Assembly (NCBI RefSeq): GCF_000400465.1 | Contig: NW_008806275.1 | Coordinates: 249,656-281,655, forward strand | DNA from: Wallemia ichthyophaga EXF-994 | Taxonomy: Eukaryota; Fungi; Basidiomycota | DNA length: 32,000 nucleotides | Direction of reading: 5' to 3' | Shown here: positions 1-32,000 of the stretch, in pieces | Layout of the letters: the number at the start of each line of letters is the position of its first letter | Numbering within the stretch: the stretch's first letter is position 1 | Position numbers and translations under genes: made by a program | The notes under the pieces: model-generated | What the model saw: only the letters and a program-made list of their open reading frames with translations | The model's database searches: none | What the model was told of the DNA's origin: nothing

Positions 1-115
1 TTCGGCTGCTGGCTCGCAACTTTCTTTCTAAAAGCCTGGGCTTGAGCTTGCAATGACCTATTAAGGGCATCAATAAACCAATTTAATATGTATCTCGTTG
101 CTGTTAGATTTACAT
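1..115 (-). CDS. 5' fragment of a gene running off the window, N-terminus MSLQAQAQAFRKKVASQQP; possibly TFIIE beta subunit
   Basis: Start codon split by a 56-nt intron: AT(115-114) | gtaaat...taatag (113-58) | G TCA TTG CAA..., open to the window edge. The peptide resembles, from memory, the N-terminus of fungal Tfa2. Only 19 codons are visible. Confidence 0.3.
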
Positions 116-412
116 TTCTGCCAAAGATGATGATAGTCGAGGTGAAAGGGAGATAAGGCAGGGGTGGTTGGTTGATTACTGGATAGATTTATTTGGTCTA
201 CAGAATTTGAGTAGATGTCAGATTATTGAGGCCAACATTCATCTCTTACTCATCCACAGCCTTTGTCTTCCTCCTCTACGGCCACCACTACCACCCACTC
301 ATCCAGTCAGAATCAAATTGAAATTGTCCGTGTGGTTATACAATACACATTTGTTAATTTAGAGAATCATTTTGTTCATTGGGATTTTAAGCGAGCGTGT
401 CCAACTGCTGTT

Positions 413-898
413 TCAATTGAAAAGACATGGATCGTATTTGCCAGAGGCGATAAACTTCTCCTTCTCCTCAGGAGTGTATCCACACTTGTCCTTTTGGACC
501 TGGCTTCCTTTCTCCTTGTTTCCACTTTCTGGCTCCTTTGGTGATTCTTTTTGATTTTCCTCTGGTTGCTTTGCTGGTGTTTCTTTTTTATTATCCTCTG
601 GCTGCTTGGATGGCTCAGATGATTCCTTGTTTTCATTACCTTCCTTCTTGCCTTCTTCTGGCTGCTTTGATTCGCCCTTGCTCTCCCCGTTGTTTGGGTA
701 GTTACCGGCACCCCAAAGGTCTTCGATCCACTGACCGCTTTGAATAGCTTTGTCAAGAGATCCGTTTTGGTCAGCACCACGCTTGACCTGGACATTGGTG
801 AGCACGCTTTTGCTTATTATTCAACATATACTCACCTCCATCTTGGCGGATGCGAGGACCGTTACTGCGAGAAGACCGACAATGTAAGTTAATTTCAT
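413..898 (-). CDS. Secreted Kex2-processed precursor 1 (about 145 aa), K/E/Q/P-rich
   Basis: Exon 1 898-836 (MKLTYIVGLLAVTVLASAKME, signal-peptide-like). Intron 835-788 (gtgagt...ctcac...ccag, 48 nt). Exon 2 787-413 is in frame with the ORF-track ORF and begins VKR|GADQ. Contains AIQSGQWIEDLWGAGNY, four [SAP]K[QE]PE[EDS]xxKE units and C-terminal FIASGKYDPCLFN. Confidence 0.8.
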
Positions 899-945
899 TG
901 CTCGATTGTAGTTGTAAGTAGAAGAGCAGTGGAAACTGATCTCCT

Positions 946-955
946 TTAAATAGCT
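946..955 (-). promoter_or_regulatory. TATA-like element AGCTATTTAA upstream of precursor gene 1
   Basis: Lies about 48 nt upstream of ATG 898. The identical 10-mer lies about 59 nt upstream of precursor gene 3 (5309-5318). Confidence 0.4.
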
Positions 956-1222
956 TAATATTTGGTAGATGCCGATTTTTTGTGGGATTTAATTTCCTTA
1001 GCCTTCCTTTTTTGGTTATCCGGCGAATTGAAGTATGTCTCACAAGACTAGATGCGTTCATACCTACCAGTATGGTAAGAGTTCTGCACAGCTGCGCCAC
1101 TGAGCAGTTGCTATTAAAGTTTAAGATAAGCTTTTAATAAAGTGTCTCTGCATCAATGTTTCAAAGGTAGCGTGAAAATATTAATGAAACGCAGTACGTT
1201 CTACAATGGTATGCGATGGTAT

Positions 1223-2651
1223 TTAGTGCTCTTCGTTGTGCATGTCTTTCTCGTCATGCTTGTTTTCCTTGTGGTCATCGTGCTCGTGTTTGTCGTCGTG
1301 GTGCTTGTGTTCACCTTTGTGTTCGCCCTTGTGGTTGATTGCCTCCTCGGAGTAGAGCTCTGGGTAGTACTCGCCGCTTGAATTGAGCTCTTTCTCCTCT
1401 TCGTGGGTCAAATGGTGGAAGTCAATGCGACCATCGTGCTGTACTGTGTGAGATAGTAAAGGTACTCAGACGCGCTACTAACCTCATCTCTGGTATGGAG
1501 AGATCTCTTGCCAGCGCCAAAACCTCTAGCACCAGCACCTCTGCTTTCGTGGTGTTTATGTTCATCGTGGCCGTGGTGCTTGTGTTCGCCCTTGTGGTTG
1601 ATAGCCTCCTCGGAGTAGAGCTCTGGGTAGTACTCGCCGCTTGAATTGAGCTCTTTCTCCTCATCGTGGGTCAAGTGGTGGAAGTCAATGCGACCATCGT
1701 GCTGTACTGTGTGAGATAGTAAAGGTACTCAGACGCGCTACTAACCTCATCTCTGGTATGGAGAGATCTCTTGCCAGCGCCAAAACCTCTAGCACCAGCA
1801 CCTCTGCTTTCGTGGTGTTTATGTTCATCGTGGCCGTGGTGCTTGTGTTCGCCCTTGTGGTTGATTGCCTCCTCAGAGTAGAGCTCTGGGTAGTACTCGC
1901 CGCTTGAATTGAGCTCTTTCTCCTCATCGTGGGTCAAGTGGTGGAAGTCAATGCGACCATCGTGCTGTACTGTGTGAGATAGTAAAGGTACTCAGACGCG
2001 CTACTAACCTCATCTCTGGTATGGAGAGATCTCTTGCCAGCGCCAAAACCTCTAGCACCAGCACCTCTGCTTTCGTGGTGTTTATGTTCATCGTGGCCGT
2101 GGTGCTTGTGTTCGCCCTTGTGGTTGATTGCCTCCTCAGAGTAGAGCTCTGGGTAGTACTCGCCGCTTGAATTGAGCTCTTTCTCCTCATCGTGGGTCAA
2201 GTGGTGGAAGTCAATGCGACCATCGTGCTGTACTGTGTGAGATAGTAAAGGTACTCAGACGCGCTACTAACCTCATCTCTGGTATGGAGAGATCTCTTGC
2301 CAGCGCCAAAACCTCTAGCACCAGCACCTCTGCTTTCGTGGTGTTTATGTTCATCGTGGCCGTGGTGCTTGTGTTCGCCCTTGTGGTTGATTGCCTCCTC
2401 AGAGTAGAGCTCTGGGTAGTACTCGCCGCTTGAATTGAGCTCTTTCTCCTCATCGTGGGTCAAGTGGTGGAAGTCAATGCGACCATCGTGCTGTACTGTG
2501 TGAGAGTCTAAAGACAAACAGCATAACAACCTACTTTATCTCTAACACGGAGAGCTCTCTTGCCGGCACCAAAACCTCTGACATCAAGAGGAGCAGCCGT
2601 AGAAACGGAGAGGACGGCAGCGACGACGAGGAGAGCGATTGATGATCTCAT
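1223..2651 (-). CDS. Secreted His-rich Kex2-processed repeat precursor 2 (about 402 aa, 6 exons)
   Basis: Exon 1 2651-2535 (MRSSIALLVVAAVLSVSTAAPLDVRGFGAGKRALRVRDK). Five 44-nt introns: 2534-2491, 2271-2228, 2008-1965, 1745-1702, 1482-1439. Four 219-nt exons each encode the same 73 aa (HDGRIDFHHLTHDEEKELNSSGEYYPELYSEEAINHKGEHKHHGHDEHKHHESRGAGARGFGAGKRSLHTRDE). Terminal exon 1438-1223. The repeat period 263 = 219 + 44, so splicing restores one open frame. Confidence 0.85.
1320..2505. repeat. Near-perfect tandem repeat, 263-bp unit, about 4.5 copies, each unit one exon plus one intron
   Basis: Identical 88-aa read-through ORFs end at 1408, 1671, 1934 and 2197 (period 263). Only a few substitutions separate the units, e.g. 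gatagcctcctcgga vs gattgcctcctcaga. Confidence 0.97.
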
Positions 2652-3037
2652 TGTTGCACGGTGTGTTGTGTTGTAGTATGAAAAGAAGCTTAAAATCCTA
2701 TTTAACTTGCTCGTGCATTCCCCACATTTTAGCGTCAAACTAATTTTTTTCATCTTCAAACATGCATGACTTGAGAGGTATGAATGTCTATCTACATCAT
2801 ATATTGTAGTCAGTTCATGAGATATCAATCAGTGAAAGTAAAGATCATATCGATTATGTCTTGAGGAATTCCAAACCGGTAGAGAACATTCTTAAGTTTA
2901 GAGAATAAAATTTATTAAGGATGCTTAGTACAAATACTCCAATTTAATTCAGTGTGTTGAGTGATCAAGAATGCGAGAAGAGACGAGTGAGAATTGAAGA
3001 AGTCAAGACATCTACCATTGTCCATAACCTATTAAGC

Positions 3038-5250
3038 TTATTGTTGTTGCTGCTGCTGAATTCTTTCCCGTTGGGTTTGGATAGATTGCTGGAGCTGCTC
3101 TTGCTGGTATTGTTGTTGCTCCTTCTCCCAAGCAGTTTCTCTCTTCCATTGAGCTTGACCTTGACCTTTGCCGTGTTCGTAGTTCTCTTCACCCCATAAG
3201 CATTCGAGGTATTGACCAGATTGGACAGCGTGTTCAATCTCTTCATGGCTCATGTGGCAGTGGTTATCGCCATGACCGCCTTTCTCGCCGTGACCATGCT
3301 CGCGACCATGTTCTTCACCGTGGCCGTGGTCGTGACCGTGACCATGCTTTTGCTCTTGCTCATGTCTCTTCCATTGACCTTGAACTTGACCTTGACCTTG
3401 AACTTGACCTTGACCTTGAACTTGACCTTGACCTTGAACTTGACCTTGACCTTGAACTTGACCTTGACCTTGAACTTGACCTTGACCTTGAACTTGACCT
3501 TGACCTTGAACTTGACCTTGACCTTGAACTTGACCTTGACCTTGAACTTGACCTTGACCTTGAACTTGACCTTGACCTTGAACTTGACCTTGACCTTGAA
3601 CTTGACCTTGACCTTGAACTTGACCTTGACCTTGAACTACCTTGCTCGTGACCATCGCCACGCTTGTGGTGATCATGGTGATCATCGCCTTGGTGAGCTT
3701 GCTGGTGTTCTTGTTGTTGGATACGTTCACGTTGGGTTTGGATAGATTGCTGGAGCTGCTCTTGCTGGTATTGTTGTTGCTCCTTCTCCCAAGCAGTTTC
3801 TCTCTTCCATTGAGCTTGACCTTGACCTTTGCCGTGTTCGTAGTTCTCTTCACCCCATAAGCATTCGAGGTATTGACCAGATTGGACAGCGTGTTCAATC
3901 TCTTCATGGCTCATGTGGCAGTGGTTATCGCCATGACCGCCTTTCTCACCGTGACCGTGTGTGTCACCATGCTCGCGACCGTGACCTTGCTCGTGACCAT
4001 CGCCACGCTTGTGGTGATCATGGTGATCATCGCCTTGGTGAGCTTGCTGGTGTTCTTGTTGTTGGATACGTTCACGTTGGGTTTGGATAGATTGCTGGAG
4101 CTGCTCTTGCTGGTATTGTTGTTGCTCCTTCTCCCAAGCAGTTTCTCTCTTCCATTGAGCTTGACCTTGACCTTTGCCGTGTTCGTAGTTCTCTTCACCC
4201 CATAAGCACTCGAGGTATTGACCAGATTGGACGGCGTGTTCAATCTCTTCATGGCTCATGTGGCAGTGGTTATCGCCATGACCGCCTTTCTCGCCGTGAC
4301 CATGCTCGCGACCATGTTCTTCACCGTGGCCGTAGTCGTGACCATGACCCTCAACTTGCTCGTGACCGTGACCACCGCCGCGTTTGTGGTGATCATGATG
4401 ATCATCGCCTTGGTGAGCTTGCTGTTGTTGCTGCTGCTGAATTCTTTCACGTTGGGTTTGGATAGATTGCTGGAGCTGCTCTTGCTGGTATTGTTGTTGC
4501 TCCTTCTCCCAAGCAGTTTCTCTCTTCCATTGAGCTTGACCTTGACCTTTGCCGTGTTCGTAGTTCTCTTCACCCCATAAGCATTCGAGGTATTGACCAG
4601 ATTGGACAGCGTGTTCAATCTCTTCATGGCTCATGTGGCAGTGGTTATCGCCATGACCGCCTTTCTCACCGTGACCGTGTTTGTCACCATGCTCGCGACC
4701 GTGGCCTTGCTCGTGTCTGTGCTCTTCACCGTGGCCATTTCCCTGTCCGAATCCTGAGCGTCTACCGTGCTCGCGATCCTCTTGCTCCTTCTTGTGCTCA
4801 ACGACGGCGTGCTTCTTTGCTTCAAAGTCATCTTGACGCTTGTGGTGGCCTTCGTGACCGCCGTGGACATCGGCTGCAGTGATTCTGTGACCGTGACCAT
4901 CTTCACCACCATGTGGACCAGCTGGTGATCCAATAGGGCCTCCGTGGCCGTGGAAAGGTGCCTTATTGCCCTGCTATAAGCGTGTTAGATGGTTGTGCAG
5001 ATAGTAAGACACCACCCACCATTTCGCCGTGGCCGTGTTGCTGCTCTTCGTGACGCTTTCCTTTAGCGCCCTTTGAAGGTGCAGCTTTGGTTGCTTTTCC
5101 GCCGCCTTTACCCATGTTCTCCATGCCTTGGAGTCCCTTGGTGAGCGGGTCGGTGACTTTCTGGATGAGGCCGCGTTGCTCAAGTGGAGCAGCTGTGGAG
5201 GCTGAGAGAATAGATGCGACGAGAGCGATGAGTGTGATTGAGAACCTCAT
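3038..5250 (-). CDS. Secreted His/Gln/Gly-rich Kex2-processed repeat precursor 3; frameshift at about 3638
   Basis: Exon 1 5250-5020 (MRFSITLIALVASILSASTAAPLEQR...KGKR|HEEQQHGHGEM). Intron 5019-4974 (gtgggt...ctaac...tag). Exon 2 from 4973 is in frame with ORF 3360..4634. Four copies of HCHMSHEEIEHAVQSGQYLECLWGEENYEHGKGQGQAQWKR|ETAWEKEQQQ...; the fourth lies in another frame (stop at 3038). As sequenced it gives about 614 aa ending in an RS tail (stop 3360), or about 720 aa if the frame is restored. Confidence 0.8.
3040..4700. repeat. Four long coding repeat units (about 345-375 bp) within precursor 3
   Basis: Homologous positions at 4627, 4252, 3907 and 3246 (spacings 375, 345, 661). The 661 spacing is not a multiple of 3 and includes the minisatellite. 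Confidence 0.95.
3374..3637. repeat. 18-nt minisatellite (GTTCAAGGTCAAGGTCAA on the minus strand), about 15 copies, encoding VQGQGQ
   Basis: gaac recurs every 18 nt from 3382-3385 to 3634-3637 (252 nt = 14 periods). The array is perfect. Confidence 0.98.
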
Positions 5251-5308
5251 TGTTTAGTTGTGTAGGAGAGATGTGAGTGATAGTGAATCAACGAGGACAG
5301 CAGCCAGC

Positions 5309-5318
5309 TTAAATAGCT
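5309..5318 (-). promoter_or_regulatory. TATA-like element AGCTATTTAA upstream of precursor gene 3
   Basis: Identical to the 10-mer upstream of precursor gene 1, at a similar distance from the ATG. Confidence 0.4.
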
Positions 5319-5549
5319 AATCTTAGTTGACACATACCAGCTTCACATTTCTTGTTGAAATTCCAATCGCGCTGCGTTTCTTGATTTGACAGACATGGTG
5401 GTTGGAATGCAAGGGACGTGTGGCGGTGAGAAGGCGTGATGAGCAATAAGTCAGCAACAAAATCGTGGGTTTTACTGTCTCCACCTGGCTCACCACGCTC
5501 ACACCACTCAATCCCTTCCCCCGGTGTCACCAGATAACAGTGCTGCCTA

Positions 5550-5566
5550 ATGACGTAATGACGTAA
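5550..5566. promoter_or_regulatory. Two overlapping CRE/ATF-like sites (ATGACGTAATGACGTAA)
   Basis: ATGACGT occurs twice in tandem in the divergent intergenic region. It matches the known ATF/CREB-type site (the S. pombe Atf1-Pcr1 M26 heptamer). Function is not shown. Confidence 0.35.
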
Positions 5567-5721
5567 TGAGATATGCGCGACAAGGCATTTCATCCACCCC
5601 AACGGAAGGCATGAGGGGAAGTAGGCATGAGGGAGAGAATGCTGGTTACCAGAAACGATAAACCTGAGTTTTGAACGACGACGATAGGTTGGTCAGTAGA
5701 GTACAAAGCAATAACACAGCA

Positions 5722-6712
5722 ATGTCTTTACTTTCGAGAGCCGCTGAAATGCTACCAGTGAGTTTTGATCTGCTAAAAAGTACCGATTAGGCGTCTGACA
5801 AGTGGACATTAGAGCGCATTGTCAACGCCCTCAAACACATCAAACTCACCGCAACCACACAAACCCAATGACGGTATCACTAATGGCGTTATAGCGGCTG
5901 TGACTATCGCATCCGTTATCCTCGTCGCTGCACTGCTCGCTATCATCACCTACGTTATCCGCACACGCAGGGACATAATGGAAGAACGCAAGTCGACGCG
6001 TTTTGCCAATTCGGTCGGTAAGAGGAATGTCTCACCCACGCTTGAGAGTGCTAGGGCCAAGCTGCGTGAGAAGCTGTCGATAGATGTTCCAATAAGCAGA
6101 TCTAACACCACGTCTTCATTCGGCGACAAAGATAAAGATAAGGATGGCATCAGCGTTAGTGAAAGCTACGACGAAGAAGCAGATTTCGGCAACTGGAGGG
6201 AATCTGCACCACAACTGCTGCGTGGGTTTAGTAGCAACTCGGAGACCTACACGAAGCGTCAATCTACAGCACCTTCGGCAACCTCACCAATATCACCATT
6301 CTCAGAGAAGAAGACTGGTTCATTCATTTTCCCGCCAATGCCATCGACACCGACATACATTGACGATCTACCTCAATCACCACTTGAAAGCCCCACGGCA
6401 GACGTCCGCACGGTGAAACTGGCATTCATGCCGACCATGTCGGACGAGATAGCAGTGGTGACGGGCGACACAGTACTCCTTCTCAAAGAGTGGGACGACG
6501 GGTGGGCATACGTTGTCAAGCTGAATAAGGAGGGCGAATTCAAAGAAGAGGGAGTAATCCCGCTCGAAAGCCTAGTCGACAACTCACCACAGTCGCGTAA
6601 CTTTGCACAAAGTGTTAAGCAGATACCCTCGAGAATGTCGCTGGTCAAACCATCTAAATCGAGCATTGGCTCGCGCAGAAGCGGCGTGAGGAACAGCAGC
6701 ATTAGGGTATGA
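5722..6712 (+). CDS. Single-pass membrane protein with cytoplasmic SH3 domain (Fus1-like architecture)
   Basis: Exon 1 5722-5757 (MSLLSRAAEMLP), intron 5758-5812 (gtgagt...ctgac...tag), exon 2 in frame with ORF 5819..6712. TM segment GVIAAVTIASVILVAALLAIITYVI is followed by RTRR. SH3 motifs AFMPTMSDEIAV, EWDDGWAY and GVIPLESL. Confidence 0.8.
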
Positions 6713-6962
6713 ATGTTAGTCAGCAAGCACATTACCAACAAAATGGACACTACTAAGATATCACTCTCACTTGATCCCTGGAGGAACCTCTATCTCTTCT
6801 ATATTCAATCTCACTGGCCTTTTCTACACCGACTAATACACTCCACGTTCGTTTAATTTCGTTGTATCATATGCGAATAACATTTATACTTTGTGATGAA
6901 TGACGAGTGATTGAGTGATATAAGTTGAGTTGAGTTGATTTTCAAGATGAATGCAAAATCCA

Positions 6963-7912
6963 CTAGTTAGATTCGAGTAAAAAGACACTAGTGGCGACGT
7001 TTTGAATGCTAAGAGGGTCGCTTGACTGTGTGGGCTGATAAGTGGGGTAAACGACGAGGCCATCGTCGCTGAGGCGCCAGTTGAGTTTTTTGAGGACTGT
7101 AGCGGGGATTGGTTGAGTGAGTGAATAAGTGAGTGCACAAAGCAAAAACTCACCACCGACGAGCTCTTTCTGCCCCACAAACCATCCAACACTCTCACCG
7201 ACCGTGGTCAAAGGCAGAGCTGAGCAAGTTTTAGCCAAAACGTTCAAAATTCTCGAGAAAGTGGAATCCTGCAATGCTCCTACCGCGTCGGCAAAGACGC
7301 GCGTAGTAGACTCGTTGATGAGTGGTGCATAGCCATCCACTTTCACTTCCATCTCTTTCTTCAACTGAGACAATGCCTTGAGCGCGTCTGTGTAGCATCT
7401 GGCGGAGTAGTGATGCGCAACGATGCGGAGCCCTTCGATTGCCCCCGCTTTTTGCGCAGACGGTGAAGCAGGTGCTGGGCATCTATCCAAAGTATTCAGC
7501 GCCACTGGACTGTGTGCAACTTGAGAATCAAGGATTTCGCGCTACAAAACACGAAGACTCACACTTCACTCTCTGCCATAAGTTGAGCTAGTGCCCCAAA
7601 TGCATGAACGCCTTCCCACAGTGCATCTTGGGCGGATACAGCGTATACAGTCTCTATTGTGAATGCTGCATGGGAGAGTGCACCCCAGTGGGAATGGCGC
7701 GCTAGATCGAGCAGCGAAGCGAACGGTGAAGCCAGTGGACTATCCTCAGTAATGTTGTTTCCAGTCCCACTACCACCCACGGGAGATGGCGCAGCAGGTG
7801 TCACTGGCCCTGCTTCAAGAGGCGACTGCTGCGGCGAGTTGGCGCGTGAGAGCGCAGGCGTCGGCGGAATTAACCCGGGTACAGTTGTAGCTGATATCTC
7901 TGTGTCGTCCAT
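6963..7912 (-). CDS. PCI-domain protein, likely COP9 signalosome subunit 8-like
   Basis: ATG 7912 (MDDTEIS...), with introns at about 7560-7510 and about 7150-7100 (gtgagt...cag). ILNVLAKTCSALPLTTVGESVGW and C-terminal IQNVATSVFLLESN resemble, from memory, the CSN8/PSMD8/eIF3K pattern. Confidence 0.5.
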
Positions 7913-8055
7913 TATCTTTTTTTGGTTTGTGCAATGATGGGTGTTTGTGATAACGAGATAGATGGCGCAATGACATGATGAGACGATAACGATAACGCAG
8001 TAATGCAAGTGCAGTCTATCAATGCTATCTAATAAAGTTACAATTAAAGTATTCA

Positions 8056-9936
8056 TCACAACACAACGGGCCGTTCAACCTCTTTAAGCCACTCATCCCA
8101 TGCTCTACCTGGGCCTTCTGTGATGATAGACAATTTTCCATTCAGCCACCTATGTACGCGCTCTTGGTCGTGTTTTTCCGCGTCCTCATCGAGTACACTC
8201 AAGTCGCCGTGCTCGCCATGCAGAGAAAGGATGGACCACCCGACGACAATCATCCCAGGAGGGCGTTGATCGCCAGCGCCTTCATAAGCCTTAACTATCC
8301 CGTCCAGTGTGCTCATCACGACGCGCTGCGACGGTGACGAAGCCTGCTCGATTACAGCTACGGGTACGAAAGGCGGGTAACTGAGCTGAGCGAGGCTTTC
8401 GACCAGCTCCCGCAATCTCGCTACGCCCATGAGGATAGTCAGTGTGCGAGCGCGCGCGTATTCCGGCACACTCAGCACCCGACCTCCTCTTCCGACGCCC
8501 GTGCACAGCAGAAACGAGTCAGAAGCCCCGCGCTGTGTCACCGGTATGCCACCCATAAGCGGCGCCGCCATGGCGGACGAAAGGCCGGGTACTACCACTG
8601 CCTCGTAGCCTTCGCGACGGAAATGAATCACTTCCTCTCCTCCTCGCCCGTAGACGAATGGGTCGCCCTGCTTTACTGCTGAATGTTAGTAGGTGGCTTT
8701 GGATGCAATTGGGATGGTACACTCACACCGCACTACGACTTGGCCAGATCGAGCTCCGTCAACGGCCCACTGCATGAGCTCCGCCTGGGCTCCCTCAGCA
8801 TTACCTGGAAATTTGCGTGCGATGCGCACCTCTGTCGACTGCGGAACTACCTTGAGCACAGCTGCGGGGACAAGCTTGTCGGAGAGAACTAGGTCGGCTG
8901 TCTTGAGTGCGCGGTAGGCAGCTATTGTGAGAAGCTCTGGCGAGCCAAGACCTGCGCCTACGAGTACAATGTGGCCTTTGCGCGGTTTGGGTGATTGAGG
9001 GGGTGCTAGTGATAGCGCGTGTCTATCGTGTGGAGGTGGAAGGGGCCACTGAGGGACAAATTCCGTCTTGGGAGTGCGCGGCTGGTGAGGCTCCCCGTAA
9101 GCGTCAAGTAAACTGTCTATATCAGCCTCATCCATCTTGGCGAGATGTTCAAGTGGCCAGTACTCAGAAATCTGTGCGACCCAGCGCATTCTCCGCAGAG
9201 CTTTATCGGAGGCATGTTCAGTGGTATTATCCCGACTCAACTGAGGCACGGCTGCGTTGAGATTGTCGAAATCAGCCAATTCTTCACTCAGACTGGATTG
9301 CGACGTTGTTCGCTCGAGTTTCATCCGGGAGAGGTATCGCTTGGCACGGGAACGGAGGAGACCAATGTTGTGTACAGCTGAGCCAATATTTTTAGGGAGG
9401 AGAGCAATAGTCTCGCGCTTAATACGAGAAGCGAGTCTGCAGCCCTTGGAGTTTGTTGTAACGGCGAGCTGGAGCGGAGAAGGAGAGCCATCAGGGAGGC
9501 TGAATCTGTGCGAAGTAGGAAAAGAGAAGTCACAGAGAAGAGGATGATCGGTTACGTTGATTGGGATGTTGAGTGAGTGTGATAACTGGACGAGTGAGTG
9601 GATTGAAGGTGAATTGTCGTGGCTATCGTTGATGCCACAGTCCGTTATAGTGGCTATAGTGGTGGATGTGCGTGTACAGCAGCTTCTAAAGGCCGCCTCA
9701 AGCTGAGAATGGCTTGTGGCTGTTAAATACTCAATTTGATCAGCAGAAACACGAAATTTGATCTCATCGCAGGCAGAATCTAATCCACAGCCAATCACAA
9801 CGACGTTACATCCAGCGTCTAATCCAGCGAAAGATCTCGACGCAGCCAATGAGTTGTGACCGATGACAATGAGAGATTTATTGGTAGAATTGAGTGCGAT
9901 TAAGAGAGATCCATGGCCAGCGGGTGATTTGTACAT
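8056..9936 (-). CDS. MET1: Uroporphyrin-III C-methyltransferase / siroheme synthase
   Basis: Motifs LAVTTNSKGCRLASRIKRE, GHIVLVGAGLGSPELLTIAA, ADLVLSDKLV, VVR|LKQGDPFVYGRGGEE (one intron at about 8727-8665) and VVPGLSSAMAAP. Confidence 0.92.
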
Positions 9937-10033
9937 GCCCAAGTACAGCAATTTGATGATGAACGTTGGTGATCAACCGACAGCCACAGCCATTACCTTA
10001 TCTTCGAACCACCAAGGCTCATTCAACAAGGAA

Positions 10034-11122
10034 ATGAGAAAATGTTGTACAAGCAACGTTTGCTGCTGTGGTGGGTGATATACGCGTCTAAAATATACAT
10101 TCCAATGAAGCACAGCAATTCCAATGGTTAACATCGGCGTATACGCAATGCTATTCGAGTTTATAGTGCGGTGATCAGCAGACTTTTCAGAACAAACTGT
10201 AACTCCCCACCAGATCCTTGGTCTTGCCACTGCTATCGTTACTTTCGCTACCCAGCGAGGTCGGTGCACTGCAATAAACTGCGCAATCACTGACGCAATC
10301 CCCAGTGATGGCTGCGACTGCAATCCCTGAATGGCCTTCTTACATTCTCGGTGTTCTATGTCTCCTTGTTGTCGTCATCCAGCCCATCGGCTTCATTGGC
10401 GTGTTCAAGGAGAAGTTCAGGCTTTTCCGCCGCTTCCATTGGTTAAACACTGCTTTAACGTTAGTTGGGGTGTTTGCTTGAGGTGCTCCACTCACTCTAC
10501 ATCTAGCCTCGCTGCATTTGCCTGCGCCCTCGCTATTATCATCGCTATCGCTGCTAAGCAGAGCGACGCCGTAAGCCAGTGTAGGTAGTATGAATCTAAC
10601 TATCTACTATCTAATCCATTTCAGGCCAATCCGATTACTACCCACCCTTCCCCCAGGCTTCCTTCTCCTTATCACAGTATTCAGACGACATTTGCAATAT
10701 TCTTTCATGGGTTGATGTCGGCTTGATGGGTCTTATCTGGCTAATTATGATTCTCGTACAGGTGCGTACAATGTCATTATTACAGATTTATACTCATCCA
10801 CACTCCTCCTCAGGGCTATTTCCTCTTCATCCAACGCCGGTACTCCTCAGCTCAGCGCAGTGACCATAGCAAATACGAATCGCTTTACAACGCCCCGGAC
10901 AACTACATGATGGCCACGCGCGAGAATGCCTGGGACGCGCGCAACTCCAACGACGCATACGCCCTCCAAAGTCTACCCTCGCACAAGCACTCTTACACCC
11001 CCACTTCCACTCACTCTCCACCACCTCAAGAGAGCCACCAAGCATACAACGCATACGACTCATATTCCCCTCATTACGCCGACAAACCAACTCCTCCGCT
11101 GCCATATGGTGCGCGTGAGTAG
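10034..11122 (+). CDS. Uncharacterised four-TM (tetraspan-like) basidiomycete membrane protein
   Basis: Six GT-AG introns give MRKCCTSNVCCCAIPMVNIGVYAMLFEFIILGLATAIV...QPIGFIGVFKEKFRLFRRF...DAVSQCQSDYY...ICNILSWVDVGLMGLIWLIMILVQGYFLFIQRRY..., joining ORF 10907..11122. There are four hydrophobic segments and a Cys-rich N-terminus. Confidence 0.7.
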
Positions 11123-11261
11123 CCCTTATCCTTAACCTAATTTATCACTTGTACTTGTTCAAAATGAAGAATATATTACTAGCTATACAAAATGTTTCGG
11201 AAAGTGTCTCAAAATTACGTAGAATTTTCGTCAATCTGCATCGGGAACTGTAAAATACGCT

Positions 11262-13790
11262 CTACGTCAGGCTATCACCACGAGGCGGTGGCTGAGGCAT
11301 GGAGTCCATACGCTTGTTTATATTTAGTGGCGCTGTACTGTCGCTTGATGGGCTGTCGCTGACTCTGTCTCGATTGCCTCTCTTGAAAGCGCCCGCGGTG
11401 AGTGTGCGAGGGCTGGTTCCACCATGGTGCATTGGAGGGGAGAAAGTGACGTGGGGCGAGTTGTTCTGTGAATGTGTGTATGTGTACGTGTGTGCATTTG
11501 CATTCGCATACGGCGAATCATACATCTGCATTGGTGCATTCGCAACTCCTCCTGGTGGTGTATCATACGGGTTGATCAGTGGGGAAGTGATTTCCGACGG
11601 TGCAAATGTGCGGTATGAGTGGGAATTCTCCATACCACCATCTTCCTTAGGTGGGGCTGGCGGGGCTGGCAGGGCTGCTCTCTCTACCTCTGCGTCTCTC
11701 TCCACCTCCCTCTTTATCCCACTCCCGTCAACTCTCTCATCTAAGGTATATGGCGCCTCGTTGAGCTGATATCTCGGTATGTCGTCCGCCAAGTGTGTTT
11801 GCGCGTGTGAGGATGCGTCTGAGAGAGCAAAAGCAGGAGCAGGAGCAGGAGCACTGTCTTCATACTGGTCGTTGTATTGGTTGTTGTAGTTCGAGTCACC
11901 TCTGTGAGTGTGCCCCTCGTTATAGTTGTAACCGTAGTTATAAGCAGGAGGCAGCGGTGACGCCTCGCGCGACTCCCCTTCCTCCTCCTCTTCCAGCCCG
12001 ATTCCATGTATGGCTCCTTCTCGCCTGTCTACTTGGGGGCTGTCTGGCTGGGCGAAGTGCACCTGTGGAGTGTGTGCGGTGTGTGGTTGTGATACCTCGT
12101 ATGAGTGCGGGTGTAAGTGTGGATGTGTGTGTGGGTGTGTGTGTGAGTATCCCGGTGCATCAACACCACTCTCCCTCTCCCCTTCACCACCTACATCCAC
12201 ACTCGACAGATTAGGCGGCGTTACATTCTCGGCTTCGGGAGCATTGGGCTGCACATACTCACTCTCACGCTCACTTTCCCCACCTACGAGTATGACGCTC
12301 GGTTTAGTGTTGAGTATAGGTGCGGGAGTGACGCTGCTCGCGCCGACGCCCCCGCCTACACTTTCGCCTGTGCCTCCCCACACAGGTGCATCATTGTATC
12401 CTCCGGCGTGGTTACGCGCAAAGAAAGCGCTGCTGTCGTAGTCATACTGTGCGTTCTCGCCGCGCGCGCGTCTAAGAGAGTTAGCTGAGGGGACTGGGGA
12501 ACTGTGTGTGTGGTGGTGGTAGAGGGGTGTGTCGTCTTTTTCGGAGCTAAAGCTGCCACGCGGCTTTTGATCCATGTGCAACAGCGGTGGTGGCTGTGGG
12601 GGTGACTGAGACTTGGCTTCATCATACGCATTACTGTATGCGTTGGGGTTGTTGCTGGTGCGGAAATCGCCATTGCTGTCAACAGAGTTGAGTGATGCCG
12701 ATGCTGTGTGGTAACCCATCCACGGCTTGGTTTCTGGTGCAACTTGCGGCAAGTCGTCAACAGCCGCGGCAGCTTCTACATCCGCTTTCAAAGCGGAATC
12801 TACTGTGTCTGCGAGGTTTACATCGCGGCTGTCGATGCGTGGTGCAAAGTCGTTGGCTGAGACATCCAGCTCAGGTGGTCGAGATGTAAGAGGAAGTGGT
12901 CCAAAGGAAACTTGAGCAAGAGCCTTCTCTGCCTCTTCTATTATATGAGCCGTTTGCTCACTCCCGCTATAAACAGGATGTGGCTGTCCCGGGGAGGACG
13001 ATTCGAGCTGTATCTCCTACAGAGGTCTGTTAGCCGCACAAACACACCCACTAAACAATGTCCACTCACCTCTAAAAGCAACTTTCCCATTTCACCAACG
13101 ATCGACACTTTCTCAGCATATTCGACGAGGCTGCAGAATTTGTATCCTAGTGCCGTCTTTGTTGTTGCGCGTTTGTAGTCCCAAAGCACCGCCTCGGAGT
13201 TAAGCACTTCTACGTCAAGCTCCGACGCCTGCTGACGGAAACTCTCGAGAAGCTGCGTCTGCTGCGGGAGGTTCTTATTCTCAGTGTTCATCTTTGCGAG
13301 TTTCTTCTCGGCCGACTCGATTTTGCCAGCGAGAGCCTTCCTGCGCTTCTTGACGTCGTCGAGCTCCTCCTCGCGCGTGCGGATGCGCTTGAACTGCTCG
13401 CGTATCTTTGACTGGTAGGACGCGGCAGTGGAGGTGGCAGCAGCCAAGTGGTGAATGAGGGTGGAAGCAGCCCCGCAGACATCCTGAGAGGGATAATTAG
13501 GCGTTGGTCACGGGAAAAGAGGGAAATCACCTTGAGATCATCACCCTCTCCCCATCCCCAGCTCTTGAGATTCTCAGCCACCTTCTCAACTTCCCTGGAT
13601 GCGTGCATTGTACTGAGGCTGTTAGCTGCGGTTATCGCCCACTGAGATTGCCCGCGTACCTCGCCATGGAAACTTTCTCGGATGTGATGACGTCCTGGAG
13701 CACCTTGATATCTTTGTTGCCAAGCGCAGACAGGAACTGGTTGTGCGCCATCTGCGTCTTAAGGCTGCCGAGTTTACCTGACATGGACAT
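11262..13790 (-). CDS. Eisosome Pil1/Lsp1-family BAR-domain protein with long disordered C-terminal tail
   Basis: Exons encode LGNKDIKVLQDVITSEK, LKSWGWGEGDDLK, IREQFKRIRTREEEL and EAVLWDYKRATTKTALGYKFCSLVEYAEK (Pil1-like). ORF 11262..12791 supplies a P/S/H/Y-rich tail. Confidence 0.75.
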
Positions 13791-13968
13791 CTTTCGTCCG
13801 TGGTGGTGATTGTAGTTGTGAAAGCGGTGCTGGCGCAGAACCAAGTCAAATCACAACAAAAATATAAAGATATACACAGATTTGAATACTTATTGTACAT
13901 GTTGTAATGTGTTCTACGCGTCTTATCAATTACCCGCTGCAAACAAACCATTACGCGAATCACTTTAA

Positions 13969-15118
13969 TCTACGTCTGGATCACTACCACTGCCACTGCC
14001 ACTGCCACCACTACCCAATCCCCGCTCACTTTCCCTTCTCCTCGGAAACTCCCGTCTCTTATCGCGCTTGGTCATCTCCTTGTCCTGCAATCACATGACG
14101 AATAAACATTCCAGTGAATATTTGAATGAATCAACCCACTTTCTTAACCAGTTGGCGCTCTTTTGCAGACAGCTCCAATTCAAGCTGGCGTATTCTCTTC
14201 AACAACGCGTGCGTGGCGGTGTTACCGTTGCTGTTGCTGTTGCTGGCTGGATTCGTGAGCCAAAGAGATGAAAATTGGTCAAAACACACCTGCAACACTC
14301 CTATCCATCCTGCTCAACTCCAAACTAGCCATATCACGCCTGTGTGCCTGTGAGTGTGTAAGTGGGCGTGTGGTGAGTGAAAACTTTCCCACTTTATACT
14401 CTGAACCGAATTTGATGATACTGCCTTTTATAGCGTCATGCATTCTATCCCGCCTTTCAAAATCAGCCACTTTGTTTTTCAGAACTGCATTCTCATCCAT
14501 TAGCTGCTTAATGACGTTACTGGCGTTGTCTAGAGTATCACGTGTACCACGTGTCTCAGATGAGAATTGTGGAGATTGAGGCGATTGAGCGAATGGCGTG
14601 AAATTTAGAGAATAAGATTTGAAATTACTCAGCAAGTTTGTTGCTGTTTGTATAAACGAGGGCTTGTCAGTGTCATCGAGCAATTCATATGAACCCGCCA
14701 AGTCGTTGGTAGTGCTGTACTCCCCGTCCAAAGGAGCAGACGCAAATGCTACTGGATTGCTCATATCACGTATTAGACCCTCAATGTTATCAAAGTATTT
14801 GTTAAATCGATCATCGTAGACGCTGCTTATTTCCTGTTGTGATGGCTCTGGTAATGGCTCTTGTTCTGGCTCTGGCAGTGGCTGCCGCTGCTGCCTAATC
14901 TCCAACGATTCCGCCTGCAACTTATGCTGCACAGACAAACTCCTCAACTGCTTTGATAGCTTGTTATCGCTCGATTGATTCGCAGCCAATTCAAATCCCC
15001 GTTTTGCCTTGTTGTGTGAAATAATTGCCATTTCATAATTATTCGACTTCAGATAATTGATTGCCAGCTCAGATTCTATTTGCGCATTCACTACGGGTGA
15101 AATACTCGAGTTTTCCAT
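13969..15118 (-). CDS. MIT-like N-terminal domain plus coiled-coil protein (possibly Atg38/NRBF2-like); 3' end uncertain
   Basis: ORF 14279..15118 has an N-terminal helical bundle (AIISHNKAKRGFELAAN...LRSLSVQH), NPVAFASAPL and a coiled coil (LMDENAVLKNKV). Further exons are spliced downstream (LLKRIRQLELEL). The last exon is not resolved. Confidence 0.55.
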
Positions 15119-15152
15119 CGTTCAAGTCGACGGCCATCTCCTAAAGCACAGA

Positions 15153-17256
15153 ATGGGCAGGAAATCAAGTAATAAAATAACCAAATGTAATCTCAGCCTT
15201 TTCTAACACGCTACACAGAGCAGAAGCAACAGGATCCAGTCCCTCACCAGCCTAGACAAGCTCACGGCACACGAGTCACAAAGAGGAAGGCAAAAGACGC
15301 TGCACTTGACACCTCAAATAAGAAATCAAAGCAGGTGAACCAGGCCAAGCAGCCAAGAAAACCAAAGCAACCTTCTTCTTCTCCTTCGATCCACTCTGAG
15401 GATGAGCAAGATGAGCAAGATGCCTCTGATGATGCCTCCGAAGCCTCCGAATCAGCCTCCGATAACCTCCAGGACTTACAAGGCTCTGATGATGACGACG
15501 AATTTGATCTCGACGCCAGTGACGCTGATGCTCCTCAAAATCCTCCCCAGCAACTCGTCTTCTCTGATCAAGATGATAGCGAGGATGGCTCACAAGACTC
15601 AGACGCAGATTCAGACTCAGACGAGCAATCTGATGTTCAAGGCGCTGAGCCTAGAAGAGAGAAACTCTCCGCCAAAAAATCCAAAAAATTGGATCAAGAA
15701 GCCCTCCTTGAAGCTGCAGACGCAGAAGCAGAAATGATTAGAACTAACATTGCTGGTCTCGAGCCTAACGAGATGGGTGAGGTCGATGATGATATGGTTC
15801 TCCCCACTCAAGAGGATAAGGAGAGAGAGGCTACTGAGGGTGCTGACGCCCAAACCGTTTACGGTCGTATAGGCGATATTGTCCGCATTCTAGGCGACTT
15901 TCATCGCTTTAAGGCTGCTAACAGGAGCAGAGCTGATTACACTGATCAGCTTGTTGCTGATATTGCTAGTTACTATGGCTACACTCCGTTCCTCGCTGAG
16001 AAACTTTTCTCCATGTTCAGTCCTGATGAAGTGAGTAGAGAGTTGTGCATTCGTATCACCTCTCACTCCCTTCTCTCCAGTCTATTGCCTTTTTTGACGC
16101 TAACGAAACTCCACGTCCTGTTACCATTAGAGCTAACACCCTTAAAACCCGCAGGAGGGATCTCGCCCAAGCACTCATTAACAGAGGTGTCTCTCTAGAG
16201 CCAATCGGTAAATGGACCAAAGTTGGTCTACAGATATTCGACTCTAGTGTTCCTGTCGGTGCAACGCCAGAGTATTTGGCTGGTCACTACATGCTCCAAT
16301 CTCCATCATCATTCCTTCCCGTTATGGCACTCGATCCGAAAACAAATGAGCGTGTACTTGACATGGCTAGTGCTCCAGGTGGTAAAACAAGCTACATGTC
16401 CGCTTTGATGCAGAACACGGGTGTCGTTTTCGCCAATGATGCCAACGCTTCAAGGACCAAGAGTCTTAGTGCGAATGTGCACAGGCTTGGCTGCAAGAAT
16501 GTAGTCGTCTGCAGCTACGATGGTAGACAATTCCCCAAGGTTATTGGAGGGTTTGATAGGGTGTGAGTTGGATGGTTGTGTGTTGACGTATTATTCTGAC
16601 GCTTTTCTAGATTGTTAGATGCACCATGCAGTGGTACGGGTGTCGTATCTAAAGACCAGTCGGTAAAGGTGAACAAGGTGAGTGAATGTCTTGAAGATAG
16701 AAGCAAGCTAAAAAGACCCCAGACTGAACGCGACTTTGCACTACTCTCGCATCTTCAGAAACAACTTATTCTCTGTGCGATAGACTCTATTAACACAAAA
16801 TCATCAACTGGCGGATACGTAGTGTATTCGACGTGTTCAGTGACGGTAGAGGAGGATGAGGGAGTGGTAGATTACGCGCTGAAAAAGAGACCAAATGTGA
16901 AACTTGTTCATACTGGGCTCGAATTCGGTGTAGAGGGATTCACAAACATTGGCGGAAAGAAGTTCCATAAGGATATGCACCTCACTAGGCGCTTCTATCC
17001 ACACGTGCACAACATGGAAGGATTCTTTGTGTCCAAGCTGCACGTACTGCCGAGAGCCGTAGTGAAGAACAAGCTGGCGCAGCAGGAGAAGAATGACGCT
17101 GACGATACTGGAGTTCTCGTTGATGACGATGAGGATGAAAAGGAAGCGGGAGATGTCACCTTCAATGATGATGAGGATAAGCAGTTGATGCAGAAAAATC
17201 AACGCCGCCAACAGAAAGCGAAGGGTATTAAGCCATCTAAGCCAACAACCAAGTAA
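15153..17256 (+). CDS. NOP2: 25S rRNA (cytosine-C5) methyltransferase Nop2
   Basis: Starts MGRKS|KQKQQDP, followed by an acidic N-terminal region, YYGYTPFLAEKL, PVTIRANTLKTRRRDLAQAL, ERVLDMASAPGGKT, FDRV|LLDAPCSGTG and VYSTCSV. About four introns. Confidence 0.96.
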
Positions 17257-17466
17257 TTTATTAAGTCTCTTTGTTATCCGATATACATATTTAGACATGG
17301 AATAGACCTGGGAGGATGAATGGGCGGTTGAAATAGAAATAAAATAATGTTGAGACAGCTGTAGATATTTTAAACAACCTTACGCAGCTCACTGTGCCAC
17401 TCAAGAAATTTAGTGATATCCAACATATGATTCGCCGCCTCGCCTCATCTCTTCTCATCCATCATC

Positions 17467-19586
17467 ATGCTTAGATTGAGAAATATCCGCGGCTGTGGGT
17501 TTTAAAGGGAAACACAGATATAAACCTCTTACATAACTCAGCGCCGCTTTCTAGACGTGCTTTCTCGACTTCGGCCGTTGTTTCGAGAGTTGTGGCCACC
17601 GACCCAGTCAAGGCGAAGCACGCAGAGAACAATGTGAGTGCTGTGGCCGGAATTGCTGTAAAATAGCTCACGCTGCCATTCGAGGGATTTGCTGCTTCCA
17701 ACTACCCAGTAATCGATCATGAATACGATGCAGTCGTCGTCGGTGCCGGCGGTTCTGGTCTTCGTGCCGCTTTCGGTTTGGCAGAGGCTGGCCACAAGAC
17801 AGCTTGTATCACTAAGCTGTTCCCAACGCGCTCGCATACTGTCGCTGCTCAGGTAACGTTACTTGATGCACGCCACACCCATCTCACTTAAAGACAGGGC
17901 GGTATCAACGCTGCACTTGGCAATATGACAAAGGACGACTGGAGATGGCACATGTACGATACTGTGAGTGGTATTAACGCGTTTTAGCCCGTTTTCCCCA
18001 CTCACATCCGATAGGTCAAAGGCTCTGATTGGCTCGGTGACCAAGACGCAATCCATTACATGTGTCGTGAAGCGCCACGCACCGTCGTCGAGCTGGAGCA
18101 CTACGGTGTTCCTTTCTCTCGTACCGCCGATGGAAAAATCTACCAGCGTGCATTTGGTGGTCAATCACTTGAGTACGGTAAGGGTGGCCAGGCGTACAGG
18201 TGTGCAGCTGCTGCAGACCGTACTGGGCACGCTCTCTTGCACACGCTCTACGGTCAATCACTTCGCCACGACACAAACTTCTTCATCGAATATTTTGCAC
18301 TCGACTTGATCATGGAAGATGGCGAGTGTGTCGGTGTAATGGCGCTCAATATGGAGGATGGCACTCTGCATCGTTTCAGATCACACAACACGGTTCTCGC
18401 TACCGGTGGTTACGGTCGCTCATACTTCTCGTGCACCTCTGCACACACCTGCACAGGTGATGGTAATGCGATGGTTTCTAGAGCTGGCTTGCCGCTCCAG
18501 GATCTTGAGTTTGTGCAGTTCCACCCTACTGGTATTTATGGTGCGGGCTGTCTCATCACGGAGGGATCACGTGGTGAGGGTGGTTACCTTCTCAACTCTG
18601 AGGGTGAAAGATTCATGGAACGTTACGCACCAACTGCAAAAGATTTGGCTTCACGTGATGTCGTCTCTCGTTCGATGACGATAGAAATACGTGAAGGAAG
18701 AGGTGTGGGTCCGGAGAAGGACCACTGTTACCTCCAACTGTCTCACTTGCCACCTGATGTGTTGCACGAGCGACTTCCAGGTATTTCAGAGACAGCAGCC
18801 ATCTTCTCTGGTGTAGATGTCACCAAAGAGCCAATCCCAGTATTGCCAACGGTGCACTACAACATGGGTGGTATACCAACGAAATGGACAGGAGAGGTTT
18901 TGTCAATCGATGAGCAAGGCAAGGACAAGGTGGTACCTGGATTGTATGCGGCAGGAGAAGCAGCTTGTGTATCTGTCCACGGAGCCAACAGATTGGGAGC
19001 CAACTCACTCCTTGATATCGTTGTGTTCGGTAGGGCGTGCGCTAACCACATTCGTGACAACAACGAAGCTGGAAAGCCACACAAGAAGATTAGCGAAAAT
19101 GCCGGGATGGGTAGTATAGAGAATCTTGACAAGGTGCGCAACTCTACTGGTCCAAAATCTACAGCGGATATACGTCTTGATATGCAGAAGGTTATGCAAT
19201 CAGACGCAGCTGTATTCAGAACCGATCAGAGTTTGCAAGAGGGAGTGGAGAAGATGAAGAAGGTTTACGACTCGTATGCTCAAATTGGATTGAGCGATAG
19301 AAGCATGATATGGAACACAGACTTGGTGGAGAGCCTCGAATTGACAAATTTGCTCCAGTGCGCTATGCAGACTATCGTGGCTGCTGCTAATCGTAAAGAG
19401 AGCCGTGGTGCTCATGCAAGAGAGGACTTTAGCGAGCGCGATGATGAAAAGTGGATGAAACACACACTCACATTCCAGCCAGACGTAGAGAGCAATAACG
19501 TTGATCTTACGTACAGGGCTGTTGAGGGCGAGACGCTGGATGAAAGTGAGTGCAAGTCGGTACCGCCATTCCAGCGTTCATACTAG
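17467..19586 (+). CDS. SDH1: Succinate dehydrogenase flavoprotein subunit, mitochondrial
   Basis: Presequence MLRLRNIRG..., [19 protein letters not shown], the FAD-attachment motif [10 protein letters not shown]|[26 protein letters not shown] and [13 protein letters not shown]. Four 5' introns. Confidence 0.98.
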
Positions 19587-19727
19587 ATGGGCTGAATTTG
19601 TAGCTGAATTTCATTGATAATATTGATAAGTATAAATAAATACATAATTTCTCCCGGGAAATCCCGGCTAACTTATGGTATTTCCACGCCGGCAATTCGG
19701 TTGAAAGCGTCTTATCGCACAACAACC

Positions 19728-22427
19728 ATGACAAAAAACACAGAATTATTTAAAGATAAAGTGGCAATCATCACTGGCGCTGGTGGTGGACTTGGGAGAT
19801 GGTAAGATGGTGATGTAGTTCGCGTATGCCACGCTGAAAGATTCAAAGCTACGCACGCCTCCTCGCACAGCACGGTGCTAAAGTCGTCGTCAACGATGTA
19901 TCTCTCGACGCAGCTGACAAGGTTGTCGCGGAGATTAAGCAGAGTGGGTGAAGTTGGCAGTGGAAGTGGCAGATGGCTCAACGCACCCAACACAGCCGGT
20001 GGAGTGGCTATAGCCGATTCACACTCAGTGACAGATGGCGCGAACGTTATCCAGTCTGCGCTGTCTGCGTTTGGTACTCTGCACATACTTATCAATAACG
20101 CTGGTCTGTTTTCATTGTGATTGCGTCATTGCGATTTCTTATCACACCACAGGCATCCTCAGAGACCGCTCATTCGCCAAAATGTCAGATAAAGTGGGGT
20201 TTTATGAGTCCACAGCTACTCAACTCACATTTTACCCCAGGAATGGGACCAGGTCATCGATATCCACCTCACAGGCTCTTTCTCCTGCTCTAAAGCTGCT
20301 TGGCCTGTCTTTAGGAAGCAGAAGTTTGGCCGTATCATTAATACAGCCTCAGCCGCTGGTTTATAGTGGGTGCTGGTAGTGTACACAACCACGCAGTCTT
20401 CTAACTCCCCTTCAGCGGTAACAGAGGCCAAGCTGTATGCCGAGATCTGTCATATAATATCCACTAACAGCTTCACAGAACTATAGCGCTGCTAAAATGG
20501 GTCTCACCGCATTCTCCAAGACTTTGGCCAGTGCGTGTACCTTAGCTTAACCCACTCAATCCCTTACTCATTGCCTTCACTCCAGTCGAAGGCGCGAAAT
20601 ACAACATTCGTGCTAATACAGTCGTCCCAGTAAGTGGCTTTACAAATATTTGCACGCAGAAGAAATGACAAGAGGTAGATGGCCAAAAGCGCAATGGTGA
20701 GCGTGTTGTTGGCGTTATTTCATCTATTCTAACAATCAACTCACAGACTGAAACAGTCCTTCCAGTTGATATTCTTGAAAAGTTGCTGCCTGAGGCTGTC
20801 GCACCTTTCGTAGCGTTCCTTTGCTTGCCCGATGAAGCAGGCTCGCCCGAATCAGGGCCTATAACAGGGAGAGTCTTTGAAGTTGGTGCGGGTTACTGCA
20901 CTGAATTGCGCTGGGAGCGTGCTAAAGGTGGGTTTATTGAGTTGAAAAGTCAAAACTGTCTCAGAACACTCTCTTACGTTTGCTGCAGGCCACATCTTCA
21001 AGCCAGATGACTCATTCACGCCGTCGGCTGTCAAGGCACAATGGCACAACGTCATGGATTTCAACCAAGGCAGAGAATACCCAAAGCGTGTCGAAGATTC
21101 CCACGGCAAGATAGAGGAAGTAACTAAAATGTCTCCTAAGATGCCCTCAAACACACAAGCAGAACCTGCAGTGCGTTTCGACAAACAGACTGTCATTATT
21201 ACTGGCAGTGGGGCTGGTCTCGGACGCATCTACGCGCTCATGTTTGCCAGTCTGGGTGGGAATGTCGTTGTGAATGATGTCTCAGAGCAAGCAGCTCAGG
21301 GGGTAGTCAACGAAATTAAGGGTGGTGGGAAGGGCGATGCGGTTGCTGTTGTTACGAGTGCTGAAGATGGTGATGCACTCGTCAACGCTGCTATCAACTC
21401 GTTCGGCAGGATCGACGCACTCGTAGCTAACGCTGGTATTCTGCGCGATAAGAGTTTCGCAGGCATGACCAAACCTGAATGGGATGCAGTCCTCGCTGTT
21501 CATCTAAGAGGTACTTATAAGGTTGTATTGGTTTGGGTGTGGTGAGATGAAGCCTTCTGACAATGTTTTGCTAGTCAATTAAGGCCGTTTACCCGCTTTT
21601 CCAGAAACAAGGTTATGGGCGTATCGTCACTACGGCATCAGGTGTCTCGCTGCATGGTAACTTTGGACAGGCTGTGTGTATGCGGTGTGTAGACGATATT
21701 CACTCATTCAAAATCCTCGCAGAACTACTCCTCGGCCAAAGCTGCGATTATAGGCCTCACTCGCTCCGTTGCTATCGAGGGTGAGAAGTACGGGTAAGTG
21801 TTGAACCGGGTCCTCGGATCTCCGCCGCTGATGACATGTCGGTATTAGTATTCTCGCGAATGCGATAGTCCCGACGGCGGGAACTGCGGTGAGTGTGAAG
21901 TGTCTACACAAATGTGTGGAAGAAGAGCGATTGTACTAATGCGCCTATTTCAGATGACAGCGACAGTATGGCCAGAGGAGATGATAAAAATCTTCAAGGT
22001 GGGTTGAATGTGGTGTATTGCTAGCATTCACACGAACACTAACATATTTGCAGCCCGATTACGTTGCGCCGATAGTCGGCTATCTCGTCTCGAAAGGTGG
22101 GTATGAGTAAACAAATAAGCGGGGCACATCTAATAAACCCCACAGACAACGGGGATACGGGGCTAGTGGTGGAAGTTGCGGCGGGATGGTCAGCTGCCAT
22201 ACGTTACCAGAGAGGCGGCGGGCATCGCTTCGACGGGGCGAGATACGCGCCCGAGGATGTCGCGATGAATTGGAAGCGTATTGCAGGGTTTGAAGATGGC
22301 AGGGCACATTACCCGACGTCGACAGCTGACTCACTGATGAAGGTATGTGGGGTGTTTGCGTGGAGATGGTGTGCTGACCGCTGCTCGGCTGCAGTTCCTC
22401 GAGAGTGCCAAGGAAGCGAAGCTGTGA
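19728..22427 (+). CDS. FOX2: Peroxisomal MFE-2/Fox2-like protein with two SDR 3-hydroxyacyl-CoA dehydrogenase domains, ending in PTS1 (-AKL), no hydratase domain
   Basis: Domain A: VAIITGAGGGLG, INNAG|ILRDRSF, NYSAAKMGL. Domain B: FDKQTVIITGSGAGLG, ANAGILRDKSF, NYSSAKAAI. The last intron (gtatgt...gctgac...gcag) is followed by FLESAKEAKL-TGA at 22425-22427. Many short introns. Confidence 0.88.
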
Positions 22428-22748
22428 TAGTAAACAAATGAACGTAGCTATTAAGCAACTTAACAACTGAATAAGTAACTTGGAATGATGAATTTTAAAT
22501 TTACAAATTTTATGCGTCCACCGAGCAACCATATGACCTAGTGAGTCGGATGTGATGGGCGAGGGAGTGCGAGGGGATATCGGTAGCGGAGGAAGCGGAA
22601 TGAATTGGGAGGCGTGAGTGATGGCTAAATACATAGCTCACTCCACGCTCACTTGAATTACCGCTGTGTTCCTGAGTGTTTAAAACCCGGGGTTCTCCGC
22701 AAAACTGGTTGGTGGAGTCAGTGTCGCGTGTGTGGTTGTAGAGGTACG

Positions 22749-24281
22749 ATGAACACGCAGACGACGCAAACGGATGTGCATAGGCAGAGGTTTGTAGAGG
22801 GGAATGGGGGGAATAATAGGAGTGGAAGAGGGAGTGGGAGTGGTGCCGCTCACTTACCAAGCAGTGCGCCTACCAAGTTATTCCCGCTGCAGCTTCCAAG
22901 CAGAGAGAATTCAAGGCCCGTGAATCAGGTGCAATCACAGTCTCAGTCGCATCCACAGCAGCCCAAGTCCCAGTCACGCCATTTACAACTCCACCCACCT
23001 CCGCCACCACCACCACCAATCAAATCAGTCTACAGCGGTCCTATTCCACCACCATCACTGTTCAGACGGAGTAATGAGGATCTTAAAGCCCAGACGTCGC
23101 ATACGGGGCACTCTAAGCACCCCGCACACCCCGCAAACAACTCCTTCCCCACTCTACCGCCGATCAGCAGCGTTGAGGGCGTCGTTGAGGAGAATGATGC
23201 AGGCACACGCAAGCGCAAATCACAGGATACAAGTGGCAGTTTTTCAGATGAGACACATGGTAAGCATCAGATGCAGATGCCGACGCAACAGACGCAACAG
23301 ACGCAACAGTCACAGTACACTCACACACAACGCACCAAGAATGGCAGCGGTAACGGTAAAGCCAAAAGCGCGCGCAGACGTGCGTGCGAGGAGTGCGCAC
23401 GCGCCAAAGCACGCTGTAAAGTGGAGCCAGGTGATGGAGTAACACCGCCAATGTGCACGAGGTGCAAGATGTACGGCCATTCGTGCCTCTTACCGGAGGG
23501 ATATGTGATCGATAGCGACTGGATGGATGAGGATGTACAGACGCCGCGGAAGAGGGCGAGACGTAACACGGCCAACAGCAACAGTAACAGCAGTGGAGAT
23601 GATAGAGGTAGGGAGAGGGATTGTGAGAGGGAGGGATATCTCGATGGTGTTGGTGTTAGGGATAAAGAAAGAGACACAAGTAGAGATAGGGATAGAGAGG
23701 TCGACTGGCATATGCATAGACGTCTCAGCGAAGCGTGGCAGTATCACCACGGCCACCCTTCACCTTCAAGTTATAACTTGATACCACCCGGTTTTGAACA
23801 ACGCGAACAACGCGAACAACGCGAACAACGCGAACAACGGGATCAATGGGATCTTTACTCGCAATACTCACATTACCCTCAATATACCCAGCACACTCCT
23901 CACACCACTCAACAACCCCCTCAACCACCTAATAGATATGGATATCCTCAGATGCACTACTCACCAACAGTACCATCAGCACCTTCAGCACCTTCAGCAC
24001 CGTCGATGGATGTAGCCTTCTTGCGTGGGTGGTATTAAACATACAAAATTCTCCCTAACACAAACACACACACAGAAGCTGAAATGGCTAGCTACCCTTT
24101 TCTCAGACACATTGCTGGCTATGATCTCAGCAGGTTGTCCTTGTTTCTTTCCGCGGCTGTACGTGTCGGTATTACGGGGATATACGCAGGCGAGCAGACG
24201 ACGCAGGGGCACTCGCAGGGGCACTCACAGTCACAGCAATCCCAGCAGTCATCACAGCCAGCACAAGAGCCACGAGAGTAA
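22749..24281 (+). CDS. Zn(II)2Cys6 transcription factor (no obvious Fungal_trans domain)
   Basis: RRRACEECARAKARCKVEPGDGVTPPMCTRCKMYGHSC binuclear cluster. Probable intron 24025-24075 (gtgggt...ctaac...cag) joins in frame to ORF 24084..24281. Confidence 0.85.
23796..23840. repeat. 9-nt coding microsatellite (GAACAACGC)x5 encoding EQR repeats
   Basis: Copies start at 23796, 23805, 23814, 23823 and 23832 (the last is imperfect). Confidence 0.9.
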
Positions 24282-24345
24282 TTTGAAATATTCAAGAGAA
24301 AGATGTAAGACATGTAAGACATGTAGAATTAATTAAGTTATTACT

Positions 24346-25242
24346 TTATTTCGACGGCGATGGATCGACGGGTGAACCAAATTCAGTAGTCTTGTTGTCA
24401 ATACCACGGCGAATGTGGTCGTCGTCGAGGTGATCGAGACGGTGCAGTTCGCTGCGAGTGTAATGCACGAGGCTGTTGAGGTGGATAGGGATAGCGACTT
24501 CCATAGCCTCGCCATGTACGCCCTCTTCCTCCCTAACGGCTCTACCAGAAGGGGACAACTCCATGTCACCCGAGTCAATCTCCTCCTTGACGCCTCTACC
24601 TGAGTAGATATTCCTCCAGAACGCAGCAGCGAGTACAGCATCACCGCGGACGAGTCCCTCGTCATACGCCACACCTGAACCACGCCACATATCCAAATAA
24701 GCCATCATGTAACCTCTAACAGTGCGCTCCTGGGTGATTTTAAACTTGTGACGAATACGCGATTCAATGTCGATGAAAAAGTGATTAATGAGCTCCTGTA
24801 TATAGAGACGTGCGAGTGGTTCTGGGAGAGCTCTGAACCTGACGGTAAGCAACCAAATGTGGAGGTTAGTGAGGTGGAACCACGTGTTGAAGGTGGGCGG
24901 GAGGTTAGCAGTTTTAAGGAATTCACCGTGGCCTTCTTCCCACTCGGCACACCTATCGTAGTAGTCGGAGGTGGTGCGTATTGCGGTGGAGGTGTCGCTG
25001 TTGTATCCAAATAACTTGGCTATGGAGAAGACGATTTTCTTGGTTAGTTCGGAATGCTGCTTGGGCGGGCGTGCCTTTGGTGAGAGCGGGGTGGCGGAAA
25101 GGAGAGGTTTCTTGTGCGGTGGCTGTGGCTGCGACTGCGAGTGGTTCGACTGAGTGGATAACAAACTCCTAGTGGGATTGCGGGCTATGGCGCGTACAAT
25201 ACACCGCTGGTTCGCTTTAATAGCATTCGTTATTAGTGGCAT
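24346..25242 (-). CDS. CBP3: Ubiquinol-cytochrome c reductase chaperone Cbp3/UQCC1
   Basis: Presequence-like start MPLITNAIKANQR; LPPTFNTWFHLTNLHIWLLTVRFRAL, QELINHFFIDIE and YDEGLVRGDAVLAAAFWRN. No introns. Confidence 0.9.
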   Translation of the reverse strand: MPLITNAIKANQRCIVRAIARNPTRSLLSTQSNHSQSQPQPPHKKPLLSATPLSPKARPPKQHSELTKKIVFSIAKLFGYNSDTSTAIRTTSDYYDRCAEWEEGHGEFLKTANLPPTFNTWFHLTNLHIWLLTVRFRALPEPLARLYIQELINHFFIDIESRIRHKFKITQERTVRGYMMAYLDMWRGSGVAYDEGLVRGDAVLAAAFWRNIYSGRGVKEEIDSGDMELSPSGRAVREEEGVHGEAMEVAIPIHLNSLVHYTRSELHRLDHLDDDHIRRGIDNKTTEFGSPVDPSPSK

Positions 25243-25290
25243 GGTGGTTGTGGTGCTAGAGCCATTCGTCTTCTCTTCTCGCTCCGGACA

Positions 25291-25911
25291 ATGACGACGA
25301 CTAGGCAACTCGACCAGGAAGAGGTGATCCTCGCAGGCAGATTGAATGAAGTGGATCAAGTGGTTGAGGCCATCGATGAATTTGGAATCCACGCACTCCT
25401 CACCGCCAGAGACGACAGAAGCAACTCAATTCTGCACATGTTATCAGCGAATAATCATTTAGAGCTGCTCAAGAGGGTTATCGGTGGCTGTGGTGGATGT
25501 AAGGACGCACTCGCTGCCACTCTCCTCCATCAAAATCAGTCAAAATCCACAGCACTTCATTGGGCAGCTACAAATGGGAACAAAGAGCTGGCTATTTACT
25601 TGTGTGAACAGGCAAGGGATGTGGGTGACGACACAGAGCACAAACTCACTTTCTCCACAAACCAATCTGGGCTCAGTGCTGCTTCTGAAGCTGAGAGAGG
25701 TGGTCATGACGATTTGGTGGTCGAGTTGCTCGCCCGGATGGATGCACTCGATAAGGGAAGCAGAGGTGGTGACGGTGAGGGTGCTGAGGGCGCACAGGAG
25801 CCACTCTCTCAACCTGAAGACTCGCAACCTGAAAACCCACAAGAAGACGTGGTTGTACAAGTAGGCGATACATCCACAATCACAAATAAAGTGGATGAAA
25901 TAAACCTGTAA
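25291..25911 (+). CDS. Ankyrin-repeat protein, Yar1-like
   Basis: EVILAGRLNEVD, NSILHMLSANNHLELL and NQSKSTALHWAATNGNKELAIYL ankyrin repeats, with an acidic tail. Confidence 0.8.
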   Translation: MTTTRQLDQEEVILAGRLNEVDQVVEAIDEFGIHALLTARDDRSNSILHMLSANNHLELLKRVIGGCGGCKDALAATLLHQNQSKSTALHWAATNGNKELAIYLCEQARDVGDDTEHKLTFSTNQSGLSAASEAERGGHDDLVVELLARMDALDKGSRGGDGEGAEGAQEPLSQPEDSQPENPQEDVVVQVGDTSTITNKVDEINL

Positions 25912-26052
25912 TATTGTAGCCTGATTCATACTCTTTCTCTATTTTTATCGACTTGGTTTCTGCGGGTGATTGGTTTTCAAACTCAGATCCGACGGTGCCG
26001 AGGACCCAACTGAGTAGGAAGCAGCCCACTTGCATTCGACTATCAAACATCC

Positions 26053-28181
26053 ATGGACCATAACAAGAAGAGGAAGAGGCTTACCAAGGTGTGTTCTCTG
26101 TGTGGGTGTGTGGGTGTATTTCTTATCAAACGCTAGGCCTGCGATAATTGCCATAAAGTGGGTGGATTACTTATATCCACGCTATTCTTACAGCTGTGCA
26201 GAACAAACGCCGCTGCGATGGGTTCCTCCCGTGTTCAAATTGGTGTGTTCTCCACTCAACTACACCCCACCTAACACAGCCCACAGCGACTTCTCAGGTA
26301 AACAATGCTCTTATTCAGATAACAATGGCCACTCTATCCCGCCGCCCAAGTCCAGATCAGAGAAAGAGCACGAGTCTCACCTCAAGATAAAAACTGAGTA
26401 CAACCTTTTCTCGAGTGATCTGCACGGCGAGAACAGCAAGGCTGTACTCAATGATCCTCTCCTTAAGAAAGAGCTCGTCCTGCTCTTCCTCGATCACATG
26501 TACCCATTCAACCTCATCTTCCACAAGCCAAGCCTCCTCTATGCCCTCGAGAAGGACAGACTAACCCCGATGCTCCTCAACTCCATCTTCGCCCTCTCTG
26601 CCAGGCTCAGCCCCCACCCCCGCTTCCAGCACATCGAACCTTGGAAGACCGGCGTCGACTTTGCTGCCATTGCCCGGCGTATTCTCTTCGATCCCGATGA
26701 TTTGGGCGCTTGTGCCCTCGACGACAGCAAGCTGGAGGTTGTCCAAACATCTTTACTTCTCGCTGCCCACGATTTCGGCATTGGTCTGTTTAACAGGGCA
26801 TACACTTATCTAGGTGGGAGTGTACCACTTTACTTTTTTTATAGATGGCTGACACCTGATAATTACCCCTAGGCATCGCCATCTCCCAGCTTAAAATATT
26901 GGGTCTTAATCACGACGATTTCGTCACCCCCGCCCCAGAAAATACCCGCGAGAAGTGGATCTCCAGGGAGGAACGCAGACGGACAGGCTGGTGCGTCATT
27001 ATGTTAGACTCCGTCGCTGCCGCTATCAACGGCCGCGCCAAGCCATTCGAAGAGCATGATTTGAAGATGTTCCTGCCCTCTGACGATGTGGCATTTGAGT
27101 TGGCAGTGGGCAATGTCGGCAACAGAGGTGAGTTGACTGTGTATTAGGCTGTCAATGCTAAATACATGTCTTGCAATCCTCAGAATTCATAAACACCCCT
27201 CCGTCAACAGACAACGCGACCACCGAATTCGGCTATCTGATCAGGATAGTGAATGTGTTTTCCAATGTGAGTGGTTTGTGTCTTTGAGTTAAATACCCAT
27301 CTAAAGCACTCCAGGTAATGGGATACATATACTTTCACGAAAAGGAGCGTATGGCAAATGCGTCGCAGAGGAGCACAAACACAACCACTCAATCACCCTA
27401 CTCAAGTCATTCATGCAAGCAGGATCTAGCACAGTGGTCGCAGTCACTACCCCCGCATCTCGAACTAAGCAGTATCAACCTGAACCTGGCCATGATGTCG
27501 ATGCAAGCTGGTGCAAATTCGTCTGGCTGGTGCTACGCACTGATGCATGCCTTCGCAGAGTGCAGCGTCTTTTACTTGCACTCGACAGTCGAGCAGGGAG
27601 CAAGTGAAGAGAGCATGCGAACCAGCGCCGACAGACAGAATCAGAGTGTCGGGAACATGCGCGCGGTAATAGACGCACTGGGAAGAAGCGGACGCAAGAG
27701 TCCACTGCTCATCTACTTTGTCTATGTCGTATCGAAATGGCAGTTGCATGTACAGGGTGCACTCGACGCTGTTGTCGCTGATATTTGGGATGAAGAGCTG
27801 GCCGAGTTGTGGAGAATGGACAAGACACTGCTCACTGGCGATGGCAATTCACCCCCTGTGCTTGAAGAAGAGGGCAGCGAGAATGAGAATGAGAGTGAGA
27901 GTGATAAGGCACATGACACTCATAGCACTCACGCTCACACTAACACCCACACTAACACCATGGAAACTATCGCTAAACTCCTCGAAAACGCTAACCAACC
28001 CGCAGCCACACTCAACACCAGCGTCAATCCAGTGGATCTTAACCTTCTACCCTCTCGTAACCTCCTCTTGTCACCGTCTTTACCGGATTTATTCGCACCT
28101 TCAACCACCACAAGCACTCCGAGCGATCAGCAGCAGCAGCACACGCAAGAAAACGCGGTATTTGGTTTAGGATTGAGCTAG
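26053..28181 (+). CDS. Zn(II)2Cys6 transcription factor with fungal-specific TF domain
   Basis: Spliced N-terminus MDHNKKRKRLTK|ACDNCHK|NKRRCDGFLPCSN|CDFSGKQCSY. Middle-homology region LFLDHMYPFNLIFHKPS...LLNSIFALSARLS and EERRRTGWCVIMLD. Confidence 0.9.
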
Positions 28182-28287
28182 CTTATTAATGTAATATAAA
28201 ATAACAAATTAACATATTTTGCCAGATATTTTTAAATGACATAATCTTCTAATCTAATCGTTCTTCTGCCTGCACCACCATCTTCAC

Positions 28288-29163
28288 ATGACGAGTCCAT
28301 ACTGGAAATTCTTTCAGCGCACCATTGATCAACTAGCGCAGCGGTCAAAAATAAGTGGGTGGAATTAGTGCACAAGCTTGTACGATTCTCACACGTCCAC
28401 AGTCGCCAACGCCTCACCAACACCGACGACGCCCCCAATACGTCTAGCCACGCTGAGGAGCAGCTCCGATATCTCCAACTGGGCTGTTGGCTGCGATGGT
28501 GATATGGGCGGGCGCAGTCGGGCGCAGCTTGAATACGTGGGCGGTGTGAATGTGAGTGGGGGCGAGGAGAAGCATGCGAAATTCAGTGGCGTTCTCGATC
28601 CATACGTCCCCGAACAATGGAAGAAAACTCTCGAGGATGGCGTTAAGGCTAAGAGCGGTTATGCTGGTCTGCGCACTAAAACTCGCACTACACTCTTCGG
28701 TACAGCGTGTTGGGACCTGTCGCTGCACCCGTACCTCGCTATGCGTGTTAGGAATAACATGGCTAAAGGTGGAGGTGCAAGTAGTGGTAGTGTTAGCAAC
28801 AGCAGCGGCTACTTTATCAACATTCAGACAGAAGGCGCTGTACGCAGCGATCTGTTTCAGCATCGCCTCTTCACTCCCCCTAACTCTCACTGGCATACCC
28901 TTGTCGTTCCCCTTAGCTCATTTGTCCTCACTAACGCGGGTGAGACTTCGGATCAGCAACTGCCTATGCTCAGAGAGAAAATTCGCACCGTCGGTATCAG
29001 TCTCCTCGCTAATCCTGATGGTAATAGCACAGGTAGAGTTGAAAATAGCGAACGCTTTGATCTCGATATCGAATGGATTGAGGCGTGGAACGATAGCAAT
29101 CCAGATGTTGTAGCTAGACAGAGTCAAGATGGTAATGATAGTGAGAAGAAGGAAAGTCTATAA
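28288..29163 (+). CDS. CIA30: Complex I intermediate-associated protein 30 (NDUFAF1 family)
   Basis: Exon 1 MTSPYWKFFQRTIDQLAQRSKI plus an intron (gtgggt...ctcac...cag). Then WAVGCDGDMGGRS, KSGYAGLRT, YFINIQTE, DLFQHRLF, VVPLSSFVLTNAG and IRTVGISL. Confidence 0.85.
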
Positions 29164-29307
29164 GTTTTGTTGATACATTTTATTCTAATCATTCATTTCT
29201 ATATATTGGTGTCTATACTTGAGTATCTATAAGTGCCTTGTCTATAAGTGCCGTGTCTATTCAATACTGCAATAAATATTAATCATGTCGTCATTATATG
29301 ATGCCGT

Positions 29308-31330
29308 CTATATTTCTCTCTGAAAAGCTCTAAAAATGTCTTGATACGAAGGTGCAGCGTGGTGATGCGATTGCGATTGATTCTGCGACTGTGACTGCAA
29401 CTGACTCACACCCCCAACCCCACTCTTACCACTCTCATACAGGTAGTCGTTGATGAGTTTCTTGGTTCCGTCGGTGATATGCGTCTCGTCCAACCCATTG
29501 CTGAGGTTTGTAACACTGTCGATGGTATCTGGCAGCGCGTGTGTGTAAGGCTGGACGCTGCTGGCTGATGAGAAGGTGGATGTAGATGTCGACGAGCAGC
29601 TCGAGCCTAATCCCGCCCCAACAATCACTCCATGACTGCTTGATTCCTGCGTTGTTCCCGGCAGTGCTTCCATATAACTGAACATCTGTGCCTCTGTTTC
29701 TGCTTCTGCCTTGGGTATGTCGATAGGTACACTCTGGGTATGTTGTGAAGGGATATCGCCGAAGACCTGGTTGATGTAGTTGAAATTGTCGTTGTGATAG
29801 TAGGTATCGCCAATATCGCCAATGCCACCAGCACCACTACCGTCAACACCCTCACTGCCATCTACATCCCCCAACACCATATCGAAATCGAAATCCATCC
29901 TTGCGTCACCCAAGTCGTCACCATACCCATGCCGCGTGAAATCAAGACCATATTCAAGACATGTGTTGTCTATAGCAGCCCATTCGTTAGCCAGATTTGC
30001 CGCTGTTGCCGGTGCGAGCATTACCGCTGGATCGTAAGCCAGATTGGAGAGTGAGGAGGCTTGCGGGTTTGCGTCTGAGTTTGACACGTCTAGTGCGGAA
30101 TCTGACACCCATCCACTCCCACTCCCATTCCCACTCACTTCCTTCTCTTCCATATTGATGTAGTGGTCCATTTCCAGTCGCAGGTAGGGCGGTATGGCGG
30201 ACATGTACATGTCTTCTGGGTGTGTTGGGTGCGCGTAGTGCTTGCACTGCGTGTAGCTGCTCGATGGCTCTGACTGTAAGAATGAGGGTGGTGATGACAG
30301 TGACTGTGAGTACGAGTGTGGATATGAACGTGAAGACGCCGATGCTGTGTCGCTGAATGTGAATGCTGGTAGCTGATTCTCACTCTCATCTATTTCTCGC
30401 TTCACTTGTGCCTCGTCAAAGCTGAGATCAACCGCGAGAGTATTACCAGCGTGTAAGGTTGTTTTCTTGTCATCCTCATGGTTTCTGCTCGCCTCCTCTC
30501 TCCTTCTAAGGCTGTTTCTACTTTTGGTTTGTGCGTTCGCTCTCCCGCGGCGTTGGCCGATGTAGCTAGTGTCCTGTTCGTTGTCGCTGTCATTCTTCTC
30601 ATACATTTCCGTTTCCATCTCCTTTTCGCGCGCCACTTCTGCTTCTTGTTTCTCCCTAATAAGCTCCTCCAGCTCTCTGTGCGCGTCTGTCTCTTTCCTA
30701 CGTGCGCTCTGCGCACCCCGCCCGCTCTTCACCGGCCGCTGTCCCCTCGCGGCGGACTTGGAGCGCACACCTCCACTCTCTTTCCTGCGCGGCTTGTATT
30801 GGTATTCGGGATACATGAGCTTATGCTCCCGCTTCACCTGCTCAGATTTGGCGAGGTAGTGCTCGCGCACCTCCTCCGTCTCATTCAGCCAGCGCGCAGA
30901 CAGATTTTTCGACAACTCCGTCTGTGACTCCCTCAGACACTGTGCCGGCTTCGCGGCCGCTTGCTCCTGTCTGTCGCAGTCGTGAGGTGTGACGTGTGCG
31001 TGTTGACATTTGCTACTCACTTGATCTTCGCTAGACTTTCCGACCGGTAGAGTATCCATGCACTGGTTGGGTGTGAGGCGATGCCGTGTGGTGCGCTGCT
31101 GCTCCAACTCACTTGGCTGGACGCGGCACTTTGGATTTGTTTCTTGATCTCGATTTCTTCGCCGGTTGTGGTGGGTTGATGTGGCTGTGGATGTGGATGT
31201 GTTTCGGATTCTCATTCTGACTCTGCCTCTGATCCAAAGACCCAACACAGATGAACTGTACATCTCCCTCCTTTATTTCGCTCATCTCGCTCATCGGTTT
31301 ATATTCTGAGACCTGTTCGCTTTCGAACAT
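29308..31330 (-). CDS. MATA-type HMG-box transcription factor
   Basis: ATG 31330. Two 50-nt-scale introns give KVPRPAN|AWILYRSESLAKIK|QEQ...QTELSKNLSARWLNETEEVREHYLAKSEQVKREHKLMYPEYQYKPRRK, a canonical HMG box, followed by a long low-complexity C-terminus. Confidence 0.9.
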
Positions 31331-31752
31331 ATGTAACACGTTGGAAGCCGTACTAAACGGTGACGACTAAGCTCCTTTTCGGCCATCGTTTTCAGTATTC
31401 ATCCGCGTTATCGCAATGTACCTTATTTGAGAGAACAATGACTTTTACGCATGGCTGACTAAGGCGGCCTAGCCGGTATCTTCTAAAACGAGTGAAACAC
31501 ACCATGCATGTCAATAAAAGTGCGCTGTATATTGTGATTTATTTATGCGCCATTTTGTTTCATTTTGAGGTGGATTAATCGATATTTCTCAATTTTTGCA
31601 CATGCAGGCACACCCCACCGCCTTGAGACAACCCTTTTTTGAGAGATGCATGACGAGTATTCAGATGGTGTGGAGGTGTGCGTAAGTGTAACGAGTTGTA
31701 AGGCTAGTACATCCTGGCTAATGCGTGTCGTGAGCGTGTCGAGTACACCTCT

Positions 31753-32000
31753 TTATACCCTCCTCAGGGCGATAAAGTGGTGATGTACCTCAGGTCTGTG
31801 CACCGCTCTACCATCTCCATCGCTTGATGTTGCATCTTGTGCGCGTATCGACCACCGCTTCTCAATCCGCCAGGCGGGGCACTCGGCAAGGACCTCGAAC
31901 CTGAATGGCGAGTAGGAGCAGAGTAACCACCATCCGCCGCATCTAACGACACGTGCTAGATTCAACGCAAGCGCATATACCGGACTATGGAGTGTCCCTG
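31753..32000 (-). CDS. 3' end of a probable class I SAM-dependent methyltransferase (Efm4/METTL13-like)
   Basis: Frame open to the window edge: ...VYALALNLARVVRCGGWWLLCSYSPFRF...WRIEKRWSI...VHRPEVHHHFIALRRV*. It resembles the post-motif-II 'rvLkpGG.w...sy' strand of methyltransferases. Confidence 0.45.
   Translation of the reverse strand, partial: GTLHSPVYALALNLARVVRCGGWWLLCSYSPFRFEVLAECPAWRIEKRWSIRAQDATSSDGDGRAVHRPEVHHHFIALRRV

What the first reader, a model, noticed from the sequence alone, without database searches (positions are those of the whole stretch)
413..5250. Tandem cluster of three secreted Kex2-processed repeat-peptide precursor genes: a candidate undescribed peptide system
Seen: three adjacent minus-strand genes, each with an N-terminal hydrophobic signal peptide, an early intron, a pro-segment ending in R/KR (VKR, LDVR...GKR, LEQR...GKR) and repeated charged/His-rich units. 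In genes 2 and 3 the units are delimited by KR. Established: fungal Kex2-processed repeat proteins release peptides with varied roles, e.g. Candida Ece1/candidalysin, Ustilago Rep1 repellents, alpha-pheromone precursors and dikaritin precursors. Inference: this is a lineage-specific paralog cluster that releases several distinct peptides from three precursors, with no tailoring enzyme visible nearby. Possible roles are cell-wall or aerial-surface structure, metal or water binding in a xerophile/halophile, or signalling.
Basis: partly seen in the sequence, partly recalled or inferred. Interest (0 to 1): 0.88.

Follow-up and report, generated by a model that had tools for sequence, protein, structure and literature searches.

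The report
Secreted histidine-rich repeat proteins of Wallemia
Three neighbouring genes of the extreme salt-loving fungus Wallemia ichthyophaga encode secreted, very acidic, water-loving proteins found only in this genus; two are histidine-rich and have recently been multiplied into repeats that a standard fungal protease should cut apart. They are real and uncharacterised but belong to an already known class.

Summary
Window 413-5250 (minus strand) carries three real genes of Wallemia ichthyophaga EXF-994: g1 = J056_002088 (145 aa), g2 = J056_002089 (402 aa) and g3 = GME559_g (about 710 aa). Each has a signal-peptide-like N-terminus, a short intron and a pro-segment ending in KR. g2 has five 73-aa units and g3 has four units of 115-125 aa, all bounded by KR.

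New here: all three share a conserved ~35-aa helix-turn motif, [CF]H[ML][ST]HEE.E...(Q/S)SG.[YW]...L[WYF]. It occurs 11 times in the cluster and nowhere else in the window. The family is found only in Wallemia among 1.84 billion representative proteins, with conserved gene order.

g2's orthologues, and a fourth paralogue outside the window, have a single unit. The KR between g2 units is a duplicated copy of the propeptide site, and each unit carries its own intron. So the repeat-precursor architecture is recent and derived. g1 is not a repeat precursor.

g3 is transcribed and 2.4-fold higher at 30% NaCl. All predicted fragments are long, acidic, extremely hydrophilic and mostly disordered. They look like extracellular cation- or water-binding polypeptides rather than signalling, antimicrobial or RiPP peptides.

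This is a new member of the known Kex2-processed repeat protein class. Interest is moderate.

The parts
413..898 (-). g1 (J056_002088, 145 aa). Exon 1 is 836-898, the intron is 788-835 (48 nt) and exon 2 is 413-787. Layout: signal peptide, KMEVKR pro-site, N-terminal motif copy, K/E/P-rich linker, C-terminal Cys-Cys motif copy.
   Evidence: Identical to EOR04010.1/XP_009266227.1. The intron-less orthologue P0002 reads RMEVKRGAE across the junction.
946..955 (-). TATA-like 10-mer AGCTATTTAA, 48-57 nt upstream of the g1 ATG. The same 10-mer lies upstream of g3.
   Evidence: only two matches in the window, 0.02 expected by chance.
1223..2651 (-). g2 (J056_002089, 402 aa). Exons: 2535-2651, 2272-2490, 2009-2227, 1746-1964, 1483-1701, 1223-1438. 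Introns (44 nt each): 2491-2534, 2228-2271, 1965-2008, 1702-1745, 1439-1482. Layout: signal peptide, pro-region ending GKR, then five 73-aa His-rich units. Four end in GFGAGKR and the last has an H/D/E/K tail.
   Evidence: Exact match to EOR04011.1.
1317..2505 (-). Tandem array of the 263-bp g2 unit (intron + core + linker copied from the pro-region), 4.5 copies. Units 1-3 are identical and unit 4 differs by two synonymous changes.
3038..5250 (-). g3 (GME559_g, about 710 aa). Exon 1 is 5020-5250, the intron is 4974-5019 (46 nt) and the long exon starts at 4973. Layout: signal peptide, basic pro-region ending GKR, His/Gly-rich segments, then four units. Each unit is a His-rich tract + Cys-Cys motif + WKR + Gln-rich segment + HHKR. 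Stop at 3038 if the frame is restored at 3607-3640.
   Evidence: Protein sequence and expression are in Table S6 of PMC3849046.
3607..3640 (-). Frame break in g3. A 34-nt GT..AG segment, if spliced, gives exactly the 710 aa of the published model. Read through instead, the frame runs into an (SSRSRS)n tail with a stop at 3360. It may be a true mini-intron, a real frameshift or an assembly error.
   Evidence: It has no branch-site-like CTNAC, and it is shorter than the 44-48-nt introns of the cluster.
3374..3638 (-). Perfect 18-bp microsatellite, 14.7 copies. It encodes (GQGQVQ)n in the frame that continues into the fourth unit.
5309..5318 (-). TATA-like 10-mer AGCTATTTAA, 59-68 nt upstream of the g3 ATG.
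416..4652 (-). Eleven copies of the shared ~35-40-aa motif. g1: 416-496 and 671-778. g2: 1310-1429, 1576-1692, 1839-1955, 2102-2218, 2365-2481. g3: 3155-3271, 3816-3932, 4161-4277, 4536-4652.
   Evidence: Profile search of the six-frame translation, (domain scores 45-66 bits). No hit elsewhere in the 32 kb.

Best explanation
The cluster encodes a Wallemia-specific family of secreted, intrinsically disordered, strongly acidic and hydrophilic proteins. g2 and g3 are also histidine-rich. All are built around one small conserved element: an N-capped helix ([ST]xEE...), an SG turn and an aromatic return segment (Y/W...L-W/Y/F). A single disulfide (C-x19-C) probably staples this element in g3 and in the C-terminus of g1.

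Proposed route: the signal peptide takes the proteins into the ER, and Kex2 in the late Golgi removes a short propeptide at a conserved KR.

In W. ichthyophaga, g2 and g3 were recently enlarged by tandem duplication. For g2, the duplicated block ran from the pro-region through the intron to the core. The propeptide KR therefore now recurs between units, making the protein formally a Kex2-processed repeat protein. Cleavage would release five ~71-78-aa polypeptides from g2. From g3 it would release alternating ~66-77-aa His-rich motif pieces and ~45-aa Gln-rich pieces. g1 stays a single ~121-aa product.

The products most likely stay in or around the thick cell wall. There they would act as hydrophilin/dehydrin-like binders of divalent metal ions and water in brine, with the aromatic mini-motif mediating attachment or self-association.

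Shown: gene structures, paralogy, lineage restriction, purifying selection, the derived nature of the repeats, and transcription with salt induction of g3.

Inferred: secretion, Kex2 cleavage, the disulfide, metal and water binding, and wall location.
For: - Gene models equal the reference annotation.
- The motif occurs 11 times in the cluster and nowhere else in the window.
- A profile search of 1.84 billion representatives returned only Wallemia g1, g2 and g3 relatives, plus a few repeat proteins judged analogous.
- Gene order g3-g2-g1-TFIIE-beta is conserved in a W. sebi-complex genome (L004). It is conserved without g2 in another Wallemia (L005).
- The KR after the pro-region is conserved. 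g1: MEVKR|GA, MEVKR|GA, TKR|GD. g2: GKR|ALRVRDK, NKR|ALLTRDE, LKR|GISARDE, TKR|GVLTRDE.
- The g2 core has dN/dS of 0.11-0.14 with dS near saturation. The g1 C-terminal motif is 100% identical at 83% nucleotide identity.
- The g2 inter-unit linker SRGAGARGFGAGKRSLHTRDE copies the pro-region VRGFGAGKRALRVRDK, and the units are 99-100% identical including introns.
- Single-unit relatives exist: P0027 (W. mellicola), L004, L006, and g4 (P0022/L008).
- All Kex2 fragments have pI 4.4-6.2 and GRAVY -1.2 to -2.4. The g2 fragments and most g3 fragments have 11-22% His; the g1 product has none.
- AlphaFold2 gives pLDDT 80-84 for the g3 motif with a helix at EEIEHAVQSG, and about 40 for the His-rich tract. 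The g2 unit is mostly disordered.
- g3 RPKM rises from 10.5 to 25.0 between 10% and 30% NaCl, FDR 2e-57.
- KEX2 was not among the proteases reported missing from Wallemia.
Against: - No experimental evidence exists for secretion, cleavage, the disulfide or metal binding.
- SignalP and ProP could not be run.
- g1 of W. ichthyophaga has no histidine at all, so metal binding cannot be the common denominator of the family. The orthologue in L005 is His-rich.
- In the L005 g3 orthologue the site after the motif is AR, not KR. Cutting there is therefore not conserved.
- g3 expression is modest, and g1 and g2 are not in the published table of differentially expressed genes.
- The AlphaFold models rest on 7-8 sequences and are low-confidence overall.
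- Unit numbers come from a 2013 short-read assembly. A strain assembly shows only two g2 units, which may reflect collapse in either assembly.
Confidence: 0.45

Rival explanations
1. The proteins are intact modular wall or matrix proteins. g2 and g3 would be secreted largely uncut, apart from propeptide removal, and the repeats would give multivalency: several motif copies spaced by disordered His- or Gln-rich linkers. They would act as a cross-linking or hydrating matrix in the thick wall and the sarcina-like cell clumps.
For: - Family members outside W. ichthyophaga work with one or two motif copies and few or no internal KR sites.
- The Gln-rich segments and the (GQGQVQ)n tract suggest self-association.
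- g3 is up-regulated at 30% NaCl, the condition under which, from my own knowledge rather than any paper read here, the wall is described as thickening.
Against: - KR sits at every unit border in exposed, disordered sequence, which is normally efficiently cut by Kex2.
- The g2 linker is a literal copy of a conserved propeptide cleavage site.
- There is no GPI signal or known wall-anchoring domain.
Confidence: 0.25
2. The proteins are precursors of diffusible signalling peptides, that is, pheromone- or hormone-like Kex2-processed repeat proteins.
For: The architecture fits formally: signal peptide, at least three repeats, and KR between them.
Against: - The products are 45-96 aa, acidic and mostly disordered.
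- There are no STE13 XA/XP dipeptides after KR.
- Relatives have a single unit.
- Basidiomycetes are not known to use such precursors for mating pheromones.
Confidence: 0.07
3. The proteins release histidine-rich antimicrobial peptides, histatin-like, against competitors in brine.
For: Most g2 and g3 fragments have a high His content of 11-22%.
Against: Every fragment except the g3 propeptide is net negative at pH 7 (charge -2 to -14) and lacks amphipathic cationic character.
Confidence: 0.05
4. The proteins are precursors of modified cyclic peptides (ustiloxin/dikaritin-type RiPPs).
For: Signal peptide plus KR-delimited repeats, with Tyr-rich GEYYPELY in g2.
Against: - No DUF3328/UstYa, tyrosinase, P450 or peptide-modifying methyltransferase was found in the ORFs of at least 120 aa scanned across the 32-kb window.
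- The units are 73 aa or more, not 8-14 aa.
- The whole 40-aa core is under purifying selection, not just a tetrapeptide.
Confidence: 0.02
5. The repeat numbers, and the g3 frame break, are artefacts of short-read assembly. The real genes would have fewer or different numbers of units.
For: - The reference was assembled from short reads with k = 21.
- A strain assembly has g2 shorter by exactly three units (789 nt).
- Units 1-3 are 100% identical.
- The frame break lies at the edge of a 265-bp perfect microsatellite.
Against: - Unit 4 carries two private synonymous changes and unit 5 a distinct tail, so at least three unit types exist.
- The strain assemblies used 150-nt reads with k up to 120 and would themselves collapse 263-bp repeats.
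- Contigs of other samples break at the repeat.
Confidence: 0.15

Closest known systems
Kex2-processed repeat proteins (KEPs) as defined by Le Marquer et al. 2019 (PMC6339444) and Umemura 2020 (PMC7329392)
   Same: g2 and g3 have a signal peptide, at least three near-identical internal repeats and KR at each repeat border. Both surveys scanned Wallemia genomes. Le Marquer et al. counted six KEPs in W. ichthyophaga and noted that basidiomycete yeast-like fungi tend to have long KEP peptides.
   Different: The units are very long (45-78 aa), acidic and disordered. Most are His-rich, and the motif-bearing ones carry a conserved folded mini-motif. Each g2 unit contains its own intron. The repeat state is demonstrably derived from a single-unit proprotein that is still present in sister species and in a paralogue. 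g1 does not meet the definition.
Ustilago maydis Rep1 repellent precursor (from the account in PMC6339444 and my own knowledge)
   Same: It is a basidiomycete secreted precursor cut by Kex2 into roughly 35-55-aa peptides that stay on the cell wall. It has no STE13 signature and no modification enzymes.
   Different: Repellents are amphipathic and make surfaces hydrophobic. The Wallemia fragments are among the most hydrophilic possible (GRAVY about -1.6 to -2.4). No sequence similarity was detected.
Hydrophilins / plant dehydrins with His-rich metal-binding tracts (own knowledge, not tested)
   Same: Gly is above 6% and hydrophilicity is extreme. The proteins are disordered, carry HK(G)EH/HH tracts and are linked to low water activity.
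   Different: Those proteins are intracellular and lack signal peptides, KR processing and the SG-aromatic motif. There is no homology.
Blastomyces BAD1 adhesin tandem repeats (own knowledge, a lead only)
   Same: It is a secreted fungal protein made of many short tandem units, each a small disulfide-stapled, aromatic-rich loop with acidic residues that bind divalent cations.
   Different: There is no sequence similarity. BAD1 is not cut by Kex2 between units, and it comes from a different lineage with a different biology.
Vertebrate histidine-rich glycoprotein (the automatic UniRef name of g2)
   Same: High histidine content only.
   Different: There are no cystatin domains and no Pfam match. 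The name is a compositional artefact.

Membership tests
Kex2-processed repeat protein (KEP) | N-terminal signal peptide | tested here: inconclusive
   By eye, all three start with M-K/R, have 13-15 hydrophobic residues, and end in ASA or STA before the pro-region. No SignalP-type predictor was available.
Kex2-processed repeat protein (KEP) | At least three near-identical internal repeats | tested here: met
   g2 has five units and g3 has four. g1 does not meet this: it has two divergent motif copies and no true repeat unit.
Kex2-processed repeat protein (KEP) | KR/RR/KK between the repeats | tested here: met
   g2 has GAGKR at each of four internal borders. g3 has WKR and HHKR in every unit. 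g1 has a single KR after the propeptide.
Kex2-processed repeat protein (KEP) | Actual cleavage by Kex2 and release of the units | not testable with these tools
   This needs peptidomics or expression in KEX2 versus kex2-deletion yeast.
Ustiloxin/dikaritin-type RiPP precursor | DUF3328 (UstYa) gene, often with a tyrosinase, near the precursor gene | tested here: not met
   Pfam scans of 20 ORFs of at least 120 aa spread across the 32-kb window found only housekeeping domains. Only one flank is in the window. The other flank in L008 holds TFIIE-beta, g4, a HAD hydrolase, an RRM protein and an SPX transporter.
Ustiloxin/dikaritin-type RiPP precursor | Short repeated core (about 4-14 aa) as the conserved element | tested here: not met
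   The conserved element is about 40 aa and the units are 73 aa or more.
Alpha-factor-like pheromone precursor | STE13 dipeptides (XA/XP) after KR and peptides of 9-24 aa | tested here: not met
   KR is followed by AL, SL, HE, QD, ET, GG or GD. Fragments are 24-96 aa.
Hydrophilin (criteria from memory: Gly above 6%, high hydrophilicity) | Composition | tested here: met
   Gly is 9.7% (g1), 10.7% (g2) and 17.6% (g3). GRAVY of the mature proteins is -1.75 to -1.81. This is a compositional class only, not a homology family.
Histidine-rich glycoprotein (UniRef name of g2) | Cystatin-like domains / sequence homology | tested here: not met
   No Pfam family was found at E below 0.001.
Hydrophobins (the secreted family known to be expanded in W. 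ichthyophaga) | Eight-cysteine pattern | tested here: not met
   There are 0-2 Cys per unit and no Pfam hydrophobin hit.

The most novel reading that the evidence does not exclude
The cluster defines a new, genus-specific extracellular mini-domain family: an SG-aromatic helix-turn, sometimes disulfide-stapled, embedded in His-rich acidic disordered chains. The family would be part of how Wallemia copes with extremely low water activity, for example by holding water and divalent cations in the wall. g2 would capture the birth of a Kex2-processed multi-peptide precursor from an ordinary single-unit proprotein, through tandem duplication of a block containing the propeptide cleavage site and an intron.
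Probability: 0.3. Interest if true: 0.6.

Novelty: new member of a known kind. Interest (0 to 1): 0.4.

Why it matters
[quoted passage not shown] A genus-restricted, salt-responsive family of secreted, acidic proteins, two of them His-rich, is a concrete candidate for an extracellular adaptation that can be tested. g2 also gives a clean natural example of how Kex2-processed repeat precursors arise: a single-unit proprotein in sister species, a duplicated propeptide site between units, and one intron per unit. The class itself is well known and very diverse, and the genes were probably already counted in surveys, so the advance is incremental.

Tried and rejected
- Pfam scans of the three proteins and of orthologues gave nothing above noise.
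- A word-indexed homologue search with g3 found nothing. Proteins encoded by the window itself appear to be hidden from the search libraries, which explains why g2 and g3 were missing from the results.
- A spliced protein could not be looked up by the look-up of encoding contigs.
- A search for the SRA run numbers in papers found nothing.
- A PDB sequence search with the motif profile gave only chance-level hits. One was the helix-turn segment of NtrC-type AAA+ proteins, at E about 0.6-1.
- Non-fungal profile hits were considered as relatives: a DPANN archaeon MAG protein with more than 20 'LTPEQIDKAIDKGEYLDVLY' repeats and a bacterial secreted protein with 'MTPEELHEAVQSGQTIEELA'. I set them aside as probable convergence on a generic N-capped helix-Gly-turn pattern. 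Their E-values come from summing many weak repeat matches, and they share no flanks, cysteines or context.
- I could not retrieve which six W. ichthyophaga proteins the KEP survey scored. Its Table S2 is not held as text.
- Expression values for g1 and g2 could not be found. They are not in the differential-expression table, and the all-genes table is truncated.
- AlphaFold2 on the g2 unit gave a low-confidence, mostly disordered model, so no fold search was run.

Full report
**What is there**

The minus strand of window 413-5250 holds three genes.

- g1: exons 898-836 and 787-413, 145 aa.
- g2: six exons between 2651 and 1223, 402 aa.
- g3: begins at 5250, has a 46-nt intron at 5019-4974, and runs to 3038.

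My spliced g1 and g2 proteins are letter-for-letter GenBank EOR04010.1 (J056_002088) and EOR04011.1 (J056_002089) of Wallemia ichthyophaga EXF-994. The window is therefore from the reference genome of this obligate halophile. g3 is gene GME559_g of the genome paper (PMC3849046, Table S6), with the same first exon and intron.

Intron-less orthologues in another Wallemia read straight across the g1 and g2 junctions: RMEVKRGAE and LLTRDEQDHHDDHIDF. A third species has a 42-nt intron at the same phase-0 position in g2. The introns are therefore real.

**Anatomy**

Each protein starts with a typical signal-peptide pattern, followed by a short pro-segment ending in KR.

g2 then has five 73-aa units: HDGRIDFHHLTHDEEKELNSSGEYYPELYSEEAINHKGEHKHHGHDEHKHHESRGAGARGFGAGKR SLHTRDE. 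The DNA unit is 263 bp, present 4.5 times at 99% identity. It includes a 44-nt intron, so the reading frame survives only through splicing (219 nt = 73 codons). Units 1-3 are identical, introns included. Unit 4 has two synonymous changes. Unit 5 has a different H/D/E/K tail.

g3 has four units of 115-125 aa. Each unit is a His/Gly-rich tract, CHMSHEEIEHAVQSGQYLECLWGEENYEHGKGQGQAQWKR, a Gln-rich segment, and HHKR.

At 3638-3640 the frame of g3 breaks, at the edge of a perfect 18-bp microsatellite (3374-3638, 14.7 copies). Removing the 34-nt GT..AG segment 3607-3640 gives exactly the 710 aa of the published model. That 'intron' is shorter than the real ones (44-48 nt) and has no branch-site-like sequence. 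It may be a gene-finder's repair of a frameshift or of an assembly error.

g1 is different from the other two. It has one KR, no histidine, a K/E/P-rich linker and no true repeats.

**A shared motif makes them one family**

All three genes carry a ~35-40-aa element: [CF]-H-[ML]-[ST]-H-E-E-x-E-x-x-x-(Q/S)-S-G-x-[YW]-x-x-x-L-[WYF]-x-E-x-x-Y-x-H. A profile of it finds 11 copies in the cluster (two in g1, five in g2, four in g3). It finds none in the other 27 kb in any frame. g2 and g3 also share a nearly identical signal peptide. The same 10-mer, AGCTATTTAA, lies 48-68 nt upstream of the g1 and g3 start codons and nowhere else in the window.

**Distribution**

The profile was scored against 1.84 billion representative proteins and gave 13 hits at E < 0.001. 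The fungal ones are all Wallemia, or unlabelled metagenome or run-assembly sequences that are clearly Wallemia by synteny and similarity:

- g1 relatives;
- g2 relatives, including W. mellicola WALSEDRAFT_67262, found by a second profile search;
- g3 relatives.

Pfam has no family for any of them. The PDB has no similar sequence.

A 5-kb contig of a W. sebi-complex genome (L004) has the order g3-g2-g1-TFIIE-beta. An AT-rich Wallemia scaffold (L005) has g3-g1-TFIIE-beta.

In a W. ichthyophaga strain assembly (L008), a fourth, single-unit paralogue (g4, P0022) lies beyond TFIIE-beta, outside the window. It is 94% identical in DNA to the 5' part of g2.

**Constraint**

The g2 core has dN/dS of 0.11-0.14 against two orthologues, with dS near or beyond saturation. 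Twenty-five core positions are invariant across species. The C-terminal motif of g1 (KDKCGYTPEEKEKFIASGKYDPCLF) is 100% conserved at 83% DNA identity. The charged linkers are free to change. The g1 linker is K/E/P-rich here, D/K-rich in L004 and H/D/K-rich in L005.

**How the repeat precursors arose**

Every g2 relative outside this gene has one unit: W. mellicola, L004, L006 and g4. The KR after the pro-region is conserved in all of them.

The linker between W. ichthyophaga g2 units, SRGAGARGFGAGKRSLHTRDE, is a copy of the pro-region VRGFGAGKRALRVRDK. The duplicated block therefore ran from the 3' end of exon 1, through the intron, into the core. The propeptide cleavage site was multiplied along with it.

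For g3, an orthologue has two motif copies but AR instead of KR after the motif, and only one RR between copies. The KR-delimited design is thus recent and specific to W. ichthyophaga, not ancestral.

Unit numbers need care. The reference is a 2013 short-read assembly. A strain assembly has g2 shorter by exactly three units, but it was made from 150-nt reads that would collapse such repeats.

**Expression and properties**

g3 is transcribed. Its RPKM is 10.5 at 10% NaCl and 25.0 at 30% NaCl (log2 1.26, FDR 2e-57). g1 and g2 are not in the differential-expression table.

If Kex2 cuts at every KR/RR, g2 yields five pieces of 71-78 aa. g3 yields alternating 66-77-aa His-rich motif pieces and 45-aa Gln-rich pieces. 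g1 yields one 121-aa product.

Apart from the basic g3 propeptide, all pieces are acidic (pI 4.4-6.2) and extremely hydrophilic (GRAVY -1.2 to -2.4). The g2 pieces and most g3 pieces are 11-22% His; the g1 product has no histidine.

AlphaFold2 with shallow alignments gives pLDDT 80-84 for the 20 residues SHEEIEHAVQSGQYLECLWG, with a helix at EEIEHAVQSG. It gives about 40 for the His-rich tract. The g2 unit is mostly disordered with a short helix at the same place.

**Most likely mechanism**

The proteins are secreted. Kex2 removes a propeptide and, in g2 and g3, cuts between units. The products are disordered, acidic chains, His-rich in g2 and g3, each carrying one small structured aromatic motif. 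They most plausibly sit in or near the wall and bind divalent metals and water, much like extracellular hydrophilins. The motif would serve for attachment or self-association.

The gene-level parts of this account are shown. Secretion, cleavage, the disulfide and the function are inferences. I put 0.45 on the whole statement.

The main rival, at 0.25, is that g2 and g3 act largely uncut as multivalent matrix proteins. Signalling, antimicrobial and RiPP readings fit poorly, for these reasons:

- the pieces are long and net negative;
- they lack STE13 sites;
- no DUF3328, tyrosinase or similar gene is in the window or on the other flank.

**Comparison with what is known**

g2 and g3 meet the operational definition of Kex2-processed repeat proteins. 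Le Marquer et al. 2019 counted six such proteins in W. ichthyophaga EXF-994 and listed both Wallemia species among the richest relative producers. Umemura 2020 also scanned Wallemia genomes. I could not retrieve which proteins they scored.

KEX2 was reported missing only from lineages that do not include Wallemia.

No paper in the searchable library links Wallemia with histidine-rich proteins. A search for W. ichthyophaga with 'secretome' and 'cell wall' returned 13 papers, none of which appears to concern these proteins.

The family is therefore an uncharacterised new member of a known class. Two features are instructive: the shared mini-motif and the visible origin of the repeat state.

**Verdict**

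Novelty: new member of a known kind.

Noticed in passing
L008 3440-3943 (GCA_004917865.1, SPOD01000009.1); outside the window, beyond window position 1: A fourth family member, g4 (P0022/P0021/P0005), lies between TFIIE-beta and a HAD hydrolase in W. ichthyophaga. It is a single-unit copy of g2, 94% identical in DNA including about 90 nt upstream of the ATG. It is absent at that place in the W. sebi-complex contig L004.
   Followed up: partly
window 3374-3640: A perfect 18-bp microsatellite with 14.7 copies, encoding (GQGQVQ)n, has a frame break at its 5' edge. The published gene model needs a 34-nt 'intron' there. Read through, the frame gives an (SSRSRS)n tail instead.
   Followed up: partly
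P0004, P0008, P0013 (P0004 is named as a Candidatus Diapherotrites archaeon MAG; the other two were not looked up) and P0010 (bacterial secreted protein): Long non-fungal proteins made of many tandem ~25-aa 'LTPEQIDKAIDKGEYLDVLY' units, and a bacterial 'MTPEELHEAVQSGQTIEELA' repeat, match the Wallemia motif profile at E down to 6e-14. No Pfam family covers these repeats. They are probably a convergent helix-turn pattern, but this remains unexplained.
   Followed up: partly
window 946-955 and 5309-5318: An identical 10-mer, AGCTATTTAA (TATA-like), lies upstream of g1 and g3 only. This hints at shared promoter architecture.
   Followed up: yes
window 29308-31263 (minus strand): A large ORF with an HMG box. 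The population-genomics paper places HMG-box genes in the putative mating-type region of W. ichthyophaga. I did not check whether this is that locus.
   Followed up: no
window 11262-12791 (minus strand): A 509-aa ORF with no Pfam match. It is Pro/His/Tyr-rich, with a HTHPHTHPHLHPH tract and no signal peptide seen.
   Followed up: no
P0027 (W. mellicola WALSEDRAFT_67262): The pro-region of the W. mellicola g2 orthologue is itself internally duplicated (PVYLERR twice). It carries four dibasic sites (RR, RR, RR, KR) before the conserved core.
   Followed up: no
UniRef100_R9AV83 (g2): The automatic UniRef name 'Histidine-rich glycoprotein' for g2 reflects composition only. There is no homology to the vertebrate protein.
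   Followed up: yes

Follow-up and report, generated by a model that had tools for sequence, protein, structure and literature searches.

The Pra1/Zps1 zincophores are a family of secreted fungal metal-scavenging proteins with His-rich tails. Hydrophilins, in a definition reportedly due to Garay-Arroyo et al. 2000, are proteins with more than 6% Gly and a hydrophilicity index above 1. Kex2-processed repeat proteins, such as the alpha-factor precursors and Rep1 of Ustilago maydis, have an operational definition (Le Marquer et al. 2019, PMC6339444): they carry an N-terminal signal peptide and no transmembrane segment, cutting at KR or RR yields at least four fragments of which at least three are similar, and the repeats make up at least 15% of the protein. 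Wallemia ichthyophaga and W. sebi were listed among the species rich in such proteins, in a survey that left out peptides conserved only at genus level (PMC6339444).

The window analysed here is a stretch of 32,000 nucleotides from W. ichthyophaga EXF-994. It contains three genes, g3, g2 and g1, forming a same-strand tandem cluster that adjoins the TFIIE-beta gene, and the same gene order was found in the relatives L005, L001 and L006, whose TFIIE-beta identities are ~94%, 87% and 60%. A module of ~30 residues is present in two copies in g1, five in g2 and four in g3, all 11 on the minus strand. Positions in the window are as follows.

413-898, minus strand: g1, a 145-aa secreted protein; exon 1 898-836, intron 835-788 (48 nt), exon 2 787-413.
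698-751, minus strand: N-terminal module of g1, KAIQSGQWIEDLWGAGNY, Cys-less version; profile HMM 67 bits.
416-484 (motif copy 416-460), minus strand: C-terminal module of g1, CGYTPEEKEKFIASGKYDPCLFN, Cys-pair version; HMM 52 bits.
1223-2651, minus strand: g2, a 402-aa secreted protein with five 73-aa units, each closed by GFGAGKR.
2534-2491, 2271-2228, 2008-1965, 1745-1702 and 1482-1439, minus strand: the five 44-nt introns of g2, one per repeat.
2395-2448, 2132-2185, 1869-1922, 1606-1659 and 1343-1396 (span 1343-2448), minus strand: the five modules of g2, EKELNSSGEYYPELYSEE; HMM 68-80 bits each.
3038-5250, minus strand: g3, a secreted His/Gly/Gln-rich protein; intron 5019-4974.
4560-4616, 4185-4241, 3840-3896 and 3179-3235 (span 3179-4616), minus strand: the four modules of g3, core CHMSHEEIEHAVQSGQYLECLWGEENY; HMM 71-72 bits each.
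3374-3638, minus strand: microsatellite of g3, (GGTCAAGGTCAAGTTCAA)n, (GQGQVQ)n; 14.7 copies, 100% identity.

The N-termini of g1, g2 and g3 (MKLTYIVGLLAVTVLASA, MRSSIALLVVAAVLSVSTA and MRFSITLIALVASILSASTA) are signal peptides, as judged by inspection; the proteins are polar throughout afterwards, with no transmembrane segment. The g1 product is identical to GenBank EOR04010.1 / XP_009266227.1 (P0011). Its signal peptide is followed by a conserved Kex2-type propeptide, 'MEVKR', and then by a disordered Lys/Glu/Pro-rich linker with one module at either end. The N-terminal module is kept in L005, L001 and L006, and the C-terminal one is absent from L006. The g3 gene is GME559_g, 710 aa in the published annotation (Zajc et al. 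2013, PMC3849046). Its units of 345-375 bp comprise one module and then a Gln-rich helix, with KR sites separating the segments. The microsatellite has a one-base reading-frame shift at its upstream edge, and the open frame running on from copies 1-3 ends at a stop at 3360-3362; copy 4 joins the frame of the others only when the frame change at the microsatellite is bridged, and the published model implies that 34 nt are removed there. Together, the three genes encode a small family of secreted, very hydrophilic, mostly histidine-rich proteins sharing one helical hairpin.

Like Kex2-processed repeat proteins, g2 and g3 have a signal peptide, no membrane segment and near-identical tandem units split by KR or RR. 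The preliminary description had called all three products precursors, which stands for g2 (five units ending in GKR) and g3 (3-4 units, two KR sites each), both Kex2-processed repeat proteins by the published definition (PMC6339444). It does not stand for g1, which has one KR and two divergent modules and is not a repeat protein. In the relatives g2, and in one of them g3, is a single-unit protein. The locus further differs from that class in its units, which are 47-73 residues long with a predicted folded module, as against 9-24 in the most abundant Dikarya class (PMC6339444), and in the intron within each g2 repeat.

The g2 repeat is a 263-bp tandem repeat (4.5 copies, 99% identity), and each one has its own intron, dibasic site and copy of the RGFGAGKR junction that also precedes the first unit. 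An intron occurs at the equivalent position in the L005 orthologue, and the L001 g2 sequence is spliced precisely there. Since the relatives have single units, the g2 and g3 repeats are recent amplifications and the polyprotein layout arose recently as a derived state. The whole unit was recently amplified in W. ichthyophaga, to five copies in g2 and four in g3, numbers that come from one assembly; the g2 annotations of other strains are single-unit models, which may reflect collapsed repeats. Regarding the processing sites, 'VKR/TKR-G' follows the signal peptide in 4/4 g1 orthologues, three KR sites are common to the g3 of W. ichthyophaga and L005, and the g3 of L006 has two units with RR between them, while the L005 g2 orthologue lacks a KR ahead of its unit. 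Cleavage at the conserved KR sites by Kex2 would free each unit in the secretory pathway, and the amplification would raise the dose of the same mature product, for which relatives use single-unit genes.

One motif had been proposed to join the three genes, and this was borne out, as all 11 copies were located and represent a homologous element. The regular expression given for it matched 10 of the 11, with no further match in any of the window's six frames; the copy missed, the N-terminal one of g1, has Asp in place of the required Glu. With a profile HMM, the copies scored 52-80 bits and the best window background 6 bits. The variable E-x(4,5) spacing proved unnecessary, as every version aligns gap-free when anchored on the Gly. 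The g1 and g3 versions share 11 residues out of 18 (the total had been given as 17), and the synonymous codon differences (Ser AGC/TCT, Gln CAG/CAA, Leu CTT/TTA) were confirmed. The copies cannot be taken as 11 independent observations: those of g2 and g3 are tandem DNA repeats, 95-100% identical within a gene, so that the independent evidence consists of four paralogue types and the orthologues in four relatives. These orthologues, which the preliminary description had set as a test of conservation, keep the motif.

The gap-free family alignment contains 14 distinct sequences from five genomes and the four paralogue types. Four positions are near-invariant: Gly at 0, an aromatic residue at +2, Leu or Ile at +6 and an aromatic residue at +7. 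A Cys pair at -14/+5, either present or absent as a pair, was found in two of the four paralogue types, g3 and the C-terminal copy of g1; in g2 these residues are His/Glu (4/4 sequences). The g2 and g3 modules also have His at -13 and -10. The N-terminal g1 module keeps the core although it contains no His and its position -14 is Gly or Arg.

As had been supposed, the module does not correspond to any named domain. Pfam searches with the module proteins gave nothing above noise, phmmer and profile searches of PDB sequences gave a best E no better than 0.56, and Foldseek returned 0 matches against the PDB. When 1.84 billion proteins were searched exhaustively with the profile, 9 matched at E<1e-3, six of them Wallemia-type and three prokaryotic look-alikes; low-complexity proteins, whose retrieval had been named as a refuting result, were not among them, and word-indexed searches concurred on the taxonomic restriction. 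The module is a real, previously undescribed protein module, absent from current databases, and forms the conserved core of a family confined, in these searches, to W. ichthyophaga and close relatives.

A 24-residue tandem repeat, L-T-P-E-Q-I-D-K-A-I-D-K-G-x-x-L-D-x-L-Y, which has no Pfam family, occurs in a DPANN archaeon (HRT03588.1, P0006) and in the metagenome proteins P0008 and P0021. It aligned with the module with an hhalign probability of 93.8% over 21 columns, and with a profile E-value of 2.5e-10 summed over 8 stretches. Both have an S/T-P-E-E/Q N-cap, Ile/Ala-Ile, the Gly and then hydrophobic-x-x-Leu-aromatic. However, the archaeal units run head to tail, as in a helical solenoid, without disordered linkers, signal peptide or Cys pair, and this short match could reflect convergence on a common helix-turn-helix design.

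Selection on the peptide had been suggested from the codon differences, and purifying selection is indeed stronger in the motif than in its surroundings. Between W. ichthyophaga and L005, dN was 0.067-0.11 in the modules and 0.22-0.33 in the remainder (dS 0.5-1.9). Flank dN exceeds motif dN 3-4-fold, and the flanks also carry 15-92 gap columns. For the C-terminal g1 module against L001, dN was 0.069, with dS saturated. Outside the module the proteins are fast-evolving, indel-rich and very hydrophilic, being rich in His, Asp, Glu, Lys and Gly. The preliminary description had taken the motif for the sole hydrophobic island, but in g3 each copy is followed by a long Gln-rich helix containing Trp and Tyr.

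The module is predicted to form a helix, a Gly turn and a second short helix, with disordered linkers. AlphaFold gave a helix-turn-helix with pLDDT about 76 for the g3 module, and in g1 about 88 for the C-terminal module and about 55 for the linker, from shallow alignments of 3-7 sequences; the long Gln-rich helix of g3 was predicted confidently. Hydrophobic moments of the predicted helices were not above those of shuffled sequences, so an amphipathic interface gains no support.

The mature g1, g2 and g3 proteins have GRAVY values of -1.63 to -1.85 and 11-17% Gly, within the composition thresholds of hydrophilins. The net charge is acidic to neutral (pI 4.8-6.0). His makes up 14-18% of g2 and g3; the W. 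ichthyophaga g1 linker has zero His, so metal binding cannot hold for the whole family. The family resembles hydrophilins and the His-rich dehydrins (LEA-type) in its hydrophilicity, Gly above 6%, predicted disorder and His tracts such as HKGEHKHH, and perhaps in the increased expression of g3 at low water activity. Unlike them, it is secreted and not cytosolic, it has a conserved hairpin instead of the dehydrin K-segments, and the likeness is one of composition only, with no sequence homology. Like Pra1/Zps1, the proteins are secreted and have His-rich segments, potential ligands of Zn, Cu or Ni, but there is no Pfam match to that family and the conserved part is a hairpin, not a metalloprotease-like domain. 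In the published transcriptome, g3 rose from RPKM 10.5 at 10% NaCl to 25.0 at 30% NaCl (log2 1.26), and it alone of the three genes is listed in the tables of differentially expressed genes searched, g1 and g2 being absent from them (Zajc et al. 2013, PMC3849046). At RPKM 10-25, g3 expression is low in absolute terms.

We give a probability of about one half to the reading in which these are hydrophilin-like, probably metal-binding proteins of the extracellular space or cell wall, processed by Kex2 and with the module as their folded core. The His/Asp/Glu tails would bind metal cations and water, and the hairpin, as the sole folded element, would mediate association with itself or with a wall partner; such a function would suit the xerophilic and halophilic lifestyle of Wallemia. 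A bolder version is doubtful: that the module is autonomous, a new mini-domain shaped as an alpha-hairpin with a disulfide or metal staple and defining a secreted hydrophilin-like/metal-binding class specific to xerophilic fungi, and that its expansion in the most halophilic species is an adaptation near salt saturation. If true, such proteins could, for example, retain water and cations within the thick cell wall.

The hairpin could instead be an element that a receptor recognises, since g2 and g3 are Kex2-processed repeat proteins and strong constraint falls on the motif alone. This is unlikely, given that three paralogous types with quite different flanks coexist, that g1 is not built of repeats, that the units are long and strongly charged, and that no linked receptor or pheromone-pathway gene was found among the neighbouring ORFs scanned. 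The residues at -14/+5 (Cys/Cys or His/Glu), together with the His at -13 and -10, raise the idea that the module is itself a metal site, stapled by the metal in g2 and by a disulfide in g3 and the C-terminal g1 copy; we regard it as quite unlikely, as the N-terminal g1 copy keeps the core with Gly/Arg at -14 and no module His. Histatin-like antimicrobial peptides, directed against competitors in brines or dry foods, would also be secreted and His-rich, and multi-copy precursors would raise their dose; however, the pI range sets the proteins apart from cationic antimicrobial peptides, the helices gave no amphipathic signal and the W. ichthyophaga g1 is without His, which makes this very unlikely.

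The preliminary description had also offered a crosslinked bioactive core, as in ustiloxin/dikaritin-type precursors, in which the aromatic motif would carry Tyr/Trp crosslinks. The signal peptide, the KR-bounded repeat units and the conserved Tyr/Trp would fit, and Tyr-rich Kex2-processed repeat proteins are often paired with DUF3328 genes (PMC7329392). Among the 20 largest ORFs of the upstream 27 kb, a set that could miss small or heavily spliced genes, Pfam detected housekeeping families and no DUF3328, tyrosinase, P450 or peptide-tailoring match, and TFIIE-beta lies on the downstream side; the lack of tailoring genes argues against a crosslinked natural product. Moreover, 47-73 residues between dibasic sites is far above the length of such cores, a folded helix-turn-helix is predicted for the motif and relatives have single copies, leaving this reading highly improbable. 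Finally, a functionless chance or low-complexity likeness among repetitive genes, to which the recent DNA origin of most copies might point, has negligible probability, being contradicted by the gap-free alignment of 14 sequences from five genomes, the 3-4x lower dN and the lack of low-complexity matches.

The module adds an unnamed small domain to those that current databases contain, and g2 is a clear case of a polyprotein built by tandem exon-plus-intron amplification. Should their function be unrelated to salt or dryness, g1-g3 would be another lineage-specific secreted orphan family. This genus-restricted cluster of secreted, extremely hydrophilic and His-rich proteins is a candidate player in how Wallemia adapts, outside the cell, to low water activity. 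It combines one strongly conserved predicted-folded module with at least one member responding to salt and with units amplified in the most extreme species.

Cluster look-up assigned the window to Wallemia ichthyophaga, a halophilic basidiomycete. Three neighbouring genes (g1, g2 and g3) encode two, five and four copies, respectively, of a conserved ~30-residue element, here called the module. Each has a typical signal peptide at the N-terminus, and their introns are short and of fungal type:

898-413, minus strand: g1, 145 aa, with a 48-nt intron at 835-788
2651-1223, minus strand: g2, 402 aa, with five 44-nt introns
5250 (start) to 3038, minus strand: g3, with a 46-nt intron at 5019-4974

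The preliminary description had linked these genes through a shared motif, E-x(4,5)-SG[QEK][YW]xxxL[WYF], and the feature is real: all 11 copies were found where it had placed them, and the synonymous codon differences noted between g1 and g3 were also confirmed. Small corrections are needed. Across all six frames of the window the pattern had no further match, but it recovered 10 of the 11 copies, and its variable spacing after the Glu is unnecessary, as all versions align without gaps once anchored on the Gly. A profile HMM of the module gave the 11 copies 52-80 bits, whereas the best background hit in the window scored 6 bits. The g2 copies are tandem DNA repeats with a period of 263 bp and 99% identity, and those of g3 are tandem repeats of 345-375 bp with 95-99% identity; the window therefore provides four independent versions, one from each end of g1 plus those of g2 and g3, and not eleven.

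A register-anchored alignment of 14 distinct module sequences, numbered from an invariant Gly at position 0, showed aromatic residues at +2 (Tyr or Trp) and +7 (Trp, Phe or Tyr), an aliphatic one at +6 (Leu or Ile), and Tyr or Ile at +12. Ile or Val predominates at -3 and Ser at -1. Cysteines at -14 and +5 occur as a pair: g3 and the g1 C-terminal copy have both, the g1 N-terminal copy and g2 have neither, and in g2 the two positions are occupied by His and Glu. Selection on the peptide, as had been proposed, was supported by comparison with the relative on contig L005, where dN was 0.067-0.11 in the module and 0.22-0.33 in the rest of the proteins (dS 0.5-1.9), with indel-rich sequence flanking the module. 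For the g1 C-terminal module against a second relative, contig L001, dN was 0.069 and dS was saturated. Within the species, no g1 variant fell inside either module; one was in the signal peptide and the others in the linker. The module is the only strongly constrained part of these proteins.

AlphaFold predicted the module as a helix, a turn and a short helix. In g3 the module (pLDDT ~76) is followed by a very confidently predicted 45-residue Gln-rich helix, while in g1 the C-terminal copy reached ~88, the N-terminal copy ~55, and the linker was disordered. No Pfam family matched the module, single-sequence and profile searches of PDB returned only noise, and Foldseek gave no PDB match for the g3 unit model. 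The hydrophobic moments of the predicted helices were no higher than those of shuffled sequences, and amphipathic helices are not claimed.

The cluster also adjoins the TFIIE-beta gene in contigs of three relatives, with TFIIE-beta identities of ~94% (L005), 87% (L001) and ~60% (L006). The most distant, L006, is an AT-rich ENA metagenome scaffold (contig GC 31%). Single units are present in both g2 and g3 of L005 and in g2 of L001, a contig that covers only the 3' end of g3. L006 (1043-2542) carries two near-identical g3 units with RR between them; it has no g2 between g3 and g1, and its g1 lacks the C-terminal Cys-stapled module, ending instead in 'GLWNEDKYGWKNY'. The g2 gene of L005 has a 44-nt intron at the same position as in every repeat of the window's g2, indicating that the 263-bp repeat is an amplified exon-plus-intron unit; its period is not divisible by three, as each copy holds this intron. 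The unit was amplified five times as a whole, Kex2 site included (window 1317-2505, minus strand). Whole units were recently amplified in W. ichthyophaga and, for g3, independently in the L006 lineage.

The L001 sequence (1-5000, a Logan contig) is exactly spliced at the g2 intron position and lacks the g1 intron and all four TFIIE-beta introns present in L005, the nearest relative, and yet it carries intergenic sequence. It is probably cDNA-derived, resembling merged, spliced transcripts of a compact genome. If so, both the splice junctions and transcription of the cluster in that species are directly supported.

The g1 model is identical to GenBank EOR04010.1 / XP_009266227.1 ('uncharacterized protein'), and g3 corresponds to GME559_g, of 710 aa, in the genome paper (PMC3849046). 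In g3 (window 3360-3660, minus strand) a perfect (GQGQVQ)n microsatellite has a one-base change of frame at its upstream edge. Past this edge the frame of copies 1-3 reads (SSRSRS)n up to a stop at 3360-3362; the other frame holds the fourth module intact. The 'intron' implied by the published 710-aa model has 34 nt and is shorter than every other intron seen here; the frame change could stem from a sequencing error, from odd splicing or from a frameshift of very recent date. In several W. ichthyophaga strains, g1 and the downstream TFIIE-beta gene were annotated as a single 426-aa model (entries P0004, P0010 and P0012; GenBank TIA67891.1 and others). The C-terminal module is cut off after 'EEKEK' in these fusions, which are likely gene-model errors.

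Only a handful of proteins turned up in homology searches, whether g1 or the module profile was the query. An exhaustive HMMER profile search of 1.84 billion representatives gave nine matches at E<1e-3. Six were Wallemia-type homologues of g1, g2 and g3 (from W. ichthyophaga strains, Logan assemblies and ENA metagenomes). The g3 protein itself was not among the matches, and a search with its 152-residue unit returned none, not even its own protein, probably owing to a composition filter; absence of matches is thus weaker evidence for the His-/Gln-rich members than for g1 and g2.

The other three matches were prokaryotic look-alikes without a Pfam family. Two, a DPANN archaeon MAG protein and an ENA metagenome protein, consist of 24-residue tandem repeats (L-T-P-E-Q-I-D-K-A-I-D-K-G-x-x-L-D-x-L-Y), which aligned to the module with an hhalign probability of 93.8% over 21 columns; the third is a bacterial secreted protein with two copies of TPEELHEAVQSGQTIEEL. 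The resemblance shows the fungal module to follow a widespread helix-Gly-helix design, with hydrophobic contacts at the same positions; it is too short to demonstrate common descent. Horizontal transfer from the archaeal repeat was judged unsupported, since no more than 21 columns are alike and their helix-Gly-helix pattern is generic. Entries P0006, P0008 and P0021 (DPANN archaeon MAG HRT03588.1 and metagenome proteins) are large, with up to ~25 tandem 24-residue repeats, and appear to represent a separate, undescribed helical repeat.

The mature g1-g3 proteins are extremely hydrophilic (GRAVY -1.6 to -1.85), with 11-17% Gly and a pI of 4.8-6.0. His makes up 14-18% of g2 and g3 and is absent from W. 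ichthyophaga g1. Dibasic sites of Kex2 type are conserved: every g1 orthologue has a KR after its signal peptide, W. ichthyophaga and L005 g3 have three KR sites in common, and the RGFGAGKR junction before the first g2 unit is reproduced in each g2 repeat; g2 and g3 fall within the operational definition of Kex2-processed repeat proteins. A survey of such proteins placed W. ichthyophaga and W. sebi among the species rich in them and set aside peptides conserved only within one genus (PMC6339444); its supplementary text (Le Marquer 2019) gave no Wallemia peptide sequences. A literature search found no mention of the g1-g3 locus tags or of a His-rich Wallemia protein. The module is undescribed, and g1-g3 form a genus-restricted cluster of paralogous secreted proteins, an orphan family of Kex2-type repeat proteins.

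Transcripts of g3 rose 2.4-fold from 10% to 30% NaCl, at a low absolute level (Zajc 2013, PMC3849046); GenBank and neighbouring GME identifiers retrieved only g3 among the entries listed in the supplements. The neighbours are housekeeping genes, including Pil1-like and short-chain dehydrogenase genes, together with Zn-cluster and HMG-box regulators. Positions in the window include:

8056-9951, minus strand: siroheme synthase (NAD-binding, Sirohm_synth and TP_methylase domains), split, presumably by an intron, into two or more ORFs
16045-17256: NOP2-type methyltransferase
18060-19586: succinate dehydrogenase flavoprotein
24346-25392: Cbp3
28378-29163: CIA30
29308-31263, minus strand: HMG-box long ORF (Pfam E 2e-5)

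The HMG-box ORF lies in a species for which loss of sexual reproduction is reported (PMC3849046).

The most likely guess is extracellular, hydrophilin-like products binding metals or cations, with the hairpin as an association element. The lack of His in W. ichthyophaga g1, the low expression and the missing amphipathic signal caution against over-reading it. A reading of the aromatic motif as the core of a crosslinked peptide, as in RiPPs of the ustiloxin/dikaritin type, is poorly supported: the 20 largest neighbouring ORFs include no tailoring genes (none in DUF3328 and none matching tyrosinase or P450), the units are long, and a helix is predicted for the motif; the RiPP reading was rejected on gene neighbourhood and unit length. 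Roles in signalling, as antimicrobials or as a metal staple are each of low probability.

On the inferred scheme, Kex2 would release each unit, and amplification would raise the dose of a product that relatives make from single-unit genes. The module family is of moderate interest because of its extremophile context.

Follow-up and report, generated by a model that had tools for sequence, protein, structure and literature searches.

A candidate Kex2-processed polyprotein gene of Wallemia ichthyophaga made of tandem modules that each carry an intron

We analysed a 32,000-nucleotide stretch of the genome of Wallemia ichthyophaga EXF-994 (hereafter the window), an obligately halophilic basidiomycete (PMC3849046). 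Close to the beginning of the window lies the gene J056_002089, which runs on the minus strand from an ATG at 2651 to a TAA at 1225-1223 and has a coding sequence of 1209 nt. The annotated gene span on KE007225.1 (GCA_000400465.1) agrees with these coordinates, and the spliced translation is 100% identical to the deposited protein (EOR04011.1 / XP_009266228.1) across 402 aa. Positions are those of the window, which is overlapped by locus L001 (window coordinate = 12652 minus locus coordinate). Much of the gene is a tandem array with a period of 263 at 1317-2505, for which Tandem Repeats Finder reported 4.5 copies, 99% matches and a score of 2343. Each 263-bp unit consists of a 219-nt exon and a 44-nt intron, and the features of the locus are as follows.

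2760-2652, minus strand: putative promoter region, with the cross-species block TTAGTTTGACGCTAAAAyGTGGGGAATGCAyGAGCA followed by TAAATAG
2651-1223, minus strand: coding region of J056_002089, six exons and five introns, 402 aa, matching the NCBI model
2651-2535, minus strand: exon 1, 117 nt, encoding a predicted signal peptide (MRSSIALLVVAAVLSVSTA), a short pro-region and the first of the Lys-Arg sites (GFGAGKR)
2534-2491, minus strand: intron 1, 44 nt, GTAGGT ... CTCAC ... CAG, the ancestral intron
2490-2228, minus strand: module A, 263 bp, with its intron at 2271-2228
2227-1965, minus strand: module B, 263 bp, with its intron at 2008-1965
1964-1702, minus strand: module C, 263 bp, with its intron at 1745-1702
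1701-1439, minus strand: module D, 263 bp, with its intron at 1482-1439
1438-1223, minus strand: terminal exon, 216 nt including the stop, with a fifth copy of the peptide core and the original His/Asp/Lys-rich tail

Modules A to D each comprise a 219-nt exon encoding 73 aa (ending ...GFGAGKRSLHTRDE) and a 44-nt intron of the form GTTAGT ... CTCAC ... CAG. Units A-C (2490-1702) are 100% identical to one another, unit D differs from them at two sites, both third-position and synonymous, and the interval 2505-1613 (893 bp) is perfectly periodic at 263. An earlier note on this DNA, made from the sequence alone, had proposed that a whole exon-plus-intron module is repeated, and this agrees with the deposited model. 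Read unspliced, the array contains stops in all frames of each unit, as frame translation confirmed for the note's statement that every unit stops, while removal of the five 44-nt GT..AG segments leaves a single 402-codon ORF with a continuous 73-aa repeat. The note was also right that every junction is in phase 0, as follows from exon sizes of 117, 219 (four times) and 216 nt. Its span of 1223-2534 was too short, omitting exon 1 (2535-2651). The final 45 nt of that exon are homologous to the 3' end of every repeat exon, and in the paralogues and orthologues described below the terminal exon has its match in their only downstream exon, exon 2. The automatic UniRef name for the protein is "Histidine-rich glycoprotein".

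Relatives of the protein are few. A word-indexed search with the full protein gave no match beyond the protein itself, and phmmer, run exhaustively against 1.84 billion representatives, returned only W. ichthyophaga paralogues and one Logan/ENA cluster, a bacterial match (P0004) having been judged spurious. Searching with an orthologue (L006) as query recovered no further relatives, and the conserved start of exon 2 had 0 matches in JGI metagenome contigs. No Pfam family scored above threshold for the protein; DUF6538 (26.9 bits against a cut-off of 27) and other sub-threshold, low-complexity Pfam matches were rejected as noise. Among the sequences searched, this putative family was found only in Wallemia-type genomes.

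Two orthologous loci, L005 (from the Logan assembly of SRR25399871) and L006 (from an ENA metagenome contig, as L007 is from another), are syntenic with the window, and each has a single unit. L005 is flanked by TFIIE-beta and by the counterpart of the 710-aa neighbour, and it lies downstream of the orthologue of the neighbouring gene GME559; in L006 and L007 the beginning of the 145-aa neighbour comes next. The orthologues and the W. ichthyophaga paralogues share one single-unit layout: a signal peptide and pro-region, an intron, a core, and a His/Asp/Glu/Lys tail. The family core reads HD(G/D)(R/H)IDFHHL(T/S)H(D/E)EEKELNSSG(E/D)YYPEL(Y/F)SEEA... The block upstream of the gene (2652-2760) is conserved in an alignment of the reference, strain E3P92, one paralogue and L005.

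The splice signals of the 44-nt segments can be compared with those of other introns nearby. Introns 2-5 are identical, and intron 1, which the earlier note had correctly described as exactly 44 nt long with a shared end and a divergent 5' half, matches them over the last 15 nt (tctcacacagtacag) and at 29 of 44 positions overall. The repeat introns have GTAGGT or GTTAGT donors, a CAG acceptor and a putative branch CTCAC at -14 to -10, and the splicing model predicts the junctions ...AGAGATGAG joined to CACGATGGT... and ...AGAGATAAA joined to CACGATGGT... Neighbouring gene models contain introns of 46, 47, 48, 51 and 55 nt (single-intron solutions), with GTGAGT, GTGGGT or GTTAGT donors and CTAAC, CTGAC or CTCAC about 10 nt before the AG; the 48-nt intron (16563-16610), in an RsmB-like methyltransferase gene, is bounded by continuity of the Pfam profile. 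The GTTAGT donor and CTCAC branch of the repeat introns are minor variants of the splice consensus, and both are present in this small local sample. At 44 nt the repeat introns are the shortest in the sample, 2 nt below any other intron there, and the mean intron length of the W. ichthyophaga genome is 61 nt (PMC3849046).

Comparison between species and strains gives further support. At the boundary RDE/HD, the L005 orthologue has a 44-nt intron (GTAGGC..CTGAC..AAG) that must be spliced for the frame to be kept, while in the L006 orthologue the intron is 42 nt long (GTGAGT..CTGAC..AAG) and contains an in-frame TGA. The introns of the orthologues are 59-64% identical to that of the window and 59-66% identical in the comparisons between species, the adjacent exon (first 119 nt) reaches 81-88%, and dN/dS of the exon core is 0.04-0.25, which indicates purifying selection. 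Intron 1 is identical in strain E3P92 (GCA_004917865.1, locus L002) and in the paralogues. Intron 2 of E3P92 is also 44 nt long, keeps its GT and AG, ends in ...ctGacacaTtGcag and has the branch CTGAC, more canonical than the CTCAC of the reference; between the repeat exon of this strain and reference unit D there are six differences (four synonymous, two non-synonymous). The marks of a spliceosomal intron are thus present in borders, branch and length and in a conserved position with a diverging interior. Since position and splice signals are conserved in an otherwise diverged intron, next to an exon that purifying selection maintains, the 44-nt segments are, on this comparative evidence, well supported as genuine spliceosomal introns.

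We also considered whether the segments might stay unspliced, the locus then being a pseudogene in decay, or several short ORFs unrelated to each other, with a frame forced by the gene-finder. The case for introns is comparative; the same annotation puts a dubious short intron into a neighbouring gene; and the reference paralogues have GTG where ATG is expected. However, the same position, a near-identical length, GT, CT(C/G)AC and AG are kept in three species despite 34-41% divergence inside the intron. The downstream exon, moreover, is under purifying selection in a frame that splicing alone joins to the predicted signal peptide, and the differences between strains are skewed to synonymous sites, so that we regard an unspliced locus as very improbable. 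The reference gene model is itself ab initio (GeneMark-ES; PMC3849046). Spliced models of the paralogues P0002, P0005 and P0006 were dropped as independent support, because MAKER was given the reference proteome and the strain annotations are therefore not independent evidence for the introns. No transcript-derived sequence of J056_002089 was found in the collections searched or in the accessible supplementary tables of PMC3849046, and the gene is not listed among the differentially expressed genes there.

Two further suggestions of the earlier note concerned splicing. It had pointed to a proximal CAG as a possible splice-based off switch, and use of this CAG would indeed shift the frame, adding TACAG and bringing in a TGA after 11 codons. 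The motif lies only 5 nt past the likely branch A, and an AG 5 nt after the branch adenosine is probably too near for use. As it is also missing from both orthologues and from the second intron of E3P92, it is unlikely to be a conserved off switch. Skipping a repeat exon would preserve the frame, yet the suggestion that peptide copy number is tuned in this way is speculative, given that intron retention and alternative 3' sites dominate the W. ichthyophaga transcriptome and only a single exon-skipping event was reported in all of it (PMC3849046). A bolder proposal, which strikes us as far-fetched, is that the cell makes use of the identical modules: variable pairing of donors and acceptors, or the proximal AG, would set the number of peptides per transcript, and Wallemia-specific secreted histidine-rich peptides for metal or ion handling, tied to brine, would have their dose tuned by splicing together with rapid copy-number change, both inside the gene (263-bp modules) and around it (3-kb segmental repeats).

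Having assigned the introns, we turn to the protein that the spliced gene would encode. Its N-terminus (MRSSIALLVVAAVLSVSTA, followed by AP) has the n/h/c layout of a signal peptide by heuristic assessment, with a hydrophobic core of mean Kyte-Doolittle value 2.55 and small residues at -3/-1, and the rest of the protein is strongly hydrophilic. Lys-Arg pairs occur at residues 31, 104, 177, 250 and 323, each within GFGAGKR, and there is no other KR and no RR or KK. The predicted fragments between these sites are one of 11-13 aa, four of 71-73 aa (about 8.16 kDa at 71) and one of 78 aa. Among them, three have exactly the same sequence, another has 5 substitutions that all fall within its first 7 residues, and the C-terminal fragment has a 42-aa core in common with the others. 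Each unit carries one N-glycosylation sequon (NSS). The whole protein is 17.5% His, with a pI of about 6 and neither Cys nor Trp; the predicted peptides are 17-20% His, with pI 5.4-6.2 and clusters of HxH and HH. An AlphaFold model (mean pLDDT 49) places short helices in the core and low-confidence linkers at the KR sites. The Lys-Arg site in every unit behind a predicted signal peptide, which makes the protein a candidate Kex2 polyprotein, had been missed by the earlier note.

Precursors with KR-delimited repeats are widespread in fungi (PMC6339444, PMC7329392). The pipeline of Le Marquer et al. 2019 for Kex2-processed repeat proteins (KEPs) selects proteins with an N-terminal signal peptide, no transmembrane segment and at least 4 fragments delimited by KR or RR, at least 3 of them similar (PMC6339444); J056_002089 has the fragment number and similarity called for, and its signal peptide is predicted heuristically. 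In the accessible parts of that survey, 6 KEPs are counted in W. ichthyophaga, two Wallemia species are among the richest KEP producers (W. ichthyophaga for its genome size), and Wallemia is named only in the species-overview and top-producer tables (PMC6339444). The reading that we consider probable is that J056_002089 encodes a secreted pre-pro-polyprotein built from intron-bearing 263-bp modules and cut by Kex2, the array serving to raise peptide yield. Each intron would be removed by intron definition, with a GTAGGT or GTTAGT donor, CTCAC as the branch 10 nt ahead of CAG, and the distal AG as acceptor. The resulting protein of 402 aa would then enter the secretory pathway, where Kex2 would cut after each GFGAGKR, and the cell would release five peptides, four of them about 71 aa long and the other 78 aa, all with a single NSS. 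More peptide would thus be made per transcript. Histidine content and pI suggest that these predicted peptides may bind metal or have another extracellular role.

A less likely reading is that the gene and its introns are real but the protein stays uncut and acts whole, as a histidine-rich repeat glycoprotein that is secreted or sits in the cell wall (with roles such as metal or ion binding, or hydration of the halophile's thick wall) in which the KR pairs are incidental. The 73-aa units are long beside most KEP peptides, although the survey accepts repeats of 3-352 aa (PMC6339444). The composition of the protein (His-rich, acidic, Cys-free, one NSS per unit) and its UniRef name would suit such a glycoprotein, and a model of mostly low confidence suggests disorder, as in many wall and matrix proteins. 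Conservation of the site points both ways: L005 has no KR before the core, while L006 and all W. ichthyophaga copies retain one a few residues upstream of it. Because of L005, Kex2 processing, as judged from these predicted sites, is not conserved family-wide. Against incidental pairs, KR occurs exactly once per unit, always within GFGAGKR in a Gly/Ala linker that is poorly modelled, and at no other place in the 402 aa, and the duplicated block starts just upstream of the KR site. We therefore consider an uncut product unlikely.

A signal peptide followed by KR-delimited repeats is also found in the precursors of ustiloxin and phomopsin (PMC6339444, PMC7329392), and J056_002089 could on that account be the precursor of a heavily modified ribosomal peptide (a RiPP of the ustiloxin/dikaritin type), with the repeats as core peptides. 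However, the 32-kb window contains no UstYa/DUF3328, tyrosinase, methyltransferase or other tailoring gene for such a pathway, and units of 73 aa far exceed known RiPP cores. A Pfam scan of 20 ORFs across the window returned housekeeping domains only, and the neighbours include succinate dehydrogenase, sirohaem synthase, the RsmB-like protein, CIA30 and a cytochrome c chaperone. A RiPP cluster was accordingly rejected as scarcely credible.

Returning to the modules of the candidate polyprotein, their boundaries point to the origin of the array. Exon 1 is homologous to the repeats from RGFGAGKR onwards, and the homology runs on through the intron, so the duplicated block of 263 is made up of 45 nt from the end of exon 1, the 44-nt intron and ~174 nt from the start of exon 2. 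The ancestral gene, of a form that persists in the related genomes and in paralogues near the locus, would have had two exons, the first for the signal peptide and short pro-region and the second, beyond an intron of ~44 nt, for an acidic histidine-rich peptide with its His/Asp/Glu/Lys tail. Tandem duplication of the 263-bp segment, beginning just before the Lys-Arg site of exon 1, would have followed, and later amplification, presumably by unequal crossing-over, would have given the four full modules and terminal unit of the type strain. New units each own an intron because the duplicated segment spans one, and the junctions are all in phase 0 because 219 is divisible by 3.

The number of units is one in the orthologues, two in strain E3P92 and five in the short-read assembly of EXF-994. 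These counts fit the earlier note's view that the expansion is recent, and they indicate that the array has expanded in a lineage-specific manner, within W. ichthyophaga. The copy at exon 1/intron 1 stands apart from the internal ones, matching them at 29 of 44 intron positions, while the internal introns are identical, which suggests an older first duplication, common to E3P92, followed by a recent amplification to four modules in EXF-994. The note had singled out introns 2-5 as identical. That identity holds, but it is not specific to the introns: whole units are identical, and assembly at K=21 may contribute to this.

How many modules the type strain carries depends on its assembly. For the 9.6-Mb genome of EXF-994, SOAPdenovo was run at K=21 on short reads and the gene annotation came from GeneMark-ES (PMC3849046), and the five-unit count is that of the short-read assembly, in which three units are 100% identical. 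The reference array may thus be largely an artefact, with fewer or more modules in reality and the identity of A-C produced by collapse or refilling. To the assembly method can be added that 893 bp of perfect periodicity exceeds any read length. A neighbouring gene also requires an implausible 'intron' of 31-34 nt within a perfect microsatellite and the downstream gene models are fusions, which together argue that repeats in this region are poorly resolved. E3P92 bears on the question in two ways. Its reference-guided assembly yielded just two units, which counts towards an artefact. Yet this separate assembly, from different reads, contains at least one further complete module, with its exon, its KR site and a second intron of 44 nt, that bears its own substitutions, and the module duplication is for that reason taken as real. 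Both ends of the reference array are, in addition, anchored by distinguishing substitutions in unit D and the terminal unit. We give a largely artefactual array appreciable weight, short of an even chance, and it bears on copy number alone and not on the nature of the feature.

The earlier note had also called the array a likely copy-number polymorphism. The E3P92 contig, likewise assembled from short reads, passes unbroken through the gene and contains two units despite the five-unit reference used as a guide in its assembly, which favours a real difference in copy number between the strains. The strain difference fits the proposed polymorphism, with counts that are those of short-read assemblies.

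Like S. cerevisiae MF-alpha-1, Ustilago maydis Rep1 and other KEPs (PMC6339444, PMC7329392), J056_002089 has a predicted signal peptide and at least three near-identical KR-delimited units, and its repeat number varies between relatives. It differs from them in that its units are long (71-78 aa), acidic and histidine-rich, with cleavage predicted from sequence, and in that each unit is interrupted by its own intron. Internal gene duplications that carry along an intron already in place are treated, with reference to Gao & Lynch 2009, in the accessible part of a review (PMC3443670). As in such internal gene duplications and tandem exon duplications, the duplication in J056_002089 spans an intron, intron number rises with the repeats, and splice signals come ready-made with the copied block. 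It differs in that the block is present at four or five copies instead of two, in a compact fungal genome with introns of ~45-55 nt, and coincides with a proteolytic processing module. Intron multiplication by internal duplication is thus already known and J056_002089 reveals no new mechanism.

Histidine-rich glycoprotein, histatins and fungal zincophores such as Pra1 are histidine-rich secreted proteins that bind metals. J056_002089 resembles them in being predicted to be secreted and in its 17-20% His and HxH/HH clusters, a likeness of composition only, since homology to these proteins was not detected.

The gene model itself is already public, whereas the family and its architecture of one intron per repeat appear undescribed; a full-text literature search for Wallemia with "histidine-rich" returned no paper. 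The locus offers a clean, datable example in which one unequal duplication enclosed a processing site, an intron and a peptide core and was then amplified in a single species. Through plain duplication, intron number has gone up fivefold in a very compact fungal genome. A histidine-rich, lineage-restricted family is also added to the KEPs, a class of mostly obscure function. The locus further flags the reference assembly and several W. ichthyophaga gene models as needing a check with long reads.

The E3P92 allele is ~5% divergent across 812 bp, compared with a genome-wide SNP density of 0.13-0.40% (PMC6738226), and the J056_002089 locus is therefore unusually variable.

The neighbours of the array gene J056_002089 and its conserved upstream sequence are as follows.

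Window 413-898, minus strand: gene for a 145-aa secreted protein, downstream of the array gene, with one 48-nt intron (CTCAC branch).
Window 3038-5250, minus strand: GME559, a 710-aa secreted His/Gln-rich repeat protein, the upstream neighbour.
Window 2652-2760, minus strand, and L005 1180-1289: conserved promoter block of about 35 nt, common to W. ichthyophaga and the L005 species, a related genome in a Logan assembly.

The motif AIQSGQWIEDLWGAGNY of the 145-aa protein is common to the repeats of GME559 (AVQSGQYLECLWGEENY), so that the three secreted genes, which lie side by side and are lineage-restricted, make up a small cluster. GME559 carries 345/375-bp repeats and HHKRG sites, and its expression was reported to be higher at 30% NaCl (RPKM 10.5 to 25.0; PMC3849046). 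Its annotated coding sequence depends on a 31-34-nt GT..AG "intron" lying within a perfect microsatellite (18 bp x 14.7; window 3374-3638), and the frame is restored equally well by 53 equivalent placements of that "intron", which suggests that the frame was forced open by the annotation or that the microsatellite was mis-assembled. The promoter block reads TTAGTTTGACGCTAAAAyGTGGGGAATGCAyGAGCA, followed by TAAATAG. A TGACG half-site and a GTGGGG motif occur within the block, and the intergenic DNA flanking it has diverged between the two species.

Over the promoter and the 5' part of the array gene, strain E3P92 and the reference disagree at 40 of 812 positions, or about 5% (L002 1-812, from E3P92, against window 2909-2098). 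This exceeds by more than tenfold the SNP density published for the whole genome, 0.13-0.40% (PMC6738226), and identity between the two strains is about 99% a few kilobases downstream of the divergent 5' part. Two further features concern copy structure.

L001 12706-19026 (reference locus), immediately outside the left end of the window: a 3075-bp segment present in about 2.5 copies in the reference assembly.
L003 303-742 and L004 304-755 (both strain E3P86): copy adjoining a hydrolase gene, with internal-unit-type sequence (…HHDDEHKHHESRG).

The 3075-bp segment, present once in E3P92 as against about 2.5 times in the reference, comprises the terminal unit, the 3' flank, the 145-aa gene, TFIIE-beta and the 5' portion of a paralogue with a single unit. 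In this interval the public models (534 and 528 aa, with 1146 nt of "introns") each merge three genes, and the reference paralogues have GTG at the site of the array gene's ATG. By its sequence, the internal-unit-type copy in E3P86 suggests that the array gene and its paralogues have exchanged sequence, by recombination or gene conversion, or else that the short-read assembly is chimeric here.

For the single-unit orthologue on the ENA metagenome contig L006 (77-520), the 147-aa gene call P0007 reads through a 42-nt intron and renders two TGA codons as Trp. It is not a real protein but an artefact of calling metagenome genes with the wrong genetic code.
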